Below, one piece after another: positions 1 to 64,000 of a stretch of 64,000 bases of DNA. Numbering within the stretch: position 1 is the first letter of the stretch; the number at the start of each line of letters is the position of its first letter. The notes beneath the pieces were generated by a model that saw only the letters and a program-made list of their open reading frames with translations, made no database searches and was not told where the DNA came from. A program made the translations under genes and the position numbers. Source of the DNA: Planctomycetota bacterium (GTDB lineage: Bacteria > Planctomycetota > SZUA-567 > H5-PLA8); NCBI GenBank assembly GCA_045863855.1, contig BTVV01000008.1:1-64000 (forward strand). The letters run 5' to 3'.

Positions 1-4
1 AGAA

Positions 5-769
5 ATGGGGCCGGCCGTTTACGACGTGACGCTTAAGGACATCGGCAACACTAAATCCAAGTTCATGTCATTAACGGGCCTGACGGTTAAGGCGTCGGCC
101 GCTCCGGATCCGGATAATTCCCATACCAAAGCGCTAGATGAATTCGCTAGAAATGTTTCCAGCGGCAGTGCGTTTGATCCGGTTACACAGCAATTTATGC
201 CCCGGCGCAGGATCGTGCTCCCTAACCGCGCGCCGCGGCGGGTCAATAGGCGCGATGAGATCCCGGCGCTAACCATATCAAGGCGCGCATCTGCGAGTGC
301 CGCGAAGCTGCCACTGTGGTATTCGGCCGCATGCGGCCACGGGCGCGAACTGGAGCGGTCCCCTGACTACCTCTACTTCCGCGAATTGCCAGACTGGAGG
401 GGCGTCCACTCGGTCGTAGTTCAGGGCGAGTCGATGTGCGACACGCTTATTCCGAAGGACATTGTTCTCCTGCAGGAGATCGGAGATGGCGGACTGGCGC
501 TTTCGGAGATCGAATCCGAGGATCAAAAGACGACGTTAATGATCTTTAAGAGGCACATCGCGCACGACGACATCTGCCTGCTTTCTATCAACGACGAAGA
601 GCCCACGCTGAAGCGGGTCAAGATCCAGCCCGGAAACAACGGAACGGACTGGACGCTCCTGATCGCGGCCGACAATCCGGCCGAGTGGGAGCCGCGCTCA
701 ATTACGAGGAAAACGGCCATTCGATTTTACGCGAAGCTGATCGGACGAGCTAAGAGGGAGGGGGAATAA
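5..769 (+). CDS. CI/LexA-like repressor with S24 peptidase domain (probably 5'-truncated by the window edge)
   Basis: S24 motifs VQGESM (catalytic Ser) and PTLKRV (Lys); SAACG resembles an autocleavage site; frame is open to the window start, so an HTH domain may lie upstream; next to an integrase. Confidence 0.75.
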   Translation: MGPAVYDVTLKDIGNTKSKFMSLTGLTVKASAAPDPDNSHTKALDEFARNVSSGSAFDPVTQQFMPRRRIVLPNRAPRRVNRRDEIPALTISRRASASAAKLPLWYSAACGHGRELERSPDYLYFRELPDWRGVHSVVVQGESMCDTLIPKDIVLLQEIGDGGLALSEIESEDQKTTLMIFKRHIAHDDICLLSINDEEPTLKRVKIQPGNNGTDWTLLIAADNPAEWEPRSITRKTAIRFYAKLIGRAKREGE

Positions 770-772
770 AAT

Positions 773-1279
773 ATGGCGGGTATGATTTCCTGTCCCGCAT
801 GTCAGAGGCAGGTATCCAGCCAGGCGCCGGCGTGCCCAGGATGCGGCCATCCGGATCCTGGAAGCGCACTAACTCGAAAGGCGTGGAAGGTCGCGCAGGC
901 GCTCGGGTTTGCGGGCGGGATTGCCGGCACCTTGATTATTGCCCGAGCTGTCAGCGGATCCAGCGCAGACCCCAACTGGCATGGCGGGCCGCTCCTGCTA
1001 CTGCTTGGGGTATTTGTGATCTGGTGCTCGGTCTTCGCTGTCGTAGCCGGATTCACGCTGGGTCGCCCAGGCGCCGCCGGCTTGACTCGGCACGTCGGGC
1101 TCTGCCTGATCGGAGCCAGCTTCGCCGCGCTGGCCGGGACGCTGATAGCCGGCCAAGCGTCTCCGGATGCGCTGGGATCTGCGGCCCTCAAGGCGATGGC
1201 GATTCAGTCCGTATCATTTGCGACCGGACTGGCCTGTTGGCTCGGCGGAGCCGTGAATCACTGGTGGCGAAATGGGTAG
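773..1279 (+). CDS. Zinc-ribbon (CxxC-x10-CxxC) multi-pass membrane protein
   Basis: N-terminal CPACQRQVSSQAPACPGCGHP then about 4 hydrophobic segments; GGGGA SD; tightly packed between repressor and integrase. Confidence 0.7.
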   Translation: MAGMISCPACQRQVSSQAPACPGCGHPDPGSALTRKAWKVAQALGFAGGIAGTLIIARAVSGSSADPNWHGGPLLLLLGVFVIWCSVFAVVAGFTLGRPGAAGLTRHVGLCLIGASFAALAGTLIAGQASPDALGSAALKAMAIQSVSFATGLACWLGGAVNHWWRNG

Positions 1280-2435
1280 CCAAAACCATCTCTCCTTCGT
1301 CGCCCGCGAGGGCCTCCACAACGTCACCGTTCACCTGTTCCGCCGCCGACTCCCCGACGGCCCGCTCTGGTATCGATTCTGGTTGGGCGGAAAGAAGTAC
1401 AGCGCGTCCACGGGAATGCCGGTGGATCGGGACGCGCGCCAGATCGCGCGGGACGCGCTGATCGAGGCGATCGCCCGCTCAACCGCGCGTGAAGCCGTGG
1501 ACCGGCGGCTCGAGGCGTGCGTGAGGGTCTATCAGGAAAACATCCCCCCGACCTACTCGAAGGCGCACCGCAGGAACACGAGATACCGCCTCGGCGGTTT
1601 CGTGGAGTACGCGGATCCCGCGCTCGACCTTGCGGCCAGTTCGGCCGATCGAATGTCCGCGCTGGTCCAGAACTTCCTGGCGGAGCGCGCGGCCGCGGGC
1701 AACGGCCCCGTGACGATCCGCAACTACCGCGTGGCGCTCTCCGGATTCTTTGCGTGGCTGATGCGCCGGCGCGAAAACGACGGGACCGCCTGGGTCCAGT
1801 GGGCATTCAACCCCGCTTCGTCGGATCGGGTGGAGTCGCCGCGCATCGAGATCAAACTGCGGCCGCCGCTTGAAGACGATCAGGTCGAGGCGCTTATCAA
1901 GGCGGCTTCGGGCACCGACCTGCTGCCAGCCGTCGTGCTCATGCTCTCGGGCTGCCGGCCGGTCGGCGTGGCGCGCATGCGCTGGCGCGACGTCGATACC
2001 GAAAAGCGGATCGTCTGGGTCCAGGAAAAGGGGCACCTGGCACCCGTCCCGATCTCCACGTGGGCGGCAGACCGGATCAAGGGCTGGATGAAGACGCGAA
2101 GCCCCAAGCCGACGCAGGACGACGTCGTTTGCGGGACCACGCGCGAAGGCATGGATCAGTCGCTCAAGTACCTCCGGCTTGCCCACGGACTTCCGGCCGC
2201 GCTGACGTGGGGCGCGCTGCGCCGCTACGCCGACTTCAAGCTGTATCAGGCCGGCGTGAGTCCGCAGGAGGCCGGCGCCCAGCTCCGGCACTCGCCCGCG
2301 ACCGCCCAGAAGCATTACGTGGATTGGCGCAAGCTGACCAGCCACAAGGTCGCGGACGTGCTGTCGTTCGAGCGACCGGCCAAGTCACCGGCCAAGTCAC
2401 CGGTCAAGTCGTCCAGGGCGAAGGCTCGGAAGTGA
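1272..2435 (+). CDS. Tyrosine recombinase / phage integrase
   Basis: SAM-like segment (TIRNYRVALSGFFAW), SGCR (Arg), EKGH (Lys), ALRR, LRHS and KHY (catalytic Tyr); adjacent to a tRNA half. Confidence 0.9.
   Translation: MGSQNHLSFVAREGLHNVTVHLFRRRLPDGPLWYRFWLGGKKYSASTGMPVDRDARQIARDALIEAIARSTAREAVDRRLEACVRVYQENIPPTYSKAHRRNTRYRLGGFVEYADPALDLAASSADRMSALVQNFLAERAAAGNGPVTIRNYRVALSGFFAWLMRRRENDGTAWVQWAFNPASSDRVESPRIEIKLRPPLEDDQVEALIKAASGTDLLPAVVLMLSGCRPVGVARMRWRDVDTEKRIVWVQEKGHLAPVPISTWAADRIKGWMKTRSPKPTQDDVVCGTTREGMDQSLKYLRLAHGLPAALTWGALRRYADFKLYQAGVSPQEAGAQLRHSPATAQKHYVDWRKLTSHKVADVLSFERPAKSPAKSPVKSSRAKARK
2375..2410 (+). repeat. 3 x 12-bp tandem repeat ACCGGYCAAGTC, putative integrase arm-type sites
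   Basis: ACCGGCCAAGTC ACCGGCCAAGTC ACCGGTCAAGTC in the integrase 3' end, about 160 bp from the att core. Confidence 0.7.
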
Positions 2436-2571
2436 TGGATGCGTGTTCCGGTCGCGCGCCGGATCGTGTGCCGGTTTTGTGCCGGATTAAGTTAATGTTG
2501 GGTGCTTTAGATGCGCCTAATCTGCCTGGAGTTAACTTGAGTATTAGGTAATTTGCCGCCAGGAACGCCCC

Positions 2572-2616
2572 TTTCTAATCCGCAGGTTGGAGGTTCGAGT
2601 CCTCCTGGGGACGCCA
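2572..2616 (+). pseudogene. 3' half of tRNA-Arg(UCU), att core
   Basis: TTTCTAA loop (anticodon TCT), TCCGC, AGGTT, T-arm GGAGG-TTCGAGT-CCTCC, acceptor strand TGGGGAC-G-CCA; no 5' half (GTCCCCA, D arm, GCGGA) upstream. Confidence 0.88.
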
Positions 2617-2663
2617 GCTCCTCACGACTCGGCTTGGACGGCGGCTGGCTGATACCGGAGCGT

Positions 2664-5600
2664 ATGGTTGTGTCCGACGGCCCGTCTTTTGCCCCGCTGG
2701 ATCTACGCAACGAGTACGTACCGCCTCGTACCCTCCTGCACCGACTCACCGAAGATTCTCCGCATGGTTGGTCGCGCGTGCCGCCGGTCATGCTTCTGAC
2801 GGACGTGATGGGCGAGGAGGTTCCCGAAGCCGCGCCGACCATCAGGCTGGCATGGAACGCGACGGGCCTCTATCTGCACGCCGCCGCGCCGGCGCCGCCG
2901 TATCGCGCGGTCGCCGAATGGACGCCTGAGCACCCGAAGTTTTGGATGCAGGATCACGTGGATCTGCGCGTATGCCGGCCGGGTCAGAGCGATTGGCAGT
3001 GCATCGTCAGCGCCGACGGGCGCGTGTGGGACAGCTCGGGATTATGGAAAAAGAACACTTCTTTATCCGCGAGAGCCGAAACGGCGGCTCAAGGCTGGAC
3101 GGTACGCGCGCACGTGGCATGGCCAGACTTGGGCCTCGCTCCATGGACGCCGGGAACCGTCGGACGCGGACAGGTTGCGCATATGCGCTGGCCGGAACCC
3201 GGCTACGAGATCATGGCGCTGGCCGCCACCGAGTTGGGCTTTGGCCAGACCGAACGCATGGCCGACCTGGTTTGCGTGGAGCCTCAAGCCGCATGGATCG
3301 AGCGGTTACGGATTCTCGAGCCGCAGGCCATTCGCCCTTGGGTTTTGCCGCTGAGTTCGGCGCGCTACGAAGCCGAGCTGAAGGGCGAGGCCGCCGTATT
3401 ACGCGGCGCGGCGCTTCTGCTTCGGACGGGCGCAGCCACGAGCGAGCATCGCGTCGAAGATCGCGGGGGGCGCTACTTCGCCGAGTTCGATGGAACGCTT
3501 CGACGGCCGGCGTACTCCGAGTGGTCTTTTATGCTAAGAGATGCCGCGGGTCGCGAGCACGAGTTGGGCTCGTGCGTATTGCGGGCCGGCGTGCCGAGCG
3601 TGAACGCGGCCGACCTGAAGCCGCATCCGCGACTGTTGTACGATGCGGACGCGCTGAAGCGCTTTCCGCTTGCGCGTGAGCATCCGTTCAGCGCCGAATG
3701 CCAGGATGCTTCGCGGGAGAGGCTGGCGCAAGGCGTGCCTGCGCTGCCCTATACAAGCGCACGGGATCCCGCGACGTTTGATTTGAAGCCGGAAGACGGG
3801 AATTGGTTTCGCATCTGCAAGGAGTCGCTGCTGGGCGCGGGCGCTTCCGGACGCCGTCCGGCGCCGGCGCGCATCTGGGGGCTGCTCGGTGCGCCGGCCC
3901 AAGCCGCGGCCGCGGGTGTTGTACAGGCCGTGAAGCCCACGCCGGAGCAACTGGCGCCGCTCTTGAGTGCGTTCAACACGCTGTTGCGACGCGAAGACCT
4001 CTACGACCGCGAAGCCTTCGCCGACGCGCGACTTCCGGCAGCGGCGGACGAGTTGCTGCGCCAAGCCGAGCGCCATCCGTTGGATCCGTTCGAACTCGCG
4101 CGGCTCAATCGGATGCTCCTGAAGAGCGTGATCGAATGCCTGCATGTCTTCGGGGCCGATGCCGCCAGCATGCCTGCGCGGCACTTCGAGCTCTGGCTTC
4201 ACGATCGCGATCCCGCGCGCCTGGAACGGGCCACGGTTTGGGCGCGGCATGCGGCCGAGGTCTATTTGCCGGAACCGCATACGCATCTGCACGAAGGCAT
4301 GCAGGCGGGCAATCTGGCTCTGGCGTACGACGCTTGGCGCGAGATGTTAAGCGACGAGCAGCGCGCGGTGTGGCGGCGGCTGGCCGATATGTTCCTGCGC
4401 CAGTTTATCGAGACTTCGCGCGCCCGCGCATGGACCGTGACATGCGTGCCCAACGCCAACCCCGTGGGCAACGGCGGGTGCGGATTGCTCGCGCTGGCGC
4501 TCTTGGGTGAACACGAACTGGCGGAAGAGGCGCTCTATTGGGCTCGACGGCACATTCGCATCTTCTTCGATTACTGCAGCGGCCCGGATGGCGGCAACAC
4601 CGAAGGTCTCCAGTACTGGCAATACGGGACCGAAAACGCGCTGCGTTTCGCGTTGGGTCTGGAGAAGGCCTTGGGCTCCGCCGACGGCTTTTTCGAGCAC
4701 ACGGCCTTCACGAAGGCCATGAACAACATCCGCGTCAGCCTCTGCAACGACGGCTGCCTGCACGGGATGAACGATACGATCCCCATGCCGCTGGGCATGG
4801 CGCTGGCTTGGTTCAGTGCGCGCCGCTACGGCGATCGCTTCGGCGCGTGGTACGGCGATCACGCGATGCGAACCTACCGGCGCTTGCAGCAAACCGGCCG
4901 CGCTACGCCTTACAGGCCCGCCGCGGCGTGGGAATGGCTGCTGCGGCCGGACGGTCCGGAAGTCACCGATGCGGATCAGCCGCCGCTGCCGGTTTGCCTT
5001 GTACTGCAGGACATCCAGTACGGCATCGTGCGCTCCACTCCGGATTGGCGGGCCGAATTCACGGCGGGCATGAAGGGCGCGCGCCCACCCTATACGCATC
5101 ACCATCAGCGCGACGCGGGCGCAATTGCGGTGGAGTACCGAGGCGAGCGGTTATTGATCGATCCTGGGTACTACAAGCCGCAGCCCGCCGACCACAGCCT
5201 TCCGCTCATCGACGGCATCGGTCCCGTGGCGAATGGTGAATTCGTGGCCGAGATTTACCATGCCGCGGAGGGAAGCGATTGGCGTTATCTGGCGATTGAT
5301 GCGACGCGCGCGTACGGGTCCGCGGCGCGGCGCGTGCGCCGGCATCTGGTCTTGTTCTGCGGCTGGGGCGTGGCGATCGTGGACGATCTGGCCGGCGCAC
5401 TCGGCGCGCCGGGACGCGTTTGCGCGCAGATGCAAGCCGGCGGCGCCACCGAAGCATTGGGTCCGGCGGCCTTCAGGATTCGCGGTGTGCAAGCCGCGCT
5501 GCGCGTGGACCTCCTGGGCGCGAACGGCGCCTTGCGGCTGTTTCATGAACGCTCCTTACACGATACGCATTGGGGCTATCATTTCGCGGCCTGCCGGCTG

Positions 5601-5759
5601 CTTCCGGTACATTTCGAGTACATGGCATCCGCCGGACCGCTTTTGACCTTGCTCCGAGACGGCGCTGCATCGGAACCGCCGGCGACTCGGATCGAGGGTA
5701 CGGTGTTACGCGTGACCCATGCGGGCCGCGAACGCGAAGTCCGATTGGCGGGGCTTTAG
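2664..5759 (+). CDS. Heparinase II/III-like polysaccharide lyase with N-terminal CBM9-like domain
   Basis: WNATGLYL and FWMQDHVDL (CBM9-like); DGGNTEGLQYWQYG toroid motif; HHQRDAG and LLIDPG (Hepar_II_III-like); GGAG SD before ATG 2664. Confidence 0.7.
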   Translation: MVVSDGPSFAPLDLRNEYVPPRTLLHRLTEDSPHGWSRVPPVMLLTDVMGEEVPEAAPTIRLAWNATGLYLHAAAPAPPYRAVAEWTPEHPKFWMQDHVDLRVCRPGQSDWQCIVSADGRVWDSSGLWKKNTSLSARAETAAQGWTVRAHVAWPDLGLAPWTPGTVGRGQVAHMRWPEPGYEIMALAATELGFGQTERMADLVCVEPQAAWIERLRILEPQAIRPWVLPLSSARYEAELKGEAAVLRGAALLLRTGAATSEHRVEDRGGRYFAEFDGTLRRPAYSEWSFMLRDAAGREHELGSCVLRAGVPSVNAADLKPHPRLLYDADALKRFPLAREHPFSAECQDASRERLAQGVPALPYTSARDPATFDLKPEDGNWFRICKESLLGAGASGRRPAPARIWGLLGAPAQAAAAGVVQAVKPTPEQLAPLLSAFNTLLRREDLYDREAFADARLPAAADELLRQAERHPLDPFELARLNRMLLKSVIECLHVFGADAASMPARHFELWLHDRDPARLERATVWARHAAEVYLPEPHTHLHEGMQAGNLALAYDAWREMLSDEQRAVWRRLADMFLRQFIETSRARAWTVTCVPNANPVGNGGCGLLALALLGEHELAEEALYWARRHIRIFFDYCSGPDGGNTEGLQYWQYGTENALRFALGLEKALGSADGFFEHTAFTKAMNNIRVSLCNDGCLHGMNDTIPMPLGMALAWFSARRYGDRFGAWYGDHAMRTYRRLQQTGRATPYRPAAAWEWLLRPDGPEVTDADQPPLPVCLVLQDIQYGIVRSTPDWRAEFTAGMKGARPPYTHHHQRDAGAIAVEYRGERLLIDPGYYKPQPADHSLPLIDGIGPVANGEFVAEIYHAAEGSDWRYLAIDATRAYGSAARRVRRHLVLFCGWGVAIVDDLAGALGAPGRVCAQMQAGGATEALGPAAFRIRGVQAALRVDLLGANGALRLFHERSLHDTHWGYHFAACRLLPVHFEYMASAGPLLTLLRDGAASEPPATRIEGTVLRVTHAGREREVRLAGL

Positions 5760-5946
5760 TTTCTTCGGTTCGTTCGCGTGCATTGCAGACTTCCTATATT
5801 CGTTGCTAACCGCCCGGTAGGTAAGGCTTTACATCTTTCTAGGGTGGCGCTTGCCTTTTCCTGTCTTAAGTTGAGTATCTCGTGGCACTTGCCTGGTGGT
5901 TCGGCTATTCGACATGGGTCAAGTGCGGCAGGTTCAGGAGTTAGGC

Positions 5947-7686
5947 ATGGGCAGTTCGACGGCCGAAGCCACAGCGACGACGGTTCCGGCCACGATTCCG
6001 GAGCCGGAAGCGCCGCGGCAAGCAGAATTATGGGGGGCACAGGGCCGCGCACCGTGGTGGGCGAATCTCCATTTTGTCGTCTCGTGGCTTGCCGGATTGA
6101 TGGCGTTCATTTTAGGTATGGTGGCCGGCGGCATGGCGATGGCGACGGCCAATCCGGGGGTCTTCGCGTTCGCCGGCACGGTTTTCTGGTGCGGAATCTG
6201 CTGGATGGCCGCGGCGAACCGGCTGCGTAAGGATTTGCGCTGGCCGCTGGTCTGGGTGCTCGCATCGGCGGTCTGGCTGGGCATCCTGGCCATGCGCGGA
6301 TTCCAGGATCTGGAAAGCTTTCACGCGCTGCTCGAAGAATCCCAGCCGAATGTAGTCACTGCGCTGCGGTATTTTGCGGTGCTGGGGGCGGGGCTGGTTT
6401 TCGGCTGCGCTTTACGCTTGGCGCGCAAAGACACGCATCCCTCGGAGGGGCGGCGCCCCAACAAGAGCTGGTTGGCGGCGGGCGCGGCCGGATTTGCGGT
6501 CTTGCTTGGATTGCCCTGGGTGCTGCCCAACCGCTGGCACGCCGCCGCGGAACGCGAGGTGACGCAGCTCCTTGGCCGGCATCCGGCCATGAACGAACCC
6601 AAAGTGATGCTGGGCGCGTACATGACGCCGCTCTTCGGCGAAGTCTTCCGGGCGCATCATGTGGGGCTGGTGAGCCAGGAAGATATCGTTGCCGCGTGCC
6701 ATGCCGAGGTGGATGCTGCGCTGGCGGCCGGGGCCAAGGCGATCTTCTTCCGGGCGACGCAGGTTGGAGACACTCCGGATGAAGTGGATACGAAGCTGCT
6801 GGTCGACTTGGCGGAGAAGGTGCGGCAGAAGAACGCGGCGGTAGTGCTCATCGATGTCCCGCCCGCGCACCGCGGGGCCGACCTCGAGCAACCGTGGAAG
6901 ACATTTCTCAGCCGCCATTTCCGGCGCATCGAACGGCTGGACCGGCAGGTCAAACCGGATGCCTACTTGATCACCTCCGCGATTTACGGGTATCACCGCA
7001 TGGGTGAGATCGTGGGCACGTATGCGTTCAAGTTCCATCACACGGCCTGGGAAGAACATCTGGTGCTGGTCGCCACCGAACTCAAGCGGACCCGGCCCGA
7101 GCGCCTGATCGGCGTGGGATTGCAGACTTGGATCCCGGAAGATACCGAGCAATTCATGCGCATGCTGGGCAAGGACGAGATCGATATCATCGGTGTGAGC
7201 TGCTTCGATACCGCGTCGCAGGCGTCGATCGAACGGCAGGTGCTCTCGCACGGGCATCCGGAGCAGTACGGCCAGCGTCTCTGGCTCTACGGGACCGCTT
7301 ACGGGCACCCGGTGGGGGGCGACCGCACGCCCGAACTGGAAGCCAAGTGGGCGGATGCGATGGTCGGCTGGGCGCAGCGCAACAGCGTGGACGCGGTGGG
7401 GTTGTCGGCTTGGGGCGGAAGTGTGCCCGGCGGCCACGCACGCATGCTGGCGCAGGGCCAATTGGGCCAGCGCTGGGCCGAGGCCAAGGGGAAGCTCTCG
7501 CCGCTGGGCGAAGCTTTTAAGGCCTTGAGCGAGCAAGCCTCCCGCGGGTGGGGAGACGAACGTCCGAAGTACGTGCTGCCCGATCGCCTGCCCGTGCCTA
7601 AGCCGGAACCCAAGACCGAGGATCCCGATTCGCCGGAACATCCCAAGCGTCCCGGCAAGAAGGACGAGCCGGCGGCGACTTCCTGA
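5947..7686 (+). CDS. Membrane protein with extracytoplasmic TIM-barrel (glycoside-hydrolase-like) domain
   Basis: About 5 N-terminal TM segments, then an alpha/beta domain (DIDIIGVSCF); AGGAG SD before ATG 5947. Confidence 0.5.
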   Translation: MGSSTAEATATTVPATIPEPEAPRQAELWGAQGRAPWWANLHFVVSWLAGLMAFILGMVAGGMAMATANPGVFAFAGTVFWCGICWMAAANRLRKDLRWPLVWVLASAVWLGILAMRGFQDLESFHALLEESQPNVVTALRYFAVLGAGLVFGCALRLARKDTHPSEGRRPNKSWLAAGAAGFAVLLGLPWVLPNRWHAAAEREVTQLLGRHPAMNEPKVMLGAYMTPLFGEVFRAHHVGLVSQEDIVAACHAEVDAALAAGAKAIFFRATQVGDTPDEVDTKLLVDLAEKVRQKNAAVVLIDVPPAHRGADLEQPWKTFLSRHFRRIERLDRQVKPDAYLITSAIYGYHRMGEIVGTYAFKFHHTAWEEHLVLVATELKRTRPERLIGVGLQTWIPEDTEQFMRMLGKDEIDIIGVSCFDTASQASIERQVLSHGHPEQYGQRLWLYGTAYGHPVGGDRTPELEAKWADAMVGWAQRNSVDAVGLSAWGGSVPGGHARMLAQGQLGQRWAEAKGKLSPLGEAFKALSEQASRGWGDERPKYVLPDRLPVPKPEPKTEDPDSPEHPKRPGKKDEPAATS

Positions 7687-7767
7687 TGGCCTGCCGTGCT
7701 TTCCCCATGTGCGGGAAGCGTGTACAATAGTCGCGTCTAACGGTTTCGGGCGGGTTCCCATTCGCAT

Positions 7768-9327
7768 ATGCGCAAGCTGATTCCAAGTTCCGATGGCGCG
7801 AAGCCCATCCCCGTGCGCAACGGGTTGACGGTCGGCAGCGAAGCGGACAACGGGCTGTGCCTGAGCGGTCCGAAGGTCCAGGACCGGCATGCCGTGTTCT
7901 CGATGGTCGGTCCCTATGTCTTTATCGAGGATCTCGATTCGGATCACGGCACGCTGGTGAACGGCAAAAAGATTCGCCGCACGAAGATTCAGAAGGGCGA
8001 CAAGATCGAGATCGGCGGTCATGCGCTGACGTACGACGAAGACGATCAGCCGGAGCCCGAAGCGGCCAAGCCCGCCGCATCGGCCACCAAAGCGCCTGCG
8101 GCCAAGCCCGCGGCTTCGGGGAAAGCCGCGCCGGCCGTCCAAGCGCTGGCAGGCGCCAAGCCCTCCTCGGCGGTGAAGCCTGCGGGTCCGGCGAAGTCCG
8201 GTGGTAATGTGAAGCCGGGGGCCTCCAGCGCCGGGGCGCCCGCGGCCGGCGGTCCCAAAGCCTCGGGCAGTGCGGCGGTTCCGCCCAAAAACGCCACCAG
8301 CGGTCCGCAGCGCATCCGATTGGCTGGCATGCCCCAGTCCTCGAATGCCGGTCCTGCCCCGGGCGGTTCCGGCGTTCGGGACGCGACCGGTCGATTGTCC
8401 GTGTCCGGAAAGGGCGGGGCCGGTGGTTCGGCCGGTGGCCGCAAGCCTTCCGAGCGCGGCATACAGCCGGCGGCGCGTATCAGCGATCGTCAGACCGCGA
8501 TGCTTAGTTCCACACGGCTGAGCGCCGCGGCGGACGAGGCCGCACGCGCTTCGATCAGCGCGCGCTCCGCGCCCGCGGACGCCGTTCCGTTTCGCAAGAT
8601 GACCAAGATCGGGATCGCCGTGATGGCGCTCCTGGTCGCGGTGCCGCTCATCGTCGTGGTGGGCGTGCCGCAGTACAAGCGCTGGCAGCAGGCCAACGAC
8701 AAGCGATCCGAAGCCGAAAAGGCGCTTGAGGCCGCGCTGGAACGCATGCTGAACGAGCCGGTCAAGGATCCCGCCGATCTCAAGCTGGCGTACGATATCT
8801 TGCAGAAGCGCGTCAAGAAGTGGGACGATTTGGAAGACTTCATGGGGCCGCCGGCGCTGCGCTTTCAGGATAAAATCCGGCTCTGGGATTCCAAGCGCGG
8901 CTCTTATTTCCAGGAAGGCATCGAGTTCCGCGCGTACTACGTCAAGAATCCCCTGCATGGCGGGTTCGACGAGAGCGCCAATATTCTGACCGTGCTGCTG
9001 TACGAAGAGGACGCGAACGAACGTGTCAATTTTCTCGGCACGCGTAATTACGCCAAAGAGGACGCCGGACCGTTGGAGGTGGCGCCGGATCGTACCAGCC
9101 AGCCGACGCCGGAAAACCCGCCAACGCCGGAGGGAACGCCGGCTGAAGTCCTGCCGGGTGCGGAACCCGGCGCCGATCCGGTACCTGGAACCGAGCCAGC
9201 CCCGGGAACCGATCCTGCGCCCGGCACGGAACCTGCGCCCGGCGCGGAAGCTGCGCCCGGTGCCGATCCTAACGCCACACCGAATCCCGATCCGGCCCCG
9301 GATGGGACGCCTCCGCCGCCCCCCTAA
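7768..9327 (+). CDS. FHA-domain single-pass membrane protein with Pro-rich repeat tail
   Basis: FHA-like IEDLDSDHGTLVNGKKI and GDKIEIG; low-complexity linker; one TM; PGTEPA-type repeats. Confidence 0.75.
   Translation: MRKLIPSSDGAKPIPVRNGLTVGSEADNGLCLSGPKVQDRHAVFSMVGPYVFIEDLDSDHGTLVNGKKIRRTKIQKGDKIEIGGHALTYDEDDQPEPEAAKPAASATKAPAAKPAASGKAAPAVQALAGAKPSSAVKPAGPAKSGGNVKPGASSAGAPAAGGPKASGSAAVPPKNATSGPQRIRLAGMPQSSNAGPAPGGSGVRDATGRLSVSGKGGAGGSAGGRKPSERGIQPAARISDRQTAMLSSTRLSAAADEAARASISARSAPADAVPFRKMTKIGIAVMALLVAVPLIVVVGVPQYKRWQQANDKRSEAEKALEAALERMLNEPVKDPADLKLAYDILQKRVKKWDDLEDFMGPPALRFQDKIRLWDSKRGSYFQEGIEFRAYYVKNPLHGGFDESANILTVLLYEEDANERVNFLGTRNYAKEDAGPLEVAPDRTSQPTPENPPTPEGTPAEVLPGAEPGADPVPGTEPAPGTDPAPGTEPAPGAEAAPGADPNATPNPDPAPDGTPPPPP
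9154..9270 (+). repeat. Coding ~18-bp tandem repeats, PG[AT][ED]P[AV]
   Basis: PGADPV-PGTEPA-PGTDPA-PGTEPA-PGAEAA-PGADP. Confidence 0.75.
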
Positions 9328-9343
9328 AGGTATCGGCAGGCCG

Positions 9344-9640
9344 CTAAAGCTTCGCTTCGACGCTCCGCACTTTCTCATCCATCGTTTGAACGCGGTCGGT
9401 TCGGGTTCCGAATTTCAACGTGCTGGTGATGCGCGGGGCGCCGGCGGCGTGGACGGCTTCGTGGCAGCGCCGGATCGCATCGAAGACGGCTTCCCATTCG
9501 CCTTCAATATTCGTCCCGTAAGCGTGCAGCCGGGTATGCAGCCCCGCATCCTTGAGAATCTTCTCGCAGATCGCGACATAGGGCGAGACGGAGACGCCTA
9601 CGCCCAGCGGAACGAGACAGAAATCGGCAATCACCTTCAT
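9344..9640 (-). CDS. MTH1187/YkoF-like thiamine-binding protein
   Basis: MKVIADFCLVPLG, SVSPYVA, HAYGTNIEGEW, GTRTD; GGAGG SD. Confidence 0.9.
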   Translation of the reverse strand: MKVIADFCLVPLGVGVSVSPYVAICEKILKDAGLHTRLHAYGTNIEGEWEAVFDAIRRCHEAVHAAGAPRITSTLKFGTRTDRVQTMDEKVRSVEAKL

Positions 9641-9719
9641 GGCGTTATCCTCCCAGTCGGTTCGGCATGGAGTATAACGGAAGGATTCCGTGGAGCGTCC
9701 ACCAGCAGGCGGAAGAGCC

Positions 9720-10298
9720 ATGCCCGAATTGATCCTCGCAAGCACCTCCCCCTATCGGCGTGAATTGCTCACGCGGTTGGGGATTCCGTTTCGTTGCGAA
9801 GCGCCCGTGTGCGACGAAGAAGCCATCAAGGCGGAGGGACACGCGCCGCGCGAACTGGCCGAACGGCTGGCCGCGCTGAAAGCCCAAAGCTTGGCCGGAA
9901 GGCACCCCGGGGCGATCCTGATCGGCTCCGATCAATTGGCCAGCGGTCCGGCGGGCATCCTTGGCAAGCCCGGCACGCGCGCGGCGGCGCTCGCTCAACT
10001 GGAGTCTCTTAGCGGACGGACGCACGAATTGATCACGGCCTTGGCGGTTTGGCGAGATGGGCGGCTTTGGATGCATACCGATGTCGGGCGCTTGACCATG
10101 CGTGCGCTTAAGCGAGCGGAACTGGAGCGCTACGTCGATGCCGATCGACCCTTCGACTGCGCGGGCAGCTATAAGCTAGAAGCACGCGGCATTGCCCTCT
10201 TCGAAAGGATTGAAGCGGCGGACCATTCGGCCATCGTGGGCCTGCCCTTGATGGCGCTGGCGGGGCAACTTCGAAAGCTGGGGCTGGAAGTGCCGTAA
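9720..10298 (+). CDS. maf: Maf-family nucleoside triphosphate pyrophosphatase (YceF-type)
   Basis: LILASTSPYRRELL, GSDQ, GKPG, DCAGSYKLE, VGLPL. Confidence 0.92.
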   Translation: MPELILASTSPYRRELLTRLGIPFRCEAPVCDEEAIKAEGHAPRELAERLAALKAQSLAGRHPGAILIGSDQLASGPAGILGKPGTRAAALAQLESLSGRTHELITALAVWRDGRLWMHTDVGRLTMRALKRAELERYVDADRPFDCAGSYKLEARGIALFERIEAADHSAIVGLPLMALAGQLRKLGLEVP

Positions 10299-10326
10299 AA
10301 TGAAAAGCCCCGCCGTAAAGCGGGGC
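10297..10326 (-). terminator. Rho-independent terminator after rpmG
   Basis: GCCCCGC-cgtaaa-GCGGGGC stem with A-tract on the left. Confidence 0.7.
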
Positions 10327-10357
10327 CGAGTAAAGCAACACTCGAAACGCAACGCAA

Positions 10358-10528
10358 TTACTTGATCCGCGCTTCCTTGAAGAGCACGCGCTTTCGCACC
10401 ACCGGGTCGAACTTGATCAATTCCAGCTTCTCGGTCGTATTGCGGCGATTCTTGGTGGTCGTGTAGAAGTACGAAGAAACGCTCGAAACCATGCGGATCT
10501 TTTCGCGCGCGCCGGATGACTTGGCCAT
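10358..10528 (-). CDS. rpmG: 50S ribosomal protein L33 (Cys-free type)
   Basis: [49 protein letters not shown]. Confidence 0.96.
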
Positions 10529-10589
10529 CTGAACCACTCCTTGCAAACCAGGTGCACCGCCGCCTCATCTGGCGAGCGGAAAGAGGGAG

Positions 10590-10617
10590 AGCTTAGGTGC
10601 ACGGCCGCCGATGTCAA
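10590..10617 (-). promoter_or_regulatory. Putative sigma70 promoter of rpmG
   Basis: Minus-strand TTGACA-16 bp-TAAGCT. Confidence 0.5.
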
Positions 10618-10720
10618 GTCCCATGTGCACTACCGGGTTGAGCTTGACCTTATGGCTTGGGTTTTGCTCCCCAAGCGTATTGAGGCATGAAGTGTCCGTA
10701 GTTCTGGAAGGTGGCGAAGC

Positions 10721-13700
10721 ATGTCCACGCAAGAACAGCACGCTATCCAGCAGCGTTCCCGTATGGCCGGGGTCGCTAAGAATTGGCTCCGCGAAGGGAT
10801 CCATGGTTCGCAGGCGCGCCTCAATTACTTCTTCTTGGCACTACTGGGTTTAGAGTGGCTGATCCTGATCGGGACGCGCTTTCTGGGTGGGATCGAAGCG
10901 CAGGGCGCAGGGCCTACTTTGGCCGTCTGGATTGTGGCCGTTTGCGGCAGTTTAGCCGGGGCTTATTTGGTATTTGGTCAGTTTAAGCCTCCCATTCCGA
11001 GACATGTGGTGGTCTGGGCATTTGCCTTTTTGTTTCAAATCCTGATCCATGCCTACAGCAGTGCCCCGGAAATTCACATGGGTTTCCTGTGCCTTCTGGT
11101 GGTGGCTTTGTACCAGGATCCATGGCTGGTGTGCTCGATGACCTTGGCGTTGGCGGTCGCGCACATGAGCATGAATGGGGGAAGGGCGATCCCTTTTGTA
11201 CCGCTGGGGCTGCTGGTTTTGGAAGCTGCCGTTCTGATCGCAGCAATCCGATTATTCCACAGTGAAGCACTCCTGCTGGTCGAGCCGCGGGTCGAAGCTG
11301 AAGAACGATGCGCCTTGAGAGCTCAGGAACTAGCCCTGCGGACCCAGGAATACCTGCGGGCCGAAGAACGCTTCAACCGCTTACTGGACCATGGTCCGAT
11401 CGGTATGGCCACCGTTTCCCTGGATGGGCGTTTCACACGAGCCAACCCGTCGCTGTGCCGGATGCTTGGGTATGAAGCGCATGAGTTACAGCGCTTGACG
11501 TTCCAGAAGCTCACTCACCCAGACGATCTAGAGGCGGACTTGGCCTTGGTGAGGCAACTGCTCCAGGGCGAAATCGCACAGTATCGGCTCGAGAAGCGAT
11601 ACTTCCGTAGGGACGGCCAGTTGGTCTGGGGCTCCTTGCATGTGGCGCTGATGCGCGACGAGACGGGCCGGCCGCTGTATTTCCTCTCCCAGGTGGTGGA
11701 CATTACCGAGCGCCGGCGCGAACTGGAAGAACTGCGCGAGGCCAAACAGAGCGCCGAGCGGGCCAATCGGGCCAAGGGCGATTTCCTCGCCGTGGTCAGC
11801 CACGAAATCCGCACGCCGATGAACGGGATTCTGGGTCTGACCGAACTGCTGCTCGGCGGTTCCAGCGATCCGGAGCAGCGCGAACAACTCCTGATGATCA
11901 AAGGTTCGGCGGATGCGCTGCTCACGTTAATCAACGACATCCTGGATCTTTCGAAGATCGACGCGGGGAAGGTGGTGCTGGAGCGTTTGCCGTTTTCGCC
12001 GAGCCGCGTGGCGGCGGAATCGGTTCGAGCGCTGGCGATGCCGGCCCGCGAGAAGGGCTTGAACCTGGCGTGCGAAGTGACTCCCGACGTACCGGGCCGC
12101 GTATGGGGAGATGGGGCGCGCCTGCGCCAAGTGCTTCTGAACCTTCTGGCCAATGCCGTCAAGTTCACCAGCAAAGGCCAAGTGGTGCTGGAAATATCGG
12201 TACAACGGGAGCCGGCGCCGGGCGAAGTGGAATTGCGCTTCGCCGTGCGCGATACGGGCCCGGGGATTCCCGAAAACCGGCAGGCGGCAATCTTCGAGGC
12301 GTTCGAGCAGGCCGAACCGGCCACCGCGCGCACGCACGGCGGGACGGGGTTGGGCTTGGCGATCTGCCGGCGGCTGGTCACCGCGATGGGCGGCAACATG
12401 GAGCTCGAAAGCAAGGTGGGGGTGGGGAGCACGTTTGCTTTTACGGTTCGTTTCGAAACAGCGGCGGAGGAACTGGATGATTCGGGCGTTTTCGCGCCGC
12501 TGGCGGGAAAGCCCGTGCTGATCGTCGACCCCCAGGCGGCACATTTGAGATCGCTGCGCAGCCAGTTCGAGCGCTGGGGCCTGAGGCCGATGTGCGCCTC
12601 CAACTTCGAACGAGCCCAGCGCCTGCTGGAGGCCGCCACCTCCGCGTTTACTCCCGTTCCCCTGGTGCTTCTGGATCCATGCCTTCCGCGCGGCAACGGC
12701 TATGCACTGGCGGAATGGATTCGGCGGCATCCGTTGCACAAGGACGCCGTAATCGTGGCGTTGACTTCGGGGTACCATTCGGAAGACGCGGTTCGCGCTC
12801 AGCGGGCAGGTTGCGACGGCAGCCTGCAGAAACCGCTTCATGCCCCTGACCTTCGCGCACTGTTGCGGCGTAAGTATCAACCGGCGGAGTCTCAACCGGT
12901 TGGGGCTTCTTCTCGTGCTTGGCCGGAGCGCCGTGAAATTCTCCTGGCAGAGGACAACCTCGTCAATCAGGCCGTCGTGTCCCGCTTTCTCGAAAAGGCC
13001 GGCTTCACCGTCACCGTGGCCGGTGACGGGGCACAAGCCGTGGATTGGGCGGCACGCAAGTCGTTCGACGCGATCCTGATGGACGTGCAGATGCCGGTGC
13101 TGGATGGTCTGGGCGCGACGCGGCGCATTCGCGCGGAAGAAGCCCGGCGAGGCGGACACACACCCATTGTGGCGCTGACCGCGCACGCGCTGGCCGATCA
13201 TCGCGCGCTGTGTATCGAGGCCGGCATGGACGCTTTTCTCGAGAAACCGATCAGGAGTCAGAATCTCTACGAGACCCTATCGCAAGTCCTGGGTCGGCGG
13301 GTTTCTCCCAGCGGCATCACGTTTCCGGCGACCGTTTCCACGGACTCCGCGGCGGCTGTTGCGCAAGGAAGCCATGGGGCGCCGGTGCACGATACGGTCG
13401 CTCCCAAGGACGTTTTCGACCGCGAGCGTGCGATCGAGCAGGCGGCGGGCGACGAGGCGCTGCTCTCGGAAATGTTCCAACTCTTCATGCAGGAATGGCC
13501 TGCGCGCCTGGAGGCGGCGCGCGCGGCGCTGGAATCTGGAGATGTCCAGGCGCTCTCCGGAATGGCTCATGCCGTCAAAGGCGCGGTGTCCAATTTTCAT
13601 GCGTTGCGTGCGAGAGAAGCGGCTCAGCACCTGGAGAAACTGGGCAAAGCCGGGGACTTGAAGAACGCGGGCGAAGCCTTGGACCGGCTGGTCCTGGAGG

Positions 13701-13747
13701 TAGACCGGTTCGCGGAAGCCGCACGGCAAGCCGTCACGGCTGTCTGA
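10721..13747 (+). CDS. Hybrid sensor histidine kinase (TM-PAS-HisKA-HATPase-REC-REC-Hpt)
   Basis: SHEIRTPMNGI H-box, NLLANAVKFT, DTGPGI, GGTGLGL, LMDVQMP receiver, AHAVKGA Hpt. Confidence 0.93.
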   Translation: MSTQEQHAIQQRSRMAGVAKNWLREGIHGSQARLNYFFLALLGLEWLILIGTRFLGGIEAQGAGPTLAVWIVAVCGSLAGAYLVFGQFKPPIPRHVVVWAFAFLFQILIHAYSSAPEIHMGFLCLLVVALYQDPWLVCSMTLALAVAHMSMNGGRAIPFVPLGLLVLEAAVLIAAIRLFHSEALLLVEPRVEAEERCALRAQELALRTQEYLRAEERFNRLLDHGPIGMATVSLDGRFTRANPSLCRMLGYEAHELQRLTFQKLTHPDDLEADLALVRQLLQGEIAQYRLEKRYFRRDGQLVWGSLHVALMRDETGRPLYFLSQVVDITERRRELEELREAKQSAERANRAKGDFLAVVSHEIRTPMNGILGLTELLLGGSSDPEQREQLLMIKGSADALLTLINDILDLSKIDAGKVVLERLPFSPSRVAAESVRALAMPAREKGLNLACEVTPDVPGRVWGDGARLRQVLLNLLANAVKFTSKGQVVLEISVQREPAPGEVELRFAVRDTGPGIPENRQAAIFEAFEQAEPATARTHGGTGLGLAICRRLVTAMGGNMELESKVGVGSTFAFTVRFETAAEELDDSGVFAPLAGKPVLIVDPQAAHLRSLRSQFERWGLRPMCASNFERAQRLLEAATSAFTPVPLVLLDPCLPRGNGYALAEWIRRHPLHKDAVIVALTSGYHSEDAVRAQRAGCDGSLQKPLHAPDLRALLRRKYQPAESQPVGASSRAWPERREILLAEDNLVNQAVVSRFLEKAGFTVTVAGDGAQAVDWAARKSFDAILMDVQMPVLDGLGATRRIRAEEARRGGHTPIVALTAHALADHRALCIEAGMDAFLEKPIRSQNLYETLSQVLGRRVSPSGITFPATVSTDSAAAVAQGSHGAPVHDTVAPKDVFDRERAIEQAAGDEALLSEMFQLFMQEWPARLEAARAALESGDVQALSGMAHAVKGAVSNFHALRAREAAQHLEKLGKAGDLKNAGEALDRLVLEVDRFAEAARQAVTAV

Positions 13748-13763
13748 ACGTGGCCCCAAAGCT

Positions 13764-16115
13764 CTACGGAATCAACGCCTCGCACTCCGACCGTCCTTCG
13801 TCGAAGGGGTGCGAGCGCCCGGTGGCTTCCTCCACAATTCGTCCGGGAACCGGCGATTCGATCTGTACCCGGGCGTATTTGGAATCGATGCGCGCGAGCT
13901 GAATCTTGAAATTCCCCTGCGGCAGGGGCACATCGCCGGCGGCTTCCCGCAAGGGTCCTAGGCAGGGCGTAATCAGCAACCGCGAAAGGCCGGCTGCTTC
14001 CAATTCCGGTTCCACGCCCAGAACGGTCTGCAGAAATTCCAAGCTGGGCGTGCACGACCAGGCGTGGCAGTCGCTGCGCGTCCATCCGTCGCTCTCGGGC
14101 CAGGTCGTCAGCCCCGTGCCGTCGAGCAGTTCGTCCCAGCGGGCGAGCAAATCGAAGAAGCCCGTGCGCCAGTTCACCGCCTTGTACGCTTGCGCGACGT
14201 AATAACGGAAGTACGGGCTTCCAGGCGCGGTGACGCCGGGATCGCCGAGCACCGTCTCGAGCACTGCACGGGGTTTGAAGCGGTCCAGCGCGCCTTCGAG
14301 AATGCCCTGCACGTTCACGTGCTGTGAAAAACTGATGCGTTCCGGAGTGTCGGCCAACATTCCACGCGATTCGACCCAGCAGGTGCGCAGCGTGTCGGCA
14401 CGCAGCGTGTCGGCGAGTTTGCGCCAGCGCGGGCAGAGTTCGGGCAGCCCAAACGCGTACTCCAGGCGTTCCATCCAGCGCGCGGCCTGCGCGCAGAGCA
14501 GCGCGACGAAGGCGCTTCCGCCGTGTTCGGTGCCCGGCGGCTCGCCCATCTTCCAGCCCGGCACCCAGTCGCCGAAATTCCAGAACGGGAGCGCTCCGGG
14601 CATCCCGTCGCCGCGCCGGCGGGCGGCGAACCATTCCAGCACGTCCCGCGCCGCGGGCAGGTAGGGCGCGAGGAAGGCCGTATCGCCGCGGTAGCGCCAC
14701 GAATCGAAGAGCATGCCGATCCAATACAGCGAGAAGGTGGGGATCATCTGCGGCAGGCGCGAAGGAAAGCGGCTTTGCGTCAAGCCCTCAGGGATGCGCG
14801 AGGCCCAGAAATCGTCGATGGCTTTGCGCCCCAGACGGTCGTCGCCGGCGACGAGGTACGAAAAGAGGGCCTGGATGCGGGTGTCGCCGACGTACTGAAG
14901 CTGTTCGTAGTGCGGGCAGTCGAAATAGGTCTCGTGCGCGCAGAGGCGCGCCGTCCGCCAGCTCAGGTCCTGCATGCGCGCGAAGCGCGCGCGGTGCGTT
15001 TCGTCGGGCGTGAAGCTGGCTGCTTCGCGCAGCGGGTAGCCCGTGAAGGTCGCGCGGACGCGTTCGAGCATCAGCGGCTCGCCGGCGGTGCGGATCGTGA
15101 GTTCGACGAAGCGAAACGAGCGCCACCAGAACGCTTCGAACGAGCGCGAAGCGCCGCCGTCGGCCAGAAATTCGTCCACCTGCCCCCAAGCATGTTTCCC
15201 GGCGGTGGCGTTGCGATCGTCTTTGCGCATGGAGCCGTCCACGAACATAGCTTCGACGCTGACGGAACGGATCGTGGCCCCGCGGCCTCCGCTTACGGTA
15301 AGGCGCGTGTAGGCGTTGGTCAGTTCGCCTCGATCGAGCAGGATGCGCACGTTCTTGTTGGCTGGAATTTCGATGCGAAAGTCTTCGGCCAGCCAAGCAT
15401 CGAGGGCCTTGGCGTCGAGTCCCTCGGCTTCGGCCACGCGCGCAAATCGCTGCGCTTCTTCGTCGAGCGGGGGGAGCGGATCGGGGATCAGCCAGTACGG
15501 AGTCGCTGCGTTGCGCATCCCGGCGGGCTCGCCGGCTCCGCATTCGCGCGCCGCGACCCAGCCTGCGGCATCGAACCCGCGCGTCTCCCAGCCCCAGGGA
15601 TGAGCGGCGCCGTCGATCCGTTCGCCCGAGCCGGTGCAATGGTAGGCGCGAACGTCGCCCCAATGCGGCGGGAGCGGCGTGCGGGATGCGTCGTGAAAGC
15701 TGAACCAGCGTTTGTCGGTGCGGACCCGCGCATCAAAGTCGCCGGGGCCTTCCCCGCGCAAGAGGAAACCGCCGCGGATACCGAGCTGCCCCATGCCGGC
15801 GTGATCGGGTCCGCCGTGGAACGCGGCCACCGCCAGGAGATGCCGCCCGGCCGAGAGCGGCCCCGTTTGCACGCGCGTACAGACCCAGCGCGTCAGGTCG
15901 CTGCGCGTCGGCCCGCGCGCGACGAGCCGGCCGTCCAGGTAAAGCACGAAGCGTTCGTCGGCGCTGACCCAGAGCGTGGTTTGATCGAGAGCCGCGGGCA
16001 GGTCGAATTCGTGCCGGAAGAGGACATGGGCGTACCCGTCCCGCGTGGCTTCGGGATGCCAGATCCAGCGCGCATCCCAGGGGCGAGAGGTATCTTGGAA
16101 GCGCGGCAGCGGCAC
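13764..16115 (-). CDS. Alpha-L-rhamnosidase (GH78-like)
   Basis: ETYFDCPHYEQLQYVGDT, TTWPE, RSDCHAWS. Confidence 0.85.
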   Translation of the reverse strand: MPLPRFQDTSRPWDARWIWHPEATRDGYAHVLFRHEFDLPAALDQTTLWVSADERFVLYLDGRLVARGPTRSDLTRWVCTRVQTGPLSAGRHLLAVAAFHGGPDHAGMGQLGIRGGFLLRGEGPGDFDARVRTDKRWFSFHDASRTPLPPHWGDVRAYHCTGSGERIDGAAHPWGWETRGFDAAGWVAARECGAGEPAGMRNAATPYWLIPDPLPPLDEEAQRFARVAEAEGLDAKALDAWLAEDFRIEIPANKNVRILLDRGELTNAYTRLTVSGGRGATIRSVSVEAMFVDGSMRKDDRNATAGKHAWGQVDEFLADGGASRSFEAFWWRSFRFVELTIRTAGEPLMLERVRATFTGYPLREAASFTPDETHRARFARMQDLSWRTARLCAHETYFDCPHYEQLQYVGDTRIQALFSYLVAGDDRLGRKAIDDFWASRIPEGLTQSRFPSRLPQMIPTFSLYWIGMLFDSWRYRGDTAFLAPYLPAARDVLEWFAARRRGDGMPGALPFWNFGDWVPGWKMGEPPGTEHGGSAFVALLCAQAARWMERLEYAFGLPELCPRWRKLADTLRADTLRTCWVESRGMLADTPERISFSQHVNVQGILEGALDRFKPRAVLETVLGDPGVTAPGSPYFRYYVAQAYKAVNWRTGFFDLLARWDELLDGTGLTTWPESDGWTRSDCHAWSCTPSLEFLQTVLGVEPELEAAGLSRLLITPCLGPLREAAGDVPLPQGNFKIQLARIDSKYARVQIESPVPGRIVEEATGRSHPFDEGRSECEALIP

Positions 16116-16185
16116 GCGAAGCTCCTTCTAGCGGGGAACGGTACAGTGAACAGTAGGCGGGCTTGTAGGGCAACAGACAAAAAAG

Positions 16186-17388
16186 CTACCACTTCATCTT
16201 GAATTCGAACTTTACGGCGCGCTCTTCGCTGGCTTGGGCCGAGGCGTTCGGGCGTTCGGTTTCCACGCGCGAATATTCGTAGCCCGCGCCGATGGCGGTT
16301 CGCTTGTGCAGCCGGTAGTCGGCGGAGAGCCCCGCCTTGGCTCGGCGCTCGGCTTCGGCATTGGAGTCGCTGCGGCGCGAGAAGTCGCCGCCCATTTTGG
16401 CCGAGAAACGCTCGCCGAAGGGCTGCCGTAGCGTGACCCCGTAGCCGTCTGAAGCGCGGAAGATCGATTCGCGCAGGTAGCCTTCTTCGCGCCGCAGGTT
16501 CAGTCCCAGCGCGGTATGGGTAGGCGCGACACGGGTCTGGAGGTCCAGATCCACCTTTTCCTTTTCCCATGCGGAAGCCGAATCGACGGCCGGCGCCCAC
16601 TCGTCTCCTGCCATCCAACCCTGCCACGCCGCCTTCCAGTTCAGCCACTCGTTCCAGCGGCCCTCTGCGCCGGCCGAGTAACGATCCCGCGAGACGTCAT
16701 CGAGTTTGCGGTTGCGCGTGCTGGCCCCAAAGCGGTCCACCTCGCTGGATTCCACGCCCAAGCGCGGCCGGAAAAAGTCCAGTGCCGTGAAGTTAAGCTC
16801 CAGGCCGTCGGCTTGTTCCTGGCGCAGCGGAACCGGATCGGCAATTCCGAAACGGTAGCGGTAGCTGTTGCGCGTATACGCAGACATCTCCGCAAGATCG
16901 AAGCGGTGTCCGGCGCTGGAAGAACGGCGTTCTTCGGCCACCGTGCGCTGGCTGGCGCCGCTGCCTTCGTATTCGAAGCTCAAGGCGCGGTCCCATTGAG
17001 CCCATGCGATGCCGTCGTCGAAGCGGTAGCGCGCCCCGGCGGCGTCCCGGGCGTGGCGAAATTCCGCGGAAGGATCGCCGTCGTACTCCCATTGGGACTG
17101 GCCGCTTAACGTAAGGCGCGAGGTCGGATCCTTGAAGACGTCGCCCGAAATGCCGGGCGCGAGGCGCAGCTTCTCCTGATCCGCAGCCGCCGGCTGATCC
17201 TTCGCGGTCTTGGGAATCTCGAGGTCCACGTAGGGTTTGAAGGCGCCGTCGAGCGTCCGTATGGGTTGCAGCTCGATCTTGGCCTTTTCGACTTTAGGCT
17301 TGGGTGGTGGTGTTTGTTCGCCCGCGCACAAGCCGGGTGTGAAAAGGGCAAGGAGGGACCAAGTGAGCCGATGGATCCAAACGTTCAT
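16186..17388 (-). CDS. Secreted putative outer-membrane beta-barrel protein
   Basis: Signal peptide, alternating beta-strand pattern, C-terminal KFEFKMKW resembling a beta-signal. Confidence 0.55.
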   Translation of the reverse strand: MNVWIHRLTWSLLALFTPGLCAGEQTPPPKPKVEKAKIELQPIRTLDGAFKPYVDLEIPKTAKDQPAAADQEKLRLAPGISGDVFKDPTSRLTLSGQSQWEYDGDPSAEFRHARDAAGARYRFDDGIAWAQWDRALSFEYEGSGASQRTVAEERRSSSAGHRFDLAEMSAYTRNSYRYRFGIADPVPLRQEQADGLELNFTALDFFRPRLGVESSEVDRFGASTRNRKLDDVSRDRYSAGAEGRWNEWLNWKAAWQGWMAGDEWAPAVDSASAWEKEKVDLDLQTRVAPTHTALGLNLRREEGYLRESIFRASDGYGVTLRQPFGERFSAKMGGDFSRRSDSNAEAERRAKAGLSADYRLHKRTAIGAGYEYSRVETERPNASAQASEERAVKFEFKMKW

Positions 17389-17600
17389 GTACGGGCTCCG
17401 AGTGTTCGCGGACTCGACCCCTCTCGCCCCCACGCTCGTGCAGTATGGCCCATCAGCTTCTATGAGGCAAGGCAAAGGCATTTTTCCAGAGCCGGTTCAA
17501 TTCGATATGCGTTTTCGTGTGCGCGACGTTCGGGATCAGAAAGTGTGGTGGATTGAATCGGAAGAAGCGATTCAATTGCGATTTTCGGACGCAACTTCGG

Positions 17601-18590
17601 TCAGACCGGGCGGCCGTGAATCCAGCGGAATGGCGTGACGCTCTTGGCGTTGGCGCGCGCGGACATGAACTTTATGCGGCGGCCCAACTGGCGCGGTATT
17701 TCGCAAACCTTGTCCTGGGCTTCGGCGGCTTCGCCGGTGAGGCCCTTTAGATCCTTTACCTTCCAGTATTCGATGAAGTGATCGATGATCTGGAGGTAGT
17801 CTTCGAAGGTGTAAACCCCATTCTTCTGGGCGGTGAGCGAGAAGGCCGAAAAGAGGGTGGGGTTCTGCCCATCGTACATCAGGTTGGCGGGCATGACGAT
17901 GTTCCGCTCCAACATGGTCCGGAACGCCACCACCGCGCCGCTGGGATCGGCCTCGAAGATCCGCGCCATGAAGCGCTTGTAGCCTTCCTCGTGCCGCGCC
18001 TCGTCGCCGGCGATGGTGGCGCAAATCTGCCCCAGCACGCCTTCGCCGGCCTTCTTCGCCAACTGGCCTACCTTCTGATGCGAGACCTTCGTCGCACGCT
18101 CCTGCAGAGAGGTGTAGACCAAGCCGTTGTACGGATCGTTATCGTGGAGCGGATCGAAGCCATTGCGGATCAGATGCTGAATCGTGACTTCCACCGCGCG
18201 CATGTCGACCCGGCCGGTCGTATAGAGGTAACGGTTGAGGAGATCGCCGTGGCGATTCTCTTCGGCCGTCCACCCGCGCGACCACTGCGCCCAAGGTTCT
18301 GCGCTGGCGCCGGTCGGGTCGTTGACGCCGGGAAGGCGGTTGAAGCTCGTTTGGTAGGACGGCAGCGCTTCTTCGGTCACCATCGTGCCGACCAGGATCA
18401 CCAGCAGCGCGTCGGGTAGCGCGGCCGCGCCCTCGCGAAGCTTCTGCAGATCGTCACGCCAGGACTCCTTCGTCAAATCGGGCAGGAAGTCGGTTGGCTG
18501 CCAGCTTTCTTCGACCGATTTGAGCAGGTCGAGGTTCGTTCGGGCTTGATCCGAGAGGCTCGACACGATTTCAAGTTTCTGGTCGAGCAT
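17601..18590 (-). CDS. Soluble acyl-ACP desaturase (di-iron, DesA-like)
   Basis: WQPTDFLPD, TEEALPSY, WTAEENRHG, QERAT, DEARHE. Confidence 0.92.
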   Translation of the reverse strand: MLDQKLEIVSSLSDQARTNLDLLKSVEESWQPTDFLPDLTKESWRDDLQKLREGAAALPDALLVILVGTMVTEEALPSYQTSFNRLPGVNDPTGASAEPWAQWSRGWTAEENRHGDLLNRYLYTTGRVDMRAVEVTIQHLIRNGFDPLHDNDPYNGLVYTSLQERATKVSHQKVGQLAKKAGEGVLGQICATIAGDEARHEEGYKRFMARIFEADPSGAVVAFRTMLERNIVMPANLMYDGQNPTLFSAFSLTAQKNGVYTFEDYLQIIDHFIEYWKVKDLKGLTGEAAEAQDKVCEIPRQLGRRIKFMSARANAKSVTPFRWIHGRPV

Positions 18591-18967
18591 GATACGGGTT
18601 CTCGTGGACCGTTCGGCACCGCATCCGGGCTGGGCGCGGCTACCTTATGAGAAACAGGCTTGTGACCCGGACGAGGCAGGCGGGATTATAGGGCCTTTGG
18701 ACGTTCTTGGGGCGCACAATTGCAGATTCCAGCAGGCTGGCCATACCAAGGTTTCAGGTTTATGCATCGAACCTGAATGGGGAAGGGAAGTTGAAGGAAT
18801 CGATAGAACCGCAGGAACCTTATTTTCTTCCAACGCGGAATCGTTCTCGGGTTAATCAAAGTAGGTCAAAACGAGGTATAGACCTTACGGCCTTTATGCT
18901 AAAAGGCTAATAAAGGGGTGTAGGCAGCTTCGATAGACTGGGATTCTCTCACGACGGAGGCAGACGC

Positions 18968-19705
18968 TTGGACAAGATCATTCAATACTTTAACAGCGGC
19001 GGGCCGTTGATGTGGCCCATCCTTTTGTGTTCCATCGTTTCATGGGCGATCGTGATCGAGCGCGGGATTCGACTGCGTCGCAAAGGATTGATCGACGACG
19101 ACTTGGTGCGGAAGGTGCGCGCGGCGTTGGGTAAAGGCGATTTGGCCGGCGCCGAAAAAGCGGCTCTGGAGCGCCCCGTGCTGGTCGGGGTGGTACTGGC
19201 CAAAGGCATCGACGAATTTCGATACACCGAAGCCGACCTGGAGACTTCGTTGCAGGCCGCGGCGGAGCGCAATCTTCAGGTGTTGTGGAACAACATGGGT
19301 GCGCTGAATACGCTTGCCCGCGTCGCGACGATGCTGGGGCTGCTGGGTACGGTGGTCGGGATGGTGGCGGGCTTCGAGGAATTGACCAAGGCAGGCGTGG
19401 CGAAGGAGAAACTCGCCAGCGCCATCGGCGTCGCGCTGATCACCACCGTGGGCGGCCTGTGCGTGGCGATTCCGGCGGTGATCGGGGAATCGGCGCTGAA
19501 GTCGAAGATCCGCAAGCTGACCATCGAAATCGAAGAGATCCTGCTGGAAACGATCAAGGCGGCGAAGATCGGCGGCATCCGCAAGCAGACGCTGGCCTCC
19601 GCGAGCGCGCCGGCCGCGGAAGCGGAAGATGAGATCGACGATGCGGCCGAGACGATTCTCGACATGCGGACCGAAGCCAAGAACGCCGCGGAGGCGAACG
19701 CATGA
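18968..19705 (+). CDS. exbB: MotA/TolQ/ExbB proton channel protein
   Basis: GGPLMWPILLCS, TMLGLLGTVVGM, ALITTVGGL; TTG start with GGAGG SD. Confidence 0.9.
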   Translation: MDKIIQYFNSGGPLMWPILLCSIVSWAIVIERGIRLRRKGLIDDDLVRKVRAALGKGDLAGAEKAALERPVLVGVVLAKGIDEFRYTEADLETSLQAAAERNLQVLWNNMGALNTLARVATMLGLLGTVVGMVAGFEELTKAGVAKEKLASAIGVALITTVGGLCVAIPAVIGESALKSKIRKLTIEIEEILLETIKAAKIGGIRKQTLASASAPAAEAEDEIDDAAETILDMRTEAKNAAEANA

Positions 19706-20145
19706 AACTGCGCCTGGCGGAACAAGTGTCCGAAGAAATCGACATGACGCCGATGATCGACATCGTCTTTCAGCTCATCATTTTCTTCATGGTAGCCAGT
19801 TCGTTCGTCGAGGAAGCGAAGGTTTTCAAGGTCAGCGTACCGAAAGCCGAAGCGCCCGAGACGATCAGCACCGAGGAAGCGCGGACCATCGCGGTGACGA
19901 AGGACGGCGATGTGGCTCCCGCCGGTGCGACCGACAAGAAGCAGAAATACGAGAGCCTGCTGGATCTGATCGAGGAATTGAAGGCGTACAAGTTACAGCG
20001 CGAGAAGGAAGGCAAGGAAGCCATTGTCGTGATCGCCGGCGACAAGGATGCCAATTACGCGCGCGTGATACAGGTCTGGAACGCGATCAAGAACGCCGGC
20101 ATCCGGCAGGTGAGCTTCCAAGTCGAGATCGGTAAGCCCGAGTAG
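19702..20145 (+). CDS. exbD: ExbD/TolR biopolymer transport protein
   Basis: IDMTPMIDIVFQLIIFFMV with the conserved TM Asp; IAGD; ATGA overlap with exbB. Confidence 0.92.
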   Translation: MKLRLAEQVSEEIDMTPMIDIVFQLIIFFMVASSFVEEAKVFKVSVPKAEAPETISTEEARTIAVTKDGDVAPAGATDKKQKYESLLDLIEELKAYKLQREKEGKEAIVVIAGDKDANYARVIQVWNAIKNAGIRQVSFQVEIGKPE

Positions 20146-20178
20146 CGCCTTTCCGGTTCCATACGCACGGAGCACGAC

Positions 20179-23100
20179 ATGAACTCGTCCGCCACGCTGC
20201 CGCCCGCCGCTCCCCGCAAACTCGCCGTCAGCGACAAGCTGCGGCTGTTCATCATCGTATCGGTGCTGCTGCACTTCGGCATCGCGGCGATTTGGGGGCT
20301 TCCGGAATATTTTCGGCGCAAGGCCGAGGAACGGCTCGCCCTGGAAGCGAAGGAGCAGCAGAAGCGCATCGAAGAAGCGGAGAAGAAGGCCATAGAGATC
20401 CGCAAGGAACAGGTTCGCGAAGAGACCAAGAAGGAAGCGGTCGAGGAGCTGAAGAAGGACTTCGACCAGATCGTCGCGCAGGACCTGAACGAAGAAGACC
20501 GCACCGAGCTTTGGGAAGACCTGCTCGACCAGCTCATGTCCGATCTGGACGACTACGCCCTGCAGATGCACGAAGCCGGGCTCACCGATGCCGATGTGCG
20601 CAATCTGCTGGGCGATCTTAAGAAGGACATGGTCAACGCGTTGCTCGACAAATTGCGCAAGATGACGGCGAAGCAGATCGCGGAGCAATTCATTGCCAAG
20701 GTGAAGGATGAGGTGGCCCCGGCGGTGAGCAAGCATTTCGAGAACGAGATCAAGCGCCAGGTCGGCGAGCCGCTGAAGCAGGAAGGCCAGAAGCTGGTGC
20801 GCGAAGAGACCACGTTCGTCGAGCGGACACGCAAGGAGATCGAGCGCGCGCTGGAAGGCGCCGAACAGGATGCGCGCCGCGCGGCAAAGGATCTGGAAGG
20901 CGCGAAGCAGCGCGTCGCCGATGCCGGCAAAGCGAACGAGAAGAAGTCCGATGCGGCCAAGGAACAAGCCGCGGCCGGCGCGAAGAACGAGGAGAAGAAC
21001 GTCGCCGCCGCGGAAGCCCAGCTCAAGGCGGCGGGAGATAAACTCGCCGAAGCATCCAAGCACGCCGAAGGCGCCGCGAAGGAGAAAGCCGAGAGCGCGT
21101 CCAGGCAAGAAGGTCCGGCCGCCGCGAAGGAAGCGGGGGAAGCGCGCGCCGCCGCGCATTCGGGCGACGCCGCGGCAACGCAGAAGGAAGCCGGCGAAGC
21201 GAGCGAAGCCGCGAAGAATTTGGCGGGCGCCGCCGAAAAGGCCCAAGGCGATGTGGCGAAGTCGGCGGGCGATGCGAAGGAAAAAGCCGCCGCTGCAGCG
21301 GCGTTGGGACAAGCCAAGGCTCAGGCTGCCGCGGCCGCAGCCACCTTGGAGGGCGTAAAGGATCGGCTTGCGAAAGCCGACCAGGCTTCCAAGCAAGCGG
21401 CCGAACAGGGCGACAAGCAGGTGGAGCGCACGGCGAAGAACGAAGAAGCAACCGCCGATCGCGCCGACAAGGCGTTGGAGAAGGCCGGAGCGCAACTGGC
21501 CGCCGCCAGCGAAAAGGCGGCCGCGTTCGGCGAGAAGCTTCAGGAGCAAGTCAAGGCCGCGGTCGAGGGTGAGGCGAAAGCTGCGCGCAAGGAAGCTGGA
21601 GAGACGAAGGAGGCCGCTCAGTCGGGCGATGCCAAGAAGGCCGAGCAGGAAGCCGGCGAAGCCGCGGCTGCCGCGGAGAAGCTCGCCCAAGCGGCCGGAC
21701 AAGCCAAGGAAGCGGCCAAGAAAGCGGAGTTCGACCCCGCGGCGCTCGCGCGAGCTGCACTCAAAGAAGCGCGCGACGGCGATATCAAAGCGATGCTCAA
21801 GGACGGCTTCGAGAAGGAATTCGCCGAACACACGTTGCCGCGTTTAAGCACCAAGCTGACCGAGACCTTCAAGAGCACCCTGGAGATGGCTGGTTCGCAA
21901 GACGAGGAACTGGTGGCTCAGGTGGGCGCAGAAGTACGCAAACTGCTTAAGGATAAGGTTCCCGCCGGTGCGCATGCCGAGGAGGCCGGTACCGAGGCGC
22001 TAAGTGCCGCCGAGAACCTCGACGGGGCCAAGAGCGAGGATATGAAGAACGAGCAGCGCGGGAAGGAAGTGGCCGGCAAGGCTAAAGCCGCGGCGAAGAG
22101 TCTGTCCGAGAGCAAGATGGAAGGCATGGCCAAGGACGGCAGCAAGGACGCTCAGTTTGCGCAGATGGCGCAAGGAAAGGGCGATGAAGGAGAGTTGCTC
22201 GAACGCGTTTCGAGGCTGGCCGGAAACGTGAACGCCGGGCGCATGGGCTTCCTGGAAGGCAGCGGCGGCGAAGGCATCGCGAAGCTTCGCCAGCGCGCGC
22301 TTGAGCGCAGCCAGTCGATGCGCCGCTCGCAGTTGAGCGCCTACCGCTTCGATGCCGCGCAGCACAAAGCGCTGACCGAGGGTATCCACGAACGCGACAA
22401 GGAAAAGGCGCAGGGCGAAGCCTGGACGCGCGAAGGCGCCAGCGGCGAGACGAGCCAAGGAGAGGCCAGCGCCGAAATTGCGCGGCCTTCCGCGCTGCTG
22501 ATGCCGCCCGAGCCCGAAAAGCCCGTCGAGTCGGATGTCGAGGCGAAAGAGGCGTACAAGCCCGAGTTCAAGACCGTCCGCTTCAACGCGGTGCCGTTCG
22601 TTTCCGAGCCGGTCAAGCTGGATGGTGATCTGGCCGAATGGAAAGACATCACCGGCGTGCAGATGTACAAGACGCTCGACGGCGGCAAGGTGGGCTCGCT
22701 GAAGGTGGTGGAGCCCCAGATCGTGAAAGTGGCTTGGGACAATACGGGCTTCTTTTTCGCGTACGACGTGAAGGACGCCGACGGGCAGATCAAGAAGGTA
22801 CAGCCCGGGAATTTCTGGGAAGGCGATGCGGTCGAGATTTGGTTCGATGCGCTCAACACGAAAGATCAGAAGCGCGGGGCGAACTGGGCGCAGCAGTTCT
22901 GGGTTTGGCCGTTCGGCGCGCAAGGCGACGACGCAAAGACCGGCGGCGAGGCGGTCAAGGACGATCCCAAAAAAGAGTGGAGCTGGGTGGCGTACGGTCC
23001 GGAGCAGCTCCGGCGCGCCGCCAAGCAGACGGCGGACGGCTGGACGATGGAAGTGCACATTCCGCGCGAGCGCCTCAAGCGGATGGACCTGGTGCCCGGC

Positions 23101-23652
23101 AAGATCATTGGCTTCAATCTTTCGATCTGCACTGGGACGCCTCTGTACTACTACTGGGGCGGCAACAGCGACGTGCGCACCAGCGAACGACCGGACACGT
23201 GGGGCGACGTGCTGCTCAGCGGAAGCGACGGGAAGCTCGACTTGCCCGCGCATCTGGCCCAGGAGGCGCAGGCTCCCAAGCCCGGCGAAACCGAAAAGCC
23301 GCTGCGCGCGCTGGTCATCGGCGAACCGCTGCGCGTTCGTGTGGCCGACCTCGACATGAACCTGGACGACTCGAAGAAGGACAAAGTCTCGGTGACCCTG
23401 AAGTCTCGCCACGGCGATACGGAAGTCGCGATCCTGGAAGAAACCGGCGAAAAGACGGGAATCTTCGAAGGCAGCGTGCGCACGGCGCTCCAGATTGGCG
23501 AACCGGTTCCGGGAACGCTTTCCCTGTACGAAGGGGAGGGGATCGAAGTGGTTTACGACGACCAGGCGCGCGCTAACGGCGCCCGTAACGTGAGCATTAC
23601 GCGCAAGCTCACGGTTGCGGCGGGGATCGTCGGGCTGGCCGCGGGGAATTGA
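20179..23652 (+). CDS. Giant TolA/TonB-like protein: TM anchor, coiled coil, CBM9-like domain, C-terminal beta domain
   Basis: TM with S-x3-H (IVSVLLHFG); long A/K/E-rich helix; KLDGDLAEW, AWDNTGFFF, FWEGDAVEIW, WTMEVHIP, PDTWG; follows exbBD. Confidence 0.75.
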   Translation: MNSSATLPPAAPRKLAVSDKLRLFIIVSVLLHFGIAAIWGLPEYFRRKAEERLALEAKEQQKRIEEAEKKAIEIRKEQVREETKKEAVEELKKDFDQIVAQDLNEEDRTELWEDLLDQLMSDLDDYALQMHEAGLTDADVRNLLGDLKKDMVNALLDKLRKMTAKQIAEQFIAKVKDEVAPAVSKHFENEIKRQVGEPLKQEGQKLVREETTFVERTRKEIERALEGAEQDARRAAKDLEGAKQRVADAGKANEKKSDAAKEQAAAGAKNEEKNVAAAEAQLKAAGDKLAEASKHAEGAAKEKAESASRQEGPAAAKEAGEARAAAHSGDAAATQKEAGEASEAAKNLAGAAEKAQGDVAKSAGDAKEKAAAAAALGQAKAQAAAAAATLEGVKDRLAKADQASKQAAEQGDKQVERTAKNEEATADRADKALEKAGAQLAAASEKAAAFGEKLQEQVKAAVEGEAKAARKEAGETKEAAQSGDAKKAEQEAGEAAAAAEKLAQAAGQAKEAAKKAEFDPAALARAALKEARDGDIKAMLKDGFEKEFAEHTLPRLSTKLTETFKSTLEMAGSQDEELVAQVGAEVRKLLKDKVPAGAHAEEAGTEALSAAENLDGAKSEDMKNEQRGKEVAGKAKAAAKSLSESKMEGMAKDGSKDAQFAQMAQGKGDEGELLERVSRLAGNVNAGRMGFLEGSGGEGIAKLRQRALERSQSMRRSQLSAYRFDAAQHKALTEGIHERDKEKAQGEAWTREGASGETSQGEASAEIARPSALLMPPEPEKPVESDVEAKEAYKPEFKTVRFNAVPFVSEPVKLDGDLAEWKDITGVQMYKTLDGGKVGSLKVVEPQIVKVAWDNTGFFFAYDVKDADGQIKKVQPGNFWEGDAVEIWFDALNTKDQKRGANWAQQFWVWPFGAQGDDAKTGGEAVKDDPKKEWSWVAYGPEQLRRAAKQTADGWTMEVHIPRERLKRMDLVPGKIIGFNLSICTGTPLYYYWGGNSDVRTSERPDTWGDVLLSGSDGKLDLPAHLAQEAQAPKPGETEKPLRALVIGEPLRVRVADLDMNLDDSKKDKVSVTLKSRHGDTEVAILEETGEKTGIFEGSVRTALQIGEPVPGTLSLYEGEGIEVVYDDQARANGARNVSITRKLTVAAGIVGLAAGN

Positions 23653-23722
23653 CGTATCGCGCCTGGCAGGACTCCGTGACTCGCTGCTTGCATCCGCCGC
23701 CCCTTGCCCGTACCTCTAAGGC

Positions 23723-24628
23723 ATGTTGGCGAAACGAATCATCCCCTGCCTGGACGTCAAAGAAGGGCGCGTCGTCAAAGGCGTGAACTTCGAGGGCCTT
23801 CGCGATGCCGGCGATCCGGTCGAGGTCGCGCGGCGTTACGACGAGCAGGGCGCCGACGAACTCTGCTTCCTGGACATCACCGCCAGCCACGAGTCGCGCG
23901 ACACGATTCTCGATGTCGTAGAGCGTACGGCCGCGCAGTGCTTCTGCCCGGTAACGGTCGGCGGCGGCATTCGCACGGTCGACGACATCCGCCGCTTGCT
24001 TCGCGCCGGTGCGGACAAGGTGAGCATCAATTCGGCCGCGGTTAAGAATCCCGACTTGCTGGCCGCAGGCGCGCAGGCGTTCGGTGCGCAGTGCATGGTC
24101 CTGGCCATCGATGCCAAACGCTTCACGCCGTACAACGCGCTGGGCGGCGTGGACAGCGAAGACGGCGTTCCCAAGCTATGCAAAGCGCTGGGAATGGGCA
24201 TCCGCGAGATGCTCGACTGGCAACAGGCGATGAAGAAACGTCTGGGCGGCTCCGCGCCGATGGGCAAGGGTTCGCGCTGGCACGTCTTTATCCACGGCGG
24301 CCGGATCGATACGGGTCTCGATGCGATCAAGTGGGCGCAGTTGGGCGTGCAACTCGGCGCCGGCGAAATTCTGCTCACTAGCATGGACGCCGACGGGACG
24401 AAAAAAGGATACGACCTGGAACTGACCCGGGCCATCGCCGAAGCCGTGGACGTACCGGTGATCGCCAGCGGCGGCGCCGGGACGCTCGACCATCTTGCCG
24501 CGGCATTGACCGAAGGCAAAGCCGATGCCGCGCTGGCCGCGAGCATTTTTCATTACGGACAACACACCATTGCCGAGGCCAAGGCGTTCCTGAAAGCCAA
24601 AGGCATTCCGGTTCGCGAAGTGCCGTAG
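23723..24628 (+). CDS. hisF: Imidazole glycerol phosphate synthase cyclase subunit
   Basis: [47 protein letters not shown]. Confidence 0.97.
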
Positions 24629-24693
24629 CCTACGTATTCCAAACCGCGATCTTACCGATTTTGAAAGTTCATTTTCTGCCGTAGGATAACGGC

Positions 24694-25434
24694 ATGTCCG
24701 GCACCCCTGAATCATTGGAGGCCCCCCCATCGCGGCTTTGGAACCAGCGCACATGTATCGCGTTGGGTGCGATGCTCATGACCGGTTGCACCGTCATCGG
24801 ATTCGCCGGCGTTTTTGCCACTTCGGCCTGGGTTGAATGGGAAAGTGAGTACGGCTGGCCGCAACGACCGGCCGTCCATTACGCAGGAACCATCGCGCTG
24901 TTGGCATTCCCGCCATTGGTCGCACTCGGGGGTTTGAATAGTTGGCAGGCTTTTAGGATGGCCATCGGCGCCCGGAAGCCGGGCAGGCTCCTTCCGCTGG
25001 CTTTAGCCGTGTTGGGCATCATGCTGATTTTCTTACCTTACGCGGGTGTGCTCCTAACGCCCCTGCTTTTCATGCTGACTTGGCAATCGATGCGTCGCCA
25101 AACCACCTTGATCGAAAACCAGGTCGGTTGGATGACGCCGATTGCTTACTTGGCTCTCTGGTGCGGAACCTTAAGCATGTTCAGCCCTACCACGCGCTTC
25201 CCCGAAGATACGTTGGGCGGGCTGCTATGGGCCTCCCTCATTTGGGCATGGTTCACTGCGGACTGCCTGATCGTTAACATCATCGCGCTGCTTAACCGGC
25301 AAGAACGCTTGGAGTATCCCGAATCTTTCCGCGTACAGTTCTCGCTCAAGACGCTGCTGACGGTCACGCTTCTGCTCGCGGCCTATGCGACGCTTTTGGT
25401 GAATTATTTGGATACGCGGCTTCTTTTCGGATGA
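24694..25434 (+). CDS. Multi-pass membrane protein
   Basis: About 6-7 hydrophobic segments; C-terminal QFSLKTLL motif of the kind common in planctomycete proteins; more AT-rich than flanks. Confidence 0.6.
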   Translation: MSGTPESLEAPPSRLWNQRTCIALGAMLMTGCTVIGFAGVFATSAWVEWESEYGWPQRPAVHYAGTIALLAFPPLVALGGLNSWQAFRMAIGARKPGRLLPLALAVLGIMLIFLPYAGVLLTPLLFMLTWQSMRRQTTLIENQVGWMTPIAYLALWCGTLSMFSPTTRFPEDTLGGLLWASLIWAWFTADCLIVNIIALLNRQERLEYPESFRVQFSLKTLLTVTLLLAAYATLLVNYLDTRLLFG

Positions 25435-25452
25435 CCGCCGCCGATTTTGAGT

Positions 25453-25481
25453 TTGACTTCGCACCTGACGCGGGATTTACT
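25453..25481 (+). promoter_or_regulatory. Putative promoter of the leuA leader
   Basis: TTGACT-17 bp-TTTACT, 9 nt before the uORF ATG. Confidence 0.45.
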
Positions 25482-25490
25482 GTTCAATCT

Positions 25491-25577
25491 ATGAGTTACG
25501 CCACTACAGAAGCCGCTTCGGCGCAAGGGGGATTCAGCGTTCGCGGGCACTCCGCGAACGTGGTGCTCCCGGGCTAA
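25491..25577 (+). promoter_or_regulatory. Putative leuA leader peptide uORF (28 aa, ending NVVLPG*)
   Basis: Short ORF within a structured 5' region; single Leu codon CTC third from the stop; mirrored upstream of leuS. Confidence 0.5.
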
Positions 25578-25721
25578 CCCGCCTTCGCTGTCCCCGACTC
25601 CAGAATTCGCTAAACTGATGTCGTGCCGGCCGCTTGCGCATGGATTTTTATCCTGCGGGCCGCTTCGTACCCCACCGTGCATGGCGCGCTCCGGCGCGCG
25701 TTAAATAGGATGGTTACCTCG

Positions 25722-27353
25722 ATGAGCGCCAAGAAAGCCATTTCCAGCCGATTCAAGTCCGTACCCCAGGACCCCAACCGGATCATCATTTTCGACACGA
25801 CGCTCCGCGACGGCGAGCAGTCCCCTGGCGCGACGATGAACCAGGACGAGAAGATCCAGGTCGCGCGGGCGCTGTACCGCTTGAAGGTGGATGTGATCGA
25901 AGCCGGGTTTCCGATCGCCAGTCCGGGCGACCACGACGCGGTGAAGGCCGTTGCCGAGGTGCTCGACGAGAAGGATGCTCCGATCGTCTGCGGTCTGGCG
26001 CGCAGTCTCGAAAAGGATATTCAGTGCGCTGCCAGCGCGGTGAAGAACGCGCGACGGCCGCGCATTCACGTTTTCCTGGCCACGAGCGCCATTCACCGGC
26101 AGTTCAAGCTCAAGAAGGCGAAAGACGAGATCGTTCGGCAGGCCGTGCAAGCCGTGCAGTTCGCTCGGACGTTCGTGGACGACGTGGAGTTCAGCCCCGA
26201 AGACGCCAGCCGCACGGAGCCCGAATTCCTCTGCGAAGTTACGGAGGCCGTGATCGCCGCCGGAGCGACCACCGTCAACATTCCCGATACCGTCGGCTAC
26301 GCGGTGCCCGATCAGTTTGGCTCGGTGATCCGCACGCTGAAAGAAAAGGTCTCGAATATCGAACAGGCGGTGATCAGCGTGCACTGCCACAACGACCTGG
26401 GCTTGGCGGTCGCCAACAGTCTGGCCGGTGTGCGCAACGGCGCGCGGCAAGTCGAATGCACCATCAACGGAATCGGCGAGCGCGCCGGCAACGCGGCGCT
26501 CGAGGAACTGATCATGGCGCTGCGCACGCGCGGCGACTTTTACCCGTACCAGACCGGGATCGACACCAAGCGGCTGCTCCCCAGCAGCAAGCTGGTCAGC
26601 GCCGTCACGGGGATCAACGTTCAGCGCAATAAGGCCGTCGTCGGCGAGAATGCGTTCGCGCACGAGTCGGGCATTCACCAGGACGGCTTCCTGAAAGAAC
26701 GCACGACGTACGAGATCATGCGTCCGGAGGATATCGGGCTGGAACAGTCCAAACTGGTTTTGGGCAAGCACAGCGGCAAGCATGCGTTTAAGAACCGTCT
26801 GAAAGAGCTGGGCTACGAGCTGGACGAAAAGCAGCTCGTCGACGCTTTCGAACGCTTCAAGGTGCTGTGCGACAAGAAGAAGAACATCTACGATGCCGAC
26901 CTGATCGCGCTGGTCGAAGATCAGTTGGTGGCCGCCGCGCCGGTGTGGGAACTGGAGTTGCTTCAGGTGGCCGCAGGCAACAAGGCGGTGCCCACGGCCA
27001 CGGTGATCCTGCGCAAGGATCAAGCGACCTACCAGGACGCCGCCATAGGGGACGGCCCGATCGACGCGCTCACGAAGGCCATCGACCGCATTACGGGAGT
27101 CTCGGGCAAGATTCTCGACTTCCAGGTTCACGCGGTCAGCGAAGGGCGCGAGGCGCAGGGCGAAGTGGACATCAAGTGCGACTTCGACGGCGAGGTGATC
27201 TACGGCCGCGGTTTCAGCACGGATATCATCGAGGCTTCGGCAAAGGCGTATTTGAACGCGGTCTGCCGCGCGGTTGCGAAGAGCGATGCGGCGGTCACGC
27301 CCGCGGAGCGTCCGGGGCATGCGCAGCCCAAGCCGGTCGGTGCGACGCCGTAA
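25722..27353 (+). CDS. leuA: 2-isopropylmalate synthase
   Basis: [45 protein letters not shown] regulatory domain; start 25710 or 25722. Confidence 0.97.
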
Positions 27354-27503
27354 TCCGCGGTGGCTTGTATTTTCCATATCGCGCCGGCGGCCAGCCGCAC
27401 GCTGAGCCGCCGGTCAATTTTTCTGCGCTCGACTTCGCTTGGACGCGGCGCGCGGGTGTCGGATAGTATCTGCGTGAGCCTTCGTATCGAGAAAGGTGAG
27501 TGC

Positions 27504-27953
27504 ATGACCGCACCATTGCAAGGTCAACCCATTTGCCAGGTCGCGATCGTCGTGCGCGACATCGATGCCTATTCGAAGCGCTGGTCGGAAGTCCTGGGCG
27601 TGGAAGTTCCCGCGTGGCGGGAGACGGCCAGCGCCGAGGTGACGAATATTCGCTACCGGGGCCAATCCACCGAAGGCCGGGCGAAGCTGGCTTTTTTCGA
27701 CCTTGGCGTTTTGAAGCTGGAGCTGATCGAACCGATCGGCGGGCCGAGCATCTGGCGCGAGCACCTCGATAAGTACGGCGAGGGCGTGCAGCATATCGCG
27801 TTTCGCGTTCCCGATATCGAGGCCACGGCCGACGGCTTGGCGAAACTGGGCATGGGCGAAGCGCAACGCGGCGATTTCAAGGGCGGCTGCTACCGGTATG
27901 TCGACAGTACGGCGCAGTTGGGGTTGATCCTGGAACTTTTGGGTTCGAAGTAG
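27504..27953 (+). CDS. VOC/glyoxalase family protein
   Basis: QVAIVVRDI, LELIEP, GEGVQHIAF, ILELL. Confidence 0.85.
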   Translation: MTAPLQGQPICQVAIVVRDIDAYSKRWSEVLGVEVPAWRETASAEVTNIRYRGQSTEGRAKLAFFDLGVLKLELIEPIGGPSIWREHLDKYGEGVQHIAFRVPDIEATADGLAKLGMGEAQRGDFKGGCYRYVDSTAQLGLILELLGSK

Positions 27954-27978
27954 CCGGTGCGGTTCGGGAGGGCAGGGC

Positions 27979-29088
27979 ATGAAGGTGAAAGCGCTGGGTC
28001 TTGCGTGTTGGGCCGTGCTTATGTGTGCGGGCAGCCTCCGCGCGGAAGACGCGGCGCTGCAACTGCCGGACATCCTGAAGCTCCTGGAAGCGCCGCCCGC
28101 CACGGGCCTGGTCGTGCTTTTTGTGGAACCCGGCAGCCAAGCCGAAGAGGTGGGCATTCTGCGGGGCGATATCCTGCTGGAGTATGCCGGCGCGCCGGTG
28201 GCATCGCTGGACGATTTGCGCAGGCAAGCGGGCGGGCTGGCCGAGGCCTCGACGGCAAAGATCATATCGAAGGGGCAGGAACGGTCCGTCGAGGTGCGCC
28301 CGGGCAAGCTGGGCCTGAACGTGATACCGATCAAGAAAGGGCAGCCCACTGCACTGCGCCCGCCGGCCACGGACGTGAAGTTCGATTTTTCGGCGCTGGA
28401 AAAAACTCCACTAGACCTCTGGTACAACTTTTACATCGACGGCCGCAAGTGCGGGGTGGAACGCCATCGCTTGTCGGTGAAGGATGGCGAGTTGCTGCTC
28501 TACAGCCGGGTCGCGTTCGACGGCGGTCCGCAGTGGGGCGTCAACGATTTCAAGGTGGAGGTTGCCGCGACGGCCGAGCCGCGGCCGCGCTTGAAGCGCA
28601 CGCGCTTCGAGTTCGTGCCTGCCGCGGCCGTGACAGAAGGCCGGCTCGGCGAAGCGAAGGAGACTCACGGCCTGCCTTGGCAATTGCGCAAGACCGGCGG
28701 CGGCAAACCGGATCGCGAGAGCGAGACCCTGCTGCCGGCCGACGCGATGTCCGATTACCTGCTTGCTCAGCTTGCGCCGTTCATGCCCATCGAGAAAGGG
28801 GCGTGCTGGCATGCCAGCGCGGTCATCGAAGCGAGTGGAGAAGTAATCGGTCCGGCGGGATTGCTCTGCGCCGGAACGGACACGCTGGAGGTGGACGGGG
28901 AAGCTTCGGCTTGCGCGCGGTTCGAAACGCACGCGATGGGCCGCATCACGCGCGCGTGCTGGGTCGATGCGAAGAGCCGCCTGGTACGCAGCGATTACAA
29001 CGGTGCTGTCAGCATGTTGACGACGCGCGAACGCGCGCTCGCCACACTGCCCGAATCGCTGAAGGCATTCGAAGATACGGAAAAGTGA
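27979..29088 (+). CDS. Secreted PDZ-domain protein
   Basis: Signal peptide; VEPGSQAEEVGILRGDILLEYAG PDZ motif; beta-rich C-terminus. Confidence 0.7.
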   Translation: MKVKALGLACWAVLMCAGSLRAEDAALQLPDILKLLEAPPATGLVVLFVEPGSQAEEVGILRGDILLEYAGAPVASLDDLRRQAGGLAEASTAKIISKGQERSVEVRPGKLGLNVIPIKKGQPTALRPPATDVKFDFSALEKTPLDLWYNFYIDGRKCGVERHRLSVKDGELLLYSRVAFDGGPQWGVNDFKVEVAATAEPRPRLKRTRFEFVPAAAVTEGRLGEAKETHGLPWQLRKTGGGKPDRESETLLPADAMSDYLLAQLAPFMPIEKGACWHASAVIEASGEVIGPAGLLCAGTDTLEVDGEASACARFETHAMGRITRACWVDAKSRLVRSDYNGAVSMLTTRERALATLPESLKAFEDTEK

Positions 29089-29091
29089 GCG

Positions 29092-30576
29092 CTACCGGCG
29101 CCAACCCGTCAGGTCGAAGCCGTAGCGGTTGATTTTTCGGTAGAGCGTAGCGGTGCCGATGCCCAATTTTTCGGACGCCGCTTGCACGTCGCCTTTCAGC
29201 ACTTCCAGCGCACGTTCGATCAAGCGCCGCTCTTCCTCTTCCAAGGTTCGGATTTCGCCTTCGGCCTGTTCGAATTGAACGGAGCCGGCGGCGGGGCCCG
29301 CGCCGGCCGCAGCGGACATGGCGAGCGGTTTGGCGGGGGGCGGTTCGGCCGCTCGGGCTTCCGGCGCTTCGGGCGGAATCGTGCCGCCCTCGGCGCGAAC
29401 GGCCTGGACCAGATCGTCGGGCCAGTCGTTCAAGCGCACGAGTCCGTCCTCGCAGAGCAGCACGGCGCGTTCCATGGCGTTGCGCAGTTCGCGCACGTTG
29501 CCGGGCCAGCGATGCTGGCGCAGGACCGCCGCCGCGGCGCGGGACAGGCCGCGGAACCGTTTGCCTTGGCGAGCCGAGTATTCGAGCCCGAAGCGCTCTG
29601 CCAGACCCAACACGTCGTCCCCGCGTTCGCACAGAGCCGGCAGCGAAAGCCGGAAAACGGCGAGGCGGTAGAAAAGGTCCTCGCGGAACTGCCCCTCCGC
29701 GATGCGCGCTTTCAAATCCTGGTGCGTGGCCGAAACCACGCGTACGTCGAAGGCGGTGGCGCGCGTCGCGCCGATGCGCCGGACTTCTTTGCTCTCGAGC
29801 GCGCGCAGAAGCCTGACTTGCAGGTCCGCGCGCATGTCGCCGATCTCGTCGAGGAAGAGGGTGCCTTGGTGGGCTTGTTCGAAGCAGCCCGGGTGGGCGT
29901 TGATCGCGCCGGTGAACGAGCCCTTCTCGTGCCCGAAGAGTTCGCTTTCGAGCATGGTGTCGGGAATCGCACCGCAATTGATCGCGACGAACGGCCCCTG
30001 TGCGCGCGCGCCGCGCATATGCAGGGCGCGCGCGACGAGTTCCTTGCCGGTCCCGCTGGGGCCTTCGATCAGCACACTGATATCGCTTCGCTCCAGGGTG
30101 CGGAGCTGGTCGAAGACTTTTTGCATCGCCGGACTTTCGCCGTAGAGCCGGTCGTAGGCCGCTGCCGAGGCGCCGCGTCCTTCGAGTTCCTCGACGCGCT
30201 CCTCTAGCGCGCGAACATGCAACGCGTTGGCGACGGTGGTCAGCATGCGCGGCGCTTCGCAGGGCTTGGGCAGGAAATCGGAGGCGCCGCGTTTCATGCA
30301 GCGCACGGCCAGATCGAGCTCTTTGCTCGCCGTAAAGACCACCACTGGCAGGTGCGGCTGCGCGGCCTTAATTTTGAGCAGCACCGCCTCGCCACCCATT
30401 TCGGGAATGACGATATCGAGCAGCACCAAGTCGAACGGCTCCCGCTGGGCCCGCGCTTCGCCTTCTTCGGCGGTGGACGCTTCGGCGCAAGTGTAGCCGG
30501 CGCCTTCCAAGGTAGCGCGCGCCATGGCGCGCACCATCGGGTCGTCGTCAACGATCAGGATCTGCCGGTTGCTCAT
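29092..30576 (-). CDS. Sigma-54-dependent response regulator (NtrC family)
   Basis: REC domain, GPSGTGKE, ESELFGHEKGSFTGA, FLDEIG, WPGNVREL, Fis-type HTH. Confidence 0.95.
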   Translation of the reverse strand: MSNRQILIVDDDPMVRAMARATLEGAGYTCAEASTAEEGEARAQREPFDLVLLDIVIPEMGGEAVLLKIKAAQPHLPVVVFTASKELDLAVRCMKRGASDFLPKPCEAPRMLTTVANALHVRALEERVEELEGRGASAAAYDRLYGESPAMQKVFDQLRTLERSDISVLIEGPSGTGKELVARALHMRGARAQGPFVAINCGAIPDTMLESELFGHEKGSFTGAINAHPGCFEQAHQGTLFLDEIGDMRADLQVRLLRALESKEVRRIGATRATAFDVRVVSATHQDLKARIAEGQFREDLFYRLAVFRLSLPALCERGDDVLGLAERFGLEYSARQGKRFRGLSRAAAAVLRQHRWPGNVRELRNAMERAVLLCEDGLVRLNDWPDDLVQAVRAEGGTIPPEAPEARAAEPPPAKPLAMSAAAGAGPAAGSVQFEQAEGEIRTLEEEERRLIERALEVLKGDVQAASEKLGIGTATLYRKINRYGFDLTGWRR

Positions 30577-30669
30577 TTCAAATGTTCCGTATATTTAGCT
30601 ATTAATGCCGCATCGCGAGACTTTAAACCACTGCTATAGTTTCGTCCACGGGCAACGAGTGACTCTGCC

Positions 30670-31047
30670 ATGAAAACAGATGCAAGCGAGCGGCCGAGCG
30701 AATTGGATCCGGCGGCGCTGGCTCAACTGGAATCCGCCGGGGGCGGAGCTTTCGTGCGCACGATGCTCGGTATGTTTTTGGAACTGACGCCCGAACGTCT
30801 GGCTCAACTGAATGCTGCCTGGCGTTCTGGGAACCGGGAAGAGGCAGAACGGCATGCGCATTCGCTCAAGACCGGCGCCGCGATGCTGGGAGCGCCGGAA
30901 TTACGCGCACTTGCCGAGGCCGCCGAGCGGCATGCTGCAGAGGGCCGCATGTCGGAGGCTGCGGCGTTAGGGCCGAAGATGAATGCGGTATTCCAGGCGC
31001 TGGAGCCGGTTATCAAGGAACGGATGGCGCAGTACCCAAAGGAGTGA
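30670..31047 (+). CDS. Stand-alone Hpt phosphotransfer protein
   Basis: AHSLKTGAAMLGA motif. Confidence 0.88.
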   Translation: MKTDASERPSELDPAALAQLESAGGGAFVRTMLGMFLELTPERLAQLNAAWRSGNREEAERHAHSLKTGAAMLGAPELRALAEAAERHAAEGRMSEAAALGPKMNAVFQALEPVIKERMAQYPKE

Positions 31048-31869
31048 TTACGGATTGGGTGAAGGCTTGGCCCGCCTCCCCCAAGCGCCATCGATCGTCC
31101 GAATCAAGGCTTCGTATGCGTGCGCCGTTTTTGTCGCGCCCGAAACGGCATCCACCGAAATGGGGCGCGCCGGTTCGCCCGGCCTCAGCAAGCTCTTAGA
31201 AAATTCGGCTGCCGCTTCCTCGCCGAGTGCTTTTCCGTAGCGCTCCAGCGGAAGCAAGTGCCGGATACGCAAGAGCGGGCCGCCATTGGGACGGTAGGCG
31301 GCCAGGAATTGAACATCGTTGCAGACCGGGCAGCTTATGGCCCGAAACGCTTCGGCCACGTAGCCCACCATTTTTTCGCCTACCCGTACGGAGTAGAGTT
31401 GTACGGCGCCTTCGGCGATTGACTCCGGTTCTCCGAGGCTCGCCTCGGCTCCAAATACCTCACGCGCGAAGGGGAGGGGATCCGCCTCCTTCCGGCCTTT
31501 GGCCGCGCCGTGCGAAAGCATTCTCGCCAAAGCGGAATCCAAGTAACGCTCTGCGTCGCGACGCTCGCCCGTGCTGGTCAAGGCGAATGCGCCCAGAATC
31601 ACGGTCAGATCGCCGGGCTTAATCTTCAGGCGCTCTTCATCCGTGCGGAGCTTGCGGTACCCTTCGGGCGTATCGATTGCGACGTACGCGGGTTTGGCGC
31701 GCGGATGCTTGGCGAAGGCGGCTTCGAGCGCGGCTTTCGCTTCGGTCCAGTGCGGATCGTCGGCCGAATAATAGACCGTGGCATCCAGCGCCGGTTCTTC
31801 GGCGCCCGCAGCCGCCGCAAGCAAGTATGCGGCAAGACTCCAACGAACGACCAACCGCATTCGTTTCAT
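31048..31869 (-). CDS. Secreted protein with C-terminal FMN-binding (flavinylation) motif
   Basis: Signal peptide; CPVC; VDAVSGATKT. Confidence 0.6.
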   Translation of the reverse strand: MKRMRLVVRWSLAAYLLAAAAGAEEPALDATVYYSADDPHWTEAKAALEAAFAKHPRAKPAYVAIDTPEGYRKLRTDEERLKIKPGDLTVILGAFALTSTGERRDAERYLDSALARMLSHGAAKGRKEADPLPFAREVFGAEASLGEPESIAEGAVQLYSVRVGEKMVGYVAEAFRAISCPVCNDVQFLAAYRPNGGPLLRIRHLLPLERYGKALGEEAAAEFSKSLLRPGEPARPISVDAVSGATKTAHAYEALIRTIDGAWGRRAKPSPNP

Positions 31870-31873
31870 CCTC

Positions 31874-34387
31874 TTAGTGCGGAATGCCCAAGGCGTGCAT
31901 GCGTCTGTGAATGGCATCGATGGCCTGCCGGAAGGGTTCTTCCAGGAATTTCAGGTGATCGTCGCGGTGGTGGTGGTGCGTGACCGACCCCGGTTCGTGC
32001 TGGCGGGAGCGTTCGTGGATGTAATCGATACCGCCCTTGAGCAACGTGAGCATGTAATTGGCCGCACCCTGGTCGAACATCCACCATTCGCCACCCACCG
32101 CCAGGTAGATCGGCGACGTATGGGCCATCAGATTACGCTTCCAGCCGTCGTGATGCTTTCGGCTCTCCCAATAATTCGGCCCCGCGCAGCGCGCGGCGAT
32201 CCAGCAATGCTTGTCTACCTTGAGACGCTCGCGCAACGTCAAGCTTCGCACGCCTTTGGGATCTTCGGTGCGCGCCACGACCTCGCCGTTGAGCACCAAT
32301 TCCAGCGACTGGAACGGGAGAATGCTGCGCGCCGACGCTTCGACTTCCACCGTGCCGCCGTTACCGGGAAGCCGGATCGTGCTCCCGATCGGCTGCCCGT
32401 TAGCCGTGAACGAGAGCAGCGGCCCGCCGCTATGGAACGTGTTTCCGCCGCGCAGCGCGCGGCACCAAGTTTCGTAGGTGAAGGGCTGGTCGTTGGGAAT
32501 GTGGACGTACGTGCGATAGATCCCGACGGGCACGTCGGCGCTCATCTTGTCCGTACCGCCTACGAGCGGCAACTTGTAGCCGCAATTCAGGTAGCGGTAG
32601 TATTCCAGATGCCCGTATGGGTCCTGGCGTAAAAATTCCGCGGCGTCGGCGCGGCCGGTGGCGATCAGCGCGGCCGGTTCGCAATTGGGATTGGGAATGT
32701 GCGGAATGATCACCGTGCCGCCCTGCGCATGGCAGGCGTCGGCCCAGCGCGAGAGGGTGGTCTCCAGGTTCCCGCCCAGTTCCGCTTCGCCCGGTCCATC
32801 GCTGCACCACGGCATCACCTGCTCTTTCAAGCCCAGCAGCGTCAAGTGCCCCAGCAGATGCTGGCGGTTCTCCTGAGTCGCGTAGACGATCGTCTCGCCA
32901 CCGTGATCGACGCTGGGCCGGCCCGTGAATTCCTCGGTATTCGTGAACAGGTGCCCCCACTGCGAGAGCAGCAAGTTGACGACGTTCAGGCCTTCGCCCG
33001 CGGCTTCCAGGTGTGCGCCCTGCGTACTTAGGAAGTGGACGTGCGTATCGCCGCTGAAGTAGCGCTCCTTGTTCAGGTCGGCGAATCGCTTGAGCTTCAA
33101 AACCAGCTCGGTCTGCCCGGGCTTGATTTCGATTTTTTCGCGCAGCGGCTCGTACTCGAATCCGCGCGCGACATCGACGATGACGTCGCCGCGCGGAAGC
33201 CAGCCTTCGCAGGTCCCGTCGATGTAGGCGTAACTGATCTGGCCGAGGCGCACGTCGCCGCCGATATCGACGTGCCAAGTGCCTTGATCGGAGTTGACGT
33301 GCGCGTGATGCCCGTGCGGCGCGTAGGGTATTCCGTCTTTGCTTCGAAAATGAATGCGACACGGAATCGCTTTGCCGGACTCGGCGTCCACCACCTTCGT
33401 GCGCACCCAGTTGCGACCTTCGTCCACCAGGATGAGCTGCACGCGCTTGTTGGGGCTCACGCGTTTCTTCTTTTCCAGGTCGTGCCATTTGGCCGAGCCC
33501 AGCTTTTTGCCGTCCTGCTTAACCGTCACCGTGGCCGATGGCGTGGCCGCGATTTCCACGTACGCCGGGCTGGCCTTGGCGTTGGGTTCTTCGCCCCAGC
33601 CTTTGAACGCATCGTTCAAGAATCCTTGCGCGGGGTCGCGCGGGAGCGGGTATGGGTAGGTCGCTACGCCGCGGTCGACCTCCACCTCCAGCGCGAAGGC
33701 GCGGTCCGCATCCTTCTTGTTGGGCAGCACGATCTTTACTTCCCGTTTCGCCTGCCGGACGAACGGGTGTTCGTCGAGGTGTCCCAGCGTGATCGCGCCG
33801 ATGTAGAAGCGCGGCCCCGCCGCTTCTACGGTGAGGCTCGCGAGTTTCTTTTTCGGATGCGGATTGCGCCACGGCCAAAGGTAAAAGTGCTGCGGGCTGG
33901 AGCCGTAGGTTTCGGTCTGGCGGGTGCCGGCGTGGCCCCAGGGTCCCGTGTGGCGCGCGTGCAGGCCGTCGGCATGGTCGGGGTAGGCCATGAAAGCGAG
34001 TTGCCCCCACGGACAGGGCACGATTCCGATCTCGAAACGCTCGCGAACCGGTGCCCGCACGTGCGAACCGTCGGCATAGGTAAAAACGTAGGTGGCCACC
34101 AGCCGTCCAACCGGATCGCCCTGGTCGATCTTCGAATCCAGCAGGCAGTGCGCGACGATCACGGAGGCAGCCGCGCGCTTCAGGGGAATCTCCAGCCTTT
34201 CCGCGAGCGAGCCTCCGCCGAAGGCGATCAAAGCAGCGCCGGTGCGCTTGCTTCGTGCGCCGAGCAGGAAGGGGAGGCCGTGCCACGACTGCGGCCCAAG
34301 CGGAAGACGTCCGCCCGGGACGAGCTTGGCGCCTGCGTTGGCGTACCTGGAGAGATCGAGCGCGCGATAATCGGGCATGGCGGGCAT
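31874..34387 (-). CDS. CehA/McbA-family (PHP-like) metallohydrolase
   Basis: SGDTHVH, QENRQH, YYRYLNCG, GGTDKM, AHTSPIY. Confidence 0.85.
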   Translation of the reverse strand: MPAMPDYRALDLSRYANAGAKLVPGGRLPLGPQSWHGLPFLLGARSKRTGAALIAFGGGSLAERLEIPLKRAAASVIVAHCLLDSKIDQGDPVGRLVATYVFTYADGSHVRAPVRERFEIGIVPCPWGQLAFMAYPDHADGLHARHTGPWGHAGTRQTETYGSSPQHFYLWPWRNPHPKKKLASLTVEAAGPRFYIGAITLGHLDEHPFVRQAKREVKIVLPNKKDADRAFALEVEVDRGVATYPYPLPRDPAQGFLNDAFKGWGEEPNAKASPAYVEIAATPSATVTVKQDGKKLGSAKWHDLEKKKRVSPNKRVQLILVDEGRNWVRTKVVDAESGKAIPCRIHFRSKDGIPYAPHGHHAHVNSDQGTWHVDIGGDVRLGQISYAYIDGTCEGWLPRGDVIVDVARGFEYEPLREKIEIKPGQTELVLKLKRFADLNKERYFSGDTHVHFLSTQGAHLEAAGEGLNVVNLLLSQWGHLFTNTEEFTGRPSVDHGGETIVYATQENRQHLLGHLTLLGLKEQVMPWCSDGPGEAELGGNLETTLSRWADACHAQGGTVIIPHIPNPNCEPAALIATGRADAAEFLRQDPYGHLEYYRYLNCGYKLPLVGGTDKMSADVPVGIYRTYVHIPNDQPFTYETWCRALRGGNTFHSGGPLLSFTANGQPIGSTIRLPGNGGTVEVEASARSILPFQSLELVLNGEVVARTEDPKGVRSLTLRERLKVDKHCWIAARCAGPNYWESRKHHDGWKRNLMAHTSPIYLAVGGEWWMFDQGAANYMLTLLKGGIDYIHERSRQHEPGSVTHHHHRDDHLKFLEEPFRQAIDAIHRRMHALGIPH

Positions 34388-34446
34388 CCTCGCGATAAGG
34401 GGGGCAAGGGATGCTTCAGGCTAACGCCAAGCGGCGCGCAATCCAG

Positions 34447-37400
34447 TCAGGGCTTGGCCGCCAGACACAGCACGCGGCCGTCCTCGGTGGCGAGGTACAA
34501 CCGCCCGTTCGCGGCGGCCATGCCGTCCCAACGGACGGCGGCGGGCAAGACCATCTCGGCGAGCTGCGTGCCGTCGGCCGTGCCGTGGATGCGCAGGACG
34601 CTGCCGCCGTCCGGCTTGGGGAAGGTGTCGTAAGCGACGTAGAGGCGCGCGCCGGCTCCGGCTAGTGCGCGCAGCGTGGTGTACGAACGCTGCGGATCGT
34701 GCTGCCAGATCGGCGCGTCGGTCTTAGGCTGCCCGAAAAGCCCCAACGTCCTGTGCTTGCTCGCGAAGGTGCGCCACGCGCCGTAGACCTCGCCCGGCCG
34801 AAAGACCAGCAGGTCGCCCACGTAACCGTGCGTGGCGCCCAATTGGAATGCGCTCTTCTCGTTGGACGAATGGGGATATTGGTAGCCGGTCTGATTGGGA
34901 TGGTAATACCAGATACGGCGCGACTCGGTGTGGTTGTCGCTCGCCACGGCCCGGTCGCGCACGTCCACCAGCATACCGCCTTCTGCCGCCAGGATCGGCC
35001 CCTTGGGCTGTTTGTTTTGTTCGTTGAAAAGCTGCGGCGCGGGCTTGCCTTCCGCGAGATCGAAGCCGTACTTCATCTGGCAACCGTCCCACGTACCGCC
35101 CAATCCTGTCAGGTACACGTGCTTGCCGTCGCTGCATGGGATGCCGTTGGTGAGCGGCCAAGTGTGCTTATCGCCCGAACTTCCTGCGCCCAGCGCCGTG
35201 CGCTGCCAGACGGGCTTTCCTGTTTGAAGGTTCAAGGCCAGATAGCGCAGGCCTCCGTCCAGATTGCCGTGGTGTCCGGCCGTCGCGTAGACCATTCCGT
35301 TTTCGACCAGGACGCTTCCGGCCACCGGCCACGCCGATTGCAGGCGCTCGCGCACGACGATCTTTCGTTCGTTCAAGGCCGCTAAGTAGCGCCACGCAAG
35401 CCGGCCGTCGCGGGCATCCAGCGCATACACCCAGCCGTCGGTGCAGCCGAATATCGCGTGGCCTTCCGCGAAGGTTGGCGGGCTGTCGATCGGACCGCCG
35501 GTCGTGAAGGTCCAGCGCGGCTTCCCGCTCGCCGCATCCAGCGCGATCACGCGATGCGTTTCGGGATCGGCCACGCAAACGAGCCCGTACCCGGCGCTGG
35601 GCGCCGTTGCGTGCTTGCCTACCTGGGCATCCCACGCCAGCGCGAGCGTCTCCGGAAGATCCGCGTCGATCATGCCGCCGCGCAGCGCATTGCCGCGGTA
35701 GGTCGGCCAGTCGCTGGGCTGAAGCGCCTGATTTTCGACTTGGCCATAAGCCGGTCCCGTCTCGAGGCTCCAAACCTCGGGCGTGGGCTCGTCCTTGAAA
35801 CCCGGCGCATGCGAAGCGATGGCCATTTCGCCGCGGATCATCGAAGCGCACGTACACTGGTGGCGCACGAAATACGAGAGTCCGTTCACGAGGTAGACGC
35901 CGCCGAAGCTGCAAGCCGCACGCGAAAACGTATAGCCGCTCACTTTTCCGGTTTCACGTTCGATATACCCCAAGCGTCCGGCGACGATGACTTTATCGTT
36001 CGTCAGGCTCTGCCCGCAGGTGCCGCGGTATATCCCATCTTGTTTGATCTGTTTCGTGACGGCGCCGGTCTGCGGATCGAAGCCGTTCAAACCGTTCCAG
36101 AGCAGTTTTCCGTCCGACGTCAGCGTGCCGAGTCCGCCGCCTTCCGATGTGAAGCGGTACGCGCCATCGGACGCCGAGTACACCAGGAACGCGGCGGCAT
36201 TGCCGGCCTTGCGCCCCACCTTTACGACCACCGCGCCATCCAAGTATTGAAGGAGGCTTAATCGAGCTACCGGATTGGCGTGCTCCGGAATCTGCGGCGT
36301 GACGCTCCACAATGGCTTGGCGTCGGCCAGGGCGTACGCGGCAAGCGTGTTGGGCTTCTCGCCGGCAAAATAGCCCGACCAGACGAAGACCTTTCCGTCG
36401 CCGATCGCGAAATCGGTTTCGCTTTGCGGCGCGGGAATTTTCCACGCCGGACTTCCGTCTTTGGTGTGTATCGCTTGAATGGCTTTCTTTGGCGCCAGTC
36501 GTAACAACAGCCCGCCGGCCGCCAGCATGGTCTCGGTCCAGCCGCCTTCCGAAGGCGCGGTCCAAACGTCATTCCCGCTCGCCAGATCGATGGCCAGCAC
36601 GTTCTGGGCGAGCGGCACGTAGACGCGTTCGAGGTCGCAGACGGCGCCGGGCATCGCCCAATGCCAGGCGCGTTGCGGATGGGAAATCACCCGCCGCCAG
36701 CGCAGCAGGCCGTTGTAGGCGTCGCGGCAGGTCAGCACGCCGCCCGCCTCTTTACCCAAGCCGTCGGCGGCTTCGGGGCGGTTCATGTACAGCGCATACC
36801 CGTTCGCAGTGGTGAAGCCCGAAGCGGTCCGGCCGAAACTTCCGGCGAAATGGCGGTCGGCGATCCAACGAACCTGATCGGGCATACCGGCCAGACCATC
36901 GCGCGAACGATTGCTGCGTGCGCCGTCCTTATACGGTTGCATCCAGTCGTCCATCGCCGCCGGACGCGCGCGCTCGATCCGCACCCACGAGCCGAAGCGC
37001 TCGATCTTCAAGCCCTCCTCGGAGGGCGCCGCGGCACGCACGGTATCCGCGTCCAGCCCTTTCAGGAAAGCCAAACCCAAGGGTGCAAGTACGCGCACGA
37101 TTTCGGGCACCGTGAGATTCCGCTTCGCCGCGGCGGGGAAGTCCTCGCAGACAAGGGCGTTGACCAAGCGATCGGCGTACGGCAGCCGGCCTCCGCGCCA
37201 CCGCTCGCCGGAAACCGCTCCCTTTACACCGGTCAGTGCCCAAGCTTCGCGATGTGTGTCCAGTACGGCCGAATCGGCGTATAGCGCATGAACCAGATTT
37301 TTGCCCGCCAGCGCGGTCCCCGTCGCCGCATCGCGCGGTTCGATCAGCACCCATAAGCCCGTACGCACGCCGGGCGCTTCCGTCCAAGCAGCCGGCGGCT

Positions 37401-37485
37401 CTTCCGACCGCAGGGAGAATTGCGCCGTGGCGGCGAGCGCCAGCAAGAAAAGCACGAGGCTGCGCATGCGAAAACGCTCCTTCAT
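34447..37485 (-). CDS. Secreted PQQ-binding-like beta-propeller protein
   Basis: Signal peptide; repeated A.DA..G...W motifs; DWPTYRGN; SAWPVAGSVLV; ATGA overlap with lacI. Confidence 0.82.
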   Translation of the reverse strand: MKERFRMRSLVLFLLALAATAQFSLRSEEPPAAWTEAPGVRTGLWVLIEPRDAATGTALAGKNLVHALYADSAVLDTHREAWALTGVKGAVSGERWRGGRLPYADRLVNALVCEDFPAAAKRNLTVPEIVRVLAPLGLAFLKGLDADTVRAAAPSEEGLKIERFGSWVRIERARPAAMDDWMQPYKDGARSNRSRDGLAGMPDQVRWIADRHFAGSFGRTASGFTTANGYALYMNRPEAADGLGKEAGGVLTCRDAYNGLLRWRRVISHPQRAWHWAMPGAVCDLERVYVPLAQNVLAIDLASGNDVWTAPSEGGWTETMLAAGGLLLRLAPKKAIQAIHTKDGSPAWKIPAPQSETDFAIGDGKVFVWSGYFAGEKPNTLAAYALADAKPLWSVTPQIPEHANPVARLSLLQYLDGAVVVKVGRKAGNAAAFLVYSASDGAYRFTSEGGGLGTLTSDGKLLWNGLNGFDPQTGAVTKQIKQDGIYRGTCGQSLTNDKVIVAGRLGYIERETGKVSGYTFSRAACSFGGVYLVNGLSYFVRHQCTCASMIRGEMAIASHAPGFKDEPTPEVWSLETGPAYGQVENQALQPSDWPTYRGNALRGGMIDADLPETLALAWDAQVGKHATAPSAGYGLVCVADPETHRVIALDAASGKPRWTFTTGGPIDSPPTFAEGHAIFGCTDGWVYALDARDGRLAWRYLAALNERKIVVRERLQSAWPVAGSVLVENGMVYATAGHHGNLDGGLRYLALNLQTGKPVWQRTALGAGSSGDKHTWPLTNGIPCSDGKHVYLTGLGGTWDGCQMKYGFDLAEGKPAPQLFNEQNKQPKGPILAAEGGMLVDVRDRAVASDNHTESRRIWYYHPNQTGYQYPHSSNEKSAFQLGATHGYVGDLLVFRPGEVYGAWRTFASKHRTLGLFGQPKTDAPIWQHDPQRSYTTLRALAGAGARLYVAYDTFPKPDGGSVLRIHGTADGTQLAEMVLPAAVRWDGMAAANGRLYLATEDGRVLCLAAKP

Positions 37486-38561
37486 GGGCGCACCGGTCCG
37501 GTACTCGAGCGGATTACCAGCTTGGCGGGCACCCGTTCCACGGAGGGCAGGCTCTTGGAGGCTCCGCGCGGAACCGGAATGCGTTGCAGCGCCATGCGCG
37601 CCGCTCGCCGTCCGACTTCCACCAATTCCAGGCTTACCGTGGTCAGCGGCGGTTGGCCGAAGCAGGCAAAGAGATCGTCGAAGCCCGCGACAGAAATATC
37701 CTGCGGCACCCGTCGGCCTCTTTCTTGAAGCGCCGAGCAAAGCCCCATCGCCAGCGCATCGTTGTAGCAGATTACGAAGGTCGCGGCGCCTAACCCGGGC
37801 AGCGCGGCGCGTGCCGCCTGACGTATGTATTCCATGCTGGAGGCCAGGTCACGAGCCCCCTGTTCGGGAGGTGCGTGCAGCCGCCGTTCAAACAGCCGCA
37901 GTCCGGACTGTTGGGCCAGCCCAGCCAACGACGCCCAACGGTCCGGCGCAATCTCCAACCTGCGCGCGTCTGCGTAGCTCAGCCAGACCGCTTCGCGATG
38001 TCCCAGTTCTCGCGCGTGCCGGATCAAGTCGCGTAATCCAGGCGTCTCGTCCAAGCTCGCGTAGGGCAGCCCGGTATTCCAGCGGTCGTCCCACAGGAGA
38101 ACCATGGGAATGGACAGCGCGGAGAGATCGAATTCCCTCAGCGCATACTTTGCGCCGGGGGCGATCAGAGCATCCACGCGTCCGTCCAGCGCCAGTTCCA
38201 GGCCTCGCGCCATGATTGGATGCTGCTGCGTAGGGCCTAGAGTCAGCAAGCCTAACCCTTCGTCACGCGTTTGCAGTTCGACTCCTTCCACCAACTTGCG
38301 AAGCCAAACTTGGGCTCCTTCGTGTGGAGTAGGGGGATCCAGAAGCAACCCCAGCGCGCGGGAGCGCCCCGACTTCAGTGCCTGCGCGTGATAGTTGGCC
38401 CGGTAGCCCAGGCGGCGCGCCACTTCGAGCACTTGGCGTCGCCGCGAATCGCTCACCATGGCGCTGCTGCGCGCATGATTCAATACCTTGGAAGCAATGG
38501 TGATCGAGCATCGCGCTTCTAAGGCGATCTGCTTTAGGGTGATGCGAGAATGTTCGGCCAT
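37482..38561 (-). CDS. LacI-family transcriptional regulator
   Basis: ITLKQIALEARCSITIASKVLN HTH; VPQDISVAGFDD; PPLTTV. Confidence 0.93.
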   Translation of the reverse strand: MAEHSRITLKQIALEARCSITIASKVLNHARSSAMVSDSRRRQVLEVARRLGYRANYHAQALKSGRSRALGLLLDPPTPHEGAQVWLRKLVEGVELQTRDEGLGLLTLGPTQQHPIMARGLELALDGRVDALIAPGAKYALREFDLSALSIPMVLLWDDRWNTGLPYASLDETPGLRDLIRHARELGHREAVWLSYADARRLEIAPDRWASLAGLAQQSGLRLFERRLHAPPEQGARDLASSMEYIRQAARAALPGLGAATFVICYNDALAMGLCSALQERGRRVPQDISVAGFDDLFACFGQPPLTTVSLELVEVGRRAARMALQRIPVPRGASKSLPSVERVPAKLVIRSSTGPVRP

Positions 38562-38612
38562 GGCGTTCGCTCCGTATGGTCGCTTACACGGCTGCTATTC
38601 GAGTTGCAGTAG

Positions 38613-38648
38613 ATTAAACATTTAATTAAGCCGTATTTAACGATTAAT
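38613..38648. promoter_or_regulatory. Two putative LacI-type operators
   Basis: ATTAAACATTTAAT (38613-38626) and ATTTAACGATTAAT (38635-38648), near-palindromes with starts 22 bp apart. Confidence 0.6.
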
Positions 38649-38801
38649 GCTCATGTGCAGTGCGCACGCGATCGGTGGATTTTTGGCCTTCAGGAACGAG
38701 GCTCGTTCTGCCGATTCCCTCTAGGTGCACTCGGTGTTTTCGATGTGAAGCGAATCGGCTTGCCGCCGTGCCGGATGGCGACGGGACTTGGGGGTTCAGC
38801 G

Positions 38802-40226
38802 GTGCTTGCGAACGCATACCACGGTAAGCGCGTGTTGGTGATGGGCTTGGGGCTCTTCGGCGGCGGAGTGGGCGCGGCGCGATTCTTCGCCGAAGCCGGT
38901 GCGAAGGTCACCGTCACCGATAAGCGTCATCCCGGCGATTTGAAGCCTTCGCTCGATGCGCTGAGCGATTTGAATATCCACTATGTGCTGGGCATGCACA
39001 GCCCCGACGATTTTCGGGCCGCCGATCTAGTCGTCGTGAACCCCGGCGTGCCCATCGACAGCCCGCTGGTGACCATGGCTCGCGGCGCCGGGGCGCAGAT
39101 CGAACGCGAAATCAACCTGCTCTTCAAGCTCACGCCTCATCATCCCAAACTGGGCGTCACCGGAAGCAACGGGAAGTCCACCACTACGGCCCTGTTGGGC
39201 GAGATGGTCAAGCTGGCCGATTCGCGCGCGCTGGTGGGCGGCAACATCGGCGGTTCGCTGCTGGCCGAGACGCGTGGCCTGGAGACGGGCGTCCCTCTGG
39301 TCCTTGAGCTTTCCAGCTTCATGCTCGAAGGCATGGCCGAATTGCGCGAAAGTCCGCAGGTGGCCGTTGTAACCAATCTCTCGCCCAATCACCTCGACCG
39401 TCATCGCACCGTCGAAAACTACTACGAGGCGAAGAAGGAGATTCTGAAGCACCAGGGTCCCGAAGATACCGCGGTGCTCAACGCCGAAGATCCCGAATTG
39501 GCGAAATGGGTCTCGCTGGTCAAGGGCCGGCTGATCTGGGTCAGCACCTCCTTCGAGCCCGAAGGCGATGCGGCCTTCGTCGAAGACGACCGCATGATCG
39601 TACGCATCGGCGGCGAGGAAGAAGTCGTCGGCATCGTTTCGGAACTGCGGCTGCCCGGTAAACATAACCTGTTCAATGCACTGGCTGCCAGCGCCGCTGC
39701 GCGTGCGCACGGCGTCCAGGCCTGGCAGATTGCCGAGGCGCTTGCGGCCTTCTGCGGCCTCCCGCACCGGCTCGAACTGGTCGCCCGAAGCGCCGATAAC
39801 GTCGCTTTTTACAACGACTCGATCGCCACGACGCCCGAATCCGCGATCTGCGCGCTCAACTCCTTCCAAGGCGCGGTGACGCTGATCGCGGGCGGCTACG
39901 ACAAGGGCAGTTCGTTCGAACAGCTTGGCGCGGCCATTGTGCGCAAAGCCCGGCGCGTGGTGCTGCTAGGCGCCACGGCGTCGCGCATCGAAGAGTCGAT
40001 CACGCGCGCCTCGCGCGACGGGGGCCGGCTTCCGCAAATTCAGCGCGCGCGCAACTTGGTCGACGCCGCTCGCATCGCTCACGACGGTGCGGCGCCCGGC
40101 GAGATTGTGCTGCTCTCTCCGGCTTGCGCAAGCTTCGACCAGTTCCGCAATTTTCAAGAGCGCGGCGAACTCTTTACGCACCTCGCCCGCGCCTTCGCCG
40201 CCTCGCGCGGCGCGCGTCTGGGGTAA
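38802..40226 (+). CDS. murD: UDP-N-acetylmuramoyl-L-alanine--D-glutamate ligase
   Basis: GLGLFGGG, GVTGSNGKSTT, LELSSF, NHLDRH, HRLE, NDSIAT, LLSPACASFDQF; start approximate. Confidence 0.96.
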   Translation: MLANAYHGKRVLVMGLGLFGGGVGAARFFAEAGAKVTVTDKRHPGDLKPSLDALSDLNIHYVLGMHSPDDFRAADLVVVNPGVPIDSPLVTMARGAGAQIEREINLLFKLTPHHPKLGVTGSNGKSTTTALLGEMVKLADSRALVGGNIGGSLLAETRGLETGVPLVLELSSFMLEGMAELRESPQVAVVTNLSPNHLDRHRTVENYYEAKKEILKHQGPEDTAVLNAEDPELAKWVSLVKGRLIWVSTSFEPEGDAAFVEDDRMIVRIGGEEEVVGIVSELRLPGKHNLFNALAASAAARAHGVQAWQIAEALAAFCGLPHRLELVARSADNVAFYNDSIATTPESAICALNSFQGAVTLIAGGYDKGSSFEQLGAAIVRKARRVVLLGATASRIEESITRASRDGGRLPQIQRARNLVDAARIAHDGAAPGEIVLLSPACASFDQFRNFQERGELFTHLARAFAASRGARLG

Positions 40227-40250
40227 TCGCACTTCCGGGGGGAATGCACC

Positions 40251-40412
40251 GTGGAATTGCTCTTTAGCGATACGTTCCTGTTGATTTTGGCCGTCACGAT
40301 CCTGCTGATCGGGGCAGCCGGGTTTTGGCTTGAGCAACGCAGCGCCGCGCGGCTCCGACGCGGGTTGTATATTCTGGATGCCAAACGTCCGGCAACCAAA
40401 CGCAAACGCTGA
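40251..40412 (+). CDS. Small (53 aa) single-TM membrane protein, absent from the ORF track
   Basis: GTG start after a G-rich SD; MELLFSDTFLLILAVTILLIGAAGFWLEQ...KRPATKRKR. Confidence 0.55.
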   Translation: MELLFSDTFLLILAVTILLIGAAGFWLEQRSAARLRRGLYILDAKRPATKRKR

Positions 40413-40503
40413 TCCGCCGGGGCTTCCGCGCCCTCTCGCTTGTCACGTGCTTCCGCGGCCTTAGAGTAATGCCAGAGTCGGCCCGGGAGACGTCTGCGCG
40501 CGC

Positions 40504-43290
40504 ATGCCCACTTCAGCCGCCGGGACATCCATAATCCGCCCTAAGACAGTTGAGGTCGACGATGCCTTCGGAGCCCTCGAGAAGGCGTTAAGCGATCTCT
40601 CGCCCGGTTCCGCACCGGGTCTTTCGGTGCTGGGGGCACTGAAAGGCACGTGGGCGGCCGTACGCAGACACTCTGTGGCGCTTAATAAGGTCGCCGGCGG
40701 AGGCGAAGCAGGCCTGTTTCTTTCCGATCACGCCGACCGGATGCTCCGCACGCTGCTCGATTTTGCCGGCGCGCGGGCGCAAATGCGCCGTGGCACGCCG
40801 GGCGTGGCTCTGCTGGCCATGGGCAGCTACGGGCGGCGGGAGATGTCGCCCTATTCGGATCTCGACGTGCTGGTCCTGTACTCCGGCTCGGCCGCTCCCG
40901 AAAGCGAGACCAAGCTCGATACGCTGCTCGGCGGCCTGATCCGTCCGTTGTGGGACGCCGGCTTTACGCTCGGCCATGCCGTGCGCACACCCGAAGAGTG
41001 CATCGCGATCATGGAAGAAGGGGTCGCCGGCGACCTGGCCCTGGAGACCGCCACGGCCTTGCTGGAGGCGCGCTTCGTCTCGGGCGATACGGTGCTCGCC
41101 AACCTCTTTTTGAAAAAAGATCTGCCCGACTTTTTCAAAGCGCGCGGGCGGCCTTTCGTCGAGGCCAAACTCGAGGAAACGTTGCAGCGCCACCGCCGTT
41201 TGGGCGCATCGATCTATCGCACGCAGCCGAACTTGAAGGAAAGCCCCGGGGCGCTGCGCGATTTCCAGCTTTCGCTATGGATCGACCGCGCCAGCCAGCT
41301 TTCGGGGCATCTGCCGCGGCTGGAGAAGCGCCCGCTGGTGAGCGAAGAGATCGTCCGCGAGGCACGCGCAGGGTACGAACGGCTTACCACCTTCCGCACC
41401 GGCCTTCACGGAGCCTGCGGGCGCAAGCAGGATGTCCTCGATTACCAGATGCAAGCCAGTCTCGCGAAGGAACTGGGTTACCCCGACACCGAAGAGTGGC
41501 GCGGCAGCGAACTGCTGCTGCGCGATTACTTCACGGCCGCCACGGCCATCCATCGCCTCGCCGATACGGTGATCCGCCGCTATCGCGAAGAACGCGCGCT
41601 GGCCGAACGTGACATCGAACAATTGCGCCGCCGGCCGCTCGACCGCAACTTCACGCGCATTGGCGACCACCTGTACATGGCCCGGCGCGACGTGTTTGCG
41701 GGGGCCGATTGGCTGGTCCCGGCGATGCAGGCATTTCACCACATGGCGCGGCTGGGCATCTCGCTGGCGCAAGAAATCCGCACCGCGATTCGCGCCCGTG
41801 TGCTCGAACTGGACGAAAAATCGCGGCGTCATCCGGAAGCCGCACGGCTGTTCGTCGAATTGCTCGGCCGGCGTGCGGGCGTGGGACGGGCGCTGCGCGG
41901 CATGCGCAACGTCGGCCTGCTGGGCGAATACCTGCCCGAATTCGGCGCCGTCCAGGGTCTGGTGATCCTCGACGTTTTTCACGACTTCACCGTCGATGAG
42001 CACACGCTCTTCGTCGTCGACTATGTCGACCGCCTGTACGCGACAGGCGATCCAGCCGACCGCTTCAAACGCGAACTCCTCGAGCGGCAGGATCGCTTGC
42101 ACGTGCTGCGGCTGGCCTGTCTCTGCCACGACCTGGGCAAATCCCGCGGCGGGCCAGGGCACAGCAAGCGCGGCGCGTTGATGATTCCGCTCATCGCCGA
42201 ACGCCTGGGCCTGCCCGAACGGGATACCCGCACGCTGATCTGGCTCGTCGATAATCACCTGCTCTTTTCGAAGACCAGCCTGCGGCGCGATACGGCCGAT
42301 CCCAAGCTGCTGGAGGAACTCACCGAGCAAATTCGCACCCGCGAACGGCTCGATTTGCTTTACCTGCTTACCTGCGCCGATATTTCGGCGGTGGGGCAGG
42401 GGAGCTTCACACATTGGAAGGACGAACTGCTCCGCGAATTGTACAAGCGCATGGAGCTGACCCTGGAGCCGCAACCGGGCGCCGCGGAGCCGGCGCCTCA
42501 TGCGCCCGGGCACTTGGAAGCCGAACTGCTGGCCGGCGCCGAGAGCGAGGGCGAACGTGAGGCGATCCGCCGGCACCTCCAGCAGGTACCCAGCCGATAT
42601 TTAGTGGAAGTCAGTCTGGACGAAGCGCGCCTGCATCTGCGCCTGGTCGGGCAATTAGTGGCGCGCAAACGCGAAGCGCTCGCCGCCGTCTTGGGCGAAG
42701 GCCCGCTCGTCGATGTCTGGGTGGTCACCACCGATAAAGCCAAGCGTTTCGCGCAGATTACCGGCGCGTTCCTCGGCATGGGTGTGAACATTGTCAGCGC
42801 CGTCGCGTACACGCGGCAGGACGGTTTGATTCTCGACCAGTTCAAAGTCAGCCTGCCGCAAGACGGCGCGGTAGTGCCCGACGAAACGTTTTGGCGCAAG
42901 GTCTGCGACGAGATCGAGCGAACGCTGGAAGGGCACACCGATATCCGCGCCAAGATCGAGACCGTCCGCCGCCGCATTCCGCGCGTGCCGCAGATCACCC
43001 GTGCCATCGAACCCGAGATCAAGTTCGACAACAAGCTCTCCGAGGAGTACACGATCCTGGACATCGTTTGCGGCGACCGCATCGGGCTGCTGTACGGTCT
43101 CTCGCGCGCCTTGTCCGACTTGGGCTGCGATATTCACTTCGCCAAGGTCGATACCAACCGGGGCTTGTGCAACGCGGTCTATTACGTGCGCGAGATGAAC
43201 GGCGGCAAGATCGAAGACGCCGAAAAGATTCACGTGATCCGGCTGCTGCTCAAAGCGGTCGCCAACGAGTTCCAAGCCGCGCAGCGGTGA
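40504..43290 (+). CDS. glnD: [Protein-PII] uridylyltransferase
   Basis: GSYGRREMSPYSDLD, NLKESPGALRD, HDFTVDEH, HDLGK, two ACT domains (DRIGLLY). Confidence 0.93.
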   Translation: MPTSAAGTSIIRPKTVEVDDAFGALEKALSDLSPGSAPGLSVLGALKGTWAAVRRHSVALNKVAGGGEAGLFLSDHADRMLRTLLDFAGARAQMRRGTPGVALLAMGSYGRREMSPYSDLDVLVLYSGSAAPESETKLDTLLGGLIRPLWDAGFTLGHAVRTPEECIAIMEEGVAGDLALETATALLEARFVSGDTVLANLFLKKDLPDFFKARGRPFVEAKLEETLQRHRRLGASIYRTQPNLKESPGALRDFQLSLWIDRASQLSGHLPRLEKRPLVSEEIVREARAGYERLTTFRTGLHGACGRKQDVLDYQMQASLAKELGYPDTEEWRGSELLLRDYFTAATAIHRLADTVIRRYREERALAERDIEQLRRRPLDRNFTRIGDHLYMARRDVFAGADWLVPAMQAFHHMARLGISLAQEIRTAIRARVLELDEKSRRHPEAARLFVELLGRRAGVGRALRGMRNVGLLGEYLPEFGAVQGLVILDVFHDFTVDEHTLFVVDYVDRLYATGDPADRFKRELLERQDRLHVLRLACLCHDLGKSRGGPGHSKRGALMIPLIAERLGLPERDTRTLIWLVDNHLLFSKTSLRRDTADPKLLEELTEQIRTRERLDLLYLLTCADISAVGQGSFTHWKDELLRELYKRMELTLEPQPGAAEPAPHAPGHLEAELLAGAESEGEREAIRRHLQQVPSRYLVEVSLDEARLHLRLVGQLVARKREALAAVLGEGPLVDVWVVTTDKAKRFAQITGAFLGMGVNIVSAVAYTRQDGLILDQFKVSLPQDGAVVPDETFWRKVCDEIERTLEGHTDIRAKIETVRRRIPRVPQITRAIEPEIKFDNKLSEEYTILDIVCGDRIGLLYGLSRALSDLGCDIHFAKVDTNRGLCNAVYYVREMNGGKIEDAEKIHVIRLLLKAVANEFQAAQR

Positions 43291-43380
43291 GGGCCTCAAA
43301 CGCAAGACGTAACGAGCGGCTGGCGGCACGTATGGGCAAGCGCTCTGCCTTGGCCGTGCATACGCTATACGTCTTACGTA

Positions 43381-45219
43381 TCAAGCTTTGCTCGCACTCT
43401 GCTTGTGAACGCGGCCGACGAAGAACGGCCCGAGCGACTCCATCCATTTTCCGGTCTGCTGCGTCTTGCGCATCTCCTGCACCAGCCTCGAGAGCGGGTA
43501 CAGGTCCGGCCCGACGAGCCCCAGCACGAACTCGTTGTCGTGCGTGTCGAGTCCGTAGCAGGCCAAGCGGATGTCCTGCGCGTAGCCGCATTTCCCGTAG
43601 GTGCGGCCGATCATGGCGTGCTCGAAGAGCATCTTTCCTTGCTCGGACGCCGGCAGCAGCGCGAACTCCGATTTGCGCCGCAGCGGGTACCAGACCGCCC
43701 AGGGATATTCGGGATTCAGCGCGTTGCGGCGCGGCTTGACCAGCAGCCAGTCCAGCAGATCGGGCTCGCGTCCGGCGCTGTAGGTCCGCCCGATCATGGT
43801 CATTTCAGGCTTGTGGCGCAGCTTCAAAAACGCGTCCGAGGTGAGCGCTTCGCGGAAGGTGGTGGTGAAGAGGTCCGGATCTTCGACGATTGCCAGCACT
43901 CCCACGCCGGCGGGATCGACTACGTCGCGGTAGAGCACGTACTCGACGCCGCTCTTGTCGAGCGCTCCGACGAGCGCATCCGGATTGGCGCAGCCGGTGT
44001 AGACCTGGAGCTGCAAATACAGCCGCCGGTCGCTCGCTTGCGTGACGCCCATCACCGGAGCGCCCTTTTCTCGAATGTCGCGCGGGTCGTCGGCGTAGGT
44101 CAGATCGCGGTCGGGCTGGATGTTCCAGCGCTTTGCGACATCCTCCAGCTTCAGATTCAGCGGCCACTGGTCGCCCAGCGTGCGGCCCAGGTAGCCCGGG
44201 TTGCCGCCCTTCAGGGCCATGCAGTTGCGGTTGTCGCCCAGCGCCGTCATCTCTTCGACCGTCTTGCGCGAAAGCTCCTTCGTTTTCGGCAGCGCGCCGA
44301 GTTGTTCGGCGAGTTGCTCGACGCGCGGCGCCGACGGATCGGCTTCTTGCACCAGCGTGGGAACCACGCTCTTCACCGCCGGTTGCGCAAGGCACCAGCG
44401 GCAGGCGAGTTGGAAGAGGTTCATGTCTTCCTGCTTCGCGATCTCCTCGAAGCGTACCAGCTTCGGCTGCGCAGCTTCCACCCAGCCCGCCGGGCGAAAC
44501 GAGCGGTGGTCGTGGCGGCTGAGCTTCACGCCCGGCTTCAAGCCGCCCAGGAACAGCCCGCCGTAATCGACCACGCGCGTGATCACATCCACGTGGTACT
44601 TCTCGGCCGCCGGCAGCGCCAACCCGCCCGGCCACGGCTCCAATGGATTCAAGATCAGCATCGCCCAATCGATCAAGCTTCCGTATTGCTCGAAGCACTG
44701 AATCACGTCCAGCGTGAACCCGTTGGCCGGTCCCGGCGCCAGTCCCAGCAACTCGGTCTTGCCGCTCTCGCGAATCTTTTCGAGCGTGCGCCAGACGGTC
44801 TCGTGCGTGTAGCCGGTCTGGTCGGGATTGTGCAGGAAGAGCAGATCCAAGCGGTCGGTGCCCAACCGCTCCAGTTGCTTGTCGACGGCCATGTTCAGAT
44901 AGTCGGCGTACTCGTTCGGACCGCGCAGTTCGGGATCGGTGAAGCGCGGATACGCCTCGTCCTCGCGCTGCCCTTCGTAGAAATCGTGCCCCACTGCGCC
45001 GATCAGGCAGTACGTATCGCGCTTGAACGGCTCCAGCGCCCGGCCCAGGAGCGTATCCGCGGCGCCGCAACCGTAGGTGTCGGCCGTCATGAACGATCGG
45101 ATTCCCGCCTCGTACGAATGCCGGACAAGGTCGATGAAACGCTCCTCGCCCACATTTTCGCCGAAGCTCATGAAGCGTCCGCCGCTCCAGACCCCGAAGC
45201 ACGTCATCGTCGGTTGCAT
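43381..45219 (-). CDS. Aldo/keto reductase fused to chlorite-dismutase/coproheme-decarboxylase-like domain
   Basis: AKR: TADTYG, LERLGTDRLDLLFLHNPD; C-terminal WYPLRR, EHAMIGR, YGLD...NEFV, LVQEMR, FFVGR. Confidence 0.82.
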   Translation of the reverse strand: MQPTMTCFGVWSGGRFMSFGENVGEERFIDLVRHSYEAGIRSFMTADTYGCGAADTLLGRALEPFKRDTYCLIGAVGHDFYEGQREDEAYPRFTDPELRGPNEYADYLNMAVDKQLERLGTDRLDLLFLHNPDQTGYTHETVWRTLEKIRESGKTELLGLAPGPANGFTLDVIQCFEQYGSLIDWAMLILNPLEPWPGGLALPAAEKYHVDVITRVVDYGGLFLGGLKPGVKLSRHDHRSFRPAGWVEAAQPKLVRFEEIAKQEDMNLFQLACRWCLAQPAVKSVVPTLVQEADPSAPRVEQLAEQLGALPKTKELSRKTVEEMTALGDNRNCMALKGGNPGYLGRTLGDQWPLNLKLEDVAKRWNIQPDRDLTYADDPRDIREKGAPVMGVTQASDRRLYLQLQVYTGCANPDALVGALDKSGVEYVLYRDVVDPAGVGVLAIVEDPDLFTTTFREALTSDAFLKLRHKPEMTMIGRTYSAGREPDLLDWLLVKPRRNALNPEYPWAVWYPLRRKSEFALLPASEQGKMLFEHAMIGRTYGKCGYAQDIRLACYGLDTHDNEFVLGLVGPDLYPLSRLVQEMRKTQQTGKWMESLGPFFVGRVHKQSASKA

Positions 45220-45290
45220 GGCCCGCCCTTCCTTCTCATTCCAACCAAGGACTTGTATTTCACCGGTTACTGTTCACTGTTTACTTGCCG

Positions 45291-45596
45291 TTAATGCGGT
45301 CTGCCGCCCATCGCCTGCGGAGTGTACACGGGGTGTTTCGGCGGACCTGCGAGGATATCGCGCCCAAAGTTCTGCGCCGACTTGAACGCGTCCGAGGCCA
45401 TGAAGGTGCGGAAATCTTCCGGCTTGTCCCAATTGCTGTAGATCATCAGGCTGTTGGGCTTCTGGACGTCCCGGTAAAGCCGGGTTTCGAGGTGTCCCTG
45501 CATCCCTTGCATCGCGGCCAGCACCTTCAGGGCGTAGTCCTCGAAGGTCTTCAGGTGCTCGGGCTTCACGTCGTAATTGAGGCCAAACGTAACCAT
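45291..45596 (-). CDS. Antibiotic biosynthesis monooxygenase (ABM) domain protein
   Basis: VKPEH, GHLETRLY, YSNW, SDAF; AAGGA SD. Confidence 0.85.
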   Translation of the reverse strand: MVTFGLNYDVKPEHLKTFEDYALKVLAAMQGMQGHLETRLYRDVQKPNSLMIYSNWDKPEDFRTFMASDAFKSAQNFGRDILAGPPKHPVYTPQAMGGRPH

Positions 45597-45736
45597 GGGT
45601 AGAGTCCTTTCTCAGTCCAGGAAAATTAAGACAAGCACGGGAAGCGTTGTACCCCACGCTCGCGGGCGAGTCAAAAGAGGATGAGCGGGTCTGTATACAG
45701 CCCTTGGCGCGGCGAGACCGATTTCGAAACGTGCGC

Positions 45737-46582
45737 TTACTCGCCCTTGCGTTTGGTCCGCGGCAGGCGGGTTTTGGTGGGTGCGCGAGGTTTCTTGACC
45801 GGCTTGGATTCGTTCTCGGTTTCCTCTTTTGCCGCTTCGGCCGCCGCTTCTTCGGCGGCATGGGCGTCGCGCGCCGCCTGAAGGTCTTCGGCGCTGAAGA
45901 ACGCGAGCAGGTCATCCGGAACCGGACCCGGTCCGAAGTTCGGCTTGAATTCCACCTCCAGCGCCGCGGCAAGCTCCTTGGCCTCCTCGTGAATCTCCAG
46001 CAACGCCGTCTCGTACGGCTTCAGTCGCGCCGCTTCCTCGGTGGGTATCTGCGCATACCCCTCGCGCCGCGCGAACGTCACCCCGCCGTAAGGCCGCGGT
46101 AAGACGACGCACGCATCGAGGTGCCACAGCCGCGGATCGCGCTTATCTTTCCATGATGCGCAGAGCACGTGCTCGGCTTTGCAGTGCACTTCGCGTTTGA
46201 ACGGAATCCACAAAAACGTGCGCCCCGTGACGATCCGCTCGCTTTCGATGCGCATCCGGCGGCGGTCGCTGATCGTCCCGATGCCTTTAAGAATCACGAC
46301 GGCGCCCGCCAGGCCCAGGACACCCGCGATGAGGTAACGCGGCGTCTCGGTCATCGCCTCCGAGCGGTACAGGAGATAGCCCGCCACCGCCAGCACCGCT
46401 CCCGCGAACGCGATGATGAAGGATACTTCGAACGGCTTGCGGTCCGTCCAGCCCTCCACGCAGCCGTTGCGTGATTCGGTCACCCGGTAAAGCGGAGGGT
46501 CTTGGGGCTCGTAACGCGGAGCCTTTTTCAAGCTCGCGACGTTTCCGCCCACCTTGACTTCGTAGGTCATTCGGCCGGCCAT
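45737..46582 (-). CDS. Hypothetical membrane protein (2 TM, charged tail)
   Basis: Two hydrophobic segments; AAGGA SD before ATG 46582. Confidence 0.6.
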   Translation of the reverse strand: MAGRMTYEVKVGGNVASLKKAPRYEPQDPPLYRVTESRNGCVEGWTDRKPFEVSFIIAFAGAVLAVAGYLLYRSEAMTETPRYLIAGVLGLAGAVVILKGIGTISDRRRMRIESERIVTGRTFLWIPFKREVHCKAEHVLCASWKDKRDPRLWHLDACVVLPRPYGGVTFARREGYAQIPTEEAARLKPYETALLEIHEEAKELAAALEVEFKPNFGPGPVPDDLLAFFSAEDLQAARDAHAAEEAAAEAAKEETENESKPVKKPRAPTKTRLPRTKRKGE

Positions 46583-46722
46583 GAGCGTATCCTTGTATAG
46601 CTGCGTGGAACATGTTCTAGAGTTCAAGCTCCTATGTAATACCAGCCTAGTTGCCACCGTCCAGCCCTGGAGTCGGGCGCTCGCAACTGGAATCTGGAAG
46701 CGCACGCGGCACAATCGGGTCG

Positions 46723-47760
46723 ATGAAGCACGTCCTCGTCACCGGCGCCAACGGCCACGTTGGCTACAACCTCGTTCAACTGCTCCGTGAGAAGGGTTAC
46801 CGGGTCCGAGCGGGCGTACGCGATCCGCGCGACGACTCGAAAGCCGGGCGCCTTCGCGACTTGGGCGCCGAACCCGTGGCCGCCGATCTGCTCGATCCGG
46901 CTTCGCTTCGCGCGGCCATGGACGGTGTGGACGGGCTTTTTCAGGTCGCCGCGGTGTACCAGACTTATGCGCGCGACCCTGAAGCCGAGATCGTTCGCCC
47001 TACCGTCGAAGGTTCGCGCAACGCTTTGCGCGCCGCACGGGAGGCCGGCGTTAAGAAGATCGTTTACACCAGTTCCATCGCCGCCGTCGGAAGCGATGCG
47101 CCCTTCGATAAGCCGCTCACCGAGAACGATTGGAACGACGCCGCGCCCAGCCCCTACTTTCGAGCGAAGGTCCAGTCCGAACGCGAAGCTTGGGCCTTTG
47201 CGCAAGCCCACGGGCTGGATCTGGTCACCATCAACCCCGGCGCCATCATCGGCCCAGGCTTCTGGCGCCATACGCCCAGCACGCTTTCGTTCGAACTGCT
47301 GCTGCGCCGCAAGCTCCCGCTCGTCCTGCCGTTGGGTTTCTGTTTCGTGGATGTCCGCGACGTGGCCGCCGCGCACCTGCTGGCGTACGAACGCGACGAC
47401 GCCCGCGGGCGGTACCTGGCCGTGGACGCATTCGTTACGATGCGGGAACTGATGGAGGTTGTGCGCGAACTGTACCCCGATCTGAAGCCGCCGCGGACCG
47501 TCGTACCGCGAGCGCTGCTGCCCGCGGTCGCGGCGCTCGACTGCCTGGGGCATACCTTTGCCGGGATGCCGCGCCAAGTCACGATGTCGATGGTTCGCGA
47601 ATTGGGCGGTAAGTACCAGCGCGCCAGCAGCGCCAAACTCCGCAGTGAACTGGGCTGGCAGCCGATCGACTTCAAGCAAAGCCTGCGTGACACCATGGAA
47701 TGGGTACGGGGGCAGTTTATAGATCTGACAGATACGAGAAAGGAACCGGCGCTTGGCTAG
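46723..47760 (+). CDS. NAD-dependent epimerase/dehydratase (DFR/CCR-like extended SDR)
   Basis: VLVTGANGHVG, YTSS, YFRAK, VDVRDVA. Confidence 0.9.
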   Translation: MKHVLVTGANGHVGYNLVQLLREKGYRVRAGVRDPRDDSKAGRLRDLGAEPVAADLLDPASLRAAMDGVDGLFQVAAVYQTYARDPEAEIVRPTVEGSRNALRAAREAGVKKIVYTSSIAAVGSDAPFDKPLTENDWNDAAPSPYFRAKVQSEREAWAFAQAHGLDLVTINPGAIIGPGFWRHTPSTLSFELLLRRKLPLVLPLGFCFVDVRDVAAAHLLAYERDDARGRYLAVDAFVTMRELMEVVRELYPDLKPPRTVVPRALLPAVAALDCLGHTFAGMPRQVTMSMVRELGGKYQRASSAKLRSELGWQPIDFKQSLRDTMEWVRGQFIDLTDTRKEPALG

Positions 47761-48451
47761 TACGTGCAACATCCTCTTCATCGGCAACAGCTACACGTTT
47801 CAGAACGATCTGCCCCGCACGCTCACCCGGCTCGTGGCCGACGACGGCGGCGATCTGCAGCTCCGCACCGAGTTCGTCGGCGCGGGCGGCTGGACCTTCG
47901 AGCAGCATTGGGAACAATCGACCACGCGCCGCGCCGCCGTCGAGCGCGGCGGATGGGATTACGTGGTGCTTCAGGAGCAGACGCGGCGTCCGTACGAGGA
48001 CACGCCCAAGTTCAAAAGCTACGCCACGCGTTTCGACGCCCTGATTCGCTCCGTCGGAGCGAAAACCGTGCTCTACCTCACGTGGGCGCCTGGCAACGAA
48101 CTCGATAAACAGGAGCCGCTCAACGCAGCCTACGGCAGCTTGGGGCATGAGCTGCATGCGCCGGTGATTCCCGCCGGTCCGGCCTTTGCAGCCACGCGCG
48201 CCGCGAATCATCCCGTGCGGTTGTACGGCGGCGACGGGCGGCATCCGTCCCAAGCGGGCACGTACCTCGCCGCCTGCGTGTTTTATGCCTGGCTGCGCGA
48301 ACGCAGCCCCGAAGGGCGTGCGTGGCAAGTATTCGACGAAGCCGACGCATTTCAGTCCTTCGATGCCGGCGGCGCGCAACGGCTCCAGCGCACCGCATGG
48401 GAAACGTGGCAAGCATGGAAGGCGGAGCGCGGCGGCAGGCATAAAAAATAA
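47753..48451 (+). CDS. SGNH/GDSL-like hydrolase
   Basis: ILFIGNSYT, WDYVVLQEQ, DGRHPS; TTG start overlapping the upstream gene. Confidence 0.82.
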   Translation: MASTCNILFIGNSYTFQNDLPRTLTRLVADDGGDLQLRTEFVGAGGWTFEQHWEQSTTRRAAVERGGWDYVVLQEQTRRPYEDTPKFKSYATRFDALIRSVGAKTVLYLTWAPGNELDKQEPLNAAYGSLGHELHAPVIPAGPAFAATRAANHPVRLYGGDGRHPSQAGTYLAACVFYAWLRERSPEGRAWQVFDEADAFQSFDAGGAQRLQRTAWETWQAWKAERGGRHKK

Positions 48452-48477
48452 ACGCTCTCCCGTGGGCAGGGAGAGCG
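48441..48477 (-). terminator. Rho-independent terminator
   Basis: CGCTCTCCC-7 nt-GGGAGAGCG preceded by an A-tract. Confidence 0.6.
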
Positions 48478-48635
48478 GAAGTTGGGCGGGCCGGGACCGT
48501 TCACAGCCGGCGTCGCAACCCCCTGCATCGCGCGCCATAGGGCGCGCCATGCCGAGCACGCTGCAGGGTTCCTTCGCCGCGCCTGATGGAAGCTCGCCTT
48601 TCCTCGCTCTTCTGTGCGCACCATCGCCCGGAAGT

Positions 48636-49295
48636 TTACTTTCCGTCGGAAGATAATTCCGGAGCCAGCGCGCGCACGGCTTCCTTAATCGCCTCGCCCG
48701 CCCGCACCGCCGCGGGGAGGGGGAACTCCAGCGCCGGATCGGCCTGCGGCGTGGCCACCGCGGCCGCCGGGAGCGCCGCGCTCATCGAAGCTTCGCGTGG
48801 CGGCTCGCCCACCGTCGGCGGTTCGGAAACGGGCGCCTCCGCTACGCGGGAACGCTCTTCTTGCTTCAGGCGCTCCGCTTTGCCCTGCACGCGAGCGGCG
48901 AAGCGATCCCAGGAAAAGTCATCCAAAAGATCGGCGAATTCAGCGCCGTGTTTGCGTGCCATGAGCCGTATATACCACGGCGGCGGCTCGCGAAATTCGT
49001 GGTACAGCGCCAGCCAGTAGATGAACTTTTGGAGGTTCTCGGTCTTACCGCTCAGGACCCCCGGCGCGCGCTCCAGCAGCTTATCGTCGAGGAAGCGCTT
49101 GAAGTTCCCGCTGGGGTTGTCGCGCTGCCACGTTTCGAACCATTTGAGGTTGGCGGCGCAAAACGCGCTCCAGCGCGCGTCGTCCAAGTCGTGACGCATC
49201 ATCCCGTAGGCGATTCCGGGCACGTCGTATTCGCCGCCCGCGCCTACGCTGGCCGTCAACGCCCAACACAGCATCCCAGCGACGCACGATCGCAT
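48636..49295 (-). CDS. Hypothetical secreted protein
   Basis: Signal-peptide-like N-terminus, helical core, Pro/Ala tail. Confidence 0.55.
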   Translation of the reverse strand: MRSCVAGMLCWALTASVGAGGEYDVPGIAYGMMRHDLDDARWSAFCAANLKWFETWQRDNPSGNFKRFLDDKLLERAPGVLSGKTENLQKFIYWLALYHEFREPPPWYIRLMARKHGAEFADLLDDFSWDRFAARVQGKAERLKQEERSRVAEAPVSEPPTVGEPPREASMSAALPAAAVATPQADPALEFPLPAAVRAGEAIKEAVRALAPELSSDGK

Positions 49296-49511
49296 GATCC
49301 CACCGTCCTCTCGATTTCGGGAGGAGTTCCCAGCGTGCATTACCTATACGAAATAAAGCACAATAACGTTCGCGGGCGCAAGGTATTTCACCTCTTTTCC
49401 GAAACGAAACGGATCGAAATTGGGATTCGAGTCCTCATGCCCGTCCCGTAGCTTGCAGCGTTCACGGCAAGCGGTAGCTTTATCGGCTCACTCGCCACAG
49501 GAGCCCTGCCC

Positions 49512-50204
49512 ATGCCCGCTGAACATCCGCCCGTCGTGCAGATCAGCCTCGATCTTCAAACCCTGGTCGACGCGCTGCCCACTGCCGAAGTCGCCGTACG
49601 CGCCGGCGTCGATTGGCTCGAAGTCGGAACGCCCCTGATTCTTGGAGAAGGGCTCCACGCCGTCCGTGCGCTCAAGCAGCGCTTTCCCAAGCACAAGATC
49701 GTCGCCGACCTCAAGACCATGGACGCCGGGTTCCTGGAGTGCGAGATGATGGCCGGCGCCGGCGCGGACTGCGTCGTCGTCATGTCCCGCGCGCACGACG
49801 GGACGGTCCGCGGAGCCGTCGAGGCCGGCAAAAAATTTGGCGTCAAAGTCATGGCGGACATCATGCTGGAGAAGGACTACGTCGCCGCCGCGAAACACTG
49901 CGAAGCCCTGGGCGTCGATTACATCATCCACCACATCGGCTACGACGAGCGCCACGTCGAAGTCGGCAAGAGCCCCATGACCGATCTGAAGGCCGTGGTG
50001 GACGCGGTCAAGATTCCTGTGCAAGCCGTCGGTGGATTGAGCATCGAGCAGGCGATCCAATGCCCGGCGGTCGGCGCGCCTCTCGTGGTCATCGGCGCGC
50101 CGCTGGCCGTCCAGGACCACCAGTTCGCACCCGGTCCCGAACTGGAAAAGATTCTGCGCGAAATTTGCGAGAAGGTGCATGCCTACGGCAGCAAAAAGAA
50201 GTAG
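49512..50204 (+). CDS. 3-hexulose-6-phosphate synthase-like (OMPdecase/HUMPS family)
   Basis: VQISLD, DWLEVGTPLI, ADLKTMDAG, HIGYD, VGGL. Confidence 0.88.
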   Translation: MPAEHPPVVQISLDLQTLVDALPTAEVAVRAGVDWLEVGTPLILGEGLHAVRALKQRFPKHKIVADLKTMDAGFLECEMMAGAGADCVVVMSRAHDGTVRGAVEAGKKFGVKVMADIMLEKDYVAAAKHCEALGVDYIIHHIGYDERHVEVGKSPMTDLKAVVDAVKIPVQAVGGLSIEQAIQCPAVGAPLVVIGAPLAVQDHQFAPGPELEKILREICEKVHAYGSKKK

Positions 50205-50236
50205 CGAGGGCGCTTGTTGCGCGTGCCCATTCAACG

Positions 50237-51148
50237 TTACTTTTGGGTTACTAGATTCTCCTCGCCACGCACCATTTTGCTGGGCGCCTTCCCCAAATAC
50301 CGCTTGCAGCATGTCGCCAAGTGCTGCGACGAACAATACCCCAACCGCTCGGCCACCGAAGTGACGGTCGCGGCGTGGTCGCGCAGCATGGTTATGGCCT
50401 TTTTGAGCCGCTCGCGGTGCGCGTATTCCATCGGCGCCATGCCCACCTCGCGCACGAAGCAGGCGTGAAAGTGGCTCACGCTCATCCCCGACAAGCCCGC
50501 CAATTCTTTTACCGTCGGCCAGGGGCGGGGGAGGCCGTCGAGAAATTCCCGCGCGCGGCGGATACCCGGCGGAACGAAGCCTTCCGCTTCGTCGCCGGCC
50601 AGCGGCAGCATGACCAGCGTCGCGAGCATCTGCTGGATCAGCGCGCGCGCGTGCACCACGTCGAGCGATCCGCAGGTACGCAGGTGTGCGAACAGCCGCT
50701 CGTAGTACGGCGTCAGCTTTTCCGCGCCGCGCAGGTGGCGATCCCTGAGCGCGTGGACGCGGCGGCATAATTCGATGGCTTCGGCGCCGGGCAAATGCAG
50801 AAAGGACCGCGCCGCGCGGGACTTCGGCTTCGGGATGCGCAGCACGATCCAATAAATCTCGCACGGATGCATCAATTCGTGCAGTCCGCCGTGCGGTTCG
50901 TCCGGCCATGTGAAGTAAACGTCGCCGCCGCGCAGCTCGTAGATGCGCTTCTGCGCCCACCACGTCACGTGGCCGCGCACGATTAAGCAGATCTCGAATT
51001 GCCCCGGATGCTCGTGACGACCCAGCGAGCCTACCTTCGTAAAGGTTGCGTGCCCTAAGTGGTAAAATTCCGGCAACGCCGCTACGCGTCCTTGCAGGGT
51101 CTGGCGTTGCGGCTTCTCGCTGTAGACCAGCGCCGGCGCCTTGGGCAC
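50237..51148 (-). CDS. AraC-family transcriptional regulator
   Basis: Cupin HEHPGQFEI; C-terminal VAERLGYCSSQHL...KRYLGKAPS. Confidence 0.9.
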   Translation of the reverse strand: MPKAPALVYSEKPQRQTLQGRVAALPEFYHLGHATFTKVGSLGRHEHPGQFEICLIVRGHVTWWAQKRIYELRGGDVYFTWPDEPHGGLHELMHPCEIYWIVLRIPKPKSRAARSFLHLPGAEAIELCRRVHALRDRHLRGAEKLTPYYERLFAHLRTCGSLDVVHARALIQQMLATLVMLPLAGDEAEGFVPPGIRRAREFLDGLPRPWPTVKELAGLSGMSVSHFHACFVREVGMAPMEYAHRERLKKAITMLRDHAATVTSVAERLGYCSSQHLATCCKRYLGKAPSKMVRGEENLVTQK

Positions 51149-51222
51149 GGTTCTCTGCCTCCGATGGGCACGATCCTACGGGAGCCCCGCGGCGGCGCAA
51201 CCGTCGGCGTTCGTCGAAGCGG

Positions 51223-53949
51223 TTAGCCTTTGATCACGATATTGACCAGGCGGCCCTTCACGACGATCACTTTGACGATCGTCTTGCCGGCCAGTTCCTT
51301 GGCCACGGCCTCTTGCGCGGCCTGCTTCATCGCGTCTTCGCCAGCGTCGGCGGGCACGCTCGTTTTACCGCGCACTTTCCCGTTGACTTGAATCGCCAGT
51401 TCCAGGCTCGCGTCCTTGGTCTGTGCCTCGTCGAACGCCGGCCACGGCTCGAAGGCCAAGACTTTTTCGTGGCCCAATCGCCGCCACAATTCTTCGGCGA
51501 TATGCGGTGCGAACGGCGCCAGAATCAAGACGAAGCGTTCGGCTTGCGATTTCCCCAGCTTCTCGGGCGCCTTCAGGCATTCGTTGACGAAGATCATCAT
51601 CGCGCTGATGGCGGTATTGAACGCCATCCGCTCCAGGTCGTCGCCGACCTTCTTGATGGTTTTGTGCAGCGCGCGCTCCAATTCCGCGTCGCCGGTCTGG
51701 CCGTTCGACAGATTGGCGCGCAAGGCCCCCGCATTCGACTTGCTTTCGTCGTCCTCGACCACCAGCCGCCACGAACGCTGCAGGAAGCGAAAGACGCCCG
51801 GCACGTCGCGGGGGTTCCATGGCTTCGAGCCGTCCAGCGGACCGATGAACATTTCGTACAGGCGCAGCGTGTCCGCGCCGTACTCGTTTACTACGTCATC
51901 CGGATTAACGACGTTTTTCAGGCTTTTGGACATCTTGGCGGTAATCTGCTTCGCCGGTTGCCCCGTCGCCTTTACGACGAACCCTTGATCGCGTTCTTCT
52001 ACCTCGTCGTTGGGAATCAAGCGTCCCGCTTCATCCTGATACGCGAACGCTGTAATCAAGCCCTGATTGAACAAGCGCTGGAAGGGTTCCTTGGTGTGCA
52101 CGTGCCCCAAGTCGTACAGCACCTTATGCCAGAATCGCGCGTACAGCAGATGCAGCACCGCGTGCTCCGCGCCGCCGACGTACAGATCGACCGGCATCCA
52201 GTAATTCTCGACCTCCGGGCGCCAGCCCTTCCGGTCGTTTTTCGCGTCCAAATAGCGCAGGTAATACCAGCACGAACCCGCCCACTGCGGCATCGTATTG
52301 GTCTCGCGCCGCGCCTTCTTTTCGTTCGGCTTCAGCGCCTCGTCTGCGCGCCAGGGGCGCGTGCGCACGACCTGCCCTTGCGCGTCCACCTCGGCGGCGA
52401 CGTACAGCCAGTCCTTGGCTTTGCCCAAAGGCGGGTCGAACGTCCCGGTGGGCTTGAAGTCATCCATCTCCGGCAGCCGCAGCGGCAATTCGCTTTCGGG
52501 AATTAACGTGTGCGAACCGTCTTCGAAATGCAGCACCGGAAACGGTTCGCCCCAGTAGCGCTGCCGGCTGAACAGCCAGTCGCGCAGGCGGTAATTGATC
52601 GTGCCCTTGCCTTGCCCGCGGCTTTCCAGCCACTGCGTGATCTTCTTCTTGGCCTCTGGCGTGTGCAGGCCCTCGATAGTCGGGCTGTTGAAGGCCACGC
52701 CATCGTCGGTGAAGAAGTCCGCGAACTCTTGCGGTGCCTTGCGGAAATGCGCGCGCAGCGTCTCCACGGCGTTTGAATCCATGCTTTTCGGTGCATTGGT
52801 TTTTAGCCAACCGTCCGCCGGCATCACCACCGGCACGATCGGCAGCTTGTATTGAATCGCGAACTCCGCGTCGCGCGTATCGTGGGCCGGCACCGCCATG
52901 ATCGCGCCGGTCCCGTAGCCCGTCAGCACATAATCGGCGATCCAGATCGGAATCTTTGCCTTCGGATCGGACTTCTCGAAGACCGGATTGAACGCGTAGG
53001 CGCCGGTAAATACGCCCGTCTTTTCTTTGGCCAATTCGGTGCGCGCCAGATCCGATTTTTGGGCCGCCGCGCGCACGTAGGTATCCACCGCCGCCTTCTG
53101 GCCCGGCGTCGTCAGCTTCGACACCAGCGGATGTTCCGGCGCCAGAACCATGTAGGTCGCGCCGTACAGCGTGTCGGGCCGAGTCGTAAAGACGCGGATC
53201 GAACCTTCCTTCGAGTCCGCAATCTCGAAATCCACCTCCGCACCTTCGCTTTTCCCGATCCAGTTGCGCTGCTGAATCTTGATCGACTCGGGCCAGTCCA
53301 GCGCTTCCAGATCGGTCAGCAATCGTTCGGCGTATTCGGTGATCTTCAACATCCACTGCTTCATCGGGCGGCGCACGCACGGATGGTCGCCGCGCTCGCT
53401 GCGCCCGTCGATCACCTCCTCGTTCGCCAGCACCGTGCCCAGCGCTTCGCACCACCACACCGGTACTTCGGCCAGATACGCCAGGCCCTTCTTGTACAAC
53501 TGCATGAAGATCCATTGCGTCCAGCGGTAGTACTCGGGGTCCGTCGTATCCACTTCGCGGTCCCAGTCGTAGGAGAACCCCAGCGCCTGGATCTGCCGCT
53601 TCATGTTCGAGATGTTGCTTTGCGTCGTGATGCGCGGGTGCACGCCTGTCTGCACCGCGTACTGTTCGGCCGGCAGCCCGTACGCGTCCCAGCCCATCGG
53701 ATGCAGAACCTGAAAGCCCTTCATGCGCTTGTAGCGCGCCAGGATATCCGTCGCGGTGTAGCCTTCCGGATGTCCGACATGCAGCCCCGCGCCGCTGGGG
53801 TAGGGGAACATATCCAGAATGTAATACTTCGGCTTTTTCGGATCGAATCCGGCGTCGCCGGGATTGGGCGTCTTAAACGTCCTCTGCGAGGCCCATACTT
53901 GCTGCCAATGGGGCTCGATCTCGCGGGGCGTGTACTTGGCGGAAGGCAT
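51223..53949 (-). CDS. leuS: Leucine--tRNA ligase
   Basis: [48 protein letters not shown]. Confidence 0.98.
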
Positions 53950-54067
53950 GGCACATCCTCATTCGGCGCACGAAACCAGTGCACGCTCGCGCCCATCCCG
54001 ATGGGGGATCGCACGCGTGCCGCACACGAAGTAAGCGGAGCACTCTACCGAAAAGAGCGGACAGCGG

Positions 54068-54172
54068 CTAGCGCGAGAGGCTCGCGCTCGCGCGGAACGC
54101 TGCGCGAGCACGGTGGGCTCCCTTCGAGGATGCGCCCATCGAGCGGCGCTTGGAGGTGGGTGCGTGACTCAT
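54068..54172 (-). promoter_or_regulatory. Putative leuS leader peptide uORF (34 aa, ending SASLSR*)
   Basis: Starts 6 nt after a TTGACA-17-TTGAGT promoter (54207-54179); single Leu codon CTC third from the stop; contains an 11-nt complement of the leuS SD region. Confidence 0.5.
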
Positions 54173-54310
54173 GGGGGCACTCAACCCCGCCGCCGGAGCT
54201 TTGTCAATCCGCCCGGCGAGGAATAGTCTTGACAGCGGCACGAAGATGCCGACACTAAGACCCCGCGCCGGACCTTGACGGGTCCGGCGTTGAATTTCCA
54301 AAGCGTACGT

Positions 54311-54386
54311 GGGGCTGTGGCGCAGCTGGGAGCGCGCCTGCATGGCATGCAGGAGGTCAGGGGTTCGAACCCCCTCAGCTCCACCA
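54311..54386 (+). tRNA. tRNA-Ala(GGC)
   Basis: GGGGCTG acceptor, anticodon stem CCTGC/GCAGG with loop ATGGCAT, GGTTCGAAC, CAGCTCC-A-CCA; G3:U70. Confidence 0.97.
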
Positions 54387-54401
54387 TTATAATTCCATAC
54401 C

Positions 54402-54433
54402 GGCGGGGACCATTGCGGTCCCCGTTTTCTTTT
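54402..54433 (+). terminator. Rho-independent terminator after tRNA-Ala
   Basis: CGGGGACC-attgc-GGTCCCCG followed by TTTTCTTTT. Confidence 0.85.
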
Positions 54434-54503
54434 GATTAGGCGGGCGCTTGAGGCGTCTAATCGCCGGCGGCATTACCCCAAACGAACTCAGGAGGTTCAC
54501 GTC

Positions 54504-55292
54504 ATGCGTAAGGCCACGTGCTTGCTGGCGGCGGTGCTGGTCGTGGGGCTTTTTGCGCGGGAATTGCGCGCGGCGGACGAAGGCGGCGTCGCGCAATGGA
54601 TGGCCGACTTCGCCGGAAACGACGCGGTCAAGCAGGAGGCCGCGGTCGAGGCCTTGCTCGAAAAGGCTGCTCAGGCCAAGCCCGCGATCGAGGAGGCGAT
54701 CAAGAAGTCCGACGACGCCGGCTTGCGCGCGCGCTATCAGGGCGTGCTCGACCGCATGACGCAGGTCACCGCGACGCTCGAAACCACGCTCGGGCCGATT
54801 CACGTCAAGCTCTTCGCTGCTCAAACGCCACTCACCTGCGCCAATTTCATCAACCTGGCGCGGCGGGGATTTTACGATGGATTGGCGTTCCATCGCGTCA
54901 TCGACAACTTCATGATCCAGGGCGGCTGTCCGGAGGGCAACGGCATGGGCACGCCGGGCTATTCGTTCGAGGACGAGATCGTCGCCGACCTGAAGCACGC
55001 CAAGCCCGGCACGCTCTCCATGGCCAACGCGGGCAAGTCGACCAATGGGAGCCAGTTCTTCATCACGCATATCCCGACGGGCTGGCTGGACGGGAAGCAC
55101 ACCGTCTTCGGCGAGGTGCTCAACAAGGCCGATATGGATGTGGTGAACCGGATTCAGAAGGGGCACAAAATCGTTCGCGTGCGCATCTTTGGGGACACCT
55201 CGGCGCTCGAGGAGCAGACCAAAGACCGCATCGCGAAGTTCAACGCGGCGCTCGACAAGAATTTCGGGCACAAGCTCAAGCCGTTGAAGTAG
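54504..55292 (+). CDS. Secreted cyclophilin-type peptidyl-prolyl isomerase
   Basis: Signal peptide; [43 protein letters not shown]. Confidence 0.93.
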
Positions 55293-55295
55293 GTC

Positions 55296-55937
55296 TTACA
55301 GGATCACCTGCCGCAGCGCCGCGAAGTCCGAGACTTCGTGGCGCGGCTGCAGCGCACGCAGCGTGGCCGGATCGCCCAGACCGTAGCTGACGTAGCAGAA
55401 GGCCAGCCCGGCGTTGCGCGCGCTCTCCCCGTCGGCCGGCCCGTCGCCCACCATCAGCGCCTCTCCGCTTACCCAGCCCAGTTCCCCCAGCGCGAAGCGC
55501 AGCGGCGCCGGATCGGGCTTCAGGCCCAGCGGGTTATCGCCTCCTACCACCACCGGCAGGTAGGGCGCGAGGTGCAATTCCTTCAAGAGCGCCACGGCGC
55601 TCGAGCCGGGCTTGTTCGTCACCACGCCCATGCGGCAGCCGGCGGCGTGCAGCGCCGCCAGCGTCTCCGGCACGCCGGGGTAGGGGCGCGTCAGGTCGGC
55701 CATATGCGCGGCGTAGTGAGCCAGATAACGGGCCAGTGCCCGCTCGCGCTCGTCGGGCTGCTCAAATGCGCGTTCGATCAGCTTGTGCACCCCGTCGCCG
55801 ACGAAGCGGCGCACCAGCGTGATCGGGTGCGGCGGGTGGCCGAACTCGGCGCGCGCCTTGTTTAGGGCTGCCGCAATATCGCCGACCGAATCGATCAGCG
55901 TCCCGTCGAGATCGAAAAGCACATAGGGATAGCGCAT
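55296..55937 (-). CDS. gph: HAD-family phosphatase (phosphoglycolate phosphatase-like)
   Basis: FDLDGTLIDS, VTNKP, KPDP, MVGD. Confidence 0.85.
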   Translation of the reverse strand: MRYPYVLFDLDGTLIDSVGDIAAALNKARAEFGHPPHPITLVRRFVGDGVHKLIERAFEQPDERERALARYLAHYAAHMADLTRPYPGVPETLAALHAAGCRMGVVTNKPGSSAVALLKELHLAPYLPVVVGGDNPLGLKPDPAPLRFALGELGWVSGEALMVGDGPADGESARNAGLAFCYVSYGLGDPATLRALQPRHEVSDFAALRQVIL

Positions 55938-56100
55938 TCCTGAATGATACCGAATCTCCGCCCCAAAAACCCGGCACGCGTGCGTTTTTCGCTCTCAAGC
56001 GCCTCCTTTAGTGGGCCGATTCCTATAAGACCGGCGCTCGTGCCGAAGGCCGGGGAGATCTGCTGCTCTACGCGCCCCCACGCGAAGGAACCTAACCCCC

Positions 56101-57936
56101 ATGCCGTCGAACCGGAAACTTCCTGTGATTCTATCTCTAGGCGCCGCCGCGCTTTGCGGGCCGTGGGCGTGGGGTGGCGAGGCCGAAGGCCGGCTCGTCG
56201 CCAGCGCCCCCAGTACGCCTATCGCGCCGGTGTACGATCGCGCGCCGCGTGAGCGGACGCCCGCCGTCCAGCCGTTGTCGGCCGCGCCGGCCGTACGCGA
56301 ACCCTTTCCGGAACCGATGTGGGGGCAAGTGAGTGCCGGACAGGTCAACGTGCGCACGGGTCCAAGTACCGATTACGGCATTCTGGTGACGCTCAGCGGC
56401 GGCGACTACATCCACGCTTACGCGCGCCAAGGGGCCTGGCTCGAGATCGACTGGCCGGAAGCCTCGCCGGCCTGGATTTCCAAGGCGTTCGTGGACACGG
56501 ACGGAACCGTAACGGGTGACCGGGTGCGCATTCGCGCGCGCGGGACGCTCCAGGCGCCGGTCCTGCGCGAAGCGCAACGCGGCGAACGCGTTCGCGTGCT
56601 GGGCGAGGCCGGAGATTGGCTCAAGATCGCGCCGCCCGAAAGCGCCCGCGCGTACATTCACGCCAAGTACACCGTGCTGGGCGTGCAAGGTCCGGCTTCG
56701 AGTTCCCCAGCGGCCGCGCCCGCGCCCATGGCTTCGGCCGCGCCGATTCAAGTGCTGCCGCCGGTCGAACCCGTGGCCGCTCCCGTTAACCAGCCGCCGC
56801 ACCTCAACTTGACCGAATCCGCCGTGGCGGCGCTTCCGCCTATCGACGAACCGGCTCCGGCGGCGGCTTTGCCGGCCCAGCCCGAACCGGCCGAGCCTGC
56901 GGTTGCCGCGCTCGAATCGGCCGTGCCGGTGGTGGAAGCGCCCGTGGCGCGGATCGAACCTTCGCCTGCGCCGTCTGCGATTCCCGACGCGCCCGCTTCG
57001 CTCGCCGTCGCGCGCGCGGCCGCACCGGAGGTCGTCCCCGCATCCGAACCGGCCCTCGTGCCGGATCCAGCCGATCCGGTCAATCTGGTCGAAACCGCCA
57101 CAACGGTTCCGGCTCCCGCGCCCAGCGCCGAAGTAGCACCGGCGGCGCCGCCGGAACCGGCCATCGCCGCAGCACCCGCACCTGAACCCCAGGCGGCCCC
57201 CGCGCCCGTCGTGGAGGCCTCCGCGCCGTTGAGCGCCCCGGTCCGCCCGCGCCCGGCACGTGATGTAGACCCCGTTTTCGGCGAACGTCTGCCCAAGCCG
57301 CGCGACGTAGCACCGGAAGAGGAAGCGAACTGGAACGCCGCGGCCGTCGAACCGGACGCGAAGCCCGATCCGAGCCTGTACGCCGAACCGGCCGAAGGCG
57401 AACGCGAAGGCGGCCTGATTCAGAAGGTGCAGGGCGCCGCATCCACCGTCGGGTCGGCCTTCAAAAGCGCCGGGCATGAAGTGGCCGAATGGACCACCGG
57501 AACCGTCTCGAACGTGACTCCGGTCGTGACCGAGAACGTCAAGAAGGGCGCGGGCGTCGTGGCCGAGAGCGGTACGTCCGCCGGGCAGACGGTGGCCGGT
57601 GGCGTGACCAGCGGCTACACGAAGACCAAGGAGTTGGTCATCGGCACTCCCAAGCGCGCGAATCCGGATGGCCCGGAAGCGCCGGTCGCCGCACAGAGCG
57701 CCGAGACGGTCCGCACCGCATCCGGCACGCTGGAAAGGATGCCGCTGGATGCCGCGAGCGGCGCGAGTTTCAAGCTGGTCAAGGACGGCGCGACGACGTG
57801 GTTCCTGATCCCCGAGCCCGGCGTGCAACTCGAAGGCTACGCCGGCCGGCGCATCGGGGTCGTCGGCTCCTCCGAAGCTGTCCCGTCGAGCGGCGCGCGG
57901 GTGATGAAAGTCAGCAGCGCGTTCACCATGGACTAA
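56101..57936 (+). CDS. Secreted tandem bacterial SH3-domain protein with Pro/Ala linker
   Basis: VNVRTGPS...WLEI, VRIRARG...WLKIAPP; long P/A/E linker. Confidence 0.82.
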   Translation: MPSNRKLPVILSLGAAALCGPWAWGGEAEGRLVASAPSTPIAPVYDRAPRERTPAVQPLSAAPAVREPFPEPMWGQVSAGQVNVRTGPSTDYGILVTLSGGDYIHAYARQGAWLEIDWPEASPAWISKAFVDTDGTVTGDRVRIRARGTLQAPVLREAQRGERVRVLGEAGDWLKIAPPESARAYIHAKYTVLGVQGPASSSPAAAPAPMASAAPIQVLPPVEPVAAPVNQPPHLNLTESAVAALPPIDEPAPAAALPAQPEPAEPAVAALESAVPVVEAPVARIEPSPAPSAIPDAPASLAVARAAAPEVVPASEPALVPDPADPVNLVETATTVPAPAPSAEVAPAAPPEPAIAAAPAPEPQAAPAPVVEASAPLSAPVRPRPARDVDPVFGERLPKPRDVAPEEEANWNAAAVEPDAKPDPSLYAEPAEGEREGGLIQKVQGAASTVGSAFKSAGHEVAEWTTGTVSNVTPVVTENVKKGAGVVAESGTSAGQTVAGGVTSGYTKTKELVIGTPKRANPDGPEAPVAAQSAETVRTASGTLERMPLDAASGASFKLVKDGATTWFLIPEPGVQLEGYAGRRIGVVGSSEAVPSSGARVMKVSSAFTMD

Positions 57937-58099
57937 GCCTGGCTGGCCGAAGCGGCTGGGGCAGGGCCGTCGTCTTTTCCCTTCTTCCTAAGATCCTCTT
58001 TTTTCCGGTGCCGCGCGTTTCACCCATGGCGCAGCGAGCGGTTGGCTTGACGTCCGGCGTTTCGTGGCGGATAGTAGAAGGCCGCAAGCGGTACGGCGC

Positions 58100-58129
58100 C
58101 CCGCTTCGTAGAGACGAAGCGGGTTTTTT
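58100..58129 (+). terminator. Intrinsic terminator just upstream of asd
   Basis: CCCGCTTCGT-AGAG-ACGAAGCGGG then TTTTTT. Confidence 0.85.
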
Positions 58130-58168
58130 GTTGGGATTCGATTCCCTCGGAGCAAAGGCGGACACGGC

Positions 58169-59284
58169 ATGAGCGGGCAAGCCCCCTCACGGCCCTTGCG
58201 AGTGGCGGTGGTTGGAGCCACCGGCATTGCGGGCCAGCAGTTTCTCGCGGCGTTGGAAAGCCATCCCTGGTTTACGCTGAAACGCTTGGCGGCCAGCGAG
58301 CGCAGCGCCGGCAAAACGTACGCGGCGGCGATCACCGACAGCGCCAGCGGCGCCACGCGCTGGTATTGCGAGAAACCGTGCTCCAAGGCCTTCCTGGGCC
58401 TCAACGTCGAGCGCGCCGACCAGTTGATCCTGGACGACATCGACCTCGTCTTCACGGCTTTGGAATCCGACGCCGCTAAGGAAGTCGAGCCACTCTACGC
58501 GAAGAAAGTGCCGGTGGTCAGCACCGCCAGCGCCTTCCGCTACGAGGAAGATGTTCCGATCTTCCTGCCCGGCGTCAATCCGGACCACGCCAAGCTGATC
58601 GAGAAGCAGCGCAAAGCGCGCGGCTTCCAGGGCTTCATCACCCCCGGCCCCAACTGCACCACGGTGGGCCTGGCCCTCAGCTTAAAGCCGCTCTTCGATG
58701 CCTTCGGGGTGCAGAACGTCCTGATGACCAGCATGCAGGCCGTCAGCGGCGCGGGGCGCAGCCCCGGCGTCCTGGCGCTGGACATCATCGACAACATCGT
58801 GCCGTACATCCCCAAGGAAGAAGAGAAGGTCGAGAAGGAGACGCGCAAGATTCTCGGCGCGCTCAAGGACGGCGCGATCCAGCCGGCGAACTTCCGCGTC
58901 TCGGCCACCTGCACGCGCGTCAACGTGATCGAAGCGCACACCGAGTGCGTCAACGTGAGCCTCGGCAAAGCGGCCAGTCTCGATGAGGTCAAGCAAGTCT
59001 GGCGGCAGAGCTACGAGGAACTCCGCGGCATGAAGCTCCCTTCGTGCCCGCAGGAATTGCTGCACTACACCGAAGAGCCCTTCCGCCCCCAGCCGCGCCT
59101 CGACCGCGACCGCGAAGGCGGCATGACCACCACCCTCGGACGGCTGCGCGAAGACAGCGTGCTGCCCCACGGGATCAAATACGTTCTGCTCAGCCACAAC
59201 ACCAAGATGGGCGCGGCCAAGGGCGCGATCCTCACCGCCGAATGGCTGATCGTGAAGGGCGCGATCAACGCCGGCAGCCGCTAA
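58169..59284 (+). CDS. asd: Aspartate-semialdehyde dehydrogenase (archaeal/eukaryotic-like clade)
   Basis: VGATGIAGQ, ASERSAGKTY, PNCTT, QAVSGAG, EEEKVEKE, SHNTKMGAAKG. Confidence 0.95.
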   Translation: MSGQAPSRPLRVAVVGATGIAGQQFLAALESHPWFTLKRLAASERSAGKTYAAAITDSASGATRWYCEKPCSKAFLGLNVERADQLILDDIDLVFTALESDAAKEVEPLYAKKVPVVSTASAFRYEEDVPIFLPGVNPDHAKLIEKQRKARGFQGFITPGPNCTTVGLALSLKPLFDAFGVQNVLMTSMQAVSGAGRSPGVLALDIIDNIVPYIPKEEEKVEKETRKILGALKDGAIQPANFRVSATCTRVNVIEAHTECVNVSLGKAASLDEVKQVWRQSYEELRGMKLPSCPQELLHYTEEPFRPQPRLDRDREGGMTTTLGRLREDSVLPHGIKYVLLSHNTKMGAAKGAILTAEWLIVKGAINAGSR

Positions 59285-59313
59285 GCGGCCGCCGGTACAG
59301 GAACGGAGTACCC

Positions 59314-59347
59314 GCGGCGGGGGCGCAAGCTCCCGCCGCTTGGTTTT
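59314..59347 (+). terminator. Terminator-like hairpin after asd
   Basis: GCGGCGGGGGC-GCAA-GCTCCCGCCGC then TTGGTTTT. Confidence 0.65.
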
Positions 59348-59376
59348 CAGGCTAGGCGATGGATGGGCGCGGCCGA

Positions 59377-59778
59377 TCAGCCGCCGAAGAGGTACAGGAA
59401 GCAGTAGGTCAAAAAGCCGGCGCAGAGCACCGAGCTGACGCCCAGCACCCATAAGCCCGTGGCGCCGCGCGCCCACCGTCCCAGCTTCGACTGCGCCTGC
59501 TGAGCGGCCACGACGACATGCGCGAGGCCCGTCTTTCCGGCCGTCTTGCGCTTGCCACGCCCCCGGCGCAGCGCGAACGCCTTGCGCGTGGACGAATCGG
59601 CACTCTGCAACAGCCCCGGCGTATCGATGCGATTCCGCCGCCGCCGCGTCCGCGACGAATCCGGCTTCCCGCGCAGGTCGTTGACCGTGGAGAGCGCTTC
59701 AAACTTCGAGTCCAGCTCCGGTTCGCCCGGCAACACGTCGGGCTCCTGAGGCGTAGGTGAGTTCTGAATCATGGCCAT
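59377..59778 (-). CDS. Hypothetical protein with basic region and C-terminal TM anchor
   Basis: Arg-rich segment followed by a terminal hydrophobic helix. Confidence 0.5.
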   Translation of the reverse strand: MAMIQNSPTPQEPDVLPGEPELDSKFEALSTVNDLRGKPDSSRTRRRRNRIDTPGLLQSADSSTRKAFALRRGRGKRKTAGKTGLAHVVVAAQQAQSKLGRWARGATGLWVLGVSSVLCAGFLTYCFLYLFGG

Positions 59779-59971
59779 GACGTCAACGGTTCCTAAGCGA
59801 GCAATCGCATACCATCTTACTGCACGAGTGCACCGCGCCAATACGAAACTCTGGAATCCTGTTCGGTTTCCATTTAGATAAACGCCGCACCCGTGCAAAA
59901 GTATAATAGATTCCGGATGGAATCTGTAAAGTTCGTCTGCTTATGCGGTTAAATATTTACTTCGGTGAGGT

Positions 59972-62881
59972 TTATTTCCACGAGGTTCCGCTTACGTCGG
60001 TCCGGGTAAGGAGGTATGTAGTGGAAAATGTTAGGTTTCCACTTGGGGTGACGATCACAAAGTCCACGTCCAACGGGAAGGTTAGGCCACCCGCTCCGGC
60101 GTTGGGAATGCCTGTGCCTGCCACATAATTGGTGGTCAGCTTGAAGGTCTTCTTCGCGTTGGCGAGTTGGAAGGACTTCAGCTCGACCGGCTTAGCGGGA
60201 TCCTTGGCGTTCATCGTGAAGGTGGCTAGGGCGCCGGCCCCGGACGTCAGGATGACCGCATCGGGAATCACGATGCCCGTCGCGCCGCCCAAGTCCACAG
60301 TTACGTCGCCCGAGAGGTCCAGTGCCGCGCCGCCTGCCGGATGCAGGAAGCCGCTGAGGCTCAAAAGGTGCCCCAAGCCGTTGCGCGTGTCTTCCTTGGC
60401 GCTGCCCTTGGTGACCACGAAGAAGCCGCCGAAGGACATGTTCTTCGCGGCGGAGAACTTGCCCTTGCTGCTGACGCCCAAGCGGGACGTGACGTCGAAT
60501 CGGATCAGCCCGTTCAGGTCCAGGTAGGTGATCGCGGCGCCGTTGGTAAAGCGCAAGCCTACGGCCACATCGAGTTGCTCGACGCCGGTCTGGTCGTCGG
60601 GACCGAGTTCGGCGAGGAGGTCCGCCGCTTTAAGCTGCATCAGGAACATCTTGGACTTGAGCGTCACCTGCGCCTTTATGCCCGGCACGACGCCTTTGGC
60701 CGAAGCAAAGCGCCCGGCGGCGTCGAGGATCGCCGTGGCGACGTCGGTCCCGTTCAAGGTCAGGATGGCGCGCACGCCGGCCAGATTGGCGGGCAGATCC
60801 ATGGGGTTGAAGTTCCCGCGGATCATGAACGCGTCGGCGTTGGGCTTGGTGCGGCTGATCGAGAAGTTTCCGCTGCTGGCGTAGAGATCCGCATCGTCGG
60901 CTCCGCCGGCCACCGAGATCAGCAGGCTCGCGGCGACGCTTGGCACCCCTTCGTCGTCGGTGACGACCAGCGTGGCGAAGTATGCGCCGGGATCTGTATA
61001 GGTGTGGCTGATGGTGGCGGAGGCGTTGGTGGGGGACGTATTCCCGTCGCCGAAGTCCCAGGCGTAGTTGGCGATGGTGTTGGTGCGGTCGGGATCGGAA
61101 GAACCCGCGCCGCTAAAGTCGACCTCTTCGTCGTCACCAATCTCCACGGAACCGCTATTGCCGTTTCCAGTCATGACGGCCACCGGAACCCGATGAACGT
61201 AAAACTTGTTCGTGGCGGTCACGGTTCCGCCGTCGGTGGGGTTGGTGACCGTCACGCTGCGGAAGATGGTCGCGTCGGCACTGGCTGCGATGGAGACGTT
61301 GGCCGTGAGTTGGTTGGCCGCGTTGAAGGTGACGCTGTTTACCGTGATTCCGGTACCCGAAAAGCTCACCGTGGGCGTACCGCCAGAGTTGTGGAAGTTC
61401 GTGCCGTTTACGGTCAAATCTCCCGTGAAGCCTTGCAAAGCAAAGAGAGGGGCCACGGTGCTTACCGTCGGGTCAGGCCCGGCCACCAGGAAGGCGTTGT
61501 TTTTTGTGGATGAGCTACCGTCGTCGGTATTGGTAGTGGTTACGTTTCGCCAACCGATTGCCGCACCCCCGGCGACTGAAACATCGACTATCAGTTCGGT
61601 GCTGCCGGTTCGCGAGACGTTGTTGACCGTGACACCCGTGCCACTAAACGAGACCGTGTTGCCGCCGGAGTGGAAGTCCGAGCCCTCAAAGGTGAGGTCA
61701 TCTGACGTGCCGCGCACGACCCGATTAGGAGTGATGGTGTCGACAATAGGGGCACTACCACTAATTACGGTAATCTCGTTGCTGAATTCGTTGGTCGTTG
61801 CGGCGGCGTTGGTAAACTTGGCGCGTACTCGGTACTGGTAAGTACCGGCTGAGGGAGTATCCGTGATGGTAAAGGTTGGATCACCTGTACTGAAGTCCTG
61901 ACTGCCCGTGGAGTCGGTGAAGTCGCCTACCTTAGCGTATGAGCCGACCGGAGATCCATCTGGTTTGCGCCAAAGTTCGTAATGTTCGACGGAGGCGGCG
62001 GAATCGGTTCCCGTTCCGTCTGTCGTATCGGCGCCTGTCACGTGAAGCGAAACTTTCCGAACAAGAATGTCGGCAATGTTATTGCCTGGAGTTGGATTGC
62101 TGATCTTGGGCACGGCGCGGCTGTAGAGGACCTGCAGGAAGTACATATCATCGTTGATGGGCCGCTCCGTTCCTGAAACGGATGGAAACATTAATGCGCC
62201 ACTCTCGCTCGTATGTCCCAGGTTGAGCGCATGGCAAAATTCGTGCGCGGCGGTAGCGCGAAGGACGGCGGCTGAACCAAATGCCCCTGACTCCGTATCC
62301 AATTTTACAAAGCCGTCCGTGATGTAGGTCGGATCACCGGTGCTCCAGCCACCCAGCCCAATGGTACTGCCTGATAGCGTACCCTTGCCTACGCGAATGG
62401 CCCCAGAGCCGTCGGATCGTTCTTCGACGACGATTCCACAATGATCTTCCAGAGCTTCGAATGCCGCACGGATCTGATCTTTGCAATTCGCGATGCCGAG
62501 ATCGGTGCCATCTGCGATCGCGCTTAAGGATACACTACCGTTTACCGTTTCATTGCTGGTGACGAACTCGAACGTAATGAGCGTTTTCTGTCCCGGCGCG
62601 CCAGGTTCCCAGCGATCCGAAGACGAGCCTAGGAAGGAACGCTTGCCGACGCTGCGCGACCCCGGTAACCGCAGCCAATGCTTCTCCGGATCCCACCCGC
62701 AACACCCGCCCCCATGAACGTGCGGCGCGGTCGTGCCTGCTTCACCCGCATGAAGCCGGGGAGGTGCCGTTAAAACACAAAGCGCCATGCAGGCCACGAT
62801 TGTGGCTGCGCAGACCCTGCGAAGCTGGATAGGCTCTATAGCCGCCGCCCGTTGCACCAATTCGATCACTAGAACTCCCAC
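59972..62881 (-). CDS. Secreted matrixin-like (M10) metalloprotease with Ig/TIG-like and PKD domains
   Basis: HEFCHALNLGH zinc motif, ALMFP Met-turn, two Ig-like repeats, PKD YAWDFGDG...HTY; start uncertain. Confidence 0.8.
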   Translation of the reverse strand: MGVLVIELVQRAAAIEPIQLRRVCAATIVACMALCVLTAPPRLHAGEAGTTAPHVHGGGCCGWDPEKHWLRLPGSRSVGKRSFLGSSSDRWEPGAPGQKTLITFEFVTSNETVNGSVSLSAIADGTDLGIANCKDQIRAAFEALEDHCGIVVEERSDGSGAIRVGKGTLSGSTIGLGGWSTGDPTYITDGFVKLDTESGAFGSAAVLRATAAHEFCHALNLGHTSESGALMFPSVSGTERPINDDMYFLQVLYSRAVPKISNPTPGNNIADILVRKVSLHVTGADTTDGTGTDSAASVEHYELWRKPDGSPVGSYAKVGDFTDSTGSQDFSTGDPTFTITDTPSAGTYQYRVRAKFTNAAATTNEFSNEITVISGSAPIVDTITPNRVVRGTSDDLTFEGSDFHSGGNTVSFSGTGVTVNNVSRTGSTELIVDVSVAGGAAIGWRNVTTTNTDDGSSSTKNNAFLVAGPDPTVSTVAPLFALQGFTGDLTVNGTNFHNSGGTPTVSFSGTGITVNSVTFNAANQLTANVSIAASADATIFRSVTVTNPTDGGTVTATNKFYVHRVPVAVMTGNGNSGSVEIGDDEEVDFSGAGSSDPDRTNTIANYAWDFGDGNTSPTNASATISHTYTDPGAYFATLVVTDDEGVPSVAASLLISVAGGADDADLYASSGNFSISRTKPNADAFMIRGNFNPMDLPANLAGVRAILTLNGTDVATAILDAAGRFASAKGVVPGIKAQVTLKSKMFLMQLKAADLLAELGPDDQTGVEQLDVAVGLRFTNGAAITYLDLNGLIRFDVTSRLGVSSKGKFSAAKNMSFGGFFVVTKGSAKEDTRNGLGHLLSLSGFLHPAGGAALDLSGDVTVDLGGATGIVIPDAVILTSGAGALATFTMNAKDPAKPVELKSFQLANAKKTFKLTTNYVAGTGIPNAGAGGLTFPLDVDFVIVTPSGNLTFSTTYLLTRTDVSGTSWK

Positions 62882-63122
62882 TAACCCCGCCTAACTCTAC
62901 AAGGTGCATGCCCGAGGGTCAATCAACATGCGCCGTGCGTAAACCATTTTGCGAAACGCACGTGTGCTTGCTTTCGGCCTTTAAGGGACGTAACGTAACT
63001 TGTGCAGGCGCGCTCGCCCCTGCAAGTGCTTCGTGAATCCTGGCCGAGCCCCGTTTACCCCTGCCTTGACCCCCAACTCTGAGGCGTCGAGCGGGCCGCT
63101 TCTTAGGAGGAAGATCGTTCCC

Positions 63123-64000
63123 ATGGCCGAAACCATCGCCCCGCACGGCGGCACCTTGATCAACCGGGAAGTCACCGGTGCGCAACGGCAGAGCTTGCTC
63201 GAGAAGGCCGAGAAGCTGCCCAAGATCCGGCTGCACGATTTCGAAGTCTCCGACCTCGACATGCTGGCCTGCGGCGCGCTTTCGCCCCTGCAGGGCTTCA
63301 TGGGCAAGGCCGAACTCGAAGGCACGCTCGAAGCCATGCGCCTGCCCAACGGTTCGATCTGGAGCCTCCCGATCGTTTTGGCCCGCCCGAAGGATCAGGT
63401 CGGCCGCGTCGGCGCCGGCGACGAAGTGGCGCTGACCGATGCCGACGGGAACGTCCTGGCGGTCCTGCACGTCGAAGAGCAGTACGAACACGATCAGGAC
63501 AAGCATGCCAAGCTGGCCTTCGGGACCGGCGACGAAGGGCATCCGGGTGTCGCGCGCATCAAGGGCCTGATGGGCAACGTCGGCCTGGGCGGCAAGGTCT
63601 CGGTCGTCAACCGCGTGAAATACAAGGACTTCAACGAGCATCGCCTCGATCCGGCGCAGACGCGCGCGAAGTTCGCCGAACTGGGCTGGAAGACGGTCGT
63701 CGCATTCCAGACGCGCAATCCGATTCACCGCGCGCACGAGTACCTCACCAAGGTGGCGCTGGAGATCGTCGACGGCCTGCTGGTGCATCCGCTGGTGGGC
63801 GACACCAAGGGCGACGACGTTCCGGCCGCGGTGCGCATGGAGTGCTACAAAGTCCTGCTCGAGAACTACTACCCCAAGAAGAGCGTGATGCTCTCGGTCT
63901 TCCCGGCGGCGATGCGCTACGGCGGGCCGCGCGAGGCGATCTTCCACGCGCTGTGCCGCAAGAACTACGGCGTCACGCACTTCATCGTCGGCCGCGACCA
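63123..64000 (+). CDS. sat: Sulfate adenylyltransferase (runs off the window end; not in the ORF track)
   Basis: MAETIAPHGGTL, SPLQGFM, FQTRNPIHRAHEY, MRYGGPREA, THFIVGRD; AGGAGG SD. Confidence 0.96.
   Translation, partial: MAETIAPHGGTLINREVTGAQRQSLLEKAEKLPKIRLHDFEVSDLDMLACGALSPLQGFMGKAELEGTLEAMRLPNGSIWSLPIVLARPKDQVGRVGAGDEVALTDADGNVLAVLHVEEQYEHDQDKHAKLAFGTGDEGHPGVARIKGLMGNVGLGGKVSVVNRVKYKDFNEHRLDPAQTRAKFAELGWKTVVAFQTRNPIHRAHEYLTKVALEIVDGLLVHPLVGDTKGDDVPAAVRMECYKVLLENYYPKKSVMLSVFPAAMRYGGPREAIFHALCRKNYGVTHFIVGRD

Follow-up and report, generated by a model that had tools for sequence, protein, structure and literature searches.

The leuA and leuS leaders

The window, i.e. the 64,000-nt stretch of planctomycete DNA analyzed here, contains leuA (2-isopropylmalate synthase; positions 25722..27353, plus strand) and leuS (leucine-tRNA ligase; 51223..53949, minus strand), both of which pass the NCBIfam cut-offs (TIGR00973, 724 bits against 598.7, and TIGR00396, 1101 bits against 548, respectively). 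Each of these genes, which are presumed to be regulated, is preceded on its own strand by a short open reading frame (uORF), of 28 codons for leuA (25491..25577; peptide MSYATTEAASAQGGFSVRGHSANVVLPG) and of 34 codons for leuS (54068..54172; peptide MSHAPTSKRRSMGASSKGAHRARAAFRASASLSR). The leuA uORF includes an internal SD-like motif identified by alignment, GGGGG (25527..25531; GGAGG in most relatives), a conserved GC hairpin that shows covariation (25537..25561, arms 25537-46 and 25552-61) and a Leu codon, CTC (25566..25568), taken as the sensor codon from the homologous position in relatives. On the minus strand, the leuS uORF includes an SD-like GGAG (54117..54121, from the alignment), a hairpin recognized by sequence and covariation (54084..54111, arms 54111-54102 and 54093-54084) and a sensor codon that is also CTC (54077..54079). 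As the initial annotation had it, the two uORFs contain a single Leu codon each, third before the stop, with a hairpin directly 5' of it; the hairpin has 10 bp in both leaders.

Promoter-like hexamers with 17-nt spacers are predicted upstream of both uORFs (-35 TTGACT, 25453-58, and -10 TTTACT, 25476-81, plus strand, for leuA; -35 TTGACA, 54207-02, and -10 TTGAGT, 54184-79, minus strand, for leuS) and end 9 nt (leuA) and 6 nt (leuS) before the ATG, in line with the original description of these uORFs as nearly leaderless. The same is predicted for the uORF in general because a TTG hexamer is located 33-39 nt 5' of the uORF ATG in 27 of the 28 Leu-class leaders, compared with 7.3% of 147,107 genome ATGs. 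Neither of the two promoter-like sites scored in a consensus promoter scan, which misses such sites because the predicted -10 boxes of this lineage (leaders L001-L036) read T-(T/C)-N-A-N-T (TTTAAT, TCTATT, TTAAGT) and not TATAAT. RNA-library contigs from a 94-97% relative (2 studies) start at 25499, 25523 and 25528 and extend into leuA, with none upstream, which fits a leuA leader start near 25491; given that contigs cannot show starts and that there is no DNA control, these ends are not counted as evidence.

The common design of the leuA and leuS leaders, the central claim of the initial annotation, is real and far beyond chance: a covariance model that had both window leaders in its training set matches just these two sites at E<0.1 in the 6.9-Mb genome. 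A blastn comparison of the two leaders with their own genome produced short chance matches only and did not link them, and the minimum free energy of the whole leader is ordinary in both cases (z -0.37 for leuA and -1.76 for leuS). Over the window, tRNA is the sole Rfam match at the gathering score; a tRNA gene with the anticodon GGC (Ala, by inspection) lies at 54311-54383 on the plus strand, divergent from the leuS promoter. Neither T-box, leu leader or LEU nor any other Rfam family matches the leaders at the gathering score or at loose E-value thresholds (up to 10 and 5), and the spacers of leuA and leuS in the window contain no U-tailed terminator.

Conservation in the Leu class and the Val and Ile versions

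In the Leu class, the parts follow in a fixed order: near-leaderless uORF, SD-like GGAG(G), GC hairpin of 8-10 bp, one Leu codon located 4-5 nt 3' of the stem, uORF stop 1-3 codons further, and a C-rich, G-poor tail. Among the 17 genomes of the family, 16 have a visible region upstream of leuA, and 15 of these 16 carry the consensus GGAGG-N6-CGCYCGCGG-loop-CCGCGRGCG-N5-CTN; the element is also found 5' of leuS at 5 of the 12 loci with sufficient upstream DNA. The alignment of 29 distinct sequences shows positions G2, G3 and G5 of the SD-like pentamer to be invariant (29/29) and the 9-bp stem to be paired in 100% of the cells, with two-sided changes at 4 pairs and a covariation score reached by none of 500 shuffles, counts that overstate conservation because the kin are not independent. 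In every one of the 21 leaders checked, an upstream ATG shares its frame with both the GGAG motif and the Leu codon. The sensor codon in the 28 Leu leaders is CTC (17), CTT (6) or CTG (5); exactly one Leu codon is present in 13 of these uORFs, two to four in 15, and more than four in none. The GAAAUAGAC loop, which presumably resembles the tRNA-Leu D-arm, is fixed at the nucleotide level in most leuA leaders, and the reading of this loop as a D-arm mimic was dropped because it is replaced in the window's own genus.

Alignment with relatives, the check suggested by the initial annotation, thus bears out the uORF, the position of the Leu codon and the hairpin, and lends nothing to the smaller motifs or to the switch proposed there. 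The shared word CAGCGTTC falls in the stem in leuA and in the loop in leuS and looks like chance; CAGCGTTC, CGCTGTCC and CGTGCA(C)TGG each occur in 2 of the 28 Leu-class leaders, namely the window's own two, which is again chance-like; the GTGC..GGC block, in one rendering as a pattern, matched 1 of the 28; and none of the spacer blocks tested is conserved. The switch called for the G-run at 25527-25531 to pair alternatively with CTCCC or with the downstream CGCTGTCCCC; the downstream partner is not conserved, and the G-run corresponds to the SD-like GGAGG of the relatives, which is kept in the valS leaders though it is unable to pair with the Val codon there.

Searches that leave the sensor codon out recover the same element. 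A 37-nt pattern without the Leu codon matched 12 sites in the GTDB collection, all in Planctomycetota MAGs, 11 before leuA and one before leuS. In metagenomes, the pattern matched 15 sites, and Leu occupies +14 in 13 of the 14 evaluable ones; three of the matches duplicate GTDB leaders, and among the remaining, non-identical ones Leu is found in 10 of 11. The exception, on the minus strand of L077 (145-195), has a perfect Leu-class hairpin and a uORF ending in GAPRPR before the stop, with no Leu at the sensor position; its downstream gene is off the contig, and the leader may have decayed or may serve a different amino acid. Across 62 genomes of the class, strong matches to the covariance model lie solely at leuA and leuS, and the model gave an out-of-sample match in another family (G018) with Leu at +14. 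In this leader (L105), the element lies 357 nt before leuA, the spacer has extra hairpins and the tail is not C-rich.

The design is not confined to leucine. In the window's own genome, valS is preceded by a leader of the same layout whose sensor codon is a Val codon, and in the leader of cimA (called by TIGR00977), a gene with a role in isoleucine synthesis, ATT (Ile) occupies this place. The Val-codon layout is present at 11 of the 16 evaluable valS loci of the family; the cimA element is found in 14 of the 17 family genomes and in none of 45 others, and the cimA leader of genome G015, which is out-of-sample, has Ile at the sensor position. When the own genome was searched for the layout with codon and gene ignored, by a scan in whose design cimA played no part, the search returned 8 rows at 6 loci, i.e. 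leuA, leuS, valS, cimA and two unrelated ones. Four leuA leaders of family f5, examined by eye, combine GGAG, an unrelated hairpin of 45-50 nt, a CTG that is equally far from GGAG once the hairpin is looped out, and a C-rich tail; in these leaders (L018, L019, L021 and L023), the uORF start overlaps the end of the upstream gene and the hairpin is larger and bulged. The Leu covariance model does not detect the Val, Ile and f5 leaders, so that their kinship rests on the layout and on a GGAGGTTTCACCGC-type prefix seen in some Leu and Ile leaders.

The pattern of variation argues for translation through the hairpin: loops change in steps of three, with lengths of 8, 11, 14, 26 and 53 nt in valS (frame kept in 10 of 10 leaders) and 10, 13 and 16 nt in cimA (12 of 12), and the Leu and Val sensor codons vary synonymously. 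The peptide encoded around GGAG is GG, xE or K/R/G-G, depending on the class, and since peptides differ between the classes, selection acts on the RNA; a conserved arrest peptide was rejected for the same reason and because compensatory changes in the stem alter residues, e.g. RGR to HGR and RDR. The SD-like motif itself varies as GGAGG, AAAGG and AGAGG, with variation in the fashion of an SD before cimA, and GGAG is invariant in the 10 valS leaders, where the Val codon cannot pair with it. The initial reading of a Leu sensor in which a ribosome reads a single codon accordingly has strong support from the conservation, from the preserved frame and from valS and cimA, where the codon is exchanged, and its scope widens from leucine to the branched-chain family.

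In the other classes of the phylum, none of the 27 leuA leaders inspected has the element and roughly half are classical Leu-run leaders, and the distant family f4 has classical attenuators. A match to the Val pattern in genome G040 sits inside a long coding frame and hence is a chance one. Inspection by eye of the ilvB leader and nine other synthetase regions in the own genome yielded no such element, with some starts mis-called and a "lysS" locus that resembled pheS. Leaders of other types occur in the same genomes. At 9 of the 15 family loci, the ileS leader (L140, G000:C63, in the own genome; L137-L150) has a short uORF ending in S-P-I-(T/I/S), usually with one Ile codon, followed by a hairpin and a U-tailed intrinsic terminator; it has no Rfam match and looks like a classical attenuator with a single codon. 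The own aspS leader (L226, G000:C16), where a hairpin and a C-rich tail accompany a leaderless uORF that contains Asp/Asn codons (MERLTFPLYADANRDNAAPRAAI), is a possible Asp/Asn sensor. Upstream of thrS (G000:C27, near L158) there is a long leader with GC hairpins and a 49-codon ORF.

Proposed sensing, ribosome pausing and output

On comparison of the sequences, the anatomy of the element, the keeping of the frame, the swap of the sensor codon and the C-rich tail are established, and it is highly probable that the uORF senses an amino acid through a single codon at a fixed position. The explanation that best covers all of these features, an attenuator with one codon read by the ribosome, in which Rho termination would be off when the cognate amino acid is scarce, has about an even chance of being right. 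The ribosome would start at or near the 5' end of the RNA and translate through the hairpin. With charged tRNA plentiful, it would clear the sensor codon, stop 1-3 codons on and depart, whereupon the C-rich tract would be open to Rho and transcription would end within the spacer, roughly 90-190 nt long. With charged tRNA scarce, the ribosome would pause while the sensor codon occupies its A site; the hairpin, whose 3' end is 4-5 nt before this codon, would refold at the exit side and loop out. GGAG(G) would then be separated from the P-site codon by 6-8 nt, as is usual for an SD, and pairing with the 16S tail would lengthen the one-codon pause. The ribosome held in this manner would cover the stop together with the first part of the C-rich tract, Rho loading would be blocked, and the gene would be transcribed.

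Within this scheme, a role of the SD clamp as the pause amplifier is conceivable, at somewhat below even chances, and a clamp encoded in the mRNA, where the refolding hairpin would build a split SD behind an elongating ribosome and lock it at a single hungry codon in a Rho-coupled manner, is put forward more tentatively still. Pausing of elongating ribosomes at internal SD sequences is disputed. In the folded hairpin, the SD-like pentamer is located 9-11 nt from the sensor codon (8 in one alternative drawing of a cimA stem), a spacing that holds across hairpins of about 19 to 71 nt; the looped-out distance, 8-11 nt, depends on how the stem base is drawn. For comparison, SD-to-start distances of 5-8 nt are the commonest in the own genome. 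The 16S tail, GAUCACCUCCUUU, is canonical in the relatives G002 and G003, which were used because no 16S was found in the own genome (G000), where a match to the anti-SD pattern sits in coding sequence; some of the cimA SD-like motifs pair only weakly with this tail (-3.2 to -5.7 kcal/mol). Because few of the predicted P-site codons could serve as a start (GTG in 9 of 50 leaders, ATG in none), initiation at the looped-out SD was rejected and the geometry would act in elongation. The CUN codon of the Leu class is itself a pairing partner of GAG (A-U or G-U in 29/29, G-C in 29/29), so that a plain extended stem explains part of the conservation. Ribosomes tolerate a hairpin between the SD and the AUG in the T4 genes 38 and 25 (PMC3014915), and upstream hairpins are described to refold beside the E site of 70S ribosomes (PMC6321510). 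In the leaders, 1-2 nt of the E-site codon belong to the base of the stem, and the refolding would therefore need an empty E site.

As for the output, Rho-dependent termination is the most likely route, and a probable one, because the tails have more C than G, terminator-like hairpins are few and rho is present. In the 40 nt after the uORF stop, the mean of C minus G is +6.5, with a value above zero in 48 of 50 non-redundant leaders, compared with 0.0 for controls that follow ordinary stops (n=1634) and -0.5 for upstream regions (n=1729); the bias peaks in the first 20 nt 3' of the stop. These statistics exclude near-duplicates (L002, L032, L078, L080, L131 and L170), exact repeats (L061-L072, L074, L076 and L087), L077 (no Leu) and L085 (truncated). 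The putative rut tract of leuA (25578..25617, plus strand) has 17 C and 7 G per 40 nt, which places it in the top 3.5% of the control regions; the weaker tract of leuS (54028..54067, minus strand) has 14 C and 9 G, in the top 21% only. The C-richness suggests a rut site and is no proof of one, the leuS tail being just moderately C-rich. An intrinsic terminator as the output was rejected, given that terminator-like hairpins are found in the spacers of 3 of the 50 leaders (shuffled rate 3.8%), compared with 11 of 12 positive controls. The rho gene of the own genome (L189, G000:C31:38863-40098) lies within a 708-codon open frame, which suggests a long N-terminal extension. A precedent is available in tnaC and speFL, where a stalled ribosome shields the adjacent rut (PMC12360218).

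Four other explanations differ in how well they fit these observations. The best placed of them, itself unlikely, retains the same sensor and Rho and holds that the stalled ribosome leaves the G-rich 5' segment (GGAG and the 5' arm) free to bind the C-rich tract and mask the rut site; the hairpin would then be a pause or synchronizing hairpin for RNA polymerase, there would be no pairing between an SD and 16S, and the restructuring would be of the mgtA/corA type. The G-rich motif and the C/U-rich tail are indeed complementary in composition, individual leaders (L012 and L020) fold in this way, and restructuring that hides a rut is known (PMC12360218). However, when the 5' segment of the Leu class is paired with its own tail, the mean z is -0.37, with 6 of 28 leaders below -1.5, and the matched rank is 0.47, a weak test given that the shuffle keeps composition; moreover, the masking leaves unexplained why the looped-out distance from GGAG to the codon stays fixed when the hairpins range over ~19-71 nt.

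Less probable again is translational attenuation modeled on the mycobacterial poly-Cys leaderless sORFs or the LEU element, whereby the pyrimidine tail or the region of the sensor codon would sequester the SD of the gene and a stalled ribosome would free it. Folding with a ribosome footprint made the RBS easier to open by >0.5 kcal in 12 of 28 leaders and harder to open in 2 (mean 7.4 to 6.8), and for 11 of 50 leaders the pairing of the codon region with the RBS of the same leader ranked in the top decile (mean rank 0.40 over the 50), but the folding effect is small and unchanged with the ribosome at the stop, the spacers are variable (92-357 nt), and for the tail the RBS of the same leader is no better a partner than the RBS of other leaders (mean rank 0.56, z +0.26, top decile in 3 of 50). 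On the same matched-versus-mismatched duplex rank, SBS-style anti-SD pairing was rejected, and SD sequestration of the Ms5788A type, for which the folding effect is also weak, was not detected.

It is quite improbable that the uORF is incidental and the leader is an untranslated structured RNA that binds tRNA, in the manner of a T-box specifier, or a synthetase or other protein. C-ending codons, which predominate in T-box specifiers, do predominate here (CTC, GTC), and the GAAAUAGAC loop is constant in nucleotide sequence in most leuA leaders; yet the loop is replaced in the window's genus and ranges from 3 to 53 nt, every indel keeps the reading frame, the codons cross tRNA isoacceptor boxes (CTG in 5 of 28), Rfam yields neither a T-box nor another match, and the design is found before biosynthetic enzymes too. 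Frameshifting at a hungry codon that would carry ribosomes past the uORF stop to reach, or fuse with, the main gene is the least credible, as the main gene, counted from the codon, may lie in any of the three frames (0/1/2) and most of the +1 and -1 frames meet a stop long before they reach it, even though an upstream SD or hairpin stimulates a +1 shift at CUU-UGA (PMC6321510) and CTT TGA occurs in four leaders.

Comparison with known systems

Attenuators normally turn a shortage of tRNA into a long pause by means of a run of codons or an arrest peptide. The present family seems to manage with one codon and RNA geometry, a solution used four times in one genome with the codon matched to the gene. 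If this is true, the element would be a portable amino-acid sensor of roughly 60 nt; if the clamp is true as well, the sensor would be modular, with three nucleotides setting the specificity (Leu, Val or Ile) and neither a codon run nor an arrest peptide, and it would offer a compact natural test of the disputed question of whether internal SD sequences hold elongating ribosomes. A regulatory layer is thereby added for an uncultured lineage of Planctomycetota. The element was not found described in the literature searched, most subscription papers being outside reach; the main text of PMC11109978 mentions no Planctomycetes, leuA, leuS, valS or cimA, and its supplement, with uORF candidates from 50 genomes, might bear on novelty. 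Judged from sequence, this is a real, conserved and, as it seems, undescribed regulatory family that would act by ribosome-mediated attenuation, possibly with a new mechanism of pausing. Its mode of action would resemble that of a Rho attenuator of the tnaC type, with tRNA supply as the input, which is the input of classical leaders too.

The Serratia ilvGEDA operon has a classical attenuator with a single Leu codon. Classical leu/ilv attenuators share with the present leaders a uORF with cognate codons 5' of genes for branched-chain biosynthesis or synthetases; here, in contrast, there is no codon run and no U-tailed terminator, and the hairpin precedes the sensor codon. The LVVI leader of ilvB1 in Mtb is an example of the classical leader-peptide attenuator (PMC13236596). 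The LEU element of Actinobacteria, likewise, combines a uORF with one or more Leu codons and a conserved structure before leuA, with no terminator, and its Leu codons pair with a sequence of the SD type (PMC1262725). In that element, however, a Leu run pairs with the SD of leuA itself and a pseudoknot is added (PMC1262725), whereas the leaders described here lack a LEU-type Leu run, the one codon pairs, if at all, with the internal upstream GGAG, and Val and Ile versions exist. The mycobacterial poly-Cys sORFs are similar in being leaderless sensor uORFs about 100 nt before the gene, and differ in their run of 8-9 codons and in sequestering the downstream SD (10.1101/834739), a sequestration that is unsupported here.

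Two further parallels concern geometry and output, respectively. In the split ribosome-binding sites of the T4 genes 38 and 25, a looped-out hairpin brings the SD to working distance from a codon, at initiation on AUG (PMC3014915), whereas here the action is predicted to occur in elongation. In the tnaC and speFL Rho attenuators, a ribosome held at the end of the uORF shields an adjacent C-rich rut, with no intrinsic terminator (PMC12360218), and the features expected of this type, a C-rich, G-poor tract after the uORF stop and a rho gene, are found in the present case. Those systems rely on an arrest peptide, together with a free ligand present in the exit tunnel (PMC12360218); here, in contrast, the peptide is not conserved, a fixed SD-like motif and a hairpin precede the codon, and the signal appears to be the supply of charged tRNA at that one codon.
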